Shown piece after piece: positions 1 through 64,000 of a stretch of 64,000 bases of DNA. The notes beneath the pieces are model-generated. The model was not told where the DNA came from, ran no database searches, and worked only from the letters and a program-made list of their open reading frames with translations. Position 1 is the stretch's first letter. Every line of letters begins with the position of its first letter. Made by a program: the position numbers and the translations under genes. Where the stretch lies: contig JBEGVH010000026.1 of NCBI GenBank assembly GCA_041178425.1, forward strand, positions 1-64,000. Direction: 5' to 3'. Source of the DNA: Pseudomonadota bacterium (GTDB lineage Bacteria; Bdellovibrionota; Bdellovibrionia; Bdellovibrionales; Bdellovibrionaceae).

Positions 1-101
1 TCTTCATTCCAAAAAATGATGTTGGTTACGATGAAGCGAAAATCACTGAGCTCTTCAAGCAATTGGGAGCGGCTGAAGTGAAGAAGGTGGCGGAGTACTA
101 A
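1..101 (+). CDS. actD: Alternative complex III subunit ActD (DUF3341), 3' end only
   Basis: Frame from nt 3 reads FIPKNDVGYDEAKITELFKQLGAAEVKKVAEY* (TAA 99-101), an ActD-like C-terminus, directly upstream of actE/actF. Confidence 0.7.
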   Translation, partial: FIPKNDVGYDEAKITELFKQLGAAEVKKVAEY

Positions 102-103
102 TC

Positions 104-667
104 ATGGTGATTAAATATTTTAACTTCAATAGTAAAATTGCAGTCCTCGGATGTTCCCTTGCTCTTGCTGCGTGTAGCGGCGGCAAGCAGCCCAACGTGG
201 AACTCATCCAAGACATGATGGAGTCTCCTGCTGTCAAGGCGCAGGAATATGACGAAGCCTCTCCTGCTCATCGCGGGATGAGAACTCCTCCTGAGCACAC
301 TGTACCGGTTGGCTTTAAGCCGTATCGCTTTGCTGCTGATTACGAAGGAGCAACAAGCAATGTTAATCCATTGGCGGGTGACTTCTCTCCAGAGATTCTC
401 ATTACTGGTCAAAAGTATTTCGATATTAACTGTGCCGTTTGTCATGGAGATAAAGGGGATGGAAAGAGCCTGGTTGCCGATAAAATGGCTCTCAAACCAC
501 CAACTTTGCATTCAGACAAAGTTAAAAATTGGAAAGATGGTCAGATTTACCACGTGATCCAGGTGGGTCAGGGGGTCATGGGGCCATACGCTGCTCATAT
601 TCCTAAAGAGGAATGGCGTTGGGCGGTGGTTCAGTACATTCGACATCTTCAAAAGGAGACTAAATAG
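104..667 (+). CDS. actE: Alternative complex III monoheme cytochrome c lipoprotein ActE
   Basis: Lipobox LAAC; DMMESPAVKAQE and MRTPPEHTVP motifs; CAVCH heme motif; between actD and actF. Confidence 0.85.
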   Translation: MVIKYFNFNSKIAVLGCSLALAACSGGKQPNVELIQDMMESPAVKAQEYDEASPAHRGMRTPPEHTVPVGFKPYRFAADYEGATSNVNPLAGDFSPEILITGQKYFDINCAVCHGDKGDGKSLVADKMALKPPTLHSDKVKNWKDGQIYHVIQVGQGVMGPYAAHIPKEEWRWAVVQYIRHLQKETK

Positions 668-669
668 TC

Positions 670-1869
670 ATGGCTTCTCATCATTCAGAACAATTGCATG
701 CGTCTAACTACAGTCCGAGTTCTGGGGCAAAGACGGCTGCGACCGTGGCTGCCGCGGTGGGAGCTCTTGCTTTTGCTGTTGGGGTTTTTAAATTCCAAGA
801 TAGAGCTTGGCCTGCGTTTTTGCTTGCCTTCTTTTACTTTACGGCTTTGGCATTGGGTGGTCTTTTCTTTTGTGCCATTCAGTCTGTGACTAATGCTGGT
901 TGGAGTGCTTCCATCCGAAGAATCGCGGAATCGCTGACTTCTTTTGTGCCATTTATTTTAGTCGGTGGTCTTATTTTAACATTTGGTCTTAAGCAGCTTT
1001 ATCCTTGGGCAGATGCCGAACAAATGGCAACGGATGCTCTTTTGCAGGCAAAGAAAGCTTATTTGAATGTTCCGTTCTTTTTGATTCGTATGTTTGGTTT
1101 TGGTTTATTGATGTGGTTGTTCCGCCAACAAATCGTTGGTCGCTCGCTCACTCAAGATAAGACCAAAGACGATAAGTTAACATTTGGTGCCATTCCTTGG
1201 AGCATTGCCTTTTTGTTAGTGTTCTCACTTGGATTCAGTTTGTTTAGCGTTGACCTGTTGATGGCTCTTTTACCTCACTGGTACAGCACTATCTGGGGCG
1301 TTTACTGTTTTGCAGGACTCATTCAGGCTTTCTTTGCATTTATGATTTTACTCACCTTTGCAATTAAGAAGTCTGGTGCTGTGAAGGGTTATATCACCAC
1401 TGAGCATTTTCACGATTTAGGAAAATTTCTCAAGGGCTTCACTGTGTTTTGGGCTTATATTGCGTTCAGCCAATACATGCTGATCTGGTATGCCAACATT
1501 CCTGAAGAAACGGAGTTTTTCTTACTAAGAGCACAAAACGGTTGGTTGGCGATCTCACTGGGCCTTTTGATTTTCCGTTTTATTGTTCCCTTCCTCATTC
1601 TCTTGCCTCGTGGTGCAAAGAGATCAGAAGGAACTCTCAAGGGTGTTTCTTGGTTGGTATTGGTTATGCAATTTGTTGATCTCTACTGGATTATTTATCC
1701 TAACTTTCATGAAAATCATGTGAGTTTTGGTCCTCTCGAAGCTTGTATTTTTGCTGGAGTGGCAGGCGTGTTCATGTTGAGCGTCTTTAAATTCTTTGCA
1801 AAAAATTCACCGGTGGCTGTGCAAGATCCTCGTATGCATGAGGCTCTTAATCACCACGTGACCTACTAA
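670..1869 (+). CDS. actF: Alternative complex III membrane subunit ActF
   Basis: Polytopic membrane protein with AGWS..IRRIAE, PHWYSTIWG, HDLGK, FWAYIAFSQYMLIWYANIPEET motifs. Confidence 0.9.
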   Translation: MASHHSEQLHASNYSPSSGAKTAATVAAAVGALAFAVGVFKFQDRAWPAFLLAFFYFTALALGGLFFCAIQSVTNAGWSASIRRIAESLTSFVPFILVGGLILTFGLKQLYPWADAEQMATDALLQAKKAYLNVPFFLIRMFGFGLLMWLFRQQIVGRSLTQDKTKDDKLTFGAIPWSIAFLLVFSLGFSLFSVDLLMALLPHWYSTIWGVYCFAGLIQAFFAFMILLTFAIKKSGAVKGYITTEHFHDLGKFLKGFTVFWAYIAFSQYMLIWYANIPEETEFFLLRAQNGWLAISLGLLIFRFIVPFLILLPRGAKRSEGTLKGVSWLVLVMQFVDLYWIIYPNFHENHVSFGPLEACIFAGVAGVFMLSVFKFFAKNSPVAVQDPRMHEALNHHVTY

Positions 1870-1918
1870 GCAGTTCTGTAATAGAGTGGCTTTTTAGAGA
1901 GAGCCGCAACGAAGAAGC

Positions 1919-1948
1919 AAGAGGGGCGACAATCATCGTCCCTTTTGT
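1919..1948 (+). terminator. Probable intrinsic terminator after actF
   Basis: Hairpin AGGGGCGA-caatca-TCGTCCCT followed by TTTG. Confidence 0.5.
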
Positions 1949-2001
1949 CGTATTAAGGGTTTGCTATTGGAAATAGTGGAAGGGTTAGTTGAGGGAATTC
2001 A

Positions 2002-3768
2002 ATGAAGAAGTTGATGTTTGATAGTCTCAGAATTGCTTTGGCCGAAGAAATTCACCAGGTGGTAGGCTCTCGCTGGCCCGATGCCGGCTTGACGTTAGAG
2101 TCCGTTTATCAACTTCTTGTTTTGCCACCCCAAAAAGAAATGGGTCATTTAGCTTGGGGAACCTTTCCGTTGGCAAAGGCCCTTAAAATGGCTCCTCCAA
2201 TGATTGCTCAGCAGGTAGCAGAAGCGTTGAAAGGTCGGTCTCAATCTCTTTTTCAACAAGTTTTGAATGTTGGGCCTTATGTGAACTTTTTCTTTTCTGG
2301 CGAAGTACTGACTCAGAAAATTGTGAATCCAGCCATTAGTGGAAGTGCATTTCAGCACAAGCTGTTCGATGGGGCTCCGCGAACAATGGTAGAGTTTTCT
2401 CAACCCAATACCCATAAAGAGTTGCACGTGGGGCATATGCGCAATGCGTGTTTAGGTGACTCTTTGGTCCGTCTCTTTCGTTATTCCGGATTCCCTGTGA
2501 TTAGCACCACGTTTCCAGGGGATGTAGGAACTCATGTCGCCAAGTGTTTGTGGTATTTAAAATTTCACAATCAGGAGTCTGTTCCCTCTAGCCATAAAGG
2601 AGAGTGGCTCGGTCGCATTTATTCAAAGGCTCATTTGCTTCTCGAAGACCATGCGGGAACACCTGAGGAGGTCAAGGATCGCAAGGCGCTGTCATTGATT
2701 TTAAAACAAATCGAGTCTAAATCGGGCGAGTTCTATGATCTTTGGCAGCAGACCCGTCAGTGGTCTGTGGACTTGATGAATGAGATTTATCACTGGTGTG
2801 GAATTCATTTTGATCAGTGGTATTGGGAAAGTGATGTTGATTCTGATTCGGTGAAAACGGTGAAGCAGTATTTTGCCGAAGGAAAATTAGTGGAGAGTGA
2901 AGGCGCTATTGGAATGGATCTGACTGATGAAAATCTTGGATTCTGCGTTCTTTTAAAGTCAGATGGAAATGGTCTTTACTCAACCAAAGATATCGAACTC
3001 GCTCGCCGAAAATTTCAAGACCATCATATCGAAAAAAGCGTTTACGTGGTTGATATGAGACAGGCTCTGCATTTCAAGCAGGTGTTTGCTTCGTTGAAGC
3101 GACTCGGTTTCGAATATGCTGATCAGTGTTTTCATTTGCAGTATAATTTTGTCGAGCTACCCGATGGCGCAATGAGTTCGCGCAAGGGCAACATTGTTCC
3201 TCTGACTCAGTTGGTGCAGCAAATGGAAAAGCACGTGAAAGAAAACTACCTTAACCGTTATGCGGGCGAATGGACTCAAGATGAAATCGATAGCACGGCC
3301 ACAACGGTGGCTCAAGGGGCCATCAAATACGGGATGCTCCGCATGGATCCAAACAAAAAAATTGTTTTTGATATGGCGGAATGGCTCAAGCTCGATGGTG
3401 AATCAGGGCCCTATATTCAGTATGCCTATGCTCGAATTCAGAGCATTTTGCGTAAATTTCATGATTCCTTTAACGAAGCTGCAACGGGTTCGCACCTCCA
3501 TCATGCCTCTGAGCTTCAACTTGCTATTCTGATAGGTCAATTGAACGCAGTGGTCACCCAAGCGGTTGAGGCTTATCGTCCGAATGTGCTTTGCAACTAC
3601 CTCTTTGATGTGGCTAAGCAATTTTCGCAGTTTTATCACGATTGTTCGATTGGCCACGCCGAAAATGAGGGGTTAAAGCGGGATCGCCTCCTTCTGGCGG
3701 CGGCAACAGCCAATGTCTTAAAGCAAGGTCTAGCTCTTTTGGGTATTCCTGTTCCAGAAAAAATGTAG
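2002..3768 (+). CDS. argS: Arginine--tRNA ligase
   Basis: VEFSQPNTHKELHVGHMRN (HIGH-type), MSSRKGN, GESGPYIQYAYARIQSIL, C-terminal LGIPVPEKM. Confidence 0.97.
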   Translation: MKKLMFDSLRIALAEEIHQVVGSRWPDAGLTLESVYQLLVLPPQKEMGHLAWGTFPLAKALKMAPPMIAQQVAEALKGRSQSLFQQVLNVGPYVNFFFSGEVLTQKIVNPAISGSAFQHKLFDGAPRTMVEFSQPNTHKELHVGHMRNACLGDSLVRLFRYSGFPVISTTFPGDVGTHVAKCLWYLKFHNQESVPSSHKGEWLGRIYSKAHLLLEDHAGTPEEVKDRKALSLILKQIESKSGEFYDLWQQTRQWSVDLMNEIYHWCGIHFDQWYWESDVDSDSVKTVKQYFAEGKLVESEGAIGMDLTDENLGFCVLLKSDGNGLYSTKDIELARRKFQDHHIEKSVYVVDMRQALHFKQVFASLKRLGFEYADQCFHLQYNFVELPDGAMSSRKGNIVPLTQLVQQMEKHVKENYLNRYAGEWTQDEIDSTATTVAQGAIKYGMLRMDPNKKIVFDMAEWLKLDGESGPYIQYAYARIQSILRKFHDSFNEAATGSHLHHASELQLAILIGQLNAVVTQAVEAYRPNVLCNYLFDVAKQFSQFYHDCSIGHAENEGLKRDRLLLAAATANVLKQGLALLGIPVPEKM

Positions 3769-3786
3769 AGGCCTTAAAAGCTTTGT

Positions 3787-3815
3787 TTGACGCTCATCCT
3801 CTTTGTCTTTAGGAT
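3787..3815 (+). promoter_or_regulatory. Putative sigma70 promoter of thrS-infC
   Basis: TTGACG (3787-3792), 17-bp spacer, TAGGAT (3810-3815); overlapped by inverted repeat TCATCCTCTT/AAGAGGATGA (3794-3826). Confidence 0.5.
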
Positions 3816-3883
3816 CAAGAGGATGACTTTATCACTTTTTTCTATGCAAAAATAATCACTTCAATGGTATTACCTTCAGCAAC

Positions 3884-5836
3884 ATGATTACTATTATTTT
3901 ACCGGACCAAAGCGCAAGAAGCTTCGATCATGAACCCTCAGCCCTTGAGGTGGCTCAGTCTATTGGGCCTCGATTGGCAAAAGACACCGTTGGTGCGCGC
4001 ATCAACGGATCTAAAGAAATCATCGATCTCAGAGCGCCCCTCAAAGACGGAACTCGCATTGAACTTATAACAATGAAGCAAGCAGAAGCTAATGATGTGA
4101 TCCGGCACTCGTGTGCTCATATCATGGCTCAAGCGGTTCAAGAATTATGGCCAGATGTGAAGGTTACAATCGGTCCTGTCATTGATAATGGGTTCTACTA
4201 CGACTTTGATTCTCCGCGCGCCTTCAAAGAAGAAGACTTTGCGGCTATTGAAGCAAAGATGACGGCGATTGTGCAAAAAGACATTCCTCTCCTGCGAGAA
4301 GAATGGCCAATCAACAAAGCCGTTGAAACCTTTGCAGGCATGCAAGAACGCTTTAAGGTAGAGCTGATTCAAGATCTTGAATCAAAAGGGGAGTCTAAGG
4401 TGAGTATTTATCACCAAGGCTCGTGGTTCGATTTGTGCCGTGGCCCTCACGTGCAAAGCACGGGGCAGATCAAGGCTTTTAAACTCCTCTCCGTGGCGGG
4501 GGCTTACTGGCGTGGAAACGAAAAAAACCCCATGCTTCAGCGAGTTTATGCAACGGCCTTTAGAGATAAAAAAGAACTCGATGAGTATCTGCATCAAATC
4601 GAAGAAGCTAAAAAGCGCGATCATCGAAAATTAGGCAAGGAGCTTGGGCTCTTTTACTTTTCTCAGTACTCTCCTGGCTCGCCATTTTTTAGCGGGCGTG
4701 GAGCAATGATTTACAATGAACTCGTTAAGTACATGCGTGAGCTTTACCACGAAGTCGGTTATCAAGAAGTCATTACTCCGCAAATTTTTGATGTCGAAAT
4801 GTATCGAACGTCTGGTCATTATCAGAACTACAAAGAAAACATGTATTTCACCGAAATTGACGAGCGAGAATTTTCGGTTAAGCCAATGAACTGTCCTGGG
4901 CATTGTGTGCTCTACGGAATGGAACGTCACTCTTATCGTGAGCTTCCGCTGCGTGTGGCTGATTTTGGTCGTTTGCATCGTTTTGAGCGTGCAGGCGCCA
5001 TTCATGGCCTTACTCGTGTGAGAACATTTTGTCAGGATGATGCCCATATTTTCTGTACCCTTGAACAGCTTCAGAGCGAAATCGAGGGTTTTGTGAGTTT
5101 GTTGAATCGAGTTTATAGTAAACTCGGAATGAAGGAATATCATATTTATTTATCCACTCGCCCAGAACAACGAATGGGCTCTGACGATATTTGGGACAAA
5201 GCTGAAAATGCGCTTCAAAAAGCTTTAGAAGCTCTTAAGTTGCCATTCACAATTAATCCAGGCGATGGTGCTTTTTATGGGCCGAAGCTTGATATTATGT
5301 TTGTCGATGCGATCAAAAGACCATGGCAATTGGGCACTATTCAGTGTGATTTCAATATGCCCAATAACTTCAAACTCACCTATGTGGGCGAAGACAACCA
5401 AGAACACACACCGGTTATGCTTCATCGGGCAATTCTGGGGTCCTTGGAGCGCTTTATTGGGGTTTATCTTGAGCACACGGCGGGACATCTTCCAACGTGG
5501 TTGAGTCCGCAGCAGATTTCTATTTTAAATGTGACTGATCGGGTGAATGGATTCTGTGAAGAGATCGAGAAAAAGTGGCACGCGCTTGGATTCCGAGTGG
5601 AGTTTGATCGCCGTAACGAAAAATTGAATTTTAAGATTCGTGAAGCTCAGATGCAAAAAGTTCCTTACATGGTGATCGTCGGCGATAAAGAGGCTGAGTC
5701 AGGTATGATTTCACTTCGACTTCGTAACGGGCAGACAGTAGCGAGCGTGAGTGTTGAAGAGTTTACGCAAAAAGTACAAAAAGAAATTAACAACAGGGAT
5801 CTCGTATCCCCATTTAACCAGGAGGCAAACCATTAG
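3884..5836 (+). CDS. thrS: Threonine--tRNA ligase
   Basis: TGS domain, RHSCAH, DLCRGPHV, RDHRKLG, KPMNCPGH, RVRTFCQDDAH, HRAILGSLERF. Confidence 0.98.
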   Translation: MITIILPDQSARSFDHEPSALEVAQSIGPRLAKDTVGARINGSKEIIDLRAPLKDGTRIELITMKQAEANDVIRHSCAHIMAQAVQELWPDVKVTIGPVIDNGFYYDFDSPRAFKEEDFAAIEAKMTAIVQKDIPLLREEWPINKAVETFAGMQERFKVELIQDLESKGESKVSIYHQGSWFDLCRGPHVQSTGQIKAFKLLSVAGAYWRGNEKNPMLQRVYATAFRDKKELDEYLHQIEEAKKRDHRKLGKELGLFYFSQYSPGSPFFSGRGAMIYNELVKYMRELYHEVGYQEVITPQIFDVEMYRTSGHYQNYKENMYFTEIDEREFSVKPMNCPGHCVLYGMERHSYRELPLRVADFGRLHRFERAGAIHGLTRVRTFCQDDAHIFCTLEQLQSEIEGFVSLLNRVYSKLGMKEYHIYLSTRPEQRMGSDDIWDKAENALQKALEALKLPFTINPGDGAFYGPKLDIMFVDAIKRPWQLGTIQCDFNMPNNFKLTYVGEDNQEHTPVMLHRAILGSLERFIGVYLEHTAGHLPTWLSPQQISILNVTDRVNGFCEEIEKKWHALGFRVEFDRRNEKLNFKIREAQMQKVPYMVIVGDKEAESGMISLRLRNGQTVASVSVEEFTQKVQKEINNRDLVSPFNQEANH

Positions 5837-6515
5837 CTTCAAGGGTCCACAAAGGGATTTTAAAGGTGGCGGTCCTAAAAAAGATCGCGGAGGCAAAGAT
5901 CAACTGAGAGTGAATCGTGAGATTCGCGCGCCTCAGGTGAGAGTGATTGACGATGAAGGCGGAATGGTCGGCGTGATGTCGGTTCCAGAAGCAATTCGTA
6001 TCGCTGAAGATAAGGGTCTTGATTTGATTGAGATCGCTCCAACAGCGACACCTCCAACTTGTAAGATCATGGATTACGGTAAATACAAATACGAGAACAA
6101 AAAGAAAGCGGCAGCGGCTCGTAAAAAACAAGTGATTGTCACTGTTAAAGAGCTTCAGCTTCGACCGCGCACAGATCAGCATGATCTTGACACAAAAATG
6201 AAGCATGCTCGTCGGTTTCTTTTAGAAGGCGACAAGGTAAAAGTAAACCTTCGCTTCATGGGTCGAGAGATGGCTCACCAAGAGCTTGGTGCAAGTCTCT
6301 TGAGTAAGTTCGTGCAGGGGCTTCAGGATGTTGCTCTTACGGAAGTGGCACCTAAGATGGAAGGAAAGCAAATGTTTCTTCTCTTGGCTCCAGATCCAGT
6401 AAAAGTAAAAGAATATTTGAAGCTTCATCCGAAGAAAGATGGCAAAGAATTGCCACCTCTTGATGCGGAAGATCTTAGTGAATCTCAAGAGTCCTTTGAG
6501 GTTGATGAGGATTAG
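5832..6515 (+). CDS. infC: Translation initiation factor IF-3 (probable ATT start)
   Basis: RVNREIRAPQVRVID, PPTCKIMDYGKYKYE, VKELQLRP motifs; GGAGG at 5821-5825 then in-frame ATT at 5832 overlapping the thrS stop. Confidence 0.95.
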   Translation: MSFKGPQRDFKGGGPKKDRGGKDQLRVNREIRAPQVRVIDDEGGMVGVMSVPEAIRIAEDKGLDLIEIAPTATPPTCKIMDYGKYKYENKKKAAAARKKQVIVTVKELQLRPRTDQHDLDTKMKHARRFLLEGDKVKVNLRFMGREMAHQELGASLLSKFVQGLQDVALTEVAPKMEGKQMFLLLAPDPVKVKEYLKLHPKKDGKELPPLDAEDLSESQESFEVDED

Positions 6516-6555
6516 TTTTGATGCTGCGAAAGTAGCTAAAATAAAATTGAGCATA

Positions 6556-6593
6556 ACAAAAGAAGGCTAGGGACCACCTAGCCTTTTTTGTTG
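6556..6593. terminator. Bidirectional intrinsic terminator after infC
   Basis: AACAAAAAGAAGGCTAGG-gacca-CCTAGCCTTTTTTGTT between convergent genes. Confidence 0.8.
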
Positions 6594-6624
6594 TTGAGGT
6601 TTGAGGACTCGAGGATCTATCGAA

Positions 6625-7119
6625 TCAATTTGGCTGGCAGCCGGTGTAAGAGCGGCCAAAATATTTATTTCCAGGATTAAATGCCCCAAAGACAAATGAT
6701 TCACCCCAATTTGCTCGTCCCCAGCCATTTACGGTTGCTTGGCATTGGTAGCCGCAGTAATTTTTCACTGTGCACTGACTCGCGCAATTGACCATCTCAC
6801 AGTGATCCTCTCCAGATCCACTACTATCACCCAAGGGATAATAAGTCCCTGTTTGCGTGCTTGATCCAAAGATTGAATATTCGGTGCAATCTGCATTACA
6901 GCAAATCACCCCGATCCAAGCGATTCCCAATTTGTTGACGTTCTTAATGAATCGTTGCCCTGTACAAAAGCCAGTCACATTCGAAGTGTCATAGCTAAAA
7001 TTTGAGCTCGTCCAACTGGTCAATGTCAAAAAGCCCGTGGTTGTACCGCTTAACGCCGTTGTTGTTGTTCCCGCAAAGGAAATGAGGCTCGCAAACAATG
7101 CGCTAACAACAGTTATCAT
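6625..7119 (-). CDS. Exported Cys/Thr/Gly-rich hypothetical protein
   Basis: AGGAGG RBS; short signal peptide; many cysteines; last gene of the minus-strand fibre cluster. Confidence 0.7.
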   Translation of the reverse strand: MITVVSALFASLISFAGTTTTALSGTTTGFLTLTSWTSSNFSYDTSNVTGFCTGQRFIKNVNKLGIAWIGVICCNADCTEYSIFGSSTQTGTYYPLGDSSGSGEDHCEMVNCASQCTVKNYCGYQCQATVNGWGRANWGESFVFGAFNPGNKYFGRSYTGCQPN

Positions 7120-7159
7120 TTAACCTCCTGTTTTAAATGGCCAAGCTATTTTCATTCTC

Positions 7160-7903
7160 TTACCAATTCAGCGTCAAGTTCCCAGACAGTGAGCCGTTGG
7201 CTGTCGCCTTGGGGCGAACAGTGACTGAGCAGGTGGCATTCGGAGCGAGAACTCCTGTGCAAGTCGAAGAAACCTGTTCAAAGTTGGTGGTGTTCGATAA
7301 ACTGACGCTCACCGAGGCTGTGTTTACATTCCCTACGTTTTGAAATGTGAATTGAACGTTTGAACCATAAGCTGGGTTGCCCGGGCCTGTCACATTCATG
7401 TTCGCGCCAGATCCGCTCGCGACAATCACGTTCAGGCAAGTTGTGTTAGCATAAGAGCCCGATAAAGTGCCGTTGTTGCACGTACGAAGCTCAGAAACCG
7501 ATGCGCACGTCGTGCTGGCGGAGGGGCTTGTCGTTGAGTAGGCGGTGTTAGAGCTGCCATGCGAAATGGCACCCCAAGGTGTGCTCGCACAGCCTGAAGT
7601 GCAGGATTGAGATTGATAGCTACCAGAGAGAGTTCCATTTGAATTGCAGGTTCTAGTTTCTGAATTGTTTGAACACAAAGAGGCCGGAGTTGTGCTGGAG
7701 TAGGCTGTCACCGATTCCCCTTCGGTGATCGTACCTCCCCAAGGGAGTGAGCATTTTGCTTTCGCGGTCATTAACAAATGATGAACAGGAAATAGTTGTG
7801 AAACCAAGAGTGGTTTTGTGGTTAAAGCTTCTTGGGCCTTTGCCGTCGACGCGAAAACAAGGGTGAACCAGAGTAGAAGTGTTCTCCAAAATATTCTCGG
7901 CAT
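7160..7903 (-). CDS. Exported protein with two Cys-rich repeats and a C-terminal Ig-like (ASH/choice-of-anchor-D-like) domain
   Basis: AAGGAG RBS before ATG 7903; signal peptide ending AKA; repeats C..PWG.I..G.S.TAYS.T.P...C...SE.RTCN.GTLSGSY...C; C-terminal FTFQNVG...CTGVLAPNATCSVTVRP. Confidence 0.75.
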   Translation of the reverse strand: MPRIFWRTLLLWFTLVFASTAKAQEALTTKPLLVSQLFPVHHLLMTAKAKCSLPWGGTITEGESVTAYSSTTPASLCSNNSETRTCNSNGTLSGSYQSQSCTSGCASTPWGAISHGSSNTAYSTTSPSASTTCASVSELRTCNNGTLSGSYANTTCLNVIVASGSGANMNVTGPGNPAYGSNVQFTFQNVGNVNTASVSVSLSNTTNFEQVSSTCTGVLAPNATCSVTVRPKATANGSLSGNLTLNW

Positions 7904-7923
7904 CGAACTCTCCTTAGTGCGAC

Positions 7924-9750
7924 TTACTGAAACCCAGAACCCCATGTGATATAGCATAGCCAATTGGCCCCGTTTTTCACAACGACTATTCCATACATGG
8001 TTTGTGTTCCACTGGTGGTTGCGGCATTAGCCGGTTTAAAGTAGCTCGATGTACAACCTCCAAAGGTATAAGTTCTTGAGGTCGTGTCTTGAACGATAAT
8101 AGTATAAGTGCCCCCATGCACCATGTTTTGCAGAGTGATTGTAGAGCCTCCGGGGGTGGCCACGAGGTGAGTATTGCTAGTAGACAGATCAACGGTGGCC
8201 GCAGCAACTGTTGTGGGTTCACTGACAATAGCACCTGCAACATTTAATCTCGAGGTGGGTGTTGTTGTTCCGATACCAACGTTTCCAGTGGTGGCGATTC
8301 TCATTTGCTCTGTATTATTCGTTCCAAAAACAAAATCAGCATTGGTCGTTCCCATCAATCGATTTGGTCCTGCATTTTCTAAACGGATGACCCTTGTTCC
8401 GTCAGCTTTTCTCAGCCAGATTGCGCCATAACCTGCATTGGCAGTCAAATAGATCTGACCAGTTCCATGTCCTTGGGCTGTTCCATCGATTTCTAAAAGG
8501 CTTTCACCTCCAACAAAGTGAAATTTATGGGCGGGCGATGTCGTCCCAATGCCTACGTTTCCTCCAGAATAGCTAATCGCCCCCGACGTTCCTTCGTTCC
8601 ATAATTTGGCGGAGCTGGGGAGTCGCACACCATCGATTGTGCCCGAGGTGATCGTGTTAGCGTCAAGGCCCGTAATGTTCGTGCAGGTGAGGGTATCTGT
8701 CAGCGAGGTCCAGGTGAGTGTTTGTGCGGCTGTGCATGCGCTATTTGGAAACTGCGATGAGCCGGTCGATGAGAGGAGATGACTCACGCCAAAATTAGTG
8801 GGTGCGTAGGCGGATCCATCCCAGCGTAAAATCTGTCCGCTGGAGGGTGCGGTAGCACTCACGGGTTGCCCATTGATTCGAGCAACGGTGGGGTTGGGGA
8901 GAGTGCCCGAGAGATCTCCGCCCACAGAGCCCGAGGAGGATCCGCTGCCGCCCCCTCCACTCGTCACGGTGGACCAAGAGAGTGTGCCCGAGCCATTGGT
9001 GGTGAGCACTTGCCCTGCGGTTCCGGCATTGGAGGGGAGGGTGAGCTGTAAATCGGAACCTAATGCCGTGGGTGCCGAGAGGGAAATTTTCTTGGTGCCA
9101 GAAGAGTCTTTCAGTTGAAGAGTGGCAATACCCGAGGATGAATAATACTTCGTCGAGCTTCCGCTCGCGGCAGCGAGGAGATCGTTAAAGGTCGCCAATG
9201 TGAACGGTGCCGCGGGGCCGTCTGTTAATCTGAGAACGCTCGCGCTCTGAACGCCGCCAACGTTAAAAGTATCAAGAGCATAGGGCGAGGGAGTGATCTC
9301 GACGGGGTCTAAATTTTGTAAACCCGAACCATCATTAAACGACACCTGTAAGTACAGCCGGTCGCCGGCGGCCTTACTATAGCCACCCTCACATTGTGCA
9401 AGGTTCGGAAACGTAAGAGTTGGGCTAAAGATTTTCTCTAAAGAAACCTGACTAGGATCCATGCGTTGCCCGTCGCCAGCAATTAAAGAAAAAGAACCAT
9501 CGCCAGACCGCATATCAACATTAAACTTTTCCGAATACAAAACGCAAGGACGGGAAAGATTCAACGGTCCACGCACACTCATTGTGAATTCAACGTTATT
9601 GGCGGTAAGCGGAGAATTTTGGGCATTGAATACACGCCCTTGGTAAGAAAAGCCAGCCGCCCAAAGAGCGTTTGTCGCTGTCCCAATCAGAACACCTAAA
9701 ATCAATAGAAATTGTTTTCCTCTGCGAGCGATGTGGTTCACAGCGATCAA
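7924..9750 (-). CDS. Bdellovibrio-type fibre/adhesin protein (MAT/YapH-like) without C-terminal S74 chaperone
   Basis: Signal peptide; FSYQGRV...CVLYSE N-domain; PSPYAL; LTLPSNAGTAGQVLTTNGSGTLSW; GGDLSGTLPNPTV; two GNVGIGTT.P fibre repeats. Start may be GTG 9741. Confidence 0.8.
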   Translation of the reverse strand: MIAVNHIARRGKQFLLILGVLIGTATNALWAAGFSYQGRVFNAQNSPLTANNVEFTMSVRGPLNLSRPCVLYSEKFNVDMRSGDGSFSLIAGDGQRMDPSQVSLEKIFSPTLTFPNLAQCEGGYSKAAGDRLYLQVSFNDGSGLQNLDPVEITPSPYALDTFNVGGVQSASVLRLTDGPAAPFTLATFNDLLAAASGSSTKYYSSSGIATLQLKDSSGTKKISLSAPTALGSDLQLTLPSNAGTAGQVLTTNGSGTLSWSTVTSGGGGSGSSSGSVGGDLSGTLPNPTVARINGQPVSATAPSSGQILRWDGSAYAPTNFGVSHLLSSTGSSQFPNSACTAAQTLTWTSLTDTLTCTNITGLDANTITSGTIDGVRLPSSAKLWNEGTSGAISYSGGNVGIGTTSPAHKFHFVGGESLLEIDGTAQGHGTGQIYLTANAGYGAIWLRKADGTRVIRLENAGPNRLMGTTNADFVFGTNNTEQMRIATTGNVGIGTTTPTSRLNVAGAIVSEPTTVAAATVDLSTSNTHLVATPGGSTITLQNMVHGGTYTIIVQDTTSRTYTFGGCTSSYFKPANAATTSGTQTMYGIVVVKNGANWLCYITWGSGFQ

Positions 9751-10026
9751 CCTCGTTTAAACGAGACTCTTCAGGAGTCTCTCTAAGATTCTCTTCGGTC
9801 TTTGGTCGTGCTGGCTTAACTTAAATTCAATGGAGTGTTGGTTTTTTTAAGTGGTAAGGGCGTTTTCTCTCACGGCTGCTCCATAGTGAGAAGATTCTCA
9901 GTCTCTTCGTTTATTTTATGTTTGGGAAGTATAGGTTTTGTTGATGGCTGAGTCTCAAAATTGAACATTGCTTATCGCGTGCACTGATTTTATCCTAAAG
10001 GGTGTGTCTAATTTCACGAGGAAACG

Positions 10027-10980
10027 ATGCTTTTTCAATTGGTCTACGGAGAAAAATATTTAACAAGGGTAGGTACGAAGGCAGTTTTTCTTCAGAGTTT
10101 CGTATCTATTGTTTTGCTAGTTTACTCCGTTTCTCTGCGGGCCATCAATACTCTCAATGAAGGTTTTAAAGTACTTCCGAGTGGAAAAGTATCTGTGCAA
10201 GGGCACGGAACTTGTCGAACCTTCGTGAATGCCAGTGCAACAAAAAGTTATTTTATTCCCACTAAAACGTCTAATGAGTACAGCACCTTTGTTTCGAATA
10301 AACCGGCCGATATTAGTTATACCACTTGTCGTTCTTGCAGTGAGATCAAAACTAACAGCGGCGATTATTTAGGGAGTGGCACCTACACGATCGATCCCGA
10401 TGGCGATGGTACGGGTATCGCGGCCTTATCTGCCTACTGTGACATGGTCACCGATGGTGGTGGCTGGACGATGTGGTTCACCACCAATCAATTTTATCAC
10501 CTAGCAGATAGCACCACCAGCAGTGTGGCCTACGGCACCGCTGGATACTCCGTGGATTTAAGATCGTTACCCATCAAAGAAATACTTTATGTTCGGCATA
10601 GCGATGGCGCGAAAGATTGGTTTACGCGTGATTCAGGTACAACCTTTAAAGTGTCTGATTACATTTCGTCGGGTGTTCTCAGTGTGGCCGGTAATACCCT
10701 CGGCACCTGGACGGGCAAAGGCGGCGCTTCCACAGCCTGGAGTTATCAGTTGGTGATCGGTGATAAAACCTGGATGCAGGTGGGATTTATGATGTCGGGC
10801 TATACGGGTAGTTGTTGGAAGGCTCCCAACAATTGGTGTAGTGACGGCTCATCGAATTTTTATCGCCTCGATGGCGAGGGCAATGGCGTCGCCGATTATA
10901 GCGCTTATCACGGTGTTTCGTTTCGTCAAAATGGGCATGGTTACCTCTCGAATCAATTGATGTCGGTGGGAGTGAGGTAG
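10027..10980 (+). CDS. Exported fibrinogen-related (FReD/intelectin-like) domain protein
   Basis: RSCSEIK...SGTYTIDPDG...AYCDMVTDGGGWT fibrinogen N-terminal motif; hydrophobic leader; N-domain shared with the next gene. Confidence 0.75.
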   Translation: MLFQLVYGEKYLTRVGTKAVFLQSFVSIVLLVYSVSLRAINTLNEGFKVLPSGKVSVQGHGTCRTFVNASATKSYFIPTKTSNEYSTFVSNKPADISYTTCRSCSEIKTNSGDYLGSGTYTIDPDGDGTGIAALSAYCDMVTDGGGWTMWFTTNQFYHLADSTTSSVAYGTAGYSVDLRSLPIKEILYVRHSDGAKDWFTRDSGTTFKVSDYISSGVLSVAGNTLGTWTGKGGASTAWSYQLVIGDKTWMQVGFMMSGYTGSCWKAPNNWCSDGSSNFYRLDGEGNGVADYSAYHGVSFRQNGHGYLSNQLMSVGVR

Positions 10981-10984
10981 ATTC

Positions 10985-12115
10985 ATGAATAAATGTTTCA
11001 TCCTCCTCCTTTTTGTTGTCGCGCGCTCGTCAGTAAGTAGCGCCATCAATACCACGAACGAAGGATACCAACTCACCACGAACACTCGAAAAATAATTTA
11101 TGCCAATAGTATTTGCCGCGTGTTTATGAACACGAGCACAACGAAGACCTATTTTATTCCAACAAAAACAGCGCCTGAATTTAACTCTTTCATTAGTAAT
11201 CCACCCTCAGGAGTGGTCGTTGATACATGTCGGTCGTGCAATGATTTAAAAATTGGCAGTGGTGGAACTCTGGCGAGTGGAGTGTACGATATAGATCCCG
11301 ATGGTTCGGGTGGGCTCGGTACCGTGAAGTTTCTTTGTGATATGACCACTCAAGGCGGAGGATGGACTCTGGTGTGGTCAAACACACGCGGAGGCACGAA
11401 TAAGCCAGTCACCTCAATCACGTGGACTAATGCCACGGCTGGCGGTGTGAGATGTTCAACGGCGAATAGCTCCACCTACGATTTTTCTGGCAGCTGCTCG
11501 ATGATTAGCTCCAATAAAGAAGCCTTTAATTATTTTGTGGGCTTGAACACGTGGAACGCTCTTGGTCGTAACAAACAGTATATGGAGTTTCGCTACACCT
11601 GGAGTTCGGCCTATGGTGTAGCCACCCAGCAAGAAGCTCGCTTTGCCATGCAAAAATTCGATTCTGGCGATAACTATGTCATACGACTCTCCAACATCAA
11701 TCAAACCGTTGGGAGCCAATCTCCAGGTATTTATTCGTATCACAGTGCGAGTGGGTATGCCTTTACCACTTCCGACGCCGATCACGATGTTTACGGCGCC
11801 AACTGCTCCTCTTTATACACCAATAGCCCATTTTGGTATGGAGCCTGTTGGAGCGGAAACATGAATGGCGGGGGAGAGAACGGCCCAGGCACGGGCTATC
11901 AGAATGCTGCTTATTGGACGGGAGCGACCAACGCCGACGGTAACTCTTCGGGTGACGGTGGTGGCAATGGCTGGATGTGGATCCGGGAGTCAGACTACTA
12001 CTACAGTTGCGCCGAGGCCAAAAATATTGGTGGATTCATTAACTCGGGAACTTATACTATTGATTCTGATGGGCCAGGGGGGGCGGCTGCCGTCAGCACC
12101 AACTGTACGATGTGA
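10985..12115 (+). CDS. Exported fibrinogen C-terminal-like (FReD) domain protein
   Basis: Signal peptide; SGVYDIDPDG...CDMTTQGGGWTLV and FTTSDADHD...NCS...FWYGACWSGNMNG FReD motifs. Confidence 0.85.
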   Translation: MNKCFILLLFVVARSSVSSAINTTNEGYQLTTNTRKIIYANSICRVFMNTSTTKTYFIPTKTAPEFNSFISNPPSGVVVDTCRSCNDLKIGSGGTLASGVYDIDPDGSGGLGTVKFLCDMTTQGGGWTLVWSNTRGGTNKPVTSITWTNATAGGVRCSTANSSTYDFSGSCSMISSNKEAFNYFVGLNTWNALGRNKQYMEFRYTWSSAYGVATQQEARFAMQKFDSGDNYVIRLSNINQTVGSQSPGIYSYHSASGYAFTTSDADHDVYGANCSSLYTNSPFWYGACWSGNMNGGGENGPGTGYQNAAYWTGATNADGNSSGDGGGNGWMWIRESDYYYSCAEAKNIGGFINSGTYTIDSDGPGGAAAVSTNCTM

Positions 12116-12127
12116 GGACAATTGAAA

Positions 12128-13267
12128 TTAAATAAGTTCTTCTAATTCGCAAAAGGCAGTAAAAGGTAAAATTCTAATTCTATCATCGACCTTTTTATCC
12201 AGTTTGCCTCGGTGAACTTGGTAAAACTTGGGTATATTGGTCCGCTGGGCAAAATAATTTATATGAGGAGAAAGATTCCTCTCGCCGGTTTTACATTCGA
12301 CGGCGAAGAGAGGTTTTTTGTTTTTAATGACTACAAAATCAACTTCTCGTCCTAAAACATCTCTTAAAAAACGCAACTCCATTTTGTCGCCAAAACAATC
12401 TTCATGATAATGACAAAATTTTAAAAGATGGCCAGCAACAAAGTTTTCCCAGAGGGCGCCCTGATCTTGATGTTCGCTCCAGTCCCATAGAAAAAGTTTT
12501 TGTTCCTTTTTAACGGCCTTAATTTTTGGAGCCCCAAAGGGAGATATTCGGTAACAGTAATAGACGTTTTCTAAAATGGAAATCCATTTTTCTACAGTTT
12601 TAAAGTCGACTTCTAAATCTTGAGCGAGATTTTTTTTGGAGAGGGGTGATCCTACTCTGTCTGGTAGCGCGTCGATTAAGATTTCGATTTGAGAGATTTC
12701 ACGAACATTTTCGAGGTCACGAATGTCTGAATAAACTATTCTTTCTTTTCGTTGTCGATGCCACCTCTTGAGGTGAGTTGGGCTCTTCTTTAAAAAAGGC
12801 TCCGGAAATCCCCCAAACGTCATGAGCCGTTCAACATCACCGCTTGGAAACTGCTTTTTTAATTCAGGAATAGTCAGCGGATGCATCCGAAAATAATGAT
12901 ACCGACCAAGCAACGAATCGCCACCTTTTCTGTAGTAGTCGAGTCGAGCAGATCCCGTCACCAAAAAATGATGCGTATTTTTCAACTTGTCGTAAAAGCC
13001 CTTGATCAAGTTTCGCCAATTTTTAAATTTATGAATTTCATCGAGCACGATTAGTTTTTCGGTCGCTGGCCATTCACCTTTTTGTATTCGTTTTTTGTCG
13101 TCGAGTGAGTCCCAGTTGAGGTAGGCGCGGTGTCGATCTTTAAAGTTTTTTATTAAGGACTGGGCAAATGTGGTTTTGCCCACTTGCCTGGGGCCCCCTA
13201 AAAATACCATTTTTTCTTCTAAATCGGCTCTAATTTGTTTTTCTAGGTATCGAAGTAAAGTAGACAT
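12128..13267 (-). CDS. AAA+ ATPase (AAA_14) with internal HTH and DUF4143 domain
   Basis: GPRQVGKTT Walker A, LDEIHK Walker B, VTGSA, FGGFPEP, NLAQDLEVDFKTVEKW HTH, REVDFV...AVECK nuclease-like C-terminus. Confidence 0.9.
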   Translation of the reverse strand: MSTLLRYLEKQIRADLEEKMVFLGGPRQVGKTTFAQSLIKNFKDRHRAYLNWDSLDDKKRIQKGEWPATEKLIVLDEIHKFKNWRNLIKGFYDKLKNTHHFLVTGSARLDYYRKGGDSLLGRYHYFRMHPLTIPELKKQFPSGDVERLMTFGGFPEPFLKKSPTHLKRWHRQRKERIVYSDIRDLENVREISQIEILIDALPDRVGSPLSKKNLAQDLEVDFKTVEKWISILENVYYCYRISPFGAPKIKAVKKEQKLFLWDWSEHQDQGALWENFVAGHLLKFCHYHEDCFGDKMELRFLRDVLGREVDFVVIKNKKPLFAVECKTGERNLSPHINYFAQRTNIPKFYQVHRGKLDKKVDDRIRILPFTAFCELEELI

Positions 13268-13270
13268 AAT

Positions 13271-13296
13271 TCCACTTTACTTCGAAGTAAAGTGGA
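13271..13296. promoter_or_regulatory. Perfect 26-bp palindrome (putative operator) over the ATPase promoter
   Basis: TCCACTTTACTTCGAAGTAAAGTGGA equals its reverse complement; minus strand reads TTGACT-16 bp-TAAAGT-6 bp-ATG. Confidence 0.75.
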
Positions 13297-13449
13297 GTCA
13301 AGTCCAAGCGGATAGATTGTGGGCTGTGGGTCGGTGTTTGAGATAAAAGTGCAGAAGCTTACGCTCAAGGGCCAGTAAAAAGGGCCAACAGGAGAGGCGT
13401 TTATTTTTCCTCTAATGGTCGTATCTTAAATCTAAACAATTCTATCGAA

Positions 13450-15087
13450 CTACCAATCAATGGGCTGGTAATCTTTTAAAAATTTTCCGCACCAATGGTG
13501 ACCACTATTCATTCCGTAAAAGAAAGGATCGCAAATGCGAGCCGCCCCATCCACAATATCGAGTGGCGGTTGAAAGTCGTGGGTGGCTTGATTTTTTTGT
13601 GAGAGTTGGGCTGGGTCTTCGTCGGTTACCCAACCGGTATCCACCGCGTTCATGTAAATACCATCTTTCGCTAAATCCGACGCTGACGTGTGCGTGAGCA
13701 TATTCAGAGCGGCCTTCGCCATATTAGTGTGCGGGTGGCGATCCGGTTTAGTGAAGCGATAGAATTTTCCTTCCATGGCCGTCACATTCACAATGTGTTT
13801 ATCACCAGTGTAATCACGGCGCATGAGGGGTGAGAGTTTGCTGCACAAAACAAAGGGTGCTACCGCATTGATAAGTTGCACCTCCAAAAGTTCTGGTGTG
13901 GGCACGTCGTTAAGTTTGTAGCGCCAGCTGTTGGTTTCGCGCAAATCCACTTGTTGAAGATCGGCATCGAGTTTTCCCACCGGAAAAACCTCTTCGGCCT
14001 TAATGCGGCTATCAAACGAGTAGGGCATTTGTGAGAGTTGCGCCGACGCCAAGATTCCCATGCCGGGGCCTAGTTGCGACCACTCTATTGGGAGAGCGCT
14101 GTCTTTGGATGCACCCGAAAGACAAAGATCTTGCACTTGTTGTTTACACTGATGAAAGTTTTCAAGAAGCGCTTGCGCCTTCGTTGGAAGAGTGTCGAGT
14201 GCGGCCATCTCTTGCTCCATCATGTGGGCAAAAAAACCGGGCGGGCGTCGCACCGTTTGTGCGGCATTGTTTATAAGAATATCAAGGCGCGGGAGTTTTT
14301 GGTTCATATAGGCAGTAAAGATCTCCACGCTGGGAGTGTGGCGAAGATCAAGACCATAAATTTCTAAGCGCTCCGACCACTGATCGTAATCAGGTTCTTT
14401 AGCAAAGCGAAGAGCGGAATCGACCGGAAACCGGGTGGTGGCAATCACTCGAGCACCCGCTCGGAGCATCATTAATGTGGCCTGATACCCAATTTTCAAT
14501 CGAGACCCAGTGATCAAAGCAATGCGCCCATGAAGGGGTGCTGATTGAAAACGTTTTTGGTAATTCACTTCGCCGCATGTCCAGCACATGGCATCGTAGA
14601 AGTAATGAAGCTTAGTAAACTCTGCCTTGCACACATAGCAGTTCCTTGGCGAGTGGAGTTCACCCGGCGAACTGAGTGGTGCCCCCTCGGCTGAGGCTGT
14701 TATTTGCGCTGGAGCCACAAAGACACTCGTGGTGCGTGCTTCACGAATACCGGTTTTTGCGCGAGCGGAGCGATCGTTAATGACCACGTGCTTGTGTCGT
14801 TCGGTGTAGCTGGCTTTTTGGCGTTTTTTTAAGTCATCACGGTGAGGGCGGGCTAAGCGACCGGCAGCTTTTAAGAGCGCAATCCGCTCGGCTTCGCTGA
14901 GTTGGGCAAAGAGTTCGGGTTGATCCGCGAGCGTTTCGAGTGTGCGCAAACAATTTTGAAAAGTGGACTCTGGCACAGTCTCTGTGTTGGCCGTCTTATT
15001 AGTTTCTGTTGGATGGGGCACGCAGGGATCCTTTTTTAAGTGACTCAAAGAAGGCGCCATCCTTTCAAAGGGGTGCGTTTGGGTCAA
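13450..15087 (-). CDS. SDR-family NAD(P)-dependent oxidoreductase with N-terminal Cys4 zinc-ribbon
   Basis: CYVC...[48 protein letters not shown]. Confidence 0.85.
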
Positions 15088-15752
15088 GGGATGGAGCGAC
15101 TTTTCTTTGCGGAGGATTTTTTATTGTAAAAAGAATAGAGCAAACTTCCTCCTTGTATTTTGGCGATGAGCCATTCGATCAGTCGCGATTCGACAGCTGG
15201 GCAGCCAAGACTACGCCCTAAACGCCCAAACTTTTCAATGAGTTTAGGAGTCACATACCAGGCACCATGAATAACAATACCGCGCATATATGCGAGGTTA
15301 TTACGTTCTTCGAGGCCATGGAGTCGCAAGGCTAAACCCACCGAGTCAGATTTGTAAGGCTCTCCCGTTTTCATAAAGCCCAATGAGGTTTGAAAACTAT
15401 TCGGTTTATTCGAGAAAGTGTTGGCCTCTTTACGGCCCGAACCGCGCCCGTGCGACACATAGAGCTTAAAGATTTTCTGTCGTTTAATATCAAAAAGGTA
15501 AAGGCGCTTTTCCGTTGACGGTTTGGTGTAATCAATCACTGTAACATAATTCTTGTTCGTGATTTTGTCGGAGTGAGATCGTAGGTAGTCAAAGGCCTTA
15601 TCAAAGGCAAACAGATTAATGCCTTGCTGTTGCGCTAAGACGCGAAGCTTTTTAATGCTTTGGTCTTTATCGTTGTTAGAGTCCGCAAAACTCACTGATC
15701 CCAAAAGACAGAGTAGCAAGGTCAAGCGCAAGAAGTATGGCATTTGAAACAC
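15084..15752 (-). CDS. Murein L,D-transpeptidase catalytic-domain protein (YkuD_2-type)
   Basis: [52 protein letters not shown]; signal peptide; start may be ATG 15743. Confidence 0.88.
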
Positions 15753-15934
15753 CCCCCGATGTTTAGCGTTGAGGTGTCACAGATCATAATGAGACCCGAA
15801 AAGACATCGAAAGATTGGTTAATGTGTTTTTAAAAGGCGCATAAGAAGAGTGATTGGGCAGAGACTATAATTTGTAGTGAGCGTTTTGAAAAAAAGAAAT
15901 GGGAGGAAGGGTTTGTGATGAGAGGGTGTAAAAA

Positions 15935-15966
15935 TAAAAAAGCGGGCTCGATGGCCCGCTTTTTTA
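15935..15966. terminator. Intrinsic terminator downstream of the pilin gene
   Basis: A-tract-GCGGGC-tcgatg-GCCCGC-T-tract. Confidence 0.85.
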
Positions 15967-15975
15967 GAAAGTTTA

Positions 15976-16539
15976 TTACAGGGCTCCAGTTGGCTGAGTC
16001 AGGAGTTTTCCATCAGTAATTTGAAGGACACTAAGTAATCCGTCCGGGTGCAGTTCCTGCTTGGCTTCGGCCCTCGCTAGAAACGTCCATCCGGTGGCAC
16101 CTTTCGTTACTGCGCCACCCGTGAGTGTCGCAACAACTGAAGCCATATTTTTGCAATTTGCTGGCTTAGCAACACAGTAGGCTTGAGTGTTGGTTTGAGC
16201 GTCGCCGTTGTACGCTCCATTTTGGGTAACCCAATTTGTACTGGTTCCCGCGCCGGCAGGAAATCCAATACTAAAATAGTAACTACCTTCGGGTTTATAT
16301 CCGATAAGTGGCAGTCTCGAATCGTACTCCGACCACTCCGAATAAAACGCCTTCTCGGCCGTGTAGATACCCGTCAAACCGGCTTTGGCTTCGGTGAGAC
16401 GAGCTTTGTAAGTGAATTTTTGAAATTGCGGCATCGCCACTGAAGCAAGGATCCCAATGATGGCCACAACCACCATAAGTTCCACGAGTGAGAAACCCGC
16501 ATTGCCCGCTGAACGGGTGTTCTTTAAATTCAGAGTCAT
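15976..16539 (-). CDS. pilA: Type IV major pilin
   Basis: GGGGAGG RBS before ATG 16539; class III signal G|FSLVELMVVVAIIGILASVAMPQF; Cys pair; own terminator. Confidence 0.85.
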   Translation of the reverse strand: MTLNLKNTRSAGNAGFSLVELMVVVAIIGILASVAMPQFQKFTYKARLTEAKAGLTGIYTAEKAFYSEWSEYDSRLPLIGYKPEGSYYFSIGFPAGAGTSTNWVTQNGAYNGDAQTNTQAYCVAKPANCKNMASVVATLTGGAVTKGATGWTFLARAEAKQELHPDGLLSVLQITDGKLLTQPTGAL

Positions 16540-16857
16540 GAATCCTCCCCTAAAAGGTCTTTCAATATCAAACAAAAATTGTTTGTAAGATGTATGCTTT
16601 TTATTAGTATAGCAAACTGTTTTAGAATGAAAAGAGAGAATAAAAAAGAAGATCCCGTCCTCGACGGGAGCACTGAAAAACCAATCCTAATTCAAGCTAA
16701 TCATTTTTAGCTGCGAGTCGATCAAAACTTCGACGAAGGTAGTGTTTCAAAGCGAGATCAAAATCGAGTCCTTCGACTTCTGACGCGCCCCAAATAGTCA
16801 TCGACGCCTGAGCAATTTATGGGTATGCAGGGGTGACGAACAAAAAGGATTCTTGCC

Positions 16858-18096
16858 GTGAAAAATGAAAAGTCTGTTTTCTTTGAAGCGCTTCGGTATC
16901 CTGCCCTTTGGGTGGGAGCTCTTGGGTATTTTGTTGATCTCTACGATCTGGTTCTTTTTGGTGCTGTTCGCGTGGCGAGCTTGAAGTCGCTGGGAGTGCC
17001 CGAGTCGGAGTTGCTGAGCACCGGTGCATTTTTGTTAAACGCGCAAATGGGCGGATTACTTTTGGGTGGCTTTGTTTGGGGAGTTTTGGGTGATAAAAAA
17101 GGACGCCTCACGGTTTTGTACGGATCTATTTTGTTGTATTCGGTGGCCTATCTGTTTAATGCGACTGTCACCTCTGTATCGGCCTATGGCTTTTGGCGCT
17201 TTCTCGGAGGTTTTGGTTTAGCCGGAGAGTTGGGCGGGGCCGTTACGTTGATGGCCGAAATTCTTCCGAAAAGAGCGCGAGGCTACGGCTCGACCATTAT
17301 TGGCCTGGCCGGCTTTTTAGGAGCACTACTTGCGGCCACGGTGGCGCAAGTAATTCCATGGCGTTGGGCCTATGCCTCAGGGGGAGCTTTGGGGCTCCTC
17401 TTGTTGGTGGTGCGCCTGAGGAGTCGAGAGTCAGACCTGTTTGCGCGCGCCAAAGAGTCGCAGCAAAAAAAAGGAGATCTCTGGCAGCTGTTGGCACAGC
17501 CACGATTGCGTCTTCGGTTTTTGAAAAGCCTTGTTATTGGTCTTCCAATTTGGCTGATCTCGGGCGTTCTTATTTATTTTGCTCCCGAGCTAGCAAGCGA
17601 GATGGGAATTCTTCAGCCTGTGTCGGCGGCGCAGGCCATCTTTTGGTCGTACGCGGGAACTATTTTTGGCGATGTGCTCAGTGGGTTTGTGAGTCAGCAA
17701 CTAAAAAGTCGAAAAAAATTAATCGCAATCTGTTTATCATTGTTAACACTGGCCATTCTCATTTATTGTTTTGGTTTACGTGGCGTGAGTAGTTCTGTCT
17801 TTTATGCCACTTGTTTTTTTATGGGATTGGGAACCGGCTACTGGGCTTTGTTTGTCTTAACAACAGCCGAACAATTTGGAACCAATCTTCGAGCCACGGT
17901 GGCTACGAGTGCCCCCAACATCGTGCGAGGAGCCGCGATTCCCCTGGTGGCCCTGTTTCGTTGGGGAAGCCCACTGTTTGGTGCTACCAATAGCGCCTTC
18001 GTTCTAGGGCTCGCCTGTCTTACGATAGCCGGATTTTCGCTCTATTATTTGCCTGAAACTTACGATAGTGAGCTTGATTTTCTTGAGCCTCACTAA
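16858..18096 (+). CDS. MFS transporter
   Basis: 12-TM pattern; LGYFVDLYD, GVLGDKKGRL (motif A), RFLGGFGLAGELG, AEQFGTNLRAT. Confidence 0.9.
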   Translation: MKNEKSVFFEALRYPALWVGALGYFVDLYDLVLFGAVRVASLKSLGVPESELLSTGAFLLNAQMGGLLLGGFVWGVLGDKKGRLTVLYGSILLYSVAYLFNATVTSVSAYGFWRFLGGFGLAGELGGAVTLMAEILPKRARGYGSTIIGLAGFLGALLAATVAQVIPWRWAYASGGALGLLLLVVRLRSRESDLFARAKESQQKKGDLWQLLAQPRLRLRFLKSLVIGLPIWLISGVLIYFAPELASEMGILQPVSAAQAIFWSYAGTIFGDVLSGFVSQQLKSRKKLIAICLSLLTLAILIYCFGLRGVSSSVFYATCFFMGLGTGYWALFVLTTAEQFGTNLRATVATSAPNIVRGAAIPLVALFRWGSPLFGATNSAFVLGLACLTIAGFSLYYLPETYDSELDFLEPH

Positions 18097-18099
18097 GCG

Positions 18100-19749
18100 C
18101 TATTTTTCTATTTCAAACGCAATTTGTTTATAGTTGAGTTGTAAATAACTTGGAGCTTTGGGGTCGTAAATTCGCCGCGCCTCACAGCTCTTTGGGTAGT
18201 TATAAGGGTTTTCTTCTTCGCTTGTTGGGCCGAAACGTTTTTCATAATCGGCAGCCTGTCGGTGAAGCGATTTGTGGAGTTCCTGGCGAGCTCTTACCAG
18301 AACACTATAATACGAAGGCATTAGATGCTCTTCGGTGTATTGTTTAAAGTTGCTTAGATTATCAAAGAGCTGCTGTGTTCCATAGGCGCAAGTTCCAAAC
18401 TCTTCCGACTGGGGGTTCGCAAGTATTTGTACATTCATGGCCGGAAAGTTTCCTTGAACATCAGCAAGAAGCTGAATGTGCGAGCCAATATGAAGGTAGT
18501 CTCCACAGGGAGCCTTGGTGACGATGTCGTTCTTGTTGACGACCCGGTAATAACCCATCTCTTGAATATTTCGAAGAGCATCAAAATACTGACTAAAGTA
18601 TTCGTTCCCCACCCGGGGAGACCCAAAAGTATATAGAGCTTTCAGATTGAGCCGCTTATGAAAGGGAACTTTTGTATTTCTCTCCATAAGTGCCGCCGAA
18701 ACGATGGTGGCAATAGCGCCACCCATGCTGTGGCCTGTGATAATAACGGGTGTCTGTGAAGCGTCGGTGTATCTTTCAAAAAAATCGTCGATCTCTTCGT
18801 AGAGCCATTTAGATAAAATCTCAAAGGCATTTTGAAAACCTTTGTGAACATTGCGCTCCCAAAACGGGAGGTAAGCCTGTTTTGATTGAAATGAGGTTGC
18901 AAAGTCGGTGGCCCAATCGATGGCATTGTCACCCTCGGTGCCGCGGAAGGCGATAATGAGATTTTTTGGGCCATCGAGCCAGAGAGCCTGAACATCCGGA
19001 GGTAAGTCGCGAGTGTAACGAAAATTCTCGCAGCTCACTTCGAAGTGAGGGTCTTCGTAGAGTTCGGCCAGTTTTAAATCGACAAAGTGTTGTTGCTCGT
19101 AACGGCGAACTTCTGCTTCGATCGATTCGCGATCAGTCTCCGCTTGCTGTTGGGCTTTTGCCGACAAAGGTTCTCCCTTTGCGAGTTTAGCGACGTTTCG
19201 TAAACGGGAGCGATCGAGGTACGTTTTTTCGAGATTTTGTTCGCACTCTTCGCCTTTAAGAGGGGGTGTTGAGTGGTCTTTGCGATGGCAATGGCGTTTT
19301 TCTTTTTTGATACACGCCTCGTAAGGCATGTTTGCGCCCACGAGTGAGAGGATATTGCGAACAGTCGATTTGTACTTTTTTGGTAGAACCGGCTTGCTCG
19401 TAAAAAAATCGAAATGGCCCTTCCATCCTAAGCCATACATTTCTTCGGTAGAGAGATGTGAACCGTCCTCTTTGCGCAGGGTAACTGTGACTTTTTTACC
19501 ACGAGGAGCATCGATGATTTGTTTAAAGGCGAGAGGGTCAAGATAGGAATAATGCGAAAACGCAGCCATCCAGTAGGCGGTTCGATAATCAAAGGCATTC
19601 GTGTCGCCGCAGAAGTCGAGTTGGCCATCTTTGGGCCAATCTACAGCGCGATGGGCGAAAAGATCCTTTTGTTTTTTAGGGGTGGCAATAGAGAGGGCAG
19701 AACAAAAAAGAATCGTCGTTGCGGTCAAGAGAGCTGCAAGGCGTTTCAT
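18100..19749 (-). CDS. Exported class 3 lipase
   Basis: Signal peptide from ATG 19749 (GAGG RBS); IAFRGTE, VHKGF, ITGHSMGG, YTFGSPRVGN, RVVNKNDIV. Confidence 0.88.
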   Translation of the reverse strand: MKRLAALLTATTILFCSALSIATPKKQKDLFAHRAVDWPKDGQLDFCGDTNAFDYRTAYWMAAFSHYSYLDPLAFKQIIDAPRGKKVTVTLRKEDGSHLSTEEMYGLGWKGHFDFFTSKPVLPKKYKSTVRNILSLVGANMPYEACIKKEKRHCHRKDHSTPPLKGEECEQNLEKTYLDRSRLRNVAKLAKGEPLSAKAQQQAETDRESIEAEVRRYEQQHFVDLKLAELYEDPHFEVSCENFRYTRDLPPDVQALWLDGPKNLIIAFRGTEGDNAIDWATDFATSFQSKQAYLPFWERNVHKGFQNAFEILSKWLYEEIDDFFERYTDASQTPVIITGHSMGGAIATIVSAALMERNTKVPFHKRLNLKALYTFGSPRVGNEYFSQYFDALRNIQEMGYYRVVNKNDIVTKAPCGDYLHIGSHIQLLADVQGNFPAMNVQILANPQSEEFGTCAYGTQQLFDNLSNFKQYTEEHLMPSYYSVLVRARQELHKSLHRQAADYEKRFGPTSEEENPYNYPKSCEARRIYDPKAPSYLQLNYKQIAFEIEK

Positions 19750-19832
19750 AGGGTGAGTTTCCTCGGTGTTTAAACAAAAGTTACTCATTCCCTAAAAACT
19801 AATCAAGAGTCTTTTTAAAATCTTTTAATATT

Positions 19833-20681
19833 TCAAAAAATCGACGAATAAGCGCCGACGATCACGTGAAAACCCGACGGGCTCTCTCCTAGCATTCCCG
19901 ATATCGATGCCATTCTTCCCGTAAGGCCGAAGTCTTTGTTGACTTGTAGTCGCCCGTCAACAAATTGCTCCGAGTACCAGCTGCGGTTCGATTCTTTGCA
20001 CGTCCATGATTTTGCGAGGCAGGCCTGCGAAAGTCCTACACTTAAACTCTTTTTTTCGCCAGGGCTGAAGGTGAAAGAAACCAGGGCTGAAGCCCCCTTC
20101 TGCTCCTCGGAGAATTGGGGTTGAAGTTGCTCTAGTAGCTGGTATTGCAAATTCAACATTGATCCTGGATTGAAGTGATAGGCAACCCCCATTCGGTACG
20201 CACGAGAAATCGTTGATGGGGCTGTGGGGTCGTTATCTTGGGGGCGAGGGTTCCACTCGGATCGGGTCGCGCCCAGGGTGTAGTAAGTTGTTCCTTGAAG
20301 AATTATTTTTGTGAGATCACCGCTAAAGTTTCTATCGGGGCGGAGTGAAGAATTGTTGCCGCCACCGATGTTTCCCTGAACAAACCACTGCTCTTTCGTG
20401 AGAGGTGATTGTATGCCCAATTCCCCATAAACAGAATTACTGCGAGGTCGGTCTATGGCCTCTGTGTGGGCCAAGAGGGTTTCGAAGCGAGGGATGAGTG
20501 TGACGTTCTCGGAGGTGTAACGACCTCCGAGAACCAGACCGCGATAATTCGAACGAGAGTCTCGCTGGTTGGTGAGTTGTTGAAACTGTAAAGAGACTTC
20601 GTTGGCAGAGGCCAACTCCGTCAACAAAGTTAATACGAGAATTAAAAATAAAGTATTAGTTAAGGAAAGTCCGGGTTTCAT
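19833..20681 (-). CDS. Putative outer-membrane beta-barrel protein, last gene of the EPS operon
   Basis: Signal peptide, alternating beta-strand pattern, C-terminal Phe (YSSIF); ATGA overlap with upstream gene. Confidence 0.55.
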   Translation of the reverse strand: MKPGLSLTNTLFLILVLTLLTELASANEVSLQFQQLTNQRDSRSNYRGLVLGGRYTSENVTLIPRFETLLAHTEAIDRPRSNSVYGELGIQSPLTKEQWFVQGNIGGGNNSSLRPDRNFSGDLTKIILQGTTYYTLGATRSEWNPRPQDNDPTAPSTISRAYRMGVAYHFNPGSMLNLQYQLLEQLQPQFSEEQKGASALVSFTFSPGEKKSLSVGLSQACLAKSWTCKESNRSWYSEQFVDGRLQVNKDFGLTGRMASISGMLGESPSGFHVIVGAYSSIF

Positions 20682-22507
20682 GGCGATCTTCTTTTCATCG
20701 AAAAGGAGAAAGCCTCAGTGCGCCCCCCGATGAGATATTGGCCCGTAAAGACACCATTTTTAATTTGGCCTCGCAATTGGACCATTGGGGTTTCGGCGGG
20801 AACATTGGTTTGATTGAGCAAAATGGCGCCCTTGTCGGGGTTGTTCAGCGTTGAAACAAAAGTGGCACTAATCGGACTTCCTCCGTTTGGAAAAGAAAGT
20901 GTAGCCATAAAGTCGTCCATCGAAGATTCTTGAATAATGAGGGTGCATTTTTTGGTTTCAATCGAAGAACCCTTTAAGCTTCCGTCGTATGTTCCGGCAA
21001 AGGATTCTTTTTTATCGAGATTTTGGTAATCCGCAAAGTTGATTGCCGAAATTAGTTTTCGCCCTTCGAAGCTCGTGCTCATTCCGTTGATGATCGAAGA
21101 GCCTTTGAAGGTCTTGTTGGATCCAACGAATTTGAGTCTCAAGCGGCGACTCACCGTTGAGCCCTCTTTGGTGCGATTATCGACGAGTCTCACATTTGAA
21201 AACTCCCAAACATGCTCTTTTGGTAAATATTGAGCATAGGCAAAGTTTGTTTGAGTTTCGCCGAGCTTAAAGGTGGCTCCAATCTCAGCGCTTTCATACC
21301 GTAAGATTGTAAGAACACCCTTTTCGCCCTCTTCGGTGGTGAGAGAAAAAATACCCTCGTACTCGTTCTTATAAATAAACCCGAGTCGGTTCAAACGCTC
21401 TAACCCCTTAGAGAGTTCATTGGCTTCGTAAAAAAGTCCGTAGTCGTAGTAACGTGGCAAAAGATGGTTTCCTACAAACGACAAAAATTCAATTTTGTGC
21501 GAGGGGTAAACCGTTGGTTCTAGGTGACTGATTCGACCACCCAAAGAGAGCACCTGTTCAGCGTTTAAGGTGCTCAAGGCTTTTTTGATGGATCCCTCAG
21601 GGACTTCATTTTTTGAAAACATCAGTTTTGTGAGAACGTTCAAAACCATATCTCCCACTGGGTTTTCATACTCGATGGCTCGGTCTTGCGACAGGGCTTT
21701 GTAACGAGCAAAGAGAACGGGAGAAAGATTAAGAATGTAAGTGACATCATCGGTGTTTTTTGCAGAAAGCACTTGGTGTTGTAGTTCTTTCACAAAGGAC
21801 TCCATCGAGGCTCTAACGGGAATCAGCTGAATGTATTTTTCATAGCCAGCGGTATCTAGCGTTTTGCCAAAGAGTCGGTGGATTTTTTCTAAAATTAAAC
21901 CTACCAGTTGAGCGGCCTCTTCGTTGATAAAATAAGAGCGGCGTTCGTTTTTGTGGTCTTTTTCTCTTTGAATGGTTAAATTCTCTAAAAAATAAACCAT
22001 TTTTATGGAAGCCAGAAAAGCACTGTCGAGTTGGTCTTGCCGAATCATTTCGTCTAACAAGAACTTTTGCCGTTTAAAAAAGAGGGGGGCCACGTCTTCC
22101 GGAAACCACTTAAGAATCATTTCAGTAAACTCCACCGGATCCTGGGAGATGTCCGAGAAGGGTATTGATTTAACGGCCATGCTGGCGGCGGTATCAGCAA
22201 AAGGGCTGGCATCAAAAACCGAAAAGTTAAGCGACGTTTCGATTTGTTGGAGTTGATCTAAAATTCTCACGTAGGGAATAAGATCTTCTTTCTTATCGAG
22301 GGCATTATAGAGGTCTTTGAGCTCAAACATAGTATCAGAAAATTCAACCCGGCCTTTTTTGGATTTTTCAACGATTTGCTCAGGTGTGGTTCTTGATTCG
22401 TTAAAGAGGGCCCGCGGCCGAGCCCACAGCTCTGGGCTTTTTATAGATATGGCCGAAAAGAATATAAAAAGAGGAATCAGTCCAAGTCGGGTGCATTTTT
22501 GGGTCAT
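20678..22507 (-). CDS. Exported hypothetical protein (helical N-half, beta-rich C-half) in the EPS operon
   Basis: AAGGAG RBS, signal peptide, ATGA overlaps on both sides; no family recognised. Confidence 0.7.
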   Translation of the reverse strand: MTQKCTRLGLIPLFIFFSAISIKSPELWARPRALFNESRTTPEQIVEKSKKGRVEFSDTMFELKDLYNALDKKEDLIPYVRILDQLQQIETSLNFSVFDASPFADTAASMAVKSIPFSDISQDPVEFTEMILKWFPEDVAPLFFKRQKFLLDEMIRQDQLDSAFLASIKMVYFLENLTIQREKDHKNERRSYFINEEAAQLVGLILEKIHRLFGKTLDTAGYEKYIQLIPVRASMESFVKELQHQVLSAKNTDDVTYILNLSPVLFARYKALSQDRAIEYENPVGDMVLNVLTKLMFSKNEVPEGSIKKALSTLNAEQVLSLGGRISHLEPTVYPSHKIEFLSFVGNHLLPRYYDYGLFYEANELSKGLERLNRLGFIYKNEYEGIFSLTTEEGEKGVLTILRYESAEIGATFKLGETQTNFAYAQYLPKEHVWEFSNVRLVDNRTKEGSTVSRRLRLKFVGSNKTFKGSSIINGMSTSFEGRKLISAINFADYQNLDKKESFAGTYDGSLKGSSIETKKCTLIIQESSMDDFMATLSFPNGGSPISATFVSTLNNPDKGAILLNQTNVPAETPMVQLRGQIKNGVFTGQYLIGGRTEAFSFSMKRRSP

Positions 22508-24588
22508 CGGTTTTCTCCTTTGAAATCGATGTGAATGTTTTTTGTGTGGTTTATGTTAAAGTTTAGGTTTTGATCGGGGCCGTAGGTTTCGCGCAGAAAC
22601 GGAGTGCTTGTCGTGGCACTAAAGCCAATCGGGTAGGTCACATTCACCTCGCAGTCTCTTTGCGAATGGCCAGTGATCGAAAGAGAATCTACCGACCCCA
22701 CCGTCATTGAGGCTTCAAAGCCACAGGCTTCATAATTCATTCTTTTTACATAGTGTTGCGCCAAATCATCGAATTTAAGCGAAAGGATAGGTAGATCTGA
22801 TATTTTACGAAACTCTGTCACAACGCTCTCAAGCCATAGTGACAACAAACTATGGCGCCGACTCGCTGTTTGGTGGTCTTGCTCTGGCATTTCAAAAACT
22901 CGCATATTGAGTTGATGAAACATGTGGGGAATAGGTTCAAGGCGCAGAAGTCCTCTCACCACGCGATCAGCTTCTCTGGCGTAAATTTCGTTATAAGTGA
23001 GATCGCGCTGAAAGTATTTTCGATAAAAGTGATTATACTCCGACATAAGCTCACTCAGATCACTCACATTAAAGTAAATCTCTGTTGCAGCTCTTGGAAT
23101 AATCAGCACGCCGTCTTGTCCGTTATGCGCTTTGGTGGTCCAGCGCCCTACATACAAATTTTCAGGGCTGATTTCGGGGCGAGTCGTATCGCCGATCACG
23201 TACTGAATCTGGCTGTCGAGCATGGCTCTAAGAACCTCTCCAGAAAACAACCCACTGATCCGTGGAGTGATCATGCTATGGTCTGAGTAGGTTGGAAAAC
23301 TCAAGCTGCCAAAAAGGTCTTTAGCGAGCTCTCTGTTTTTGTCAAATTCAGCGATGGCTCTCGGATAGTTGAGCAGATTCAAATCCATATGTGAAAAAGT
23401 GTGGTTGACCCAAAAAAAACGATCTTTAAGGGTCTGTGTGGTTTTAAAGAGAGCATCATGGGCGTAGCCCTTTTTTTTCCAAACACCATACCCATTAAAG
23501 GCAAATTCAATTTTGTAATCCTTAGACTGAACGAGCGGCAGCAACGTGTGGTCCTGCCAATCAATGTACGACTGCATGTCTGAGGGTGAGAGTCGGTAGT
23601 TTCTCGACATATCGGTGGGCATTGAGAGCTTGCGAGGGTCCCAGCGGTTATTCTCAAGAAAGTAGTCATCGACCTGAATGTTTAAAAAGAGTCGGCGTTT
23701 GCCGAGATAAAAGCCTCTGGTGATCCACTGAAGCCAAAGGTGTGATGACACGAGGCTCGCTTTGGTAAAGCGGCTTTGCACAAAAAAGAAATGCATTTGT
23801 TCTCTTTGGTCGGGGTAACTAACAATCGCTGAAGCCACGCCTTGGTTTTCTCCGCATGGTTCGGTTTCGGCTCTGGAGTCGGCGCACGGTTGTTTAAAAT
23901 ACAAGAGGGGTTTGGTCATCTTCTCATCGGTGATACGGCCTGGAATCTGCCATGTGTTGGTGAGAAGGATGGCGATTCCTGACTTCAAACCAGTGGTGAA
24001 GCTCTCGGCCTGATATGGGAGAACAACAAAAGCAGGTTCTTTTCCCGCGCTACCAAATTGCTCCATTCCAATTTTGGGATTAGGCCAGCTATTGAGCGAG
24101 ACACGTCGCACTTGAAATTGTTTTTCGTAGGCCTCGAGTCGTTGCCACTGCTCCTTATTGAGGGCTGAATGCCATCGCCCTTGCGTGTCTTTGGTGGCCA
24201 GTTGGCTGTTTGTTAAGACAATGCCATAGTACAGCCCCTTTGATTCCTCTGAGGTGAGCGGAGGCAGGTCGCGCAGGGTGCCGTTTGCATCGGTTAAAGC
24301 ATAGTGATCAAAAGAAATCGAATAACTCCTCAAGGCCTGAATTCCCACGGTTACCTCGGGTTCAATGGCGGGATCATTGCCTACACTAAGAAACAGAATC
24401 TTCATGCGTTTGGTGAGCCTTGGAGTGGTCGCTTCAGGATTCGTCACGGACTGGGGCCGAGTGGCAATAGGTTTTGAAAGATTCTGGTGTCTTTCAAAAG
24501 GGTTGCTACACGCCATGATGAAGGGCAGAACAAGGCTACTTAATCGGCCCAATGCCCTGTTGTTGAATAAACAGATTTTACTGTGCAC
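22504..24588 (-). CDS. Agd3/CE18-like polysaccharide deacetylase lipoprotein (copy 2)
   Basis: GTG start 24588 with AAGGA RBS; lipobox IMAC; W..LEAYEKQFQVRRV, QWITRGFYLGKRRLFLNIQVDDYFL, FFWVNHTFSH, PRAATEIYFNV, HMFHQ. Confidence 0.78.
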   Translation of the reverse strand: MHSKICLFNNRALGRLSSLVLPFIMACSNPFERHQNLSKPIATRPQSVTNPEATTPRLTKRMKILFLSVGNDPAIEPEVTVGIQALRSYSISFDHYALTDANGTLRDLPPLTSEESKGLYYGIVLTNSQLATKDTQGRWHSALNKEQWQRLEAYEKQFQVRRVSLNSWPNPKIGMEQFGSAGKEPAFVVLPYQAESFTTGLKSGIAILLTNTWQIPGRITDEKMTKPLLYFKQPCADSRAETEPCGENQGVASAIVSYPDQREQMHFFFVQSRFTKASLVSSHLWLQWITRGFYLGKRRLFLNIQVDDYFLENNRWDPRKLSMPTDMSRNYRLSPSDMQSYIDWQDHTLLPLVQSKDYKIEFAFNGYGVWKKKGYAHDALFKTTQTLKDRFFWVNHTFSHMDLNLLNYPRAIAEFDKNRELAKDLFGSLSFPTYSDHSMITPRISGLFSGEVLRAMLDSQIQYVIGDTTRPEISPENLYVGRWTTKAHNGQDGVLIIPRAATEIYFNVSDLSELMSEYNHFYRKYFQRDLTYNEIYAREADRVVRGLLRLEPIPHMFHQLNMRVFEMPEQDHQTASRRHSLLSLWLESVVTEFRKISDLPILSLKFDDLAQHYVKRMNYEACGFEASMTVGSVDSLSITGHSQRDCEVNVTYPIGFSATTSTPFLRETYGPDQNLNFNINHTKNIHIDFKGENR

Positions 24589-26620
24589 GAGGTTGTCCTT
24601 TCTCGATAGTAAATGAGAGGTTTTGATCGGAGGAAGAGAAACTGTAGATGGTGTCGGGCCCGTTCGCTTCACTCTTTAAATTATCGGGGTTAGTGGTTGA
24701 AGACTCTTTTGAGGTCATCAACCTATTTTGTTTAGGAATCGTGAAGTAGACTTCGCAGTTCTTCTTCGAAGAGGTTGTTAGGCCCTTGGCTTCGCCCTTT
24801 TGAAGAGTTAAATAGGCTTCGAACTCACAGTCGTTGAAACTCATTCGTCTCAGGAAATAGCGATGCAGATCGTCTAATTTTAAGGCTCTCAAGGGCAAGC
24901 TGCTCATCGTGCGAAAATCTCTTGTTACAAAGTCGAGCCACAGAGAAATCAAGCTGTGTCGAACGTTGAGCTCGCCGGTGGCGGGATCATTGATATAAAA
25001 GGCCCTTATGTTGGGTTGGTGAAACATATGCGGAGTGGGTTCAAAGCGGAGCAGGCTCTTGGTTACTCTGTAAGCCTCGCGATGGAAGATGTCTAAGTAC
25101 GTTGAGTGTTTTTTAAAATGCTTAAGGTAGTAGTGATTGTATTCTGACTCGAGTTCTTTGAGGGTGCTAACGTTAAAGTAAATTTCGGTAGCGGCTCGCG
25201 GAATGATTAAAATGCCATCGGCGCCGTTTTGCTCCTTGGTGGTCCATCGGCCCACATAAACATTCTTGGGTGTAATTTCAGGTCGAGTGGTGTCACCGAT
25301 CACGGCATTGATATGGCTGTCTTTCATGGCCTTCAGTACTTCTGCTGAAAAGAGTCCACTAATTCTCGGTGTGATCATCGCATGATCGGAGTAGTTTGAA
25401 AAATCGAGAGTGCCAAAGAGATCTTTAGATAACTCCCGATTTTTATAAAATTCGGCCATGGCTCGAGGGTAGTTGAGCATATTAAGATCAAGGTGGGAGT
25501 AGGTATGATTTACCCAGAAAAACTCGTCTTTGATTTTTTGGCTGTATTTAAAGAGTGGGTCTCGAGCATACCCACGACGCTCCCACACTCCGTACCCGTT
25601 GAAGGCCATCTCGAGTTTAAAGCTCCCATCGCCCAGCCTCGGAATCAATTCTTTGTGTTGCCAATCGAGATACGTTTGGATGTCTTGTTTTGTGAGGCGA
25701 AAATCCCTCGACCCATCACTTGGAGTACTTTGTGTGGTTGGGTTCCAAATCGGGGTCGATAAAAAATAGTCATCAATGTGAACATTCAGAAACACTTTTC
25801 GATGGCCGGTAAAAAATCCCTTGGTGAGCCATGGAACCCATAAATGAGTGCTCATCATGCTTCCTTTTGAATAAGGGCTTTGGGCAAAAAAGAAATGCAT
25901 TTGCTCGCGACCGTCGTTGAATTTCACTACGGCCGAAGCGATGGTCTGCTCGTTGCTACAACCTTCGCTTGGTGTTGAATGCTCCGAGCAATCTCGCTCA
26001 TAAAAAAGTACGGCTTTAGCCTGCTCCGGGTTAGTTATCTTGGCGGGCATTTGCCAATTGTTTTCGAGGGGGGCCTTGGCTCCCGATGTGAGTCCCGAAA
26101 AAGAAGAATCAAAATCTTTATTGAGAACAACCTGCACGGGTTTGTTTCCGGGTGAACCCGCGATGGCTAAACCGAGCTTAGCGCTCGGCCAGGTATTGAG
26201 CGAGACGCGGCGAAGGTGTCTCTGTGCTTCGTAATCCTCAAGCGTCTTCCATTCCTCTGGGTTGAGGGCCGAAATCCAAGATCCGCTTTGGTGGCGAAAG
26301 GCAAGATCACCATTCGTAGCAATAACGCCATAGTATTGGCCGTCGCCCGAGCTGTTTTCTAAGGCGGGCAGACCTCGTGTTTTGTTGCCCTGGCCGTCGG
26401 TTAGAACAATGTGATCAAAATCAATTGAGAGCGCAAGCAGAGCCTGTCGTGCCACTTCAACCTCTGGCTCCACGCGTGGGTCATCGGTGATAGAGAGAAG
26501 CATAATTTTCATTCTTACCCTTTGTTCTTGGGCTTGCTTTGTGGCTTGTTGGCACCCCCCCGTTAACGGGAGGGATACCAACAGAAAGAGGAGAGTAAAA
26601 CGGCGAAGTAATGATTTCAT
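24578..26620 (-). CDS. Agd3/CE18-like polysaccharide deacetylase lipoprotein (copy 1)
   Basis: AGGAG RBS before ATG 26620; lipobox LTGGC; WLTKGFFTGHRKVFLNVHIDDYFL, FFWVNHTYSH, HMFHQPN; clear paralog of the next gene. Confidence 0.78.
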   Translation of the reverse strand: MKSLLRRFTLLFLLVSLPLTGGCQQATKQAQEQRVRMKIMLLSITDDPRVEPEVEVARQALLALSIDFDHIVLTDGQGNKTRGLPALENSSGDGQYYGVIATNGDLAFRHQSGSWISALNPEEWKTLEDYEAQRHLRRVSLNTWPSAKLGLAIAGSPGNKPVQVVLNKDFDSSFSGLTSGAKAPLENNWQMPAKITNPEQAKAVLFYERDCSEHSTPSEGCSNEQTIASAVVKFNDGREQMHFFFAQSPYSKGSMMSTHLWVPWLTKGFFTGHRKVFLNVHIDDYFLSTPIWNPTTQSTPSDGSRDFRLTKQDIQTYLDWQHKELIPRLGDGSFKLEMAFNGYGVWERRGYARDPLFKYSQKIKDEFFWVNHTYSHLDLNMLNYPRAMAEFYKNRELSKDLFGTLDFSNYSDHAMITPRISGLFSAEVLKAMKDSHINAVIGDTTRPEITPKNVYVGRWTTKEQNGADGILIIPRAATEIYFNVSTLKELESEYNHYYLKHFKKHSTYLDIFHREAYRVTKSLLRFEPTPHMFHQPNIRAFYINDPATGELNVRHSLISLWLDFVTRDFRTMSSLPLRALKLDDLHRYFLRRMSFNDCEFEAYLTLQKGEAKGLTTSSKKNCEVYFTIPKQNRLMTSKESSTTNPDNLKSEANGPDTIYSFSSSDQNLSFTIEKGQPRAQ

Positions 26621-26628
26621 AAAAACTC

Positions 26629-27459
26629 CTAGCGGCATGAAACTCTATAAGCATCTAGATTTGTATTCTTCTTTAAAAAATCAAAATTGAGCGAGTTTGA
26701 TTTTGAGCAAAAGCGTCTGGTTGAAAGCGAGTATTCGATTCCAAAAACCGCTTTTCCTTGTTTGATAAAGGCAGAGAGAGTTCCGCACTCGTTATAATGC
26801 CAACACGATTCATTGATGGCGAAATCGTAGTCATTCACCAAATCAACAATCTGTTCGACATTGTTTTTGAGTCCAATGGAGAGGTTTCTTAAATGAGCCT
26901 CTTCGGCCATCGTTTTGTTGTAAGTGATCTGATCCTGGTAGGAGATGTTAAAGCCAGATTTCTGGGTATAAACATCCATATTATCTAAATCGAGAGCGTC
27001 ACATTTTTTTTCCACCGCAAGATCCATCCTCGCCCGCATAATCGGGAGGAGTTCAGTGAGGTTTCGCACGTCGAGCCAGTTTTCTCCCGGCCAATCGCCC
27101 AAGGGTGCTCCTTTGACAGCATTACTAAATTTACTGTAGTCGGGTCGCCAGTCTTCTGAGCTACCAGCACTAAAGTAGCAAATCACCTTAATGCCTTTTC
27201 TATGGAGTGTATCAATAAAACGTTGTGGGGTATCAAAGAGATCGAGATCGAAGGCCTTGACATTCACGTTGGAGTTGAGCCTACCGGCAAATTGAATTTG
27301 CCAAGAGGTGCCGGGTTTGGGCATCCAACGGGCCGATGTGGACGGTGGTTCTTGTTGCTTTGGAGGAGGTGATTGCGAATCCTTGGCCTCAAGCGATAAG
27401 GTCGACATGAGAGCTAAAATCGAGAGAACAACTGCGTGGCTTTTTATTCGGCGGTTCAT
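26629..27459 (-). CDS. GH114 endo-alpha-1,4-polygalactosaminidase (Ega3-like)
   Basis: WMPKPGTSWQIQ, DLDLFD, KVICYFSAGSSEDWRPD, WPGENWLD, CDALDLDNMD, IGLKN, FAINESC, GKAVFGIEY; signal peptide; ATG 27459 overlaps the pelF-like stop. Confidence 0.9.
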   Translation of the reverse strand: MNRRIKSHAVVLSILALMSTLSLEAKDSQSPPPKQQEPPSTSARWMPKPGTSWQIQFAGRLNSNVNVKAFDLDLFDTPQRFIDTLHRKGIKVICYFSAGSSEDWRPDYSKFSNAVKGAPLGDWPGENWLDVRNLTELLPIMRARMDLAVEKKCDALDLDNMDVYTQKSGFNISYQDQITYNKTMAEEAHLRNLSIGLKNNVEQIVDLVNDYDFAINESCWHYNECGTLSAFIKQGKAVFGIEYSLSTRRFCSKSNSLNFDFLKKNTNLDAYRVSCR

Positions 27460-29051
27460 ATTGCACATCCTTTGTTTAATGTTGTTGCCGCGTTCGTTAT
27501 TTGTTCTGCAAGAGGGTGGTCCGAAGGCTCTAAATAAGACTTGTAGAGCGAGCGATACAGGTTCATCACTCCCTGAGCCTCGAAATGATTTTTTACTCGG
27601 ACTGGTCCATTTTGACGAAAGGTGTGCATGAGCAAGGGGTTCGATAAAACCCTAACAATAGCGTCTGAAAAAAGCGCTGGTGATCGAGGAGGAACAATCA
27701 CACCTGCTGGTCCAAGATTTGAGGACGAGTCGTTGGTGGGGAGCGGTTTTACAAGAATTTGGTTCATGGCTCCAACATCGGTTCCAACAATGGGTATGCC
27801 ACAAGCCATTCCTTCGAGAACGGCCACGGGGAGTGCCTCTGAGTGACTTGAGAGAAGAATGACATCGGAATTTTGTAAAACCTTAGAGACATCTTGCGAG
27901 CCATGAAATGTAATCAACGACTGAAGATCAAGAGCATCGACTCTTTCCAGGCACTGCTGATAGTAGGGCGGATCTTCGTCATAGGGGCCAAAAACATCGA
28001 GGTGAAAGCTAAAGTGGGCGAGCTCACGAAGGTTGTTAACGGCGTCTATGAGGTCGAGAACGCCTTTGACAGGAACGATACGGCCAATAAAAGTAAGTCG
28101 ATAGAAGGCTTTTTCAAGGTGAACGTCGACGCCTCTGCTTTTTGCTAGCTGGAGAGTGCGAACGTTTTCGAATCGATCAAAACAGACCCCGTTAGGAATA
28201 ATTCTAATGTTTTCTTTTTTCATTCCTAATTCGACAGCTTGCTCAGCAATGTCTGGAAAAAGGTAGGTTCCGCAATCAGCATAGCCATAAGTAAGGTGGC
28301 CAACAAATTCAAACCAGCGTTGCCAAAGGCTGATGCGTTTGCTCAATCGAGAATCCCTCTGCCCTTGCTCGTCTAATTGTTTTCTGATGTCTTTTAGATA
28401 AAGAGAATGTTCGGTGAGGAGAAAGTGGCTACTATTTTGTTGTGCGGCCATCGCGGCGGCGAGACCAGCGTATCCAGCGGTGTGCGAATGGTAGATTTTA
28501 GCCAGAGGATATCTTTGATCTAATAATGAGAATGCTAAATTAATAAACTCTTTTTGACTCCAGAAAAGTTGTTCAAACGACATATCAATGTTGGAAAATT
28601 GTTCTAGAAGGGCATCAATAAATTGTGAGCTGTGGAGGATTGTTTCTGTTTTCTTTTTTCGGGTCAAAGGATTGAAATATTTATGGTAGAGTTTTTGAAA
28701 CTCTTCGTAAGAGCCGTCTAGTGTTTGAGCGATGGCTCGAGTGAGTTCTTTGGCAAAGGCTTTTGCCTCATGGGAGTCAATGCTTTTAGAAAACCCAAGT
28801 AAATTAAAAAACGCAGACGGCGGTTTTTCTTCATTGAGATAAACAGGAAACACCCACTTTATGTTCGCTGGTAGTTGATATTTTGGTGTGTGCGGAGATT
28901 GGCGGTCCCAAGCAATGTGAATGACTCCAAAACTGAGATCGGGGTGATTTTCGATTATTTGATGCATCACCGAAGAGACACCTCCTTTGACGAAGGGATA
29001 GGTGGCCTCGGCGACCAGGGCGATATCGACTGGTAGGAAGGTTTTCTTCAT
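27456..29051 (-). CDS. pelF: PelF-like GT4 glycosyltransferase (DUF3492 + GT4)
   Basis: DIALVAEATYPFVKGGVSS, YHSHTAGYAG, FLLTEHSLY, IIPNGV, FIGRIVPVKG, SHSEALPVAVLEGMACGIPIVGTDVG. Confidence 0.85.
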   Translation of the reverse strand: MKKTFLPVDIALVAEATYPFVKGGVSSVMHQIIENHPDLSFGVIHIAWDRQSPHTPKYQLPANIKWVFPVYLNEEKPPSAFFNLLGFSKSIDSHEAKAFAKELTRAIAQTLDGSYEEFQKLYHKYFNPLTRKKKTETILHSSQFIDALLEQFSNIDMSFEQLFWSQKEFINLAFSLLDQRYPLAKIYHSHTAGYAGLAAAMAAQQNSSHFLLTEHSLYLKDIRKQLDEQGQRDSRLSKRISLWQRWFEFVGHLTYGYADCGTYLFPDIAEQAVELGMKKENIRIIPNGVCFDRFENVRTLQLAKSRGVDVHLEKAFYRLTFIGRIVPVKGVLDLIDAVNNLRELAHFSFHLDVFGPYDEDPPYYQQCLERVDALDLQSLITFHGSQDVSKVLQNSDVILLSSHSEALPVAVLEGMACGIPIVGTDVGAMNQILVKPLPTNDSSSNLGPAGVIVPPRSPALFSDAIVRVLSNPLLMHTFRQNGPVRVKNHFEAQGVMNLYRSLYKSYLEPSDHPLAEQITNAATTLNKGCAI

Positions 29052-29833
29052 AGGAGCCCCCTTGGCCATTCGTTCAACAGAGGGGAACTATAGAGGTCAG
29101 ACACCAGCCAAGAGGACAGTACATGATCCGGCTCTTCTTTTTTTTGACATGGGGGTTTTTCGTTATTTGTGCCATCATACACAAGACCAAAAATGGGGAT
29201 GTTTGGAAACTTAGATTTTATGAGGCGGAGATAAGTAAGAAGATAGTTTCGATACCAATTGAAATCGGGATGAGCGGCTTCGACGCATTCAAAGCGAGAG
29301 AGACCTTCGAGCACGATGCCATCGATATTATCCAGTTTTGTCCAGAGTTCCATTCCTCGATTGACAAAAAGAGAAAACGGTCTTGTTGCTTTGACTTGTA
29401 TTTCGTTGAGTAAACTAAGAAAAATCAGACTTCTTGTTTTCGATTGGGCAATGACGTCCAGATCATCAACAAAGAGGCCGTGGAGATCTTCGTTCTTTAA
29501 AAGCTCAAGTGCCGTTTTAACGACGTAGTCTTTCGCTCGTTGAGCGGTGAGATCTAGAGTGATGGTTCTCCATCTCGGATTGAATTGTAAATGGGGTAAG
29601 TCCTGAGCGATTTCAGAATGAGGTTCGTCGACCCACACATTAATAGGGTTCCAGTAGGCATAACGCTTCGATGTCGGAAAGAAATCATTCAGCAGATTCA
29701 TTTGCATGATGGGATGATAATCTTGCAGCACCACAGAGCATTGCTCCAATGATCGCGTTTTGGCTGGGTTGGGAAACTCGGTTCCGTAATATAAAACGCA
29801 ATTGGGAGTTGCATTGATTGGTGAAGGATTCAT
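29048..29833 (-). CDS. Divergent PelA-hydrolase-like (GH166/GH114 TIM-barrel) protein
   Basis: VLYYG, YAYWN, NPRW.....DL, GLFVDDLD, FVNRGMEL, DGIVLE, PIFGLVY; GAGGGG RBS; ATGA overlaps on both sides; no signal peptide seen. Confidence 0.6.
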   Translation of the reverse strand: MNPSPINATPNCVLYYGTEFPNPAKTRSLEQCSVVLQDYHPIMQMNLLNDFFPTSKRYAYWNPINVWVDEPHSEIAQDLPHLQFNPRWRTITLDLTAQRAKDYVVKTALELLKNEDLHGLFVDDLDVIAQSKTRSLIFLSLLNEIQVKATRPFSLFVNRGMELWTKLDNIDGIVLEGLSRFECVEAAHPDFNWYRNYLLTYLRLIKSKFPNIPIFGLVYDGTNNEKPPCQKKEEPDHVLSSWLVSDLYSSPLLNEWPRGLL

Positions 29834-31101
29834 GCCAGCCCCTCGAGAACCGCCCAATGAGGACGCTTCCATGCAGTGAAGGCTTTGAGGATTAAGATGG
29901 GCCCAAAAATTAACCAAAAGAAAAGAATGCCCAGTTGGTGCTCCTCAGGATGTAGGTTTTCAACAGCAGAAAGAGCAAGAAGAAAGACCAAAAATGAGAG
30001 GGTAACGACGAAGAAAATTGAGTAGCGCTTCAAGACGAGAGTGCCGTTGAGGATGACGGTGGCCAGAGCAAGGAGCGTAGAATTGAAGAGAAGAAGATTG
30101 TTGTTGATTGATGGTTCAATAAAAAAAAGAAGAAATAGATGAGTTCCCAAGCCAACACCGAGCAACTCTATTATGGCTGCCACGTAAAAATTGAAACAGA
30201 GATTCCGTTTCTTGTTAAATAGATCGATCGGGTTATGAGATAGACTGTGCATGGTTTTCTGCAGGTTGAGGTGTATATGTGGCGAGAGGCGAGTGGTGTA
30301 GTAAATCGAAATACCAACTGCAGGAAGCATTCCTATAAAGGAGAGGGTGTTGAAGTGAAGCTCCGATTCGCCCCGAAAGATGATCATGAGTTTGTCTCCC
30401 CACAGAACAATTCCTAAAAGCAGTCCCAAGAATGCATGTTTAAAGTAATCTCTCTTCACCAACAGTTCCAAGGCACCTTTTCGCTGGGTGCTGATTTGAA
30501 AAAGTAAAGTGAGTGCCATGACAAAAGGAGGTAATAAAATTTGGCTGGGCCAAAGGTAACTGGTGAGGGTGTAGAGAAACCAACAAACAATACACAATAG
30601 CCATCGTTTTCTGACTGATACATAAATCATCAGTTGAAAGGCGAGTCCATGAAGAGCCATTAATGCTGTAAAAAAGAGAATGCTGTCCGGGGACCAACTG
30701 TATTTTGAAGATAAGATCAATCCAATCAAGAGGACAAGAAGAAACCCAGTGATAAACGTGGAAGGAAGGTGAGACAGTAGTTTTGCCTCGATGATCGTTT
30801 TTCCTTGATTGAAGATGTCATCGCCAAGACTCTTATTGAGAGGAAAACACATGATTTGAGAACAAACGGGAAGGGCGTAGGCAAGCAGGAGAAAAAGAGT
30901 ATAAAACGTTTGGTTGCCCGAGAAACTGTTTTGATAGTGGGAGCCGTTGGACTGATGAATAATAAAAAAAGAAATAAGCGGAGCAATGGCAGCTAAGGGC
31001 GACAAATAAAATCGACGGCCTCGACCGAAACTAAAGGCGGGGCGAGAGTGAAAATCATTGGTAATCGCAGTCGTTTTTTGCATCGTCAAGGGCATACACA
31101 T
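29830..31101 (-). CDS. PelG-like polysaccharide export membrane protein
   Basis: About 11-12 TM segments; FPLNKSLGDDIF and GIVLWGDKLMI resemble PelG (F.RF..D.LF; G.W.DK..F); first gene of the pelF-like operon; start uncertain (31083-31185). Confidence 0.6.
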   Translation of the reverse strand: MCMPLTMQKTTAITNDFHSRPAFSFGRGRRFYLSPLAAIAPLISFFIIHQSNGSHYQNSFSGNQTFYTLFLLLAYALPVCSQIMCFPLNKSLGDDIFNQGKTIIEAKLLSHLPSTFITGFLLVLLIGLILSSKYSWSPDSILFFTALMALHGLAFQLMIYVSVRKRWLLCIVCWFLYTLTSYLWPSQILLPPFVMALTLLFQISTQRKGALELLVKRDYFKHAFLGLLLGIVLWGDKLMIIFRGESELHFNTLSFIGMLPAVGISIYYTTRLSPHIHLNLQKTMHSLSHNPIDLFNKKRNLCFNFYVAAIIELLGVGLGTHLFLLFFIEPSINNNLLLFNSTLLALATVILNGTLVLKRYSIFFVVTLSFLVFLLALSAVENLHPEEHQLGILFFWLIFGPILILKAFTAWKRPHWAVLEGLA

Positions 31102-31270
31102 AATTGGCTTGGCTCTCCGTTTTGATCTTCGATGTATTCGAGAACAAAAAAAAAGAAAAGAGGGGAGATGTTGAGATTTTGTCACATAAAGAAAACTAAA
31201 TTAAAATATTCTAAGTTTTCTCTTAAGCGATTCAGTAGTAGCGAAACCTTCACATAGGAGACTCAGAGAA

Positions 31271-32911
31271 ATGCAAAAAAAAAGTTTTAGGAATCGATTT
31301 CAATTATTGGTACTGTTGACTCTCGTCGCGCTACCAAATTTAGCACTGGGGGTGATAAACCATGACCTTTTGCCCGTGGGTAAATACAATGGGTTTACAA
31401 ACTCATTAGGGAGAAAAACGGTCTTTCAGTCACCTGGTTACGTGAGTGTTGCTAAAAGGGCTGATCAGTCAATCGCTGTGGAACTCTGGCGCTCTCAAAA
31501 AAACGGGGGGCTTAGTCGTATTGTTGCCGCCACGATTGTAAAACAGGGATCGGCCTACAGTTGGAAGAATACAGATGGCCAATCATTGTTGCTTGAGAGC
31601 GATGGGTCTTGTTATCAGACCGACGAGAACAAGAGGGTCGTTGTGCGCCTTTGCGCAAAGCAGTCAGAACTGAGTCTGGAGTACCAGTCGGGTGAAAAGC
31701 AGTCGAGAGAAGGACTTCTTTTTCATGGCCGTATTCATGGGTTCATCAAGGACAAGGCCTTCTATTTAAGTGAGATTCCGCAATTCGCAGCATTGAATAA
31801 CTTCGATGCACGCACGCGCTTGCAAATGTTAAAATTAGCGCAATTGCAAACTAAACTGAGTCATGAGAATCTTTATCCTCACCTCACCCTTGGGACAGTA
31901 GTCAATTCGGCCTCGGCAGGGGTTGGTATTGGGGCTCTTACTTTGCTTGGCGATCTCGTTCCCTTTCTCTTTCCGACGCGTTGGATACATGTGCATGAAA
32001 ACAGGGGCCTTCAGAATGCCCAAGCATGGAGCTTGACCACCTACAGGCTTGACGCCGCAGTGACCACGCAAGGGATCGCGCTTCTTTATCTCCGTGATCG
32101 AGCGATTGTGGAAATAATGAAAAATCAAATTCATGAGATCACAAAAATTCGTAACTTAACAAAAGAAAAAGAAGATCTTGGTTTTACTCCTCCTGGGTCT
32201 GTGGATAATCTCGATGCTCTTTTGGCGGCACTCAAACACGATTCACTCATTCTCGAGAACGCAAATGTGAATCAAAAAAGCCAGGTGGCGCTGAGTATGG
32301 GATTAAGTAGCCCTAGTAATCTAGGAGAGCTGGTAGATAACGTTCCCATCGATGATCGAAGGATGATCCTAATGGATGAGTCTTATCTTATGCGAAAGGC
32401 CGTTGAAAGCTCAACCGAGGTTAAGGTTATTGCAAGCCTCATCGAGGCCGCGCGGCAGAGTGCTCGGGGCCGTTATTTCAACTGGATTGATCCTTATGCT
32501 GATATTCAAGGGGGTTTAGGCCTGGGAACCGGCACTTTTATCGATATAGGGCACGTAAAGGTTTCGGAATTAGAAGTTCAAAAACAACAATCCTTGGCGG
32601 CTGTTGAAAATAAGATAGAAACGCTTTTGAACGAGAGACGATTAATTCTGGAGGCCAAAGAGGCTGCGAGTAGTAATGTGGAGATAAATACCCGCAAATT
32701 GAAGCGTCTCATGAAGACCCTCAACTCAGATCCCAATTTTGATAATATGAACATGGTTTTTGCTCTAAAAGATTTAACGAGCGCGAGAATCCAAATGGCC
32801 ACACTCGACTATGCGCAAAAGTCAGTGACCTTCGGAATCCAACGCATGAGCCTTACGGGTGATTACGAGAAAATTCTTAGCTTGGAGAAAAAGAAAGGTA
32901 AAATTTATTAG
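31271..32911 (+). CDS. TolC-family outer-membrane efflux protein with extra N-terminal beta-domain
   Basis: AGGAG RBS, signal peptide, two helical OEP-like repeats (AQLQTKLSHENLYPHLTLG; SLIEAARQS...). Confidence 0.65.
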   Translation: MQKKSFRNRFQLLVLLTLVALPNLALGVINHDLLPVGKYNGFTNSLGRKTVFQSPGYVSVAKRADQSIAVELWRSQKNGGLSRIVAATIVKQGSAYSWKNTDGQSLLLESDGSCYQTDENKRVVVRLCAKQSELSLEYQSGEKQSREGLLFHGRIHGFIKDKAFYLSEIPQFAALNNFDARTRLQMLKLAQLQTKLSHENLYPHLTLGTVVNSASAGVGIGALTLLGDLVPFLFPTRWIHVHENRGLQNAQAWSLTTYRLDAAVTTQGIALLYLRDRAIVEIMKNQIHEITKIRNLTKEKEDLGFTPPGSVDNLDALLAALKHDSLILENANVNQKSQVALSMGLSSPSNLGELVDNVPIDDRRMILMDESYLMRKAVESSTEVKVIASLIEAARQSARGRYFNWIDPYADIQGGLGLGTGTFIDIGHVKVSELEVQKQQSLAAVENKIETLLNERRLILEAKEAASSNVEINTRKLKRLMKTLNSDPNFDNMNMVFALKDLTSARIQMATLDYAQKSVTFGIQRMSLTGDYEKILSLEKKKGKIY

Positions 32912-33065
32912 AGATTTCGGAGGGGGTGTGTTCATCTGATAGAGTTCCATCCTCTCCCCTCTGGGGACCCCTATCAATCGCGTTGCGTCGATTGACTTAT
33001 ATTTGGTGAAATTAAAAGAATTCTATAATTAGCTTCTGTTCGAATATTCTCGAGGGGATGGGTTT

Positions 33066-33509
33066 ATGAAGTTAATAATCGGTATTTTAGTTATTTTGGC
33101 GCCGCTGATGAGTCATGCGGTTGAATGTCCTGATTTGAGCGGAAAATATAAAAGCGAGAATTCATTGGGAGTAACAGTCATGCTGATGGTCACTCAGGAG
33201 GGCTGTGAGCGACTAACGATGGATTTTGACTACGGTCATCGAATGATGGTTACGAGAACACTTATTTTTGACGGTGTTCAGCGGTTAGTGTTCTCGAGCT
33301 CTGAGTCGCGAACCTATGAAACTGATTTAATTACGTCAGAGGGAATTATTTACGAGAGTCTCGATGAATACACTCTTAGCAAAGCGGTCTATTTTTCGCG
33401 AGGAACGATCGTTCTTGATGATAACAAAAATCTCAATGAATCCGTCGACGTGTACAATGATAAAAATCAGTTATTAAAGACGAATAATACCACCTTTTCT
33501 AGACAGTAG
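33066..33509 (+). CDS. Exported hypothetical protein
   Basis: GAGGGG RBS; signal peptide SHA|; CPDLSGKY N-terminus. Confidence 0.75.
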   Translation: MKLIIGILVILAPLMSHAVECPDLSGKYKSENSLGVTVMLMVTQEGCERLTMDFDYGHRMMVTRTLIFDGVQRLVFSSSESRTYETDLITSEGIIYESLDEYTLSKAVYFSRGTIVLDDNKNLNESVDVYNDKNQLLKTNNTTFSRQ

Positions 33510-33555
33510 GAACACTTCGGGATCAGATCCTTTTTTAAAAAATGAGGTTTGTAAT

Positions 33556-33957
33556 ATGAAAAAATGGAAGTTTCTTTTCGGAATGGCAATCGCGCTAGCA
33601 ACTTCCATCGCCTACGCTGATTGTCTCAAGAATAGCTTTGGCAAAACGGTTTGCGGACGGGGGCCCTGTGTTCAAGATCGCCGAGGCGAAGTGCATTGTG
33701 CTCCTGAACCTGCAGGGGAGTGTCTTGCCGATAGTTATGGAAAGGTCACGTGCGGAGCAGGGAAATGTACGGCAGATCAAAAGGGAATAGTTCACTGTGC
33801 TAATACCATTGGCGGGCAGTGCCTCACTGACTCCTATGGAAAGGTCAACTGCGGCAAGGGGTCTTGTTTGACGACATCCCAAGGTAAGGTGGAGTGTTCT
33901 CAGAGTGCCAATGGCAACTGCCGCGCGGATGCAAGTGGCAAGCTAAGCTGCGATTGA
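33556..33957 (+). CDS. Exported Cys-rich tandem-repeat protein
   Basis: Signal peptide AYA|; repeats CL.DSYGKV.CG.G.C..D..G.V.C three times plus a partial copy. Confidence 0.8.
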   Translation: MKKWKFLFGMAIALATSIAYADCLKNSFGKTVCGRGPCVQDRRGEVHCAPEPAGECLADSYGKVTCGAGKCTADQKGIVHCANTIGGQCLTDSYGKVNCGKGSCLTTSQGKVECSQSANGNCRADASGKLSCD

Positions 33958-34250
33958 GTCCAAAGGTGCCGCATTTCCGAATTCAATAAAGCAATAAATT
34001 CATCATGGGAGTATTCACTCATTCCAAATAGCATGCTAAGTTTTAGCGATTGTGTCGGATCTGAATGTTCTAACTCTTTTAAAATTGGTTTGTTTCTTCG
34101 GTTTTAAATAAAATTCGACTATTCATCGAATGCATAGAATTATTCTAAGGCTTTTGAAAGCCGTAAAAATCTTGTTACTTTCAAAAAAGCTATGATACAC
34201 CGCTTCTCAAGTTGAAGAGATAAACAAACATTATTTTGGAAGGAAGATTT

Positions 34251-34835
34251 ATGAAAACGTTATTGACTAGCTTGGTGTTGTCTTTGTTGTCGATTGCAAG
34301 TTGGGCCTCAGAGGAAGTGGCGATGGTTGACGTTCCCATTGAAGAGCAAGTGGTGCAGTCGATCGAGTTTGCGGGCAAACCAGGAGCAAAAGCGCAGGCG
34401 GCTCTTATTAAGATGGACGATTCTGCAGAGATAAGCGTTTTAATTACCCATCAGTATGCTCAAGACTCCAGACATTTTGTCGCTGTCGATAATTCGAAAT
34501 TGGGCATTTACGCAACCGAGATCGCAGGGAACGAAACTGTTTTGTCGGTGAATGGTGCCGGATCTCTCGAAATAAATCAGCAAAACAGTGCGCTAGGTAG
34601 AGATCGCTGGGAACGCACAATCACTGTAGCCTATCGCAACGGAAAATACGTACTGGCTGGTTTTACGTTTTCTTACCGAGATACCTTAAATCCTGCCTCT
34701 ACTGGTCATTGCGATTATAACCTAATGAGTGGTCGCGGTCTTTTTAATGGAAAAAAGGTGCAGCTAAAAACAAAAAATATTGATTTTGAATCATTGGAAG
34801 ATTCAGAAAAGCTTTACAGTTGCCAAGGTTGGTAA
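34251..34835 (+). CDS. Exported hypothetical protein
   Basis: GGAAGGA RBS, signal peptide SWA|; GRDRWERTITVAYRNGKYVLAGF. Confidence 0.75.
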   Translation: MKTLLTSLVLSLLSIASWASEEVAMVDVPIEEQVVQSIEFAGKPGAKAQAALIKMDDSAEISVLITHQYAQDSRHFVAVDNSKLGIYATEIAGNETVLSVNGAGSLEINQQNSALGRDRWERTITVAYRNGKYVLAGFTFSYRDTLNPASTGHCDYNLMSGRGLFNGKKVQLKTKNIDFESLEDSEKLYSCQGW

Positions 34836-34857
34836 TGTAGGTTTGTCAATGCGGACG

Positions 34858-34898
34858 AAGTGTGGCTGTGTTTATGAGGAGCACAGCCACTTTTCATT
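34858..34898. terminator. Terminator between convergent genes
   Basis: GTGGCTGTG-loop-CACAGCCAC followed by TTTTCATTTT. Confidence 0.7.
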
Positions 34899-34903
34899 TT
34901 GTT

Positions 34904-35653
34904 TTACCACATGTATCCGATCCGAAAGCCCGTGGCCGTTTTTTTAGCCTTCGTTACTGAGTTCCAAACAAGGTCTACAAAGCTGTGCTCAATGCCATAG
35001 TAAAAGCCTGGCGTTGTCGAGGCCAGTCCCACTGAGGTCATGGTGTGCTCTCCAGAGTCGGCATAGGGCCCAAACGAACCTGAAGCGTTTGTCACGGTGG
35101 TTGAAGTGTTGTGCTTGTCGGTCACGTAGGACGCGTAGGCCACAACAGTCGGAAATTGGTAGCCAATGCTAATGCCGGTTTCTGTGGTTTTTATTTTTGC
35201 GGTGGATGTGGCTGTAAAAGCTTGGCTCGTTTTAGAGGTTTCATCGGTGCGATCGCTGATTCCCGCTTGAACTGCTCCGACCCATCCAAAAGGAGCCCGT
35301 AGAAATTGCCAGCGAACACCATTGACCGTGTTTCCAATAAAAACATCGACTCCCGAGATAAGAGTGAGGTTGGCGTTGGGTTCAAGGTTTGACACAGAAG
35401 AACCACTCAGTATTCCCTCGATGTCTTCAAAGTGTACGCCCGATCGAAGCGGAGGATTGTTGGTGATGTCGTCAACAACAGTCACTGGAGTGACATTGTT
35501 TGATGCTACCGAAACACTGCCCGATAAAAACTCCTGACCGGTCACCGGAGAAAAAAAGGTGTTGTTATTAAACTCAATAGTATGCGCACAAGCCAAAGAG
35601 GCTAAACTTAGTAGTGCCAATAATACTCTGCTCATTAGTTGAAACCCCATCAT
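34904..35653 (-). CDS. Putative outer-membrane beta-barrel or lipoprotein
   Basis: Signal peptide (LAC), beta-strand pattern, C-terminal GFRIGYMW. Confidence 0.6.
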   Translation of the reverse strand: MMGFQLMSRVLLALLSLASLACAHTIEFNNNTFFSPVTGQEFLSGSVSVASNNVTPVTVVDDITNNPPLRSGVHFEDIEGILSGSSVSNLEPNANLTLISGVDVFIGNTVNGVRWQFLRAPFGWVGAVQAGISDRTDETSKTSQAFTATSTAKIKTTETGISIGYQFPTVVAYASYVTDKHNTSTTVTNASGSFGPYADSGEHTMTSVGLASTTPGFYYGIEHSFVDLVWNSVTKAKKTATGFRIGYMW

Positions 35654-35737
35654 GTATGTTACCGCCTTTTCAGCAGCACTGTAACGAGCAATTCATGAGG
35701 TGGCAAAAGAACCTTTCGATTGATGCCCTATGGTCAA

Positions 35738-38203
35738 TTAATAAGGTTGGTGCTTGCAAAAGGGAGCTTTGGGGTCGCGAGTGCACAAATAAAGGCGCAG
35801 ATCGGCGTTGTCTTTTTCAAGCCGCTCAATCTTTCGCTGTAGGATTTGTTGCTCTGACAGGATGTTTGTGATCGAAAGTTTGAGGGTCTCCCATTCGGCC
35901 TTGATAGATTGAAATTGGGTTTCGACGACGTTGAATTTACCAACGAGCGCTCGGAAGGCCTCAATCAAGGGGGCAAGAAGGTGAGGGTAAGACACTCGCT
36001 TGAGTTGAGTTGTTTCGTCTGTTGTTACCACTTCAGGAAAGATTTTTTCAACCTCTTGAGCGATCAGGCCAATCTGAGGGCCTTGACCATAGGTTGCGGG
36101 GTCTCTCCATAAATAAGATTTGCCATGCAATTGCAGAATTTTATCGAGAGAATTCTCGAGGGGGTTGATTTGTGTTTTGAGGCGTTCGTCAGATGAAGCC
36201 GTACAACCACCGGCGGTACAGATTTGAGCTCCGCCAATACGAAGAGAGCCTTGCGCATTGATGGGGCCAGCCACATCTAATTTATACTGAGGTGTCGGCG
36301 TGTCGATGCCTACGTTCCGAGACGTCTGTAGCGCCAAGAGCGGATTGGGCGAATTAGGATTATTAGTTACATCCATAAAAATAGGTCGCTCGAAGGCCTG
36401 GATTCGGAGTCGATCATAACTGGCATTAGTTTCATAAAAGATGGTGCCTTTGGGAATTAGGCCTTGGGTGATTCCAAGACCAACGCCGCCCGTGCCATTG
36501 CCTGCGCGACCTATGCCCACCGACCATCCGTTGATTGAAGAAACGAAACCCGGAAAGTTTGTTCCGTCCACTCTTGTTCCCGGAGAGGAGAGATAGTCTC
36601 TTGCGGTTTGGAGGTCTCCACTAATCACCGTGTTTCTAAATAGGCCTGAATACACACCTCGACCGTTGACGGTGAGCTTGGCTTCGGGGTTAAAGAGTCC
36701 GCCCCCAATCCCGACGTTGCCCGTGTCTCCACGCACGAGCATCGGGGTGCAAAGTTCATAATCAGCACCGCAATTCGTGGTGTTCATGGGGTTTGGTTGA
36801 TAAATCTGAAAGATTAAATCATTTTTGTTGTAGGCCTTCAAAACAAGAGCCCCAGGCACTCCCCCTCGCCCAACAACATCTCCCCAATAAACACCACCGA
36901 GGGTGGGATTGGGTCGGCCAGCGGGTGGTTTATCAGTCATAAAAAATAAACCGAATGCATCCGAAGCTCTGCCAAGCCCCATCCATTTTCCATCTTTATA
37001 AAATGTAGCGATTCCAACGTTATCCATTCCTGCGGGCGACCCTGGTGCACTCAAAAGTTTTGCTATGTGGTCGGGGTGTGCTGAAATAAAAGGGCCTGTG
37101 GAGAGCGTCATCTGCGCGCTCTTTTTAGTTCTTACATAGAGAGCTCCGTCGCATGCTGCTCCATTGTCGGGACACGTATCGACAACGAGGGGGCGTTCAC
37201 CATAGGTGCGCAAATTAATGGCCCCCGTAGCAAACCCCATCTGCGTCCATCCAGGCGTTGGATTGGGGTAGGCAATCATCGAGTACATTCCCCGGTTTCT
37301 GTAGTTAACAGCCACACCCGCCGCTGTGCCGCTGGAGTGCTCACCAAGTGCCACGCCTAGTCCGTTTAAGCCGTTGAGGCCACCGATTGTAATTCCATGT
37401 CCTAAACTCCATTGGGTTTGCGCTTGGGCGATCCCATTTTTATCGCCGAGGAACAAAAGATTTTCTCCGTAAATGTTTCCGGTGTTAAAGATGGTTGGCA
37501 GTTTAGTCCAATCGCTGGCAACGGCGAGCCGCAGGTACAAGCATGAGGGAATTTTAGTAGAATCGTATCTTCCACCCAAAAGCTCGCACACTCGTTTCGG
37601 ATCATTGGTGTCGACAGAACAATCAAAAAAAGTTCCATCAGCCTTGGTGATAATAGCGAGAGCCACTCGACCTCTCACAACTTTTCCCCCGAGGTTGTCG
37701 TCTCCTTGTTTTGTGCCAGTGATCGTCATTTGAGTGAGGTAGTACTTAAAGTCACCTATGACGCCGTTTTCGTCGGGATACTTAAAATCAATGGGTCCAT
37801 CTTTTTTGGCTTCTATTTTGGCCGTGATAAGGTACTCAGAATTATTGAGCCCCAAAAGCACATTCTTTTTACCCGAATCAACAATCCCGATGTCATTCAC
37901 TTCAGCGCCTGTGTACTTATCGAGGGGAATTGTCGCGCTTTGCGGTCGCACGATACTATTTTTGCAGACTCTTTGTTTAGCGGCATTTTCTGCAGCGGTC
38001 GGAGGTCTTGCCAAGGTGAGAGAAACAAGGTTTTCAACAGCCTGCAAATCGTTACCAATTCGCATGTGTTTTAAACTCTGAAATCCCATGTTCGACATAG
38101 AAGCCACGGCATAAAGAATAATCGCCGAAACACCCACAACCAAGGAGAGCTCAATCAGGCTCACCCCTTTTTGTGACTTAATTCCAAAAAGTTCTTTACG
38201 CAT
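35738..38203 (-). CDS. Prepilin-type N-terminal / tail-fibre protein with C-terminal peptidase S74 chaperone domain
   Basis: GAGGG RBS before ATG 38203; KG|VSLIELSLVVGVSAII class III signal; GNVGIG/RNVGIDT.TPQYKLDVAG repeats; SSDERLKTQI..LENSLDKILQLHGKSY.W, GLIAQEVEKIFPEVV, then coiled coil. Confidence 0.85.
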   Translation of the reverse strand: MRKELFGIKSQKGVSLIELSLVVGVSAIILYAVASMSNMGFQSLKHMRIGNDLQAVENLVSLTLARPPTAAENAAKQRVCKNSIVRPQSATIPLDKYTGAEVNDIGIVDSGKKNVLLGLNNSEYLITAKIEAKKDGPIDFKYPDENGVIGDFKYYLTQMTITGTKQGDDNLGGKVVRGRVALAIITKADGTFFDCSVDTNDPKRVCELLGGRYDSTKIPSCLYLRLAVASDWTKLPTIFNTGNIYGENLLFLGDKNGIAQAQTQWSLGHGITIGGLNGLNGLGVALGEHSSGTAAGVAVNYRNRGMYSMIAYPNPTPGWTQMGFATGAINLRTYGERPLVVDTCPDNGAACDGALYVRTKKSAQMTLSTGPFISAHPDHIAKLLSAPGSPAGMDNVGIATFYKDGKWMGLGRASDAFGLFFMTDKPPAGRPNPTLGGVYWGDVVGRGGVPGALVLKAYNKNDLIFQIYQPNPMNTTNCGADYELCTPMLVRGDTGNVGIGGGLFNPEAKLTVNGRGVYSGLFRNTVISGDLQTARDYLSSPGTRVDGTNFPGFVSSINGWSVGIGRAGNGTGGVGLGITQGLIPKGTIFYETNASYDRLRIQAFERPIFMDVTNNPNSPNPLLALQTSRNVGIDTPTPQYKLDVAGPINAQGSLRIGGAQICTAGGCTASSDERLKTQINPLENSLDKILQLHGKSYLWRDPATYGQGPQIGLIAQEVEKIFPEVVTTDETTQLKRVSYPHLLAPLIEAFRALVGKFNVVETQFQSIKAEWETLKLSITNILSEQQILQRKIERLEKDNADLRLYLCTRDPKAPFCKHQPY

Positions 38204-38394
38204 ATTGACCCTCATGTCTCCCATTGTTTCATTGAACAATTTGGGAATGGGGGCCGTCTAGATCTAATAATTAATAAGCGATAAGGTTCTCATTTCGAGA
38301 TGCTTATCTCTTATTAAAAAGTGGCTAATGCCAAAGTGATAAAAAATTGTTTTTTAGAACCTCAAAATGAGGCACAAAATTCAAAATAGTCTGT

Positions 38395-38979
38395 TTAAAA
38401 GTTGGTCGAAATATTTAGAATCCGATGGAGTCCTGAAACTCTAAGAAAGCTCATCACCTCTGAATTAACACCGGTGAGTTGTAGGCGCTCAGTCTTAGGT
38501 GTATTTTCAGTGGATGAGATTGGTCTTGGAAAACGAAAGTTGAGTTGTTTATTGATCATAAATAGAGTTCCCGCCGTTTCGGCGGAGATTTTCGAAACAG
38601 CGCTCATATCGATCTGAATTTGACCGTAAGGATCGCGAACCAATTGCTCGAATTCTTGGGTGTTCAAGAGATCTCTTATTAATTCTCCCAGACGGTGCGC
38701 ATCGGATTCAGGTCTTGGCACAGAATGAGGACTGTCCAAGTTATCGGCAAGGGTGCTCTTTAAGTACCATTCGCGGTTTTTAAGGGTGATTTTGAGGGTG
38801 GAGCCCTGCAAGTCGATATCCGCAAGACCTGCGGTGTCGAGCATTTGAAGAGAGCGATCGCTGCGGAGATCTTGAATACTGTTTATGCACTTTGGCGAGG
38901 CGGCTAGAACACTCACTGAAGCTGTTGCTGTGGTTATGAGGGTCATCCAAAAGACGAGAAGGGGCTGCGACCGAATCAT
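38395..38979 (-). CDS. Exported protein with C-terminal STAS-like domain
   Basis: GGAGG RBS; signal peptide; IQIDMSAVSKISAETAGTL...LQLTGVNSEVMSFLRVSGLHRILNI. Confidence 0.6.
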   Translation of the reverse strand: MIRSQPLLVFWMTLITTATASVSVLAASPKCINSIQDLRSDRSLQMLDTAGLADIDLQGSTLKITLKNREWYLKSTLADNLDSPHSVPRPESDAHRLGELIRDLLNTQEFEQLVRDPYGQIQIDMSAVSKISAETAGTLFMINKQLNFRFPRPISSTENTPKTERLQLTGVNSEVMSFLRVSGLHRILNISTNF

Positions 38980-39020
38980 AGAAAAACCTCCAGATTAAAC
39001 GTTTAAGAATAGAATTTGTT

Positions 39021-39036
39021 TACAAAGCTTGTGCCA
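39021..39036 (-). promoter_or_regulatory. sigma54-like promoter for the STAS-like gene
   Basis: TGGCACAAGCTTTGTA (-12 element GT instead of GC). Confidence 0.45.
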
Positions 39037-39180
39037 CTTCTGAAGCTCAATCAAAGACGGCGTTCATAGACCTAGTCGCTCTGAATCAGACAAAAATGTG
39101 GTGCGAGTGACAGAATTAGGCACTTTTTTTTTGAACGCAAAATCCTTCATTTGCCAATGAGGACAAACAAATCGTATTTA

Positions 39181-39196
39181 TGGTCTTGATATTGCA
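39181..39196 (+). promoter_or_regulatory. sigma54-like promoter for the gene at 39268
   Basis: TGGTCTTGATATTGCA, GG-N10-GC. Confidence 0.5.
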
Positions 39197-39267
39197 AAGA
39201 TCTTATTTTCGAGCGTGAAGCTAAGTAATAACACTTTCGGCCACAGTTTAACTGAGGAAGCATTTGT

Positions 39268-40860
39268 ATGACTTTGAGCGAGCCACAGGTGAGAACCCTT
39301 CATTTTCGTTTTATGGCTGTAGTGGCTATGGCCGTTGTTTTTTTAGTTCTTTCCGTTTCTAAAGCTCAATCCCAACCAATTGATCTGTTTCCCGCAAGCC
39401 ACCTCGGAATGCCCGTTGATCCAGAAAAGATGAATCAAGTGATGGAAGCCTATGTAGAAAAGGTGCCTTCTGTTATTGAGGAGTCCACACGAGTGATTGA
39501 ACTCTTTAAAGGCGCCCTGGTCTATGCTGAAGAAAAGTACCAAGAGTTGCGACAAAATGCCAATGGGCGCTCGGATGTTGCAGATGAAATGTTTTTGAAT
39601 GATCTTAAACAGCGCAAAATTATTTTTAACGATCCTAATTTAGGCCAGGCTGAGTTCACGGATATAGATGGCTCTCTTGTTGTGCGAATGATCGATAAAA
39701 AAGGAACGGCGATCATTTTTATTCACAGTGATTATGTTCAAAAAGATTCGGTCCATTTGCAGCGTTATATCAGTCGTCAGAACAGTGCCGCCGGAAAAAC
39801 GGGTAGAAATTTGATCGTTGTGTGGCACGACGACAATCGATTGCAGTCGGTTGAGACTCACGCCAAACCCAGTCGTTGGACGCTGGCCCATTGGAAAGGC
39901 TATCTAACTGCTGTTTATAAACCAGCCACCTTCGATAGTTTTTGTTTTGGAATTATGAGTGGTCTTGCTCAGGCCGCCCTCACGGCTACCTTAGGCGCCC
40001 TTCAAGGAGGCCTAACACCTCATGTGGCCATCCTGGCGGGAAGTGTTTTTGGCTTTGGCTCCTTTATTGGAACCTATAGTTCGACTTATCGAAATATCAT
40101 CTTTTACAGTCATTCCAAAATAAGTCAGATCATGAAACAGTCGGTGGTCAGCTACGCTTTTGCTTACATGGTTTTTTCTCTTAATAATATCGCTAACGGC
40201 GAAGCGAATCATGTGATGTCGTTCTCGGAGTATTTAGGACTGCTAGTGAATATCTTTCTTTCGAGTTCGGCGAAGAACGAATTTTCACAATGGGCACGGG
40301 TGAAAGATTTTGGACGCCTTGACCTGAAGGAATATGCTGTGAAAATTCCGCTGATAAATAAAGCTTTTCACTTTACGGATCGAGATATTAATTATCAGAT
40401 GAAGGTTCAGTTAACAACACAGGGAATTCGAACGGCGGATTTGCTTGGTTACCAGCTCAATATTCCCCTAGCGGATGGCGGCTTTTACAAGCTCGACCTC
40501 GGAAAAATTTTGCTTTGGGTCTCAGCACCGGTCGTATACCTTTCTGTTAAGAGTTGGGCTAATAAAAATCATCCTGAGATTGCAAAAGAAATTGGGTTAG
40601 ACACGCCATTAAAGGAAATAATGAATGGATTCTTTAAAAAAGTAGTGGATAGTTTTAAGGTTGACCCCAAAAAGTGGGAAGAATCGTTGGCGCGATCAGC
40701 TTTGAGTCAGCAAATTCAAGAGGCCGACTCCAGTTACCTGGAGTCAATGACTCGAAAGTTAATCGAGAATCGACCCGGTGAATTCGAGACGTTACCGGGA
40801 GTATCTTATCGTTCTAAACGCTGTCAGCGAGCGCTCGAAGGAGCGGCTTCAGGAGCGTAA
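39268..40860 (+). CDS. Exported/membrane hypothetical protein with central hydrophobic helices
   Basis: GAGGA RBS; signal peptide; Gly/Ala-rich hydrophobic segments; C-terminal RCQRAL. Confidence 0.75.
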   Translation: MTLSEPQVRTLHFRFMAVVAMAVVFLVLSVSKAQSQPIDLFPASHLGMPVDPEKMNQVMEAYVEKVPSVIEESTRVIELFKGALVYAEEKYQELRQNANGRSDVADEMFLNDLKQRKIIFNDPNLGQAEFTDIDGSLVVRMIDKKGTAIIFIHSDYVQKDSVHLQRYISRQNSAAGKTGRNLIVVWHDDNRLQSVETHAKPSRWTLAHWKGYLTAVYKPATFDSFCFGIMSGLAQAALTATLGALQGGLTPHVAILAGSVFGFGSFIGTYSSTYRNIIFYSHSKISQIMKQSVVSYAFAYMVFSLNNIANGEANHVMSFSEYLGLLVNIFLSSSAKNEFSQWARVKDFGRLDLKEYAVKIPLINKAFHFTDRDINYQMKVQLTTQGIRTADLLGYQLNIPLADGGFYKLDLGKILLWVSAPVVYLSVKSWANKNHPEIAKEIGLDTPLKEIMNGFFKKVVDSFKVDPKKWEESLARSALSQQIQEADSSYLESMTRKLIENRPGEFETLPGVSYRSKRCQRALEGAASGA

Positions 40861-40871
40861 AATAACCCTGC

Positions 40872-41702
40872 CTAATATAAATCTGCCGTCATAAGTTTAT
40901 TAACACAAGTTGGAATTCTTTTGAGAAGTCTCTGAACCTTATAGGCATGTAAATTAGGGTTAAGGACGGCCCAATAATTCAGTTTAGAGTTTTCCCAAAA
41001 AACCTTTCCACTTTTAGAAATTTGAGACTCTAACTGATCCATGACCCAAACCGCGCCATCGGTAGGTGATCGCTTCTTTGTTCCTTGCCAAAGACCGTAA
41101 GCAGTTGAATTAGTACCCTTGGCTTTTATTTTGTTGTTGCAAGAGCTTTCAGCCATTGCCATGGCACCAACGAGGGCCACGTAAAAATCTTTCTTTTGGT
41201 CGGTAGAAAGCTTACTCCAATTGGGGCAAACTTTATTCAGATCATTGGCGCGGTTTAAATGCACCGAGGAAACATTGTTGCGAACGGCGTTGGCCACTTG
41301 GTCGACCACTTTGTCGCACGGATCTGGTAGTAGTTCTTTGGCTTCCGAGAGTGTGGCTGTTGCAGATGCTAATTTCGTTCTGGATTTTAAGGTAACCATG
41401 AGGTCCGATTGTGGAAAATCACGCTGATTATAGAATTTGCGAATGTCCTCTTTTTGTTTTTCCGTTAAAACAGTTCTTTTACGTTTGATAACAGGTTCCT
41501 CTCTCTGGTCGCCGTAGAGGTATTCGTTAGTGGCTTGTTCTGTCGATTCATCACTCCACGCCCCTGTTTCAGAAATCATGGGTAAAGATTCCGAATCATC
41601 GTAACCCGCAAATAGGGGTAGGGCCTGAAAAATAAAAATAAAAAGAATGTATTTTGAAAATCTCTGTAGTGGATTCATTCGGTGTTTGTTTTTGTGAATC
41701 AT
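40872..41702 (-). CDS. Exported lytic-transglycosylase (SLT)-like protein
   Basis: Signal peptide; CPNWSKLS..QK..FY...MAMAESSC (catalytic ES) and YGLWQ. Confidence 0.7.
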   Translation of the reverse strand: MIHKNKHRMNPLQRFSKYILFIFIFQALPLFAGYDDSESLPMISETGAWSDESTEQATNEYLYGDQREEPVIKRKRTVLTEKQKEDIRKFYNQRDFPQSDLMVTLKSRTKLASATATLSEAKELLPDPCDKVVDQVANAVRNNVSSVHLNRANDLNKVCPNWSKLSTDQKKDFYVALVGAMAMAESSCNNKIKAKGTNSTAYGLWQGTKKRSPTDGAVWVMDQLESQISKSGKVFWENSKLNYWAVLNPNLHAYKVQRLLKRIPTCVNKLMTADLY

Positions 41703-41762
41703 TGAATTGACCTCATTCTCTCAAAATGAGTGATGTTTTGAATTCCCCGCAGAAATATCATG

Positions 41763-41778
41763 AGCAATCGAAGTGCCA
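41763..41778 (-). promoter_or_regulatory. sigma54 promoter for the SLT-like gene
   Basis: TGGCACTTCGATTGCT, a full match to TGGCAC-N5-TTGCW. Confidence 0.75.
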
Positions 41779-42105
41779 AAATTTGTAATTGTGTTCAAAT
41801 CATCCAAAGAGGTTATGGTGATTTTAAAACCAATTTCGCAAACAATTCAGGTGTTTCTTTGTATCGAGCTGGGAAAATGGTTTGCAATAAACTGTTTATG
41901 TTTTGTTCACCTGATGATGAAACTGAATTCATTTAAAAGCTCTTGAAACATTAATGAGTTAAGGCTCGTTTAACCGTGTTTCTATCAATAGTATGAACAT
42001 TCACAAAAAGTGATCCCAAGTGAATTGTTTCTTGGCGATAAATCGATAGGTCTTTATTTTGCAGCCCTGGTAAAATCAATCCATTTATTTTTTCGAGGGT
42101 TTAAT

Positions 42106-42807
42106 GTGCGAAGTTTGCTTTGGTTGATCGTTCTTTCTTTTTTGCCTCTGGTGTGTTTCGCCTCAGACATTCAGAGTTGCAAGTTGAGCCTTCTCGAACA
42201 GCCTATTCTCGTTGATGTTTCCCAATTAGGCTATACCTGGGAGAGTTTTGACCGTTATTCGGAGTTTGATTTTTCTGACCGTCGAAAGGTTCTATTTTTA
42301 AGTGATGGGGGAGTTTCGTCGAAGGTTCCCTTACAGAAACAAAGTCGAGTCTTTGTTGGGAGTGATCTTTCGCCTAAAGCCAACGTACAAGTGAGGCTAA
42401 ACAACACGCAACTACCATTTTCTCCTGCAAGTTTCGACTTGATTGTAATGAATAGGGGGCTCTGCCTGTGTCATTCAATAAAAAAAACATGCGGCGGGGT
42501 GAATCTCAATAAAAGTTCGGTTCGCGACTTTCTTGAAAGTGTTGCTGGTCTATTAGATCCTCGAAATCCCACTTCCATGGCTTTGTTGACCGGTTACTAC
42601 GGCAACTCAGAGGCCATCGCGAAGGTTCCTGATTTATTTCGTTCTCAACTGGGAATACTAAAAAAGAATTTTCCCAATTTTGAGTTTGTTGAGCTGATAG
42701 ATCCTACTTTAGGAGATCACGCGGCAGGGGAGTTCATAGGCATCGCTATCTACCAAAAGGGAACTTCCCTTCAGCTCAATCTCCGTGATCTCGAGCTTCC
42801 GCGGTAA
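42106..42807 (+). CDS. Exported SAM-methyltransferase-like protein
   Basis: GAGGG RBS before GTG 42106; signal peptide; FVGSDLSP, LPFSPASFDLIV. Confidence 0.55.
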   Translation: MRSLLWLIVLSFLPLVCFASDIQSCKLSLLEQPILVDVSQLGYTWESFDRYSEFDFSDRRKVLFLSDGGVSSKVPLQKQSRVFVGSDLSPKANVQVRLNNTQLPFSPASFDLIVMNRGLCLCHSIKKTCGGVNLNKSSVRDFLESVAGLLDPRNPTSMALLTGYYGNSEAIAKVPDLFRSQLGILKKNFPNFEFVELIDPTLGDHAAGEFIGIAIYQKGTSLQLNLRDLELPR

Positions 42808-42815
42808 ACGTAAAT

Positions 42816-44114
42816 CTATTTAATAAATCCTAATGCTGTCGGATTCATCCAGTCCTCGGGGTTTAAATTCTGTTGACGCAGCAGTTCTTCGTCTTGTAGA
42901 TCGGGTGATCTTACAATGTTGGGCCATAGCGTTTTTAAATCCTTATCGCTGCAGAGACTTTTCTCAGATATTGTGTTGCGGGCGAGCCTCAATTTTGCCT
43001 TGAATTGACGAACTCTCTGATAAGACTCTTCGATGCGAGAAGGTTTTATTTCTCCTGATAGCACGGCGTCTTGGATTTCTGCGAGCATGATACGAATATC
43101 TTCTGGGCGGTATTTGAGATTATTGCCTATGAGAACCAAGTCAACACCGGCTTTGATCGCTGCCTTTACAGTTTCGGTGAGAGAAAGGGTTTCTGGGATT
43201 CCTTTCATATCGACGTCATCGGTGACGATGAGGCCTTGATAACCAATTTCTTTTCGCAGAAAACCGACGACGTCTTGAGAAATACTCGACGGAGCGCCAT
43301 CAACGGGATTCATTAAATGAGAAATCATGATAAGATCGGCATCGTATTTTAATTTATTGAAGGGCGCAAATGCCGTTTTGGGTCCCTCCGACTTCCAGTT
43401 CTCTGAAAGTGCAACAGTCTCAAGATGGGTGTCGCCAAAAGTTTTCGAAAGACTCATTCCGGGAAAGTGTTTCAACGTGGCACCCACATTGACTTTATGT
43501 AATTCACGAATCACAAGCTTACTAAAAAGCTCTAATTGTTCAGGTGCCTCAGAAAACGTGCGTTTGAAAGCCAGGCTAGTGGAAGTTGTAGCATCGGCAA
43601 CAGGGGCAAAATTAAGATTAATTCCGTAGTTATCGAGTTGTGTTCCAATGATTCGCGCACCACAGCTGACAGCTTTACCTCCAAGAGCTGCAAGCTCTTG
43701 GGGCGCGCGAACTTCCACAAACCCAAGCTTTATCTTGAGGCGCTCAACGGCTCCACCTTCTTGATCAATTGAGATAAGGGGTGGGTGAGTTGTTTTTAGC
43801 TCTTTGATGTAGTTAGTGAGAGCTTTTAGCTGTTTAGCATTTCGTATGTTTCTTGGAGTTTTATCAGTTGAAGATTGGTCAAAGAGAATAACGCCACCAA
43901 TATTTTGATTCTCCATCAGCTCAGTCATGCCCTCTTGTTCAAATCCAGAAGAGGTTTCTGAGGCAAAACCCAGAATAAACATTTGCCCAAGCTTTTTTGA
44001 TAGCGGCAATGTATTGCTGCCTTTTATTTGTCCATTCTGACAAAAACCAGACATTGATAGAAAGAGAGAGTAGCCCAAAGCGAATAAAGTCGATTTATTT
44101 ATATTTGATTTCAT
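42816..44114 (-). CDS. Exported GH3 beta-N-acetylhexosaminidase (NagZ-like)
   Basis: IGGVILF, ISIDQEGGAVERL, GINLNFAPVAD, KHFPG, GDTH, LRKEIGYQGLIVTDD, AIKAGVDLVL. Confidence 0.88.
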   Translation of the reverse strand: MKSNINKSTLFALGYSLFLSMSGFCQNGQIKGSNTLPLSKKLGQMFILGFASETSSGFEQEGMTELMENQNIGGVILFDQSSTDKTPRNIRNAKQLKALTNYIKELKTTHPPLISIDQEGGAVERLKIKLGFVEVRAPQELAALGGKAVSCGARIIGTQLDNYGINLNFAPVADATTSTSLAFKRTFSEAPEQLELFSKLVIRELHKVNVGATLKHFPGMSLSKTFGDTHLETVALSENWKSEGPKTAFAPFNKLKYDADLIMISHLMNPVDGAPSSISQDVVGFLRKEIGYQGLIVTDDVDMKGIPETLSLTETVKAAIKAGVDLVLIGNNLKYRPEDIRIMLAEIQDAVLSGEIKPSRIEESYQRVRQFKAKLRLARNTISEKSLCSDKDLKTLWPNIVRSPDLQDEELLRQQNLNPEDWMNPTALGFIK

Positions 44115-44156
44115 ATCATGGCATTCGCTTCAATCCCTGTGCCATAGGTCCTCTAA

Positions 44157-44186
44157 AGGGCGCTGATCGATCGTCCGGGCGCCCTC
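44157..44186 (-). terminator. Possible terminator hairpin
   Basis: AGGGCGC...GCGCCCT inverted repeat just downstream of the 44196 gene stop; weak U-tract. Confidence 0.4.
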
Positions 44187-44195
44187 AACAATGTA

Positions 44196-45521
44196 TTATT
44201 GAAAAAGAGCGCGGCATTTCATCGCTCGCGTGTCTCCTCTAAACCCCTTTGAAGCTTTAAGTTCATCTAGGAATTTTCGAAGCCCAACACTGATCGCAAG
44301 GTGGCCTTGATGATAGCCAAAAGTGGTCGTATTAATTCGTACGTCTTTGATCAATTGCTCAACAGGAATATTTGTTAACTGAGAGACCGTTAGGTTGAAC
44401 TCCTTAAAGAAATCTTGACCCCAAGCTCCATACGTACTTAGACTTAACCATGACGGTGCACTGTTCCCGTGCAGAAGTCCAATAGCGACAGGGACGTATC
44501 GGCTAAGAACATTTTCTTGGTAGAAAGAGTTAGTAATATCCGTGCGGCCCACGGCTTCAAAATACTCTTTGAGCAAGTAAGAATCGCCTAGATCTTTTAA
44601 TATGACTCTACCAGTGGGTTTTTCGTTTTTGTCGAGTTCGACCATAAAGTTTTGACCATGAGGCGAGTCCAGTGTTTGGCCAGTCATCACGAACAATTCA
44701 GCGAGAGCTCGGGCAAGGGGTTTGTTAAGATGGGTGTTCCAAAAGTCAGCCACCTGTTCTGGTGCGGCTCCATTTTTTATCGCAATCCGGCGCCCTTCCT
44801 CTTCGTGAAGCGCTGAAAAAGCTGGAACGTAACGACGTCCGCCATGCCCATGTACAAGATCGCCCGGGAGTCTCAAAAGCATGCCTTGATCGATTTCCGG
44901 AAGCGTGAACGCTAAAGGCTCATCCATAAAAACAAAGTTTTTTGGTTTATGCTTTTTGATGGCTGCCATGACATAGTCAGAGATCACTCTCACTTCATTG
45001 GTATCACCGATGGGTTGTTTTTTATCCACCCAGTTGCCACCCGTTTTATCCGTTGAAACTTTGAGTGACATCACTTTGCAACTCGTGCCAATGCAGTACC
45101 AGCTCCTAGAAGCCTGCTGATAGGCTGTAAAATAGCGATAGCGAGTGGCATCGAGGTTTTTGCTCTTTAAATATCTTTCGACCTCAAAACTGTATTTTGT
45201 GTCTTCAGGATTAATGATCCAACGAACAAAGGTTTTGTCCTGTCCATTGACCTTCTTGGTAAAAATAAGATCGTTCAAAATGTCTCGAGAAATGCGTCGT
45301 TCGTCCATGTTTACAGTGACGGCTTCAATGGGGATTTCAAAATGCTCCATCTGGATTTCGAGAGTTCGATTGGGGGCAACGGCGTTTTTTGTTTGCTCCA
45401 TGTGTATAGAGACCTTCTCGCCCATGGAGAGATTGGGATTGTCTTCGAGGCGGGCGTAGGACCTGATCGCAATAAGAAGTGAAAGGGTTAGTAGAAATCC
45501 TTTTAAAATTCTTCTTTCCAC
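44196..45521 (-). CDS. Exported IucA/IucC (NIS synthetase)-like protein
   Basis: AAGGAGG RBS before GTG; signal peptide SYA|; ASRS, LKVS, SPHGQNFMVEL....PTGRVILKDLGD motifs; C-terminal KCRALFQ. Confidence 0.55.
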   Translation of the reverse strand: MERRILKGFLLTLSLLIAIRSYARLEDNPNLSMGEKVSIHMEQTKNAVAPNRTLEIQMEHFEIPIEAVTVNMDERRISRDILNDLIFTKKVNGQDKTFVRWIINPEDTKYSFEVERYLKSKNLDATRYRYFTAYQQASRSWYCIGTSCKVMSLKVSTDKTGGNWVDKKQPIGDTNEVRVISDYVMAAIKKHKPKNFVFMDEPLAFTLPEIDQGMLLRLPGDLVHGHGGRRYVPAFSALHEEEGRRIAIKNGAAPEQVADFWNTHLNKPLARALAELFVMTGQTLDSPHGQNFMVELDKNEKPTGRVILKDLGDSYLLKEYFEAVGRTDITNSFYQENVLSRYVPVAIGLLHGNSAPSWLSLSTYGAWGQDFFKEFNLTVSQLTNIPVEQLIKDVRINTTTFGYHQGHLAISVGLRKFLDELKASKGFRGDTRAMKCRALFQ

Positions 45522-45741
45522 GAAATTCCTCCTTAGAAGGTCAAAAAGATCATTTTGAGCGTCAACCAGCGGTGTTTAGCAGTAAAAGTAGGAGTGTAAA
45601 ATAGAATTTTGTCGTAAATTCCTAAGGCCTTTTAATGAGATCTGAGCCGCAAGAGAGCTGTTGACGTAAAGATATTTTTTAGGGAGGGCGCCCAAAAAGG
45701 GCACCTTAAGGAGTCGTTTAATTTAAAGGGATTTGTTGGAA

Positions 45742-47190
45742 CTATTTTTCGAGCAAGAGTGGGAAATGGCGATAGTTGTATTGTAAATAAGGGGGAGAGT
45801 CGCTGGTATAAATGCGCTTGCGTTCACAATTGTTCGGATAGGTATAAGGATTTTGTGTCTCATCCTGCGTGCCGAAGCGTTTTTGGTAATCATCGGCCTG
45901 TTTTTTTAATGCTCGTTTGAGTTCGTGGCGCGCTTTCACCAAAACACTATAATAAGATTCAAGGGAATGCTCCAAGGCGTATGTGCTAAAGTTATCTAAG
46001 CTATCGACAATTTTGGTTCCATAGGCACAGTAATTAAAGCCGTCAGACGTGGGATTAACAATGGCATTGACATTCGTTGCTGGAAAATTTCCTTGGACAT
46101 CTGCAAACAACTGAACATGAGTTCCTAGGTGGCGATAATCAAAGCAGGGAGCTTTAGTGACGATATCATTCTTGTTAACGATACGATACACACCAACGCC
46201 TTGGGTTCGTTGGAGCGCCTGAAAGTACTCAGTAAATATTTGGCTCCCAACTCGTGGAGATCCAAAAGTGTACAGTGCCTTGATGTTTAGGCGTTGATGG
46301 GGAGAAACGTTTAAATTTCTTTCTAGCAGTGCGGCGGTCACAATAGTCGCAATCGCTCCACCCATGCTATGGCCCGTGATAAAAACCGGAGTTTGGGAGG
46401 CGTTTGGATAACGGGCGATAAAATCATCAATCTCTTCAAAGAGCCATTGAGAGAGAGCGGTGTAAGCACTCAGAAAGCCCTTGTGGACTTGTCGCTTCCA
46501 AAAGGGAAGAGACTTTTGCCTGTGTGGCATGGAGGTTGAAAGGTCGGTGACCCAGTCGATAGGGTTGTCGATTTCTGTTCCTCGAAAGGCCAGCATCAGT
46601 GCATTTGGTCCATCGAGCCAAAGGGCTTGAACGTCAGGCGGGAGATCACGGCTATGACGGAATTGTTCACAGGTGATCTCAAAGGCGTCGTCGTCGTTAC
46701 CATCCTTCGATGGATTTTCTTTTTTGATGCAGGCTTCATAGGGCAAACGCTTTCCGAAGAGAGAGATGATGTTCATGGCTTTCGATCGGTAGTTTTTTGG
46801 GAGAATCGGCTTGCTCGTAAAAAAGTCGAAATGCCCAGACCAACCGAGGCCAAACATCATTTGGCTCGGGCCTGGCTTTCCCTCTTTGTCGTAAGTGGTC
46901 ACTCTTACTCTTTGCCCTAACGGTGCATCCACGAGTTGTTTTAGCACCCGGGGTTCTACGTATGAATAATAAGAAGCTGCGGCCATCCAAAAAGCATTAC
47001 GATAATCAAAAGCGTTGGTGTTGGGACAATAATCAATTTGTCCGTCTTTGGGCCAATCAATCGGAGCCTCTAGGGGTGGGTTTGGTTTTGTATCATTCGA
47101 CGGAATTTGCTTCGATTGGCCTCGAGCCAAGTGGCCCCAGGCGAAGTGGAAAAAAATAATCGCGAAAAGTGCTGCTTTGCTAGTGGTCAT
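45742..47190 (-). CDS. Exported class 3 lipase (paralog of 18100-19749)
   Basis: LAFRGTE, VHKGF, ITGHSMGG, YTFGSPRVG, RIVNKNDIV; colinear similarity with the first lipase. Confidence 0.9.
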   Translation of the reverse strand: MTTSKAALFAIIFFHFAWGHLARGQSKQIPSNDTKPNPPLEAPIDWPKDGQIDYCPNTNAFDYRNAFWMAAASYYSYVEPRVLKQLVDAPLGQRVRVTTYDKEGKPGPSQMMFGLGWSGHFDFFTSKPILPKNYRSKAMNIISLFGKRLPYEACIKKENPSKDGNDDDAFEITCEQFRHSRDLPPDVQALWLDGPNALMLAFRGTEIDNPIDWVTDLSTSMPHRQKSLPFWKRQVHKGFLSAYTALSQWLFEEIDDFIARYPNASQTPVFITGHSMGGAIATIVTAALLERNLNVSPHQRLNIKALYTFGSPRVGSQIFTEYFQALQRTQGVGVYRIVNKNDIVTKAPCFDYRHLGTHVQLFADVQGNFPATNVNAIVNPTSDGFNYCAYGTKIVDSLDNFSTYALEHSLESYYSVLVKARHELKRALKKQADDYQKRFGTQDETQNPYTYPNNCERKRIYTSDSPPYLQYNYRHFPLLLEK

Positions 47191-47375
47191 CGTTTCTCCA
47201 GCAGAAGTCGACTGATGGGTTTGTCTTCAATCTCATTCCTGGGGGTTTACATTTAGAATGTTAAAAGGCCAAGGATTTTTAGTCCCTTTTAACTTCATTT
47301 TTTGAAATGGGAGCCGTTTTTCGTCTTCTGTTTTTAGAGATGTTACGTTATCGTTTCTTGAGGAAAGGAATTCCT

Positions 47376-49607
47376 ATGCACTTACCTGAACTAATCCAAG
47401 ATCTTGCCTTAATTCTTATTGCGGCCTCCGTTATGACTCTCATTTTTATGCGGCTTCGACAGCCTGTTGTTTTGGGCTATATTCTTGCGGGGTTTCTTGT
47501 TGGCCCTGCCATTCAATGGCTGCCAAACGTGCTCGATAATAATAGCGTAAAAGTTTGGGCAGAGATCGGCGTGATTTTTTTACTTTTCTCTCTCGGTTTA
47601 GAGTTTAGCTTTAAAAAGCTCCTGCGGGTCGGTCCATCAGCGTCCATCATCGTGTTAGTTGAGATGATTGTTATGATGAGTATTGGCTACAGTCTTGGTC
47701 GGAGTTTTGGTTGGCAAACGATGGATTGTTTTTTTCTTGGTGGAATAATGGCTATTTCTTCCACCGCGATCATCATCCGAGCGGTGGAAGAGCTCGGCCT
47801 TAAAACGAGAGGTTTTGTTAAATTGGTTTTTGGTATTCTTATCATGGAAGATTTAGCCGCCGTGATTCTCTTAGTGCTTTTGTCGACGATAGCGTTGAGC
47901 CGGCAATTCTCGGGAGTTCAGGTTGGTATTGTTCTTTTTAAATTGGCGTTTTTTTTGGTGCTTTGGTTTTTATTGGGGGTATTTTTATTGCCAAGCTTTC
48001 TCAAAAAAGTACGTAAGAATCTCTCGGAAGAAACTTTATTGGTTTTTGCTTTAGGGTTTTGTTTTCTGATGGTTGTGGCGAGCTCCAAGGCGGGTTTTTC
48101 TCCAGCCCTGGGAGCTTTTATCATGGGGTCTATTTTGGCCGAAACTATTGAGGGCGAGAGAATCGAACATCTCGTTGCACCACTAAAGTATTTGTTTGCG
48201 GCAATCTTTTTTGTGTCGGTAGGAATGATGATCGATCCTGCCGTTCTCGTTCAGTATGCAGGGCCGATCTTAGCTATTACCGCGGCCTTGATGGTTGGAA
48301 AAATTGTAGCTATCACATTGGGTTCCTTAGTCTCTGGCCAGAGCTTGAGGCACTCCGTGCAGTCTGGAATGAGCTTGGCCCAGATAGGTGAGTTTTCTTT
48401 TATTATTGCAAGTCTGGGGATGAGTTTAAAAGTAACAAGTGACTTCCTCTATCCGATTGCTATTAGCGTGTCAGCGATTACTGCCTTCACGACACCCTAC
48501 CTGATCCGCGCGGCTGATCCTGTTGTTTTATTTTTATATAAACGATTACCACCCCAATGGATAAAAGCCCTCGAAGGATTTCGTCGAGACTCAACTACCA
48601 TCACTATGACTGATGATTGGCGGGCAATGACGAAAAAAGGGCTTGTCATCATTGCCGCTAATTCGGTTGTTGTGATTGCCATTTTTTTATTAGTTAAAAA
48701 CTATGTATTGCCGTTCGTTGAATCGATTCCAGCTTTAAACTCTTGGTTTAAGTTGGTGTCTTTATTAGTTGCGATTTTGGCAGCGTCTCCTTTTTTATGG
48801 GGAATTGCGTTTGCTCGATTGAACGACTCCGAAGAGCAATTATGGGGTCACACGGCTCGTCATCTTTCGCTTCTTGTTTTCGAGATCGGTCGCTGGCTTT
48901 TTGCCTTGGTTCTTATTGGACTTCTTTCTGTTAATCTGGTCGCCTCTGCCAATTTATTATTGTTTATTGGTCTTTCGATTTTGTTGATTATTGTGTTTGT
49001 CTTCAGACACCTCGAGACTGTTTATCTCTGGATGAAGGGCCACTTTTTAGGAAATCTAACCGAAAAAGAACGTGTTTCTAAGTCTCAGGATCTACCTCCG
49101 ATTGCCCCATGGGACTCCCACATTGTTCGACTTGAGGTGCCTTCTGATTCTCACTTGGTTGGAAAATCTTTGTCGCAGAGTCAGATTCGTGAACGGTTCG
49201 GCATCACTATCGCCCTGATCGAGCGTGGTCGTCGAATGATTCCAGCTCCTGGGCGCGATGCTATGATTTTTCCGGGAGATCACTTGCAGGTGATTGGTAC
49301 AGACGAACAAATACAAAAATTTAAAGTAGAGTGTTTATCGCACGAGCGAGAGGATACAGATAGTAGTTCTGTTGATTACGTTTTAAAGCCCCTCGTGGTA
49401 GAGTCTCACAGTGGCTTAGTTCAGAAGTCAATTCGAGACAGTGGTGTGCGAGAAGCCACTCAAGGCTTGGTGGTAGGGTTAGAAAAAAAAGGGCAACGGC
49501 TACTCAATCCCGATTCCTCTGTTATTATCGAGATAGGCGATATCTTATGGATCGCTGGGAGTCGTCGTGAACTCGACAATTTCTGCCGGTTGCAGAATGG
49601 TTGTTAG
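47376..49607 (+). CDS. CPA2 cation:proton antiporter with two TrkA-C (RCK_C) domains
   Basis: QPVVLGYILAG, AEIGVIFLLFSLGLEFS, SSTAII, LIMEDL, ALGAFIMG, LAQIGEFSFII; C-terminal RCK_C repeats. Confidence 0.92.
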   Translation: MHLPELIQDLALILIAASVMTLIFMRLRQPVVLGYILAGFLVGPAIQWLPNVLDNNSVKVWAEIGVIFLLFSLGLEFSFKKLLRVGPSASIIVLVEMIVMMSIGYSLGRSFGWQTMDCFFLGGIMAISSTAIIIRAVEELGLKTRGFVKLVFGILIMEDLAAVILLVLLSTIALSRQFSGVQVGIVLFKLAFFLVLWFLLGVFLLPSFLKKVRKNLSEETLLVFALGFCFLMVVASSKAGFSPALGAFIMGSILAETIEGERIEHLVAPLKYLFAAIFFVSVGMMIDPAVLVQYAGPILAITAALMVGKIVAITLGSLVSGQSLRHSVQSGMSLAQIGEFSFIIASLGMSLKVTSDFLYPIAISVSAITAFTTPYLIRAADPVVLFLYKRLPPQWIKALEGFRRDSTTITMTDDWRAMTKKGLVIIAANSVVVIAIFLLVKNYVLPFVESIPALNSWFKLVSLLVAILAASPFLWGIAFARLNDSEEQLWGHTARHLSLLVFEIGRWLFALVLIGLLSVNLVASANLLLFIGLSILLIIVFVFRHLETVYLWMKGHFLGNLTEKERVSKSQDLPPIAPWDSHIVRLEVPSDSHLVGKSLSQSQIRERFGITIALIERGRRMIPAPGRDAMIFPGDHLQVIGTDEQIQKFKVECLSHEREDTDSSSVDYVLKPLVVESHSGLVQKSIRDSGVREATQGLVVGLEKKGQRLLNPDSSVIIEIGDILWIAGSRRELDNFCRLQNGC

Positions 49608-49631
49608 GCAAAAGGTTTTTCCTGAAAGGGT

Positions 49632-50657
49632 TTGACAGCCGTTCGTCTTGAACATGATTTTTGCAGATATCTTTTTCTAGGGGCGATGAGAAAAATATCG
49701 CCAATCAAAGGGCGCGCTGTACTGCAGGAGAAGTTGATTTTGTCGAAGCTTTTTACACTGGTGACATTTTTAAGGGTGATGGTCTTTGTCCTGCTGGCCG
49801 AGCCTCTCTGGGGCGTTAGCTATAGCAAAAAAATTTATTCGACTGAGCCCTCGCCGCATCTGAAAAACACTAGCGTCCTGGGGATCGAAGAGAATAGAAG
49901 CATTCCCTATCAAGTGTTTTTACCTAATGACTTTCCTCATTGCCCATCACCTGAGCCCTGCTACAGTGTGGTTTATTTTCTCCATGGCCGAGGCAGCGAC
50001 TCAAGTATGTTGGATGAATTAGGAGTGTTACCTGCTCTGGATCATCTCACTCAAAAAAATAATCAGTTAAAGATGATCATTGTCGCTCCCGAAGGGGAAC
50101 TCAGTTATTGGACTGACCATCCATCGGTAAAAAACGGTCGCGCTGATTGGGCGCATTTTGTGGCAGAAACTCTGGTCAACTCTGTGGAGAAGCAATTTCC
50201 TGCTGTTATAAAAGATCCTGAGCACCGATTATTAGCCGGCATTTCAATGGGTGGACACGGAGCTCTGCAGGTGGCTCTGAATTTTCGGGATCAGTTTTCG
50301 TGTATCGCGGCCCACAGCCCTGTCCTTCGAAGTTTTGCAGAGACGAGGGAGTTGCGAGAGCAGTTTGGAGAGTTTGAAGAATATCAAAAACGAGATCCCT
50401 TGAGTTTGCTCTATGAAAGAAGAAGGCTCCAAAATTTAGAACCTTTTTTTAAAGGATTATGGCTTGATATTGGTGCCGAGGATTGGGCTTTGGTGAGGAC
50501 ATCACAATTTGTGGATTTACTTTTAAGCACATACAATCCAAAAACAATGACTCTCCATCGATCGTTGCCAGGTCATCATGATAGAGACTACTGGCAAGAT
50601 CGTTTACCTGAATACCTGCAATGGTACAGTGACTGTTTGTCAAAAAAAGTAAGGTGA
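49632..50657 (+). CDS. Alpha/beta-hydrolase esterase (probably exported)
   Basis: YQVFLP, VVYFLHG, GISMGGHGA nucleophile elbow, LDIGAED, PGHHD..YW; start uncertain. Confidence 0.85.
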   Translation: MTAVRLEHDFCRYLFLGAMRKISPIKGRAVLQEKLILSKLFTLVTFLRVMVFVLLAEPLWGVSYSKKIYSTEPSPHLKNTSVLGIEENRSIPYQVFLPNDFPHCPSPEPCYSVVYFLHGRGSDSSMLDELGVLPALDHLTQKNNQLKMIIVAPEGELSYWTDHPSVKNGRADWAHFVAETLVNSVEKQFPAVIKDPEHRLLAGISMGGHGALQVALNFRDQFSCIAAHSPVLRSFAETRELREQFGEFEEYQKRDPLSLLYERRRLQNLEPFFKGLWLDIGAEDWALVRTSQFVDLLLSTYNPKTMTLHRSLPGHHDRDYWQDRLPEYLQWYSDCLSKKVR

Positions 50658-50659
50658 GC

Positions 50660-50675
50660 GGCCCGAGCTCGGGCC
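50660..50675. terminator. GC-rich 16-bp palindrome between convergent genes
   Basis: GGCCCGAGCTCGGGCC just after the esterase stop, followed by TTATT. Confidence 0.5.
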
Positions 50676-50755
50676 TTATTGCTTGGTGATGGTCACACAA
50701 ATCGTAGAGGGCTCGCTCTCGTTTTTGCTTTCGATCACTCCTTGATTAGAAAAGT

Positions 50756-51616
50756 TTATTGAGCCTTTTGTTTTTGTGCGGAGCCGTCTGGCACTATGTT
50801 TTGTGTTATAAAATCTCGGTAATAGCCAGCGTGGCTGTAAACGGAAACTCCGCCGCAGCGATCAAAGAAAAAAGGCCCAGCTCTGCTTGTAATGCCTATC
50901 AAAAAATACTCCGCATTTTTGTAATAAAAGGCAGGGCCGCCCGAGTCGCCAAAACAAGAGCCCGTTCCGTCACGTTGATTCAAAACAAATTCACCTGCGC
51001 CCCACTGACTTACAAGAACATTCACGTTCACTTTACGTAAAGTTCCATTTTCGCTTTTCGAATCATCACCTGTAGCGCCATACCCGGCGAGGAGAAGGCG
51101 GTCTCCATTTTTTAAGATCATGTTCTTGGGTGCAATTTTCGCTACCCGGTGACTGGTGGGAATGTCTTCTTTGAGTTGAATGACGGCAACATCCCCCAAG
51201 TCTTTGGTGAATCGGCGGGGATCTTTTCTTCGTTCATCATATCCTGGTAAGATAATCACTTTAGAAGGAGAGATGATGTGATTGGGCTTGTGGATGTTTG
51301 GTCCAAAAAGAACAAGAGCACCGTATTTTGAAGTAATGCAATGTGCGGCAGTGACCACGGTACGCTTACTCACAATGGTTCCAGAGCAAAGCCCCATTGT
51401 ATCAACATCAACGACGGCAACAGTGTACTTTCTAACTAAGTCATGGGGAGCAGGGATCTCGCCACCGACAATGGCGTTAGGGGATTCACCGAGAGGCGCC
51501 GTTTCGCCAGGATAATTAAGCGTTTCTTTTAAGGAGGAGGGGTTCTGGTTCTTCGGGGAGCAGGCTAAAAATTCCATGCCAAGAAAAATGGCCATAATTG
51601 TGTGACGAGCTTTCAT
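50756..51616 (-). CDS. Trypsin-like serine protease lipoprotein (S1)
   Basis: Lipobox FLAC; IVGG; CSGTIV; TAAHC; DVAVI; GDSGGP. Confidence 0.93.
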   Translation of the reverse strand: MKARHTIMAIFLGMEFLACSPKNQNPSSLKETLNYPGETAPLGESPNAIVGGEIPAPHDLVRKYTVAVVDVDTMGLCSGTIVSKRTVVTAAHCITSKYGALVLFGPNIHKPNHIISPSKVIILPGYDERRKDPRRFTKDLGDVAVIQLKEDIPTSHRVAKIAPKNMILKNGDRLLLAGYGATGDDSKSENGTLRKVNVNVLVSQWGAGEFVLNQRDGTGSCFGDSGGPAFYYKNAEYFLIGITSRAGPFFFDRCGGVSVYSHAGYYRDFITQNIVPDGSAQKQKAQ

Positions 51617-51805
51617 GCTAATCTTCCTTTATCGATTGGATGACTGAGATTCGAACGTCAATAGTTTTATCGCCTAGTTTTCGGAGAGAAACAGCCTTAT
51701 TTGTTCGATTGAAAAAAAGAAAAGGGAAAAGAGTCCTAGGTGCCGCTTTGGTTGCTTGTAATGGGTCATTCGGATGTGGTCTTTTCTTTGCAATTAAGGG
51801 TATTT

Positions 51806-52690
51806 ATGATTCCAAAAGGCTTAATTCATTTTAATCGTGGTTTAATGACAATCTTACTGACATTGACTTCCGTTCTTTGTCACGGGCAGTACCATGCTTA
51901 TCCCTATGCCCTCACCGATCGAATAGAACTAGACCCAGAAATGTTAGCTCAAGAAATGATAAATGAAAGCAATCGAAGAAATCCAGATCTCGAGCTCTCG
52001 ATTGAATATTCCTTTAAAAAGTATCGTGGTTTTTTAATGTATATGGCAGGAGACAATGATTTAAAAACGCATTATTTCAAAACGTTTCATTCGGAAGAAC
52101 TGGTTCAGTGGATTCTCTCTCAACCAGAGAATTCAATTGCACCTCACCATCTTTTTGCCGTGGCCGTTGAAATTTCTAAGGGAGATATTCTTGAGGCCGT
52201 CACGAGAATTCACGAAACTCTTCGAAACTACGCCAGGGGATTAACCAAGTACACTTACCCTAACATTGGACTGCAAAGTCGAAATGAACTTTTCAATAAA
52301 TTCATGGATATCCGTGGAGATCTTCATGAGCGAGACCCCAAAACGTTCAAAGGTGACCACTACGGAAGTTGGTATCGACTGTGGGCCCTTATGGCCTTTC
52401 AAATGGCTTCGAAGTGGCGGGGTCAGTTGAATCAAAAAGTACGGCTAAAAAATTTGAGTTGGATTTCCTACCTGGCCGAGGTGATTAAGGTGATCATGCC
52501 GGGATTCCGATTCGGTGATAAAAGAAAAACCGAATTGAATCTAAAGGGTGCTAAAACGGGATATTATTTGAATCAAAAAATTCAACAAGGGGGTGCACAC
52601 GATTTAATGTGGGTCCAAGGAGCGAGTCTTGATTACTTGGTCACTGGCAAAACAAATCGCTGTGTTTTAGCCCTCAAAAACACCCTCTAA
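51806..52690 (+). CDS. Exported hypothetical protein
   Basis: Open frame with signal-like segment; GDHYGSWYRLWA; C-terminal RCVLAL; start uncertain (51740-51846). Confidence 0.65.
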   Translation: MIPKGLIHFNRGLMTILLTLTSVLCHGQYHAYPYALTDRIELDPEMLAQEMINESNRRNPDLELSIEYSFKKYRGFLMYMAGDNDLKTHYFKTFHSEELVQWILSQPENSIAPHHLFAVAVEISKGDILEAVTRIHETLRNYARGLTKYTYPNIGLQSRNELFNKFMDIRGDLHERDPKTFKGDHYGSWYRLWALMAFQMASKWRGQLNQKVRLKNLSWISYLAEVIKVIMPGFRFGDKRKTELNLKGAKTGYYLNQKIQQGGAHDLMWVQGASLDYLVTGKTNRCVLALKNTL

Positions 52691-52823
52691 AGTCTTTTTG
52701 GTTGAGACGACCTGAGCCATTTAAAATCGATCTTTGAAGATTTCTTGCCTTTCGCTTCAAAATACCTAATCTTTCTTTGTGTAACATAATGTTTGGATTG
52801 GGAGTTCGGAGTTTTTCGGGGGC

Positions 52824-54194
52824 ATGATGAAGTTGGTCATATCTTTTGTTTTTACTTTTTCGATTTCTGTCGTTTTAGTCGCAAAGAATAATCGCTATCT
52901 CTCTTCAACGCTTCATAGTCTTGACTGCCTGCGCTCGCCAACGGGCTTGGTGGCGGATTCAGCTTTTGTGTTGCCTCGCTCGTATGGAGCCCCTGACAGA
53001 GTTATCAATCCATCGGGATTGGAGTCGACTTGTCCTATTGTGTTGGTGAATCAACAGACGTCGCCAACGAATATTGCTCTCGATTTAATTTTACTGATGG
53101 AGCAAAAAAGATGGAGTGATGTCGAGGAGTTGATGACAACTCTAGAGAAAATGCCATTTCATGCGTCGACGGGTCTTTTTTATAATCGCTACGATATCAA
53201 GAACCCAAATAGTGTGAGCGATTACTACGTTTCGTCGGTGGATAATGTGCACCTTGTTTTGGCGTTATGGGTTTTGGGTGAAATAAAAGTCAAAAAGTTT
53301 TCTTTGAGTCAGAGAGCTCTTCAGCTCAGCCGTCGTTTCAATTGGGAGGAGCTCATTGATCCCACAACGGGCTTGGTGCGTGGGGGCTTATCGTATGATG
53401 GTACTCAATTCCACCCAGCGCCTTGGTTTTATTCTCACGCTGGTTCGGAAGCTCGCACTCTTTATTCGGTTGGCTATGCCATCGGTTTTGTAAAAAAACA
53501 GGTTTCCGAGAAAGCGTTGACGTGGGAGTTTCATCATCAGAGATCATTCGGCGAAATGATGCGCACTTGGGATGGTGGAGTGTTTCAAATGCTTTTGCCG
53601 GAATTATTAATACGTGAGTCTCGTTATTCACGAAGGCTAAAATCAGCCTTCCACAATTTTTCGCGTTTTGCGTTGGCGCAGTCCGAGGGGGCACCTGTTC
53701 CTTTACTTCATTCCGCCTGCCAGTTAGGTCCTTTGGACTTTGTGTCTTGGCAGCGAAATGACTGTGGAGTGGATCAGCCTTGTTATCTTGGTCGATCCGG
53801 TCACAAAGAGTTGATAAGTCATGCCAATACGGATCGCTTAGAGCCCAGCGATCAAGAAATGCGAGAACGAGCGAGTACTCTTCATGCAGTTTTTTTAGCG
53901 GCTCTGTTTGAACCAAGGGCTTATTTAACGGCCCTTAAAAAGACGGAGGGAATAAGCTCGGAGGGTTATTCTCTCTATCATTCCCAGATGGGATGGATGG
54001 ACTCTATTCATGTGAGTGGACCACACAAAAATAAAGTAGTGCCGATGGTGCTTTCTCTCGATCAGGGAATGGCCGCGTTGGCAATGGTTCGTATGAGTTC
54101 TCAAGATGGTGATAATGTTGTTTCGCGAACCCTGGCGGCGAATCCGATGGCCGCGAAACGTCTTCGCACCATTTATGCTGGATGGGGCCTGTAA
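52824..54194 (+). CDS. Glucoamylase-like (alpha/alpha)6 glycoside hydrolase (DUF3131/GH144-like)
   Basis: TSPTNI, GLFYNRYD, VSSVDN, SEAR, TWDGGVFQMLLP, LSLDQGM; signal peptide. Confidence 0.7.
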   Translation: MMKLVISFVFTFSISVVLVAKNNRYLSSTLHSLDCLRSPTGLVADSAFVLPRSYGAPDRVINPSGLESTCPIVLVNQQTSPTNIALDLILLMEQKRWSDVEELMTTLEKMPFHASTGLFYNRYDIKNPNSVSDYYVSSVDNVHLVLALWVLGEIKVKKFSLSQRALQLSRRFNWEELIDPTTGLVRGGLSYDGTQFHPAPWFYSHAGSEARTLYSVGYAIGFVKKQVSEKALTWEFHHQRSFGEMMRTWDGGVFQMLLPELLIRESRYSRRLKSAFHNFSRFALAQSEGAPVPLLHSACQLGPLDFVSWQRNDCGVDQPCYLGRSGHKELISHANTDRLEPSDQEMRERASTLHAVFLAALFEPRAYLTALKKTEGISSEGYSLYHSQMGWMDSIHVSGPHKNKVVPMVLSLDQGMAALAMVRMSSQDGDNVVSRTLAANPMAAKRLRTIYAGWGL

Positions 54195-54353
54195 ATGAGT
54201 TACTTGTCTAAAAAATAAAACGTGTGTCCTAATTCTGAGACAATATAAATTCTCCTGAGATTTAAATCCAATAGATCCTATTTACTGCTGGCTTGATAGT
54301 TGCCTTGTAGCTCTGCACCCTTCAGTCCCTGGAGGGCTGGAGGTGGCGTTGTC

Positions 54354-55169
54354 ATGTTAACTCTTAAAAAGAGTCGAAAGAGATTGAAAAACTACATGAG
54401 TGTTTTTTTGTCTTTGCTGTTTGTGAATCCGCTGGCATGGAGCTGTGATCCAAATCAGGATTGTATGTCGTGGGTGAGAGTGCCTTGTCCTACGTGGAAG
54501 TACCCTGCACGATCGTGCATGAAGCGCATCGAGGATGTCCTTTGTTCAGCCGCGCGCAAGGTTTGTCAGAAAGACTGCAAAAGTATCAATCAGGATGCCA
54601 ACTCCTATATTTTTGGCTTCCGTGGCGAAAGTGAAAGAATTAAGAACGAAGTCTCAACGATCGAAGCAGCCATTGTCTCTGAGATTCAGCATGGGAATCA
54701 CTATGCTCATTTGGTCGAAGAATTCATCGACTCCTTAGCACAAACAGAAAGGGCCGGAAGCAATGCCCTTTTGCTCTTAACTCGGACCTTGCCCCTGGAG
54801 ACGTTTTTTCAAGAGAACCAATTATTTGATTCACCTCTGGCGCAAGTGATCGAGTTAGCAAAAAAATCCCCCGATGCGCAAATTCAGCTCATGGGAGCGC
54901 TTCTCGAAAGATCACAAGAATTAGAGTCTCGAGTGTTTGAGGTATTCGAAACAGAAGGGCTAGTTGAGGCCCTGCAACTCATGGTGATTGTGTTTAAGCA
55001 AGAGGCACAGAAGTTAAGGCAGCAAATCAGTGCCACGAACCAAATCCGCAAAGAAACAGAGCACAAGAGAGTTTTACTTGAAGCCATCAGAAAGCAGAGA
55101 GAGGGAGAACTTCGAATGCTAGACTCGAATATCAATAAACAGGAGATGAGAAAATGCACACCTTGGTGA
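54354..55169 (+). CDS. Exported protein with Cys-rich N-domain and long coiled-coil; gene 1 of toxin locus
   Basis: GGAGG RBS; signal peptide AWS|; seven Cys in about 45 aa then heptad-rich helices; overlaps next gene. Confidence 0.7.
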   Translation: MLTLKKSRKRLKNYMSVFLSLLFVNPLAWSCDPNQDCMSWVRVPCPTWKYPARSCMKRIEDVLCSAARKVCQKDCKSINQDANSYIFGFRGESERIKNEVSTIEAAIVSEIQHGNHYAHLVEEFIDSLAQTERAGSNALLLLTRTLPLETFFQENQLFDSPLAQVIELAKKSPDAQIQLMGALLERSQELESRVFEVFETEGLVEALQLMVIVFKQEAQKLRQQISATNQIRKETEHKRVLLEAIRKQREGELRMLDSNINKQEMRKCTPW

Positions 55170-56050
55170 TTCCAATGATCATTGTTTTTGGATTGATTGA
55201 GGCAAAGGCCAGAATGCCACCGGCTTTTGGCCCAAAGGCTGTAGCCCTAGAACACATTGTTCATAACTATCAACAGCAGCGGCTTGTTTGGGTCAACATT
55301 GCCAAAGGTCTTAAGGCCATCGGTACTGATTGTAAACCCACCGGACAAAGCAGCCTCAGCACTCAGATCTTGGCTGATTGCCTTTACAAAATCGATGTCG
55401 CCGTTGCCTCCATTGATCGAGCGGAGGTTCGTTCGCCGCTGCTAAATCGCCGGCTCACTCAAATTCCAAACGAATTTAATTCTATCAGAGAGGCCATTAA
55501 AACTGATTGTAATGAAAAACAAAGATGGCTGCGGCAGCAAAAAAACATGTTGGCTGAAGTTGGTCATTATCTTTTTTCTCAAATGAAGGATCGCGTTCTC
55601 GTAGATATAAAGCACGATTTAAATCAAATCAGTAAACGGAAGCGATTGGAAAGTCTCTGTTTGTCATCGGACAATAGCTTATCGGTGTTCAAGAAACTGA
55701 TCTCCTTTTACGAGAGCCAGGCTCCTGAATACATCGAGTTGGATCGCCTTAGAACTCAGATTGTTTATCAAATTTGGCTTATGGATTTTTTGAAAGATCA
55801 ATGCCCCTCGCAGCCCTCTCTAACTGAGATCAGAGAGGTTCTAAAAAAAGTTGAGCTTTTGGTTAATCAAAAAACATTTACCGAATACAAAAAGAGAGCG
55901 TGTCACGGGGGTGAGAGTTTTGGAGAGGTTGAGTCTTTTGAGTGCCTGCAGCTACCGCAAACACCCGAAGCGCTCAGTGTTCTCTCGCGAATGAGTGAGC
56001 AAAGTCGGTCGATAAAGTCTGTTAAGGCTAGCCCAGGAGGAGCTCAATGA
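55154..56050 (+). CDS. Exported alpha-helical Cys-containing protein; gene 2 of toxin locus
   Basis: AGGAG RBS; signal peptide AKA|; helical with spaced Cys; ATGA overlap with the toxin gene. Confidence 0.7.
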   Translation: MHTLVIPMIIVFGLIEAKARMPPAFGPKAVALEHIVHNYQQQRLVWVNIAKGLKAIGTDCKPTGQSSLSTQILADCLYKIDVAVASIDRAEVRSPLLNRRLTQIPNEFNSIREAIKTDCNEKQRWLRQQKNMLAEVGHYLFSQMKDRVLVDIKHDLNQISKRKRLESLCLSSDNSLSVFKKLISFYESQAPEYIELDRLRTQIVYQIWLMDFLKDQCPSQPSLTEIREVLKKVELLVNQKTFTEYKKRACHGGESFGEVESFECLQLPQTPEALSVLSRMSEQSRSIKSVKASPGGAQ

Positions 56051-57549
56051 TATCAACAGGTAAAAAGATTCTTAATATCACCTTGAGTTTTTCTCTTTCG
56101 GGGTTTTCTTTGCCTTCGTTTGCACAGGAAGTAGATCGCCCGGTTTTAGTGAGTTCGGTCATTGAGATTGAGCTCGGTGGCGATGGTGAGCGCTTTGGGC
56201 AGTGGAACCGAGAACACACAAAGTACCGATGCGAATATGGATGTGGCCCACACCGGTCTTCCGATGGAAATGGCTATGGTAACGGTGCTAATGCAGGGCC
56301 TCCGGCATCGAGTGGAGGCGATGGAACAAAAGGTTCAAGCGGCGATCATCGTGATAGTCGATTTCACAGGAGTGACCAAGAAAGAAGTCTTAAAACCGAG
56401 GAGTCTGCGTGGAGAGACTACCAAGACCAGGTGGCGCATAAGAACACGAGTGTGCGAGAGTCGCTGCGACTACTTTGGCAGAAAGAAGACATCCATTTTT
56501 ATGACGACGATTTGGCTACACTTCTCCTCCAGCGAGGGAAACCTGCCTCAAGGCAAGAAGATCAATACCAGTCTTCGGAGGATTTTATCGATCGTGCGAT
56601 GCCTTCTCAATTGAAGAATCACCCTTATCTTCCCCTTCGCAGAGATACGCTCGGAGGACTGGTGAGTGACGCCTATCAGAGTCACCATAAAGAGGAACTC
56701 TCGATGATTCGTCATGGCTATTTGGCCCAGCATCCGAAATCACCTCAGGCTAAGGAGGCCTATAGGGCTGGGCTTTTTGCGCTGAAGGAAGCCGATCAGG
56801 CCTACTTGCAGGGGTTTATAAAGGCGGGTGAGTATTTTGAAAAATCAGCTCGATTACTTTTAGATGTAGTGAGTGACCTCAATCCAATGACAGCTCTCAC
56901 CAAAGATCTCTATCGGGTCTTTGTAGGAAAAGATCCGGTGACGGGTCTGCCGTTGAGCGCGGGTGAACGTTTAATTTTCGGAGGCCTCTCGATTTTAGGA
57001 GTTGTGACGCTTGGGGAATCTTCGCTCTTAGAGGCGGGATTAGGCCGAATGGTGAAGCTCGTCAATGCTAGCGCTGGTGAAGCGAATACTGTTTTGAAGA
57101 TTTTTTCACAAGCCAGAGCGATGGCTCATGCCGCTGGAGTGAATGGGCGAGAGGCATTAAAAAACTTTCTCTCAATCGTTCAAAATGATGTGGGTGCCGT
57201 TGGTGATATTGGATTTCTTTTACAGAGCGTAAATAAACACGGACTTTGGTCGAAGGGGCAATATAAAAAGAGTGTTCAAAATGCTTTTTCGCACTTTAAA
57301 AAACACCGCACTGAGTTTCCAGAACTGAAGAACGGCATTGAGTATGTTGAGGCTGCCCATGACTTTATTACTAGTCCCCCATTGGGAACTTTGTCAAAAA
57401 CCCGTGCTAACGGAGAGAGAATTTTGTATTCTCCCACAAGTGACGTGTTTGTTGTTCAAAGTGTGGATGGTGCACCAAAAACAATGTTTAAACCCAATCC
57501 CGCGGTTCATGGGTACAAAACCAATAAGGAGTACTACGATGCCCAATAA
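56047..57549 (+). CDS. Polymorphic toxin: Sec signal peptide, pre-toxin TG-like domain, C-terminal nuclease-like toxin
   Basis: AGGAGG RBS; signal peptide SFA|; DLNPMTALTKDLYRVFVGKDPVTGLPLS.GER (PT-TG-like); tip NAFSHFKKH..EF...EYV..A..F...PP.GTLSKTR.NG...Y.P...F.V....G.PKTMFKP. Confidence 0.8.
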   Translation: MISTGKKILNITLSFSLSGFSLPSFAQEVDRPVLVSSVIEIELGGDGERFGQWNREHTKYRCEYGCGPHRSSDGNGYGNGANAGPPASSGGDGTKGSSGDHRDSRFHRSDQERSLKTEESAWRDYQDQVAHKNTSVRESLRLLWQKEDIHFYDDDLATLLLQRGKPASRQEDQYQSSEDFIDRAMPSQLKNHPYLPLRRDTLGGLVSDAYQSHHKEELSMIRHGYLAQHPKSPQAKEAYRAGLFALKEADQAYLQGFIKAGEYFEKSARLLLDVVSDLNPMTALTKDLYRVFVGKDPVTGLPLSAGERLIFGGLSILGVVTLGESSLLEAGLGRMVKLVNASAGEANTVLKIFSQARAMAHAAGVNGREALKNFLSIVQNDVGAVGDIGFLLQSVNKHGLWSKGQYKKSVQNAFSHFKKHRTEFPELKNGIEYVEAAHDFITSPPLGTLSKTRANGERILYSPTSDVFVVQSVDGAPKTMFKPNPAVHGYKTNKEYYDAQ

Positions 57550-57817
57550 GAGTTTTAGCCTATTAAAACAGTGTCGTGTTTGTGGTTATGAATTTGATGA
57601 TTTGTATCCGTGGGGTGTTGATGGAAAAACGCCTTCATTTGAAATATGCGATTGCTGTGGAACTGAGTTTGGTCATGATGATGCAACTCTCTTGGCGATT
57701 AAACAAAAACGAGCGAAGTGGATCGAAGGTGGTGCTCTGTGGGCGCGGCCTCAGGTGCGCCCGTCTCATTGGAGTGTGGAAACAGCATTGGCAAAAATTC
57801 CTCATGAGTACCTGTGA
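57539..57817 (+). CDS. Cys-rich (CxxC...CxCC) immunity protein
   Basis: AAGGAG RBS before ATG 57539 overlapping the toxin stop; CRVCG...PWG.DG..PSFEICDCCGTEFG.DD....R.KW...G..W; no signal peptide. Confidence 0.8.
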   Translation: MPNKSFSLLKQCRVCGYEFDDLYPWGVDGKTPSFEICDCCGTEFGHDDATLLAIKQKRAKWIEGGALWARPQVRPSHWSVETALAKIPHEYL

Positions 57818-57836
57818 GGAGACATTGTTCAGTTAT

Positions 57837-58598
57837 CTAACGTGATCCCTGTGAGTACTCGTTCTCGGTATCGTTTTGGTTGAGAAGTGTTGGATGCCGG
57901 GGGGTATGTCCCTTTTTGCAGTACTTCGATTCGATTCGGTGAATAGAATAGTCGAAGGTTTTGTAGTTCGAAAATAAGTTGGGAGAATAGAACGTCGGAT
58001 TTTTCGCAAGAAAATGATAGCATGTTTGTCCGAACGTTATATAGCGTGTGTAATCACACGGCGTGGAATCAAGCAACGCCTGAGCACGAGTGAATTGGGA
58101 TTTTGAATCAAAGTGAGTGTCTACATAACAGGCGCCATTCATTGGACGAATCCCCTTTGGGCACTCGGCGATGCTCACCGTTTCGCTTTTTCTTCGGTTG
58201 GGGTTCTGATCATTCTCTGTTTTCATACACGACATGTTTCCGATTTTCCAGAAAAGAGGCTTCGTTGAATTGCAATGAAAAAAACTGACAGGCCGCAATT
58301 GGTATGGTTTTTGGTTTTGCGATTCTGAAGCTGTGTTAATTTGTTCAGATTCCAATTTAAAACAACTTTTACCATCAGAGAGGAATACGGGCTTGCCTTT
58401 ATTGCAAAGGCTAGCGTCGCGAATAATTTCATTTTCTCCCGAAGAATCACTCTCAGCTCTCTCGACACAGTGGCCGTTATTATTCCAATAAACTAGCGGT
58501 ACGCCTGCTTGCGCGGCGACTCCGTAAGAAAGAACGCTGACTGTCAAGATGAGTGACGCGATCAGTGGTGTGGCCGTTCTTTTTTGCGGTTTCTTCAT
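57837..58598 (-). CDS. Exported Cys-rich hypothetical protein
   Basis: GAGG RBS before ATG 58598; signal peptide AQA|; loosely repeated P.F....(G).SC.K.E...V....C units. Confidence 0.7.
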   Translation of the reverse strand: MKKPQKRTATPLIASLILTVSVLSYGVAAQAGVPLVYWNNNGHCVERAESDSSGENEIIRDASLCNKGKPVFLSDGKSCFKLESEQINTASESQNQKPYQLRPVSFFHCNSTKPLFWKIGNMSCMKTENDQNPNRRKSETVSIAECPKGIRPMNGACYVDTHFDSKSQFTRAQALLDSTPCDYTRYITFGQTCYHFLAKNPTFYSPNLFSNYKTFDYSIHRIESKYCKKGHTPRHPTLLNQNDTENEYSQGSR

Positions 58599-58634
58599 GG
58601 TTTCCTCATCTAAAAAATCCTCATTGTTTACTTC

Positions 58635-58650
58635 TGCAAACAAAGTGCCG
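58635..58650 (-). promoter_or_regulatory. sigma54 promoter for the gene starting at 58598
   Basis: CGGCACTTTGTTTGCA, GG-N10-GC. Confidence 0.65.
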
Positions 58651-58679
58651 ATGGAATGTCTCAAAATGAGGCATGCGTT

Positions 58680-60029
58680 TTATTGTCGATGGTTATTTCT
58701 TACAGTTACGGGAATAGCAACGAAGTACCACCCATAACCGCCAAGGAGAAGGGCAAGGTAGAGGAGAGCTAGCTCTTTATTGATAACCACCATCGATACC
58801 ATGCAAAAGACAGCCAGAAGGAGTGAGACCGCCGGTGCCCAAGGGTAAAAGGGCGTCTTAAAAGGACGATTAAGTGAAGGTTCTGTTCGGCGCAGTTGGA
58901 AGAGCGAAAGGAGCGACAATATATACATCGTCAGTGCACCGAAAACAGAGAGAGTGATGATTTCTCCCGTGTGCCCTGTGAGCAAGGCCAAGAAACCAAT
59001 CAACATATTTAACAGCAGCGCGGCCGCCGGAGTTTTTCGTTGCGGATGAATTTTTCCTAAGATCGCCGGAGCGTATCCAATTCGTCCAAACTCAAAGGTG
59101 GCTCTTCCTGCTACTAGAATGATTCCGTGAAAGGAAGCCACCAGGCCAAAGAGTCCTATGGTGATGAGGAGATGATAGTAAAAATTATTTTGGCCAACAA
59201 TGTGGGCTAAGGCCAAGGGCAAAGGGGAGTCTGAAGAGGCTGAGGATCCTTCTGGATAAACGATCGTTTCCCAACCATTCACCCCAATAGCAGAGAAAAA
59301 GGTAAGGATTGCTAAAAATACCAAGGTGGCCATTGATGAACCAAAGCCGCGAGCGATGTCTTTTTGTGGATTTTTACTTTCTTCGGCTGTGTTTGCAAGA
59401 CCTTCTATGGCTAAATAAAACCAAATAGCATAGGGGATCGCCGGAAAAACTCCCCACCAACCATTGGGCAAAGAGTTAGTTGTAAAAGCGCTCCAAGAAA
59501 AATGGGGTAGGGTCACGCCGGCGAAAATCAAAAGTTCTACCACGGCCAAAACCGTTACGACCACCTCGAAGAGTGCAGAGTGTTTGACCCCGTATATGTT
59601 GAGACCTGTAAAAATCAAGTAGGCACCCATGGCAATGGCGAGGGCTGGGATTGTTGGAAAAAAAATATTAAAGTAGGCACCGATTGCAGCAGCAATAGCT
59701 GGTGGAGCAAATATAAACTCCACACATTGAGCCATGCCAGCAAGAAATCCCAGTTTGGGTCCCAAGGCACGATTAGCATAAACAAAGGCTCCGCCCGCTT
59801 TGGGTAACAGGCAGGCGAGTTCGGAGTAACTCATCACAAAAGTAGAGTACATCACGGTGACAAGAATCATCGCTACGAGCATTCCGAGAGGGCCGCCCTC
59901 GGGCAGTCCTAAATTCCATCCAAAGTACATTCCTGAAATCACGTATCCCACGCCGAGACTCCATAGCATCAGGGGGCCTAAGGTTTTGTCGAGTTTCGTT
60001 GTATCGTTTGTGGTCGAAGGACAGTTCAT
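58680..60029 (-). CDS. eat: Ethanolamine permease (APC family)
   Basis: LWSLGVGYVISGMYFGWNLG, PKAGG, AIWFYLAIEG, AEESKNP, GLVASFHGII. Confidence 0.88.
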   Translation of the reverse strand: MNCPSTTNDTTKLDKTLGPLMLWSLGVGYVISGMYFGWNLGLPEGGPLGMLVAMILVTVMYSTFVMSYSELACLLPKAGGAFVYANRALGPKLGFLAGMAQCVEFIFAPPAIAAAIGAYFNIFFPTIPALAIAMGAYLIFTGLNIYGVKHSALFEVVVTVLAVVELLIFAGVTLPHFSWSAFTTNSLPNGWWGVFPAIPYAIWFYLAIEGLANTAEESKNPQKDIARGFGSSMATLVFLAILTFFSAIGVNGWETIVYPEGSSASSDSPLPLALAHIVGQNNFYYHLLITIGLFGLVASFHGIILVAGRATFEFGRIGYAPAILGKIHPQRKTPAAALLLNMLIGFLALLTGHTGEIITLSVFGALTMYILSLLSLFQLRRTEPSLNRPFKTPFYPWAPAVSLLLAVFCMVSMVVINKELALLYLALLLGGYGWYFVAIPVTVRNNHRQ

Positions 60030-60341
60030 GTTGAGACCATACTCGAAGACTTGAGGCGTGTCTAATGGGGATTTTAAAGTTGGTTTAGTTTTTGGTCGTC
60101 ATTAGTTTTACAAAATACTGATGGTTGTAATTCTGATTCCTTCGATGGCTGAGCCAAAAGTTTAGAAATTCGTCAAATCCAGAAACAGCATTGTTAGGTG
60201 TTTGCTGTTATGTGTGTTCTTTTCGCCAAATGAGGGAGGGTTTTCTGGTAAAAAAGTTTGGAGATTCTTGAAAACGATTTGAGCAATTGCATTACCGTAG
60301 ACAGAATTTGAAACTTTAAAGACGGTTCTTTTGGTTCTGCG

Positions 60342-60357
60342 GGGAACGAATGTTGCT
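60342..60357 (+). promoter_or_regulatory. sigma54-like promoter for the gene at 60398
   Basis: GGGAACGAATGTTGCT, GG-N10-GC. Confidence 0.5.
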
Positions 60358-60397
60358 CTTTCGGCTGGTAGGCAATTTAAAACAATGAGGTTGATGC

Positions 60398-62344
60398 ATG
60401 TCTCAGACGGAACTTAAGATAAAGAATAGTACTTTGATTACAGTGTTCATCTTTGCGATTCTTACTGTGAGCTGTAGAGACAGCTTTAAAGAATCCACTC
60501 AAAAAGTAAACATCGTGGTCTCAGATCAAGCGATTTCTTCGGAGTCAGAGCCACAGGATTCCTTGGGGCCTCAAGCAAATTCATCTGGTACGGGCACTCC
60601 ATCAACGAGTTCGTCGTGGAATGATATCTTAGATGACACGAATCGAAAACCCACGGTAAAAGATGCCTACATTGAACCCGAAAAGGACAAAAAGTTGAGG
60701 ATTGGGCTTGAAGCATTTTTAGCCAGTGATGGGGATGGTGACACACTCACTTTAAGTGTCGTTGATCAGCAAGGGAAAGAGTCTTCTCTATATCAAGATC
60801 AGTTCACGATCATATCCCGAGTGCCAGGCAATCCTTCACAGCTAGAAATTCAATCAAGTCTTATTGGAGCAACCAGTGTTGTTATTCGAATTTCCGACGG
60901 TAAAGCGTCTAGTGATGTGACCCTTACTATTTCGCCGAAAAATCCTCTTTCTGCTTTTCGCCCTGCTCTAGCCGTTAATAAAGCGCAGTGCTTATTGTGC
61001 CACTCTCAGATTAAAGGAAATTTTGTGAGTTCCCTGGGAACTGATCAGTTGAAGACGACCATTGGATTTCATAATAGTGAGTCGAGAGATAGTGAAAGTC
61101 GTGGGCGTGAGTTCGACTATATGTTTGGTGATTATGTGAGTTACTACTCGAAGTCGCTGTTTATGACCTCTTATTTTGATGGCACAATTTTTGTTCCAAA
61201 TAGAAAGCTTTCGAGTTCCGCTCAAGCTCAGGCTCAAAGCCTGATCAGTGAGGGGTTGGAGCCTCAGGTTATAAAAGCCAATTCTCCAAGCTTGGCGCTT
61301 TTCGATTATTCATCAGCTCCTCTGGATATGCTATCTCAACTCAAAGGTCCTAAGACTGGTGCGCAGTATCTGTTTTCAATGTTACAGTTTCAAAATAAGG
61401 ATTTTGTTGATGTTTCAAAAAGTTGGTATGGCATCAATAAAAGCACACAAAGAAATGCTAACATTGTAGAAGTTCAAGATATTAATATCAGTGCTCCGTC
61501 TGAAGAGGTAATCAAACAGAAAGTAAAGAGTGGCGAGACCTATTCCTATTACGCCCAAGGAAGCGGGAGCGCTTCGTTGAAAAACTTTGGTGTTAGACCT
61601 GTTCGACGTGGGTTAATGGGGCAAGGTAAAGTGCTTTTTGGAAATAATCCCTCGGAGGTCATGGAATGCGATGGAGACTTATTCGTGAAAGGGGCGGTGT
61701 TTCTCAAAGACTTGCGTTTGCGAACCAAGGTGGGGTGTCGCATTCATGCCACAGGAGTTGTTTTTGTCTCCGGTTCGATCGCGGACAATTCAAAACCGGA
61801 AGAAAAGAGTGGTTATGTTCTGGTGGATCCTACTGAGAATAGTAATTTGGAGATTGTTTCTTCGCGCGCTATTTTGATGGGTCTTGGTTATGTGAATCCT
61901 AATTTAGGGGGAGTGTCAGGTTCAGTGAGTCCATTGAAACGATTGCTCGCTCCGGGGTTTGGATTGCCGTCGGGCACAATGGAAGATGTTGATCTTTTTG
62001 TTGGTTCGTCGGCTCAAGATAGTATCGTTTTTGATGCAGGAACAGATCCCGCTAAAGGCGAGACTTCCTATGGAGGCTTTCTTGATGCTCGACGAAAAGT
62101 TAGTTTTGAGCGACTCCTTGTTAATGCGCCCGTCATTCATTCCCGTTACAGCGGAGACTTTAAGGGAGTAGTAATCTCAGATTTTGCGCTATGGTCACTG
62201 GGACAATTTAAATATGAATACGATCCAATTTTTGATCGCGTTCCTGTGCTACCCATGATTGATGGTTCTAATTATTTTGCCGTGACTCAGTGTAGTGAAT
62301 CAATGAAAGTCATGTCGCACGCCAACCTGAGCGAATGCCGATAA
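60398..62344 (+). CDS. Large lipoprotein with Ig/cadherin-like domain and a single CxxCH motif
   Basis: GAGG RBS; lipobox LTVSC; Ser-rich linker; DGDGDTLTLSV; CLLCH; beta-rich C-half. Confidence 0.7.
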   Translation: MSQTELKIKNSTLITVFIFAILTVSCRDSFKESTQKVNIVVSDQAISSESEPQDSLGPQANSSGTGTPSTSSSWNDILDDTNRKPTVKDAYIEPEKDKKLRIGLEAFLASDGDGDTLTLSVVDQQGKESSLYQDQFTIISRVPGNPSQLEIQSSLIGATSVVIRISDGKASSDVTLTISPKNPLSAFRPALAVNKAQCLLCHSQIKGNFVSSLGTDQLKTTIGFHNSESRDSESRGREFDYMFGDYVSYYSKSLFMTSYFDGTIFVPNRKLSSSAQAQAQSLISEGLEPQVIKANSPSLALFDYSSAPLDMLSQLKGPKTGAQYLFSMLQFQNKDFVDVSKSWYGINKSTQRNANIVEVQDINISAPSEEVIKQKVKSGETYSYYAQGSGSASLKNFGVRPVRRGLMGQGKVLFGNNPSEVMECDGDLFVKGAVFLKDLRLRTKVGCRIHATGVVFVSGSIADNSKPEEKSGYVLVDPTENSNLEIVSSRAILMGLGYVNPNLGGVSGSVSPLKRLLAPGFGLPSGTMEDVDLFVGSSAQDSIVFDAGTDPAKGETSYGGFLDARRKVSFERLLVNAPVIHSRYSGDFKGVVISDFALWSLGQFKYEYDPIFDRVPVLPMIDGSNYFAVTQCSESMKVMSHANLSECR

Positions 62345-62435
62345 CGTCAAAAGAGGTAGTTAAAGTGTTTGAGCATTTTAGCTGCCTCTTCGGCTGATCC
62401 TAAACTCGGTGAATAATGTTTTGAGGTTTACTTTT

Positions 62436-62801
62436 TTAGCCATCCGCCTCGCCTGAAACAGTCCACATTTTTTTTGCGGCGGCGAAGGCCTTCGAGAGGG
62501 GTTTTTCTTGAACGGTTTTTTTGCCGATAATATCGAGACCCTCAATAAGCCATTGGGCCATCACAGGGACTGTGAGATGGTAAAAAACTCTGCGACCTTC
62601 TTTTCGCTCGGCCACAATGTTTTGTGCTTTCATGATCGCGAGATGTCTTGATGTGGTGGATTGGCTTATTTTTAGTCTCTCTTGAATGGCGGTCACATCG
62701 AGCTCGCCCTGATTGAGTTCCTCAATAATGAGTATTCGATCAGGGTGAGAGATAATGCTGAGAAGCTTTGCTAATTCTGCGGCTGCAACTTTGCGATACA
62801 T
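62436..62801 (-). CDS. ArsR/SmtB-family transcriptional regulator
   Basis: SHPDRILII..L..GELDV..I...L.ISQSTTSRHLAIMK...IV..RKEGRRVFY. Confidence 0.9.
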   Translation of the reverse strand: MYRKVAAAELAKLLSIISHPDRILIIEELNQGELDVTAIQERLKISQSTTSRHLAIMKAQNIVAERKEGRRVFYHLTVPVMAQWLIEGLDIIGKKTVQEKPLSKAFAAAKKMWTVSGEADG

Positions 62802-62810
62802 GGGTGCTTC

Positions 62811-63449
62811 CTATTTTCGCGTATTGATTTCAGATTCAAAAAAGGTAACTTCACCATTGGATAGATCGTAAATTCCGCCCACCATTTTGATCTCTCCATT
62901 CTGCTCAAGGTCTCTAATGATCGCAGAACGATTACGGATTTCGCTGATAGAATGTTCGACGTTTCTTCGGGTGATCCAATCCACTTTTTCTTGATAGGAG
63001 AGTTGTTGATATTTTTTATCGTTAGAAGGAACAGAGAATTGAATTTTATTTAGTACCGATCCTAAATTTCCGAGTTGGACCTGATCGATAGCGCCTTTAA
63101 TTGCGCCACAATTCGTGTGACCCAAAACCACAACAGCTTTGGCTTCTACGACCTTGCAGGCAAATTCAGCGCTTCCAAGGATGTCTTCGTTGATCACGTT
63201 CCCTGCAACTCTGATACTAAAAATATCACCCAAACCCTGATCAAAAATCGTCTCGGCGGGGGCGCGTGAGTCCATACAGCTGATGATGACTGCAAAGGGG
63301 TGTTGGCCTTCTCTGGTTTCGTTGACCTGTTGGAGTAAATTTCGATTAACCTTTAAATTATTAACAAAACGATGATTGCCTTCTGCTAAGAGCGCAATAG
63401 CTCTTTCAGGCGATATGGAATCTTGAAGTTCTTTTGTGAGTGTTTTCAT
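62811..63449 (-). CDS. Beta-class carbonic anhydrase
   Basis: GQHPFAVIISCMDSR, FDQGLGDIFSIRVAGN, VVLGHTNCGA; GGAGG RBS. Confidence 0.95.
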   Translation of the reverse strand: MKTLTKELQDSISPERAIALLAEGNHRFVNNLKVNRNLLQQVNETREGQHPFAVIISCMDSRAPAETIFDQGLGDIFSIRVAGNVINEDILGSAEFACKVVEAKAVVVLGHTNCGAIKGAIDQVQLGNLGSVLNKIQFSVPSNDKKYQQLSYQEKVDWITRRNVEHSISEIRNRSAIIRDLEQNGEIKMVGGIYDLSNGEVTFFESEINTRK

Positions 63450-63480
63450 AAATCCTCCAGGTTCAAATAAATACCTTTAC

Positions 63481-63500
63481 ATATGCACCTAAATACATAT
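63481..63500. promoter_or_regulatory. Imperfect inverted repeat, candidate ArsR-family operator
   Basis: ATATGCA-N6-TACATAT in the short divergent intergenic region. Confidence 0.45.
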
Positions 63501-63556
63501 ATACATATAACCATGATGATTTAAAAAGAAAAGCTTTTTTTTAGGAGATCTTTGGT

Positions 63557-64000
63557 ATGTATCGCCTTGAGACAAAAGAATACCTTAAAAATCGGTTCAT
63601 AGGGTTATGGTCACTTCTGGCCTTTCAAGCAGGTTTTTTAAACTCCCTTGGGTTCTTGGCCTGTCAGCGTTTTGTGTCGCACGTGACGGGGTTCGGGACT
63701 CACGTTGGAATTTCACTGGGTGAGGGCAACTATTGGATGGCTTTTGAGTTGTTTACAGCGCCTCTCAGTTTTATTTTAGGAGCTTGGCTCAGCGCCTATT
63801 TTACGGTGGCTCGACAATCCAGAGGTTTGGTGCCCCGTTATGACTTAGTCACTTTGTTTATTCCATTAATTTTGTTTGTGATGATGAGTCTAGGGGTGAA
63901 GGGAATGTTCGGTGTTTTTGCCGGGGCCCATTCGTTTCAGCAAGATGCCCTGCTTTTAACCGCTCTCACTTTTATTTGCGGTCTGCAGAATGGTTGCTTT
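63557..64000 (+). CDS. YoaK/DUF1275-family membrane protein (5' part; runs off the window)
   Basis: Not in the ORF track. AGGAG RBS; ATG 63557 reads MYRLETKEYLKNRFIGLWSLLAFQAGFLNSLGFLACQRFVSHVTG...FICGLQNG. Confidence 0.85.
   Translation, partial: MYRLETKEYLKNRFIGLWSLLAFQAGFLNSLGFLACQRFVSHVTGFGTHVGISLGEGNYWMAFELFTAPLSFILGAWLSAYFTVARQSRGLVPRYDLVTLFIPLILFVMMSLGVKGMFGVFAGAHSFQQDALLLTALTFICGLQNGCF

Follow-up and report, generated by a model that had tools for sequence, protein, structure and literature searches.

Several described systems resemble parts of the locus analyzed here. The CDI toxin CdiA-CT of E. coli O32:H37 is a colicin D-like, EF-Tu-dependent RNase, and its immunity protein CdiI binds Fe3+ through cysteines (PMC12585627). 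LXG toxins of the T7SSb are accompanied by two Lap partners (PMC10801868). In the SitBAI system of myxobacteria, which serves kin discrimination, the lipoprotein SitA is transferred through TraAB membrane exchange, SitB is a predicted beta-barrel, and many loci lack the accessory gene, which carries a type I signal (PMC5562445). The 'T2SS/Sec-dependent' polymorphic toxins, including MafB, form a default bin for which Table 1 of the report gives no signature neighbours (PMC3482391). For toxins carrying the PT-TG domain, a 2026 survey treats the route of those without a known trafficking domain to diderm targets as an open question (PMC13483458). The same survey reports PT-TG with T6SS and CDI and in diderms, so that the view of the initial annotation, which took PT-TG as typical of T7SS/LXG toxins, is too narrow.

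We analyzed a stretch of 64,000 nucleotides from a Bdellovibrionaceae contig (the window), in which four overlapping genes (Table 1) form what we read, with confidence and doubt about evenly balanced, as a cassette in which a Bdellovibrionota predator encodes an exported polymorphic toxin and its immunity protein, related predators being the most likely targets.

Table 1. Features of the four-gene cassette, in positions of the window
Feature	Position	Strand	Length	Description
gene 1	54354-55169	+	271 aa	putative signal peptide; putative exported partner
gene 2	55154-56050	+	298 aa	putative signal peptide; all-helical partner
gene 3	56047-57549	+	500 aa	polymorphic toxin with putative signal peptide
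predicted partner-binding helix	56398-56535	+		toxin residues 118-163; from the complex model
toxin core	56689-57066	+		residues 215-340: helical hairpin, PT-TG (272-331), Gly-rich hydrophobic stretch
toxin tip	57247-57549	+		gene 3 residues 401-500; homologue of CdiA-CT O32:H37
gene 4	57539-57817	+	92 aa	cytoplasmic Cys-rich putative immunity protein

The genes overlap by 16 nt (1/2), 4 nt (2/3) and 11 nt (3/4), in accordance with the four overlapping genes noted initially, and all four reading frames are intact. The host genome contains one copy of each. Two public runs, possibly this DNA's own source, each have the stretch within a single contig piece, and a hand reading of gene 1 against the public runs gave 7 synonymous changes among 11 strain differences. 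A Pfam search (E up to 1) returned PT-TG and three sub-cut-off matches on gene 4 and nothing else, and NCBIfam gave sub-cut-off matches only; Rhs, PAAR, VgrG, LXG, FHA and MafB families were found by neither on genes 1-4, as had been noted from the sequence. Promoter and terminator counts at the locus were not above those of shuffled sequence. The upstream flanking gene had no match in four same-genus genomes, and the cassette itself was without counterpart in three of the four other same-genus genomes searched. A trypsin gene at 50756-51616, considered as a part of the cassette, was rejected, being on the opposite strand and 2.7 kb away with two genes between.

The cassette shares with the O32:H37 CDI pair (8EY4; PMC12585627) a homologous tip and a small Cys-rich protein as the mate of the pair, but it has no filamentous CdiA stalk, PT-VENN or adjacent CdiB, and gene 4 belongs to another Cys-rich family than CdiI. 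Unlike CdiBAI in general, gene 3 encodes only 500 aa without filamentous haemagglutinin repeats or a TPS domain by Pfam. The likeness to LXG/Lap loci, as far as these are covered in the part of the report used (PMC10801868), consists of two upstream helical partners, a PT-TG toxin, a downstream immunity gene and a helical-bundle complex with the toxin N-terminus, which is modelled here; in contrast, the present cassette is in a diderm, its products have signal-peptide-like starts and conserved Cys, the partners are 270-300 aa, the toxin has no LXG match and no WXG100 was found in the host genome. SitBAI likewise comes from a predatory host and has an overlapping accessory-toxin-immunity operon (PMC5562445, in part), whereas gene 3 has no lipobox (no Cys in the first 60 residues), the gene 2 model is all-helical, and PT-TG, present here, has 0 mentions in the covered text of that report. 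The 'T2SS/Sec-dependent' toxins have in common with the cassette a signal peptide, a variable tip and a downstream immunity gene, but the MafB domain is absent here; neither Bdellovibrio nor PT-TG occurs in the 300,000 of 357,715 characters covered of that report (PMC3482391). Bdellovibrio PT-TG proteins do stand in the supplementary table of the 2026 survey, in its Pandoomain PT-TG singleton group, where 10 rows match Bdellovibrio, at least 2 of them with the architecture PF14449 only; its main text follows up a T7SS-linked W10XG subset and nowhere names Bdellovibrio, and the passages covered have no signal-peptide class or exported partners (PMC13483458). Streptomyces umbrella toxin particles are exported multi-protein particles carrying a polymorphic toxin, but no ALF repeats, lectin or twin-arginine motif was seen in the cassette, and a Foldseek row for 8W20 was not significant (E 0.34, TM 0.22).

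We assessed signal peptides by eye and with a crude rule based on hydropathy. The rule is passed by genes 1-3 but not by gene 4, and across the toxin family by 71 of 76 toxins compared with 8 of 75 downstream genes; it is lenient, since 534 of 935 long host ORFs (57%) pass as well. The proposed Sec-type signal peptides of genes 1-3 are to this extent supported; the h-region of gene 3 is the weakest of the three. The SFA-Q motif of gene 3 is kept in a 52%-identical homologue. With regard to secretion systems, TssC, VgrG and PAAR were not found in the host genome (rated 100% complete, 43 contigs; controls positive), nor was WXG100 (controls positive in 3 of 14), and the T2SS secretin GspD was found with 576 bits against a cut-off of 351. 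PF03934 was dropped as evidence for a T2SS, having matched in most controls too. PF03865, the CdiB/TpsB transporter family, had no match in the host and none in the control either.

The gene 3 product consists, in order, of the putative signal peptide, a Gly-rich N-terminus of low model confidence, the partner-binding helix, the helical core with PT-TG and the RNase tip. PT-TG (PF14449) lies at 56860-57039 with 31 bits against a cut-off of 23.5, close to the 56854-57000 assigned by eye; the core also has the Gly-rich hydrophobic stretch (residues 310-328, mean KD 1.63). The core is the sole part common to the whole toxin family, and its pLDDT in the monomer model is mostly 70-85, although the model of the entire protein is poor (mean pLDDT 48). 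In a Foldseek search with this model 8EY4_A was the only match. Residues 409-488 match this chain, the E. coli O32:H37 CDI toxin, over 80 residues with E 8e-24, and the SHFKKH motif aligns with its GHWTKH, so that H416 and H420 face the histidines of HWTKH and the Trp there is Phe here. The nuclease-like tip noted initially is borne out, and as a homologue it is a predicted RNase of the known CdiA-CT O32:H37 family.

Gene 4 was correctly recognized from the start as a small, cytoplasmic, Cys-rich protein gene overlapping the toxin stop. Its CxxC...CxCC pattern is invariant in 8 homologues, and in an independent genome a member of this family lies directly after the same tip (locus L139, homologue E 8e-39). 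Neither gene 4 nor its 8-member alignment matched PF14206 or chain 8EY4_I, and the likeness to CdiI O32:H37 and Cys_rich_CPCC is weak (hhalign 68% over 29 columns); at another locus, L073, the same tip is paired with a true CPCC immunity protein that matches both. As judged from these alignments, gene 4 is a separate Cys-rich family weakly similar to Cys_rich_CPCC. Genes 3 and 4 are very probably a toxin-immunity pair.

The gene 2 model is all-helical with an N-terminal three-helix bundle (pLDDT 89.9, pTM 0.59), and among 36 representatives C169 and C217 are invariant and C250 and C264 are conserved in at least 90%. Fold searches gave generic bundle matches and no specific fold, and the Atlas no usable match; ClyA ranked 17 (Z 10.5, rmsd 3.4, 141 aligned), tied with unrelated helical bundles. 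When the partners were modelled together with the toxin, gene 2 bound the partner-binding helix with a score of 0.64 against 0.00 for the best control. This mark is reached by 116 of 157 solved pairs and 2 of 215 mismatched pairs, counts that apply only roughly here because our own alignments and three chains were used. The interface is helix on helix, the toxin helix packing on gene 2 helices 1 and 3 and completing a four-helix bundle; the runs agree in at least 32% of contacts, and the partner pLDDT is at least 57. The bound toxin segment has pLDDT below 50 in the monomer model, and the toxin region around the interface is poorly conserved. From the model, gene 2 and the toxin probably form a complex. 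Gene 1 has a Cys-rich head (PCPTW), which differs from locus to locus, followed by a long hairpin of helices that has a Cys close to either end (C75, C268), and we infer that it is an exported partner. The model gave no contact between it and the toxin that was confident, so that the idea of two exported helical proteins complexing with the toxin has support from the model for gene 2 only. The Atlas model of gene 1 (pTM 0.53) has SMC/colicin-type coiled coils as structural neighbours (TM 0.44-0.55, none above the naming bar), and an Atlas identification as CagL was dropped as sub-threshold (0.76). Homologues of gene 1 are 47-48% identical. A scan of genome contigs gave 3 loci only, and metagenome locus scans with the gene 1 and gene 2 alignments found no relative. 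One search with gene 2 gave 7 weak matches other than itself, two of which were taken further.

Of 401 phylum genomes sampled (Bdellovibrionota, by named relatives), 65, or about one in six, contain the toxin core, and PT-TG occurs in 29 of 182 genomes of the family. Among 79 toxins there are 19 tip clusters, a small gene lies within 40 nt downstream of 75 of 81 toxins, and immunity clusters largely track tip clusters. Eight loci share the partner type of this cassette (type B) and carry four tip clusters, which gives the conserved sets with variable tip and immunity that had been suggested as a search target. On the sequence level these comparisons show tip and immunity to be exchanged together among relatives while partners and core persist, and, having a conserved pre-toxin part, variable tips and immunity that changes with the tip, the cassette belongs to the polymorphic toxin systems. 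In addition, among 32 second-downstream genes tested there are 4 that look like immunity genes, and two of these fit tips absent from their own locus. A single tip cluster is found in the nine closely related type-A loci of Bdellovibrio, which is little swapping for an arms race among kin. Starts resembling signal peptides are conserved across families, as are the partner Cys, and the loci lie in varied neighbourhoods, sometimes near mobile-looking genes.

Two upstream partners, noted initially as often needed by PT-TG toxins of the T7SS/LXG type, are not a requirement in this family: by our rule for coupling, no partner is coupled upstream of 36 of the 76 complete toxins (14 of the 36 are lipoprotein-like), and partner types A-D have no detectable homology to one another, indicating that the partners are not a universal entry device. 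Nor do partner-coupled toxins have a higher content of helix formers ahead of the core than toxins standing alone (40 vs 22, p = 0.41). When, as an independent test, the gene 2 profile was run on 877 ORFs from 40 newly fetched regions, the top three matches (E 1.4e-5, 2.3e-5 and 5.3e-4; six Cys each) were all directly upstream of a toxin, and the five strong matches in 182 family genomes were all beside toxins, at the same five loci that seeded the profile. Only 2 of the 401 phylum genomes matched with six candidates scored per genome, a scoring by which the distant copies in L140, L142 and L150 of the same sample were missed. Profile-profile comparison gave weak support for three distant relatives, with a probability of 4% and E 0.011 against E 0.64 for a reversed control, and their gene 1 neighbours had no match to gene 1.

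In the mechanism we propose, Sec would carry the products of genes 1-3 across the inner membrane. In the periplasm they would acquire disulfides and join into a helical rod, in which gene 2 would be the adaptor and gene 1 a long stalk, possibly deciding which targets are chosen. Once folded, the complex would leave most plausibly by the host T2SS or in vesicles; at the target cell the PT-TG core and the hydrophobic stretch would bring the tip to the cytoplasm, where it would cut RNA with the help of EF-Tu, and gene 4 would guard the producer and cells sharing the cassette. We regard the export route and the entry step as doubtful. The partners could instead be only periplasmic chaperones or secretion adaptors that are later shed, with the toxin entering targets alone like a bacteriocin. 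The uncoupled toxins, the unrelated partner types, the position of the gene 2-bound helix far from the conserved core and the precedent of the Lap proteins for LXG toxins, as described in part of PMC10801868, agree with such a role, but the conserved Cys and elongated folds of the partners would suit an extracellular function and the gene 1 head varies between loci, and we hold it to be rather unlikely.

Competition between predators and attack on prey had both been put forward. The exchange of tips and the spare immunity genes point to kin more than to prey, and we lean slightly to kin as the main target. An intraperiplasmic predator such as Bdellovibrio must cross the prey inner membrane only, and with this sole barrier a complex secreted in the prey periplasm could deliver an RNase that stops prey translation, gene 4 serving for self-protection only. 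An analogous four-gene operon of B. bacteriovorus, Bd2177-2180, bears on this. By RNA-seq, Bd2179 had 15 RPKM in growth phase vs 0.6 in attack phase (21 growth-phase reads) and Bd2180 65 vs 0.8 (25 growth-phase reads), which fits a role in predation, whereas arrays gave no induction of the operon on prey entry (fold change 1.0-1.2, not significant); the operon is barely transcribed in one dataset, and two datasets differ in direction. As the patchy presence, the swapped tips and the immunity genes for foreign tips fit conflict among relatives, use against prey seems improbable to us. Genes 3 and 4 might also persist by addiction or drift without delivery to other cells. The low expression of the B. 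bacteriovorus operon, the missing counterparts within the genus and the varied, partly mobile-looking neighbourhoods are in line with this, but the intact frames, the conserved signal-like starts and partner Cys and the mostly synonymous differences in gene 1 make it a very improbable explanation.

Returning to the exported cassette, a further-reaching suggestion, to which we give less than even odds, is that Bdellovibrionota have a delivery route of their own. Helical particles stapled by disulfides, each made up of a PT-TG toxin and one or two exported partners, would be assembled in the periplasm and exported, and would recognize and enter other predators, possibly rivals in the same prey cell. 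Of the undescribed delivery class envisaged at first, the cassette itself and the lack of a listed delivery domain stand; the tip belongs to a known family, and the pair of partners is not universal. Our literature searches turned up no description of toxin-immunity warfare among predators of the Bdellovibrio type, and a full-text search no mention of Bd2177-2180; the toxin family is apparently widespread in Bdellovibrionota without an earlier description that we could find. If the suggestion is true, it would be a family of predator-versus-predator weapons that has recruited several partner types independently, and a model predator would hold an example open to testing. Predator ecology and the combined use of predator strains as living antibiotics would both be affected by the answer. 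B. bacteriovorus can be manipulated genetically, and its operon Bd2177-2180 allows direct tests of the target, the export route and the role of the partners. The CdiA-CT O32:H37-type tip was also found on Rhs, on other N-termini and on an M48 lipoprotein.

The cassette of genes 1-4 belongs to the polymorphic toxin class and is a real and widespread variant of such systems, apparently undescribed, with an RNase tip of a known kind, judging by homology, and a modelled toxin-partner complex. The four overlapping genes proposed in the initial annotation were recovered as open reading frames with successive overlaps of 16, 4 and 11 nt (genes 1/2, 2/3 and 3/4). Each is present once in the 3.06-Mb host genome, and the four-gene stretch is unbroken, in one contig piece, in each of two public runs. 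The pre-toxin segment noticed in gene 3 is a Pfam PT-TG domain at residues 272-331 (E 2.5e-7); genes 1, 2 and 4 had no Pfam match above cut-off, and NCBIfam gave none above cut-off for any of the four. Sec-type signals had also been proposed for genes 1-3 and were judged by inspection and a hydropathy rule. All three genes pass this rule, as do 71 of 76 related toxins and 8 of 75 downstream genes, but the rule is lenient, since 534 of 935 long host ORFs pass it too.

Coordinates of the four cassette genes in the window
Feature	Position	Strand	Description
Gene 1	54354-55169	+	ORF, 271 aa
Gene 2	55154-56050	+	ORF, 298 aa
Gene 3	56047-57549	+	ORF, 500 aa, PT-TG toxin
Gene 4	57539-57817	+	ORF, 92 aa

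The nuclease-like tip ascribed to gene 3 was confirmed by homology of residues 409-488 to PDB chain 8EY4_A (E 8e-24), whose entry title names the E. coli O32:H37 CDI toxin in complex with its immunity protein. According to a conference abstract (PMC12585627), the E. coli toxin is a non-specific RNase resembling colicin D and dependent on EF-Tu, and its immunity protein binds Fe3+ via cysteines; a 2026 preprint agrees. Partner-less toxins carry the same tip family, and so do an Rhs protein, a lipoprotein with an M48 peptidase and a 712-aa protein whose N-terminus differs, indicating that the tip is a mobile module. The lipoprotein (L160:4084-5748) combines Peptidase_M48, PT-TG and this tip, and no obvious immunity gene was seen within 550 bp downstream of it.

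In gene 4, CxxC...CxCC is invariant among 8 homologues. The CPCC family neutralises the toxin of E. coli, and gene 4 is not detectably a member of it (hhalign 68% over 29 columns); at locus L073, by contrast, the tip family of gene 3 is paired with a true CPCC immunity gene. At L139, in another family, the same tip is followed by a gene 4 homologue (E 8e-39) that overlaps the toxin stop, which by sequence supports gene 4 as the probable cognate immunity gene. Spare or tandem immunity genes were seen at L069 and L062 (both as the +2 gene), L078 and L080; the +2 gene of L069 matches the immunity genes at four loci with tips unlike that of L069 itself (L076, L138, L148 and L159).

PT-TG is present in 29 of 182 family genomes, and a profile built on the toxin core, which comprises a helical hairpin and PT-TG, matches 65 of 401 sampled genomes of the phylum, in 18 families. 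We assembled 81 toxins: the window's own, 38 loci from two prior genome searches and 42 genes in 40 regions, chosen from 90 core-profile places with strong scores and long contigs favoured. A gene of at most 350 aa lies within 40 nt downstream of 75 of them, and the tips of the 79 long enough for comparison form 19 single-linkage clusters. An upstream gene that is coupled and begins with a hydrophobic segment accompanies 40 of the 76 complete toxins, and 31 have two such genes; the other 36 have none, and 14 of these show a lipobox-like motif. The coupling rule misses some partners and gives some false positives, for example where a toxin start is split (L063 and L155). Partners fall into type A (about 300 and 205 aa), type B (genes 1 and 2 of the window), type C (about 340-430 aa), type D (about 180-215 aa) and further types, with no detectable homology between types by hhalign against reversed controls.

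Gene 2 used alone as query gave seven weak non-self matches, two of them directly upstream of independently found toxins. A gene 2 with the conserved cysteines and a gene-1-like hairpin are common to five family loci (the window, L008, L009, L064 and L065), and the gene-1 subgroups align at 66% probability in profile-profile comparison. A 35-row gene-2 profile found strong copies in the 182 family genomes at those five loci only, a partly circular result. As an independent test, the profile was run on the 40 new regions; the three best-scoring of their 877 ORFs (E 1.4e-5, 2.3e-5 and 5.3e-4) all lie immediately upstream of a toxin, come from two other families and have six cysteines each. That position is held by 19 of 233 ORFs of at least 200 aa, giving by hand a chance of about 5e-4, for matches that are not independent because two of the three come from one family. 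Profile-profile comparison gives these distant relatives weak support (E 0.011) and finds no match for their gene-1 neighbours. Four tip clusters occur among the eight type-B loci, so neither of the refuting outcomes, invariant tips and unlinked partners, applies, and the expected variable tips beside co-conserved partners are borne out.

The gene 2 model (pLDDT 89.9, pTM 0.59) has long helices and an N-terminal three-helix bundle, and structural search matched generic bundles and no specific fold; that of gene 1 resembles long coiled-coil hairpins of no named family. In a three-chain model of genes 1-3 the toxin scored 0.64 versus 0.00 for the best control. Of solved pairs, 116 of 157 attained the mark used, as did 2 of 215 mismatched ones, counts that are only a rough calibration here given our own alignments and three chains. 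Contact agreement between runs was at least 32% and partner pLDDT at least 57. Toxin residues 118-163 and 180-189 are predicted to contact gene 2, mainly its helices 1 and 3, and swapping out gene 2 abolished the score. Of the claim that both partners bind the toxin, the model favours the part concerning gene 2, but gene 1 makes no confident contact. The toxin contact region is of low confidence in the monomer model and poorly conserved, and partnered and stand-alone toxins could not be told apart by a composition test for a partner-binding helix (p 0.41).

No TssC, VgrG, PAAR or WXG100 turned up in the host genome, which has a T2SS secretin; PF03865, for TpsB, gave no match either, in a search whose control was silent as well. 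The products of genes 1-3 would be exported by Sec and assemble in the periplasm, and release might proceed by T2SS or vesicles. In 40 of 81 toxins no other 19-mer of the mature protein is as hydrophobic as the stretch in the core (gene 3 residues 310-328, KD 1.63; family median 1.32), a modest hint of membrane contact. Several features favour kin as target: the immunity protein is cytoplasmic, tips are swapped, the cassettes are patchily distributed, and 4 of 32 second-downstream genes look like spare immunity genes, two of the four for foreign tips. A predator-specific toxin particle is conceivable, and we regard it as somewhat improbable. Expression data, which concern a different partner type, are not decisive on the target. 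The B. bacteriovorus records CAE80013-16 have the same sequences as the four proteins of the type-A locus L053, and their product names and lengths match those of Bd2177-2180 in published tables. In one data set these genes are nearly silent in attack phase, with low growth-phase RPKM (4.6, 4.9, 15 and 65; PMC3627812); in a second they are unchanged on prey entry, and Bd2177-2179 are roughly 3-5-fold down in prey-independent growth (PMC2797640).

The cassette would work like LXG-Lap (PMC10801868) or SitBAI (PMC5562445), but lacks the defining features of both. PT-TG was originally defined on Gram-positive toxins (PMC3113570). The searched part of a 2012 survey (PMC3482391) does not mention Bdellovibrio, and its sole fitting bin is the default Sec bin; a 2026 PT-TG survey (PMC13483458) gives Bdellovibrio proteins in a supplementary table, leaves them undiscussed, and describes the distribution across diderms as unexplained. 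No published account of such a Bdellovibrio system was found by title or abstract start, with most subscription journals outside the scope.

Other architectures accompany the same core. The 14 partner-less lipoprotein toxins, by lipobox pattern (L061, L062, L066-L068, L070, L071, L077, L138, L151, L154, L156, L159 and L164), are reminiscent of myxobacterial SitA, and four have TNT-like tips by Pfam, one alone above cut-off. Type-A cassettes (L053:4045-7356; L010, L011, L052, L054-L057, L059, L060, L082 and L083) have both partners unrelated to the window's; these align weakly with each other (E 0.002), and the database names 'flagellar GTP binding protein' and 'Rhs family protein' have no Pfam backing. 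L010:1141-4593 and L011:3070-6507, near-identical cassettes of one genome with four exported upstream genes each, join a type-C-like gene to both type-A partners. Giant stand-alone toxins of 1118-1236 aa (L146, which ends in a RES domain, L149:2209-5565, L166 and L167) might be partner-toxin fusions, and L149 (G320:C1:253000-272000) holds three PT-TG cassettes of differing architecture in about 13 kb.

The genes flanking the window's cassette (52824-54194 and 57837-58664) have no Pfam family above cut-off; the upstream one had no counterpart in four same-genus genomes searched, and the downstream one, on the opposite strand to the cassette, is Cys-rich and probably exported. In a 2850-bp piece of run X3, 11 of 14 differences fall within the first 250 bp of gene 1 (54413-54605), 7 synonymous and 4 not as read by hand, a cluster resembling a recombined tract across the leader and Cys-rich head. 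The tip is covered in that run by a separate 136-bp piece with 9 differences.
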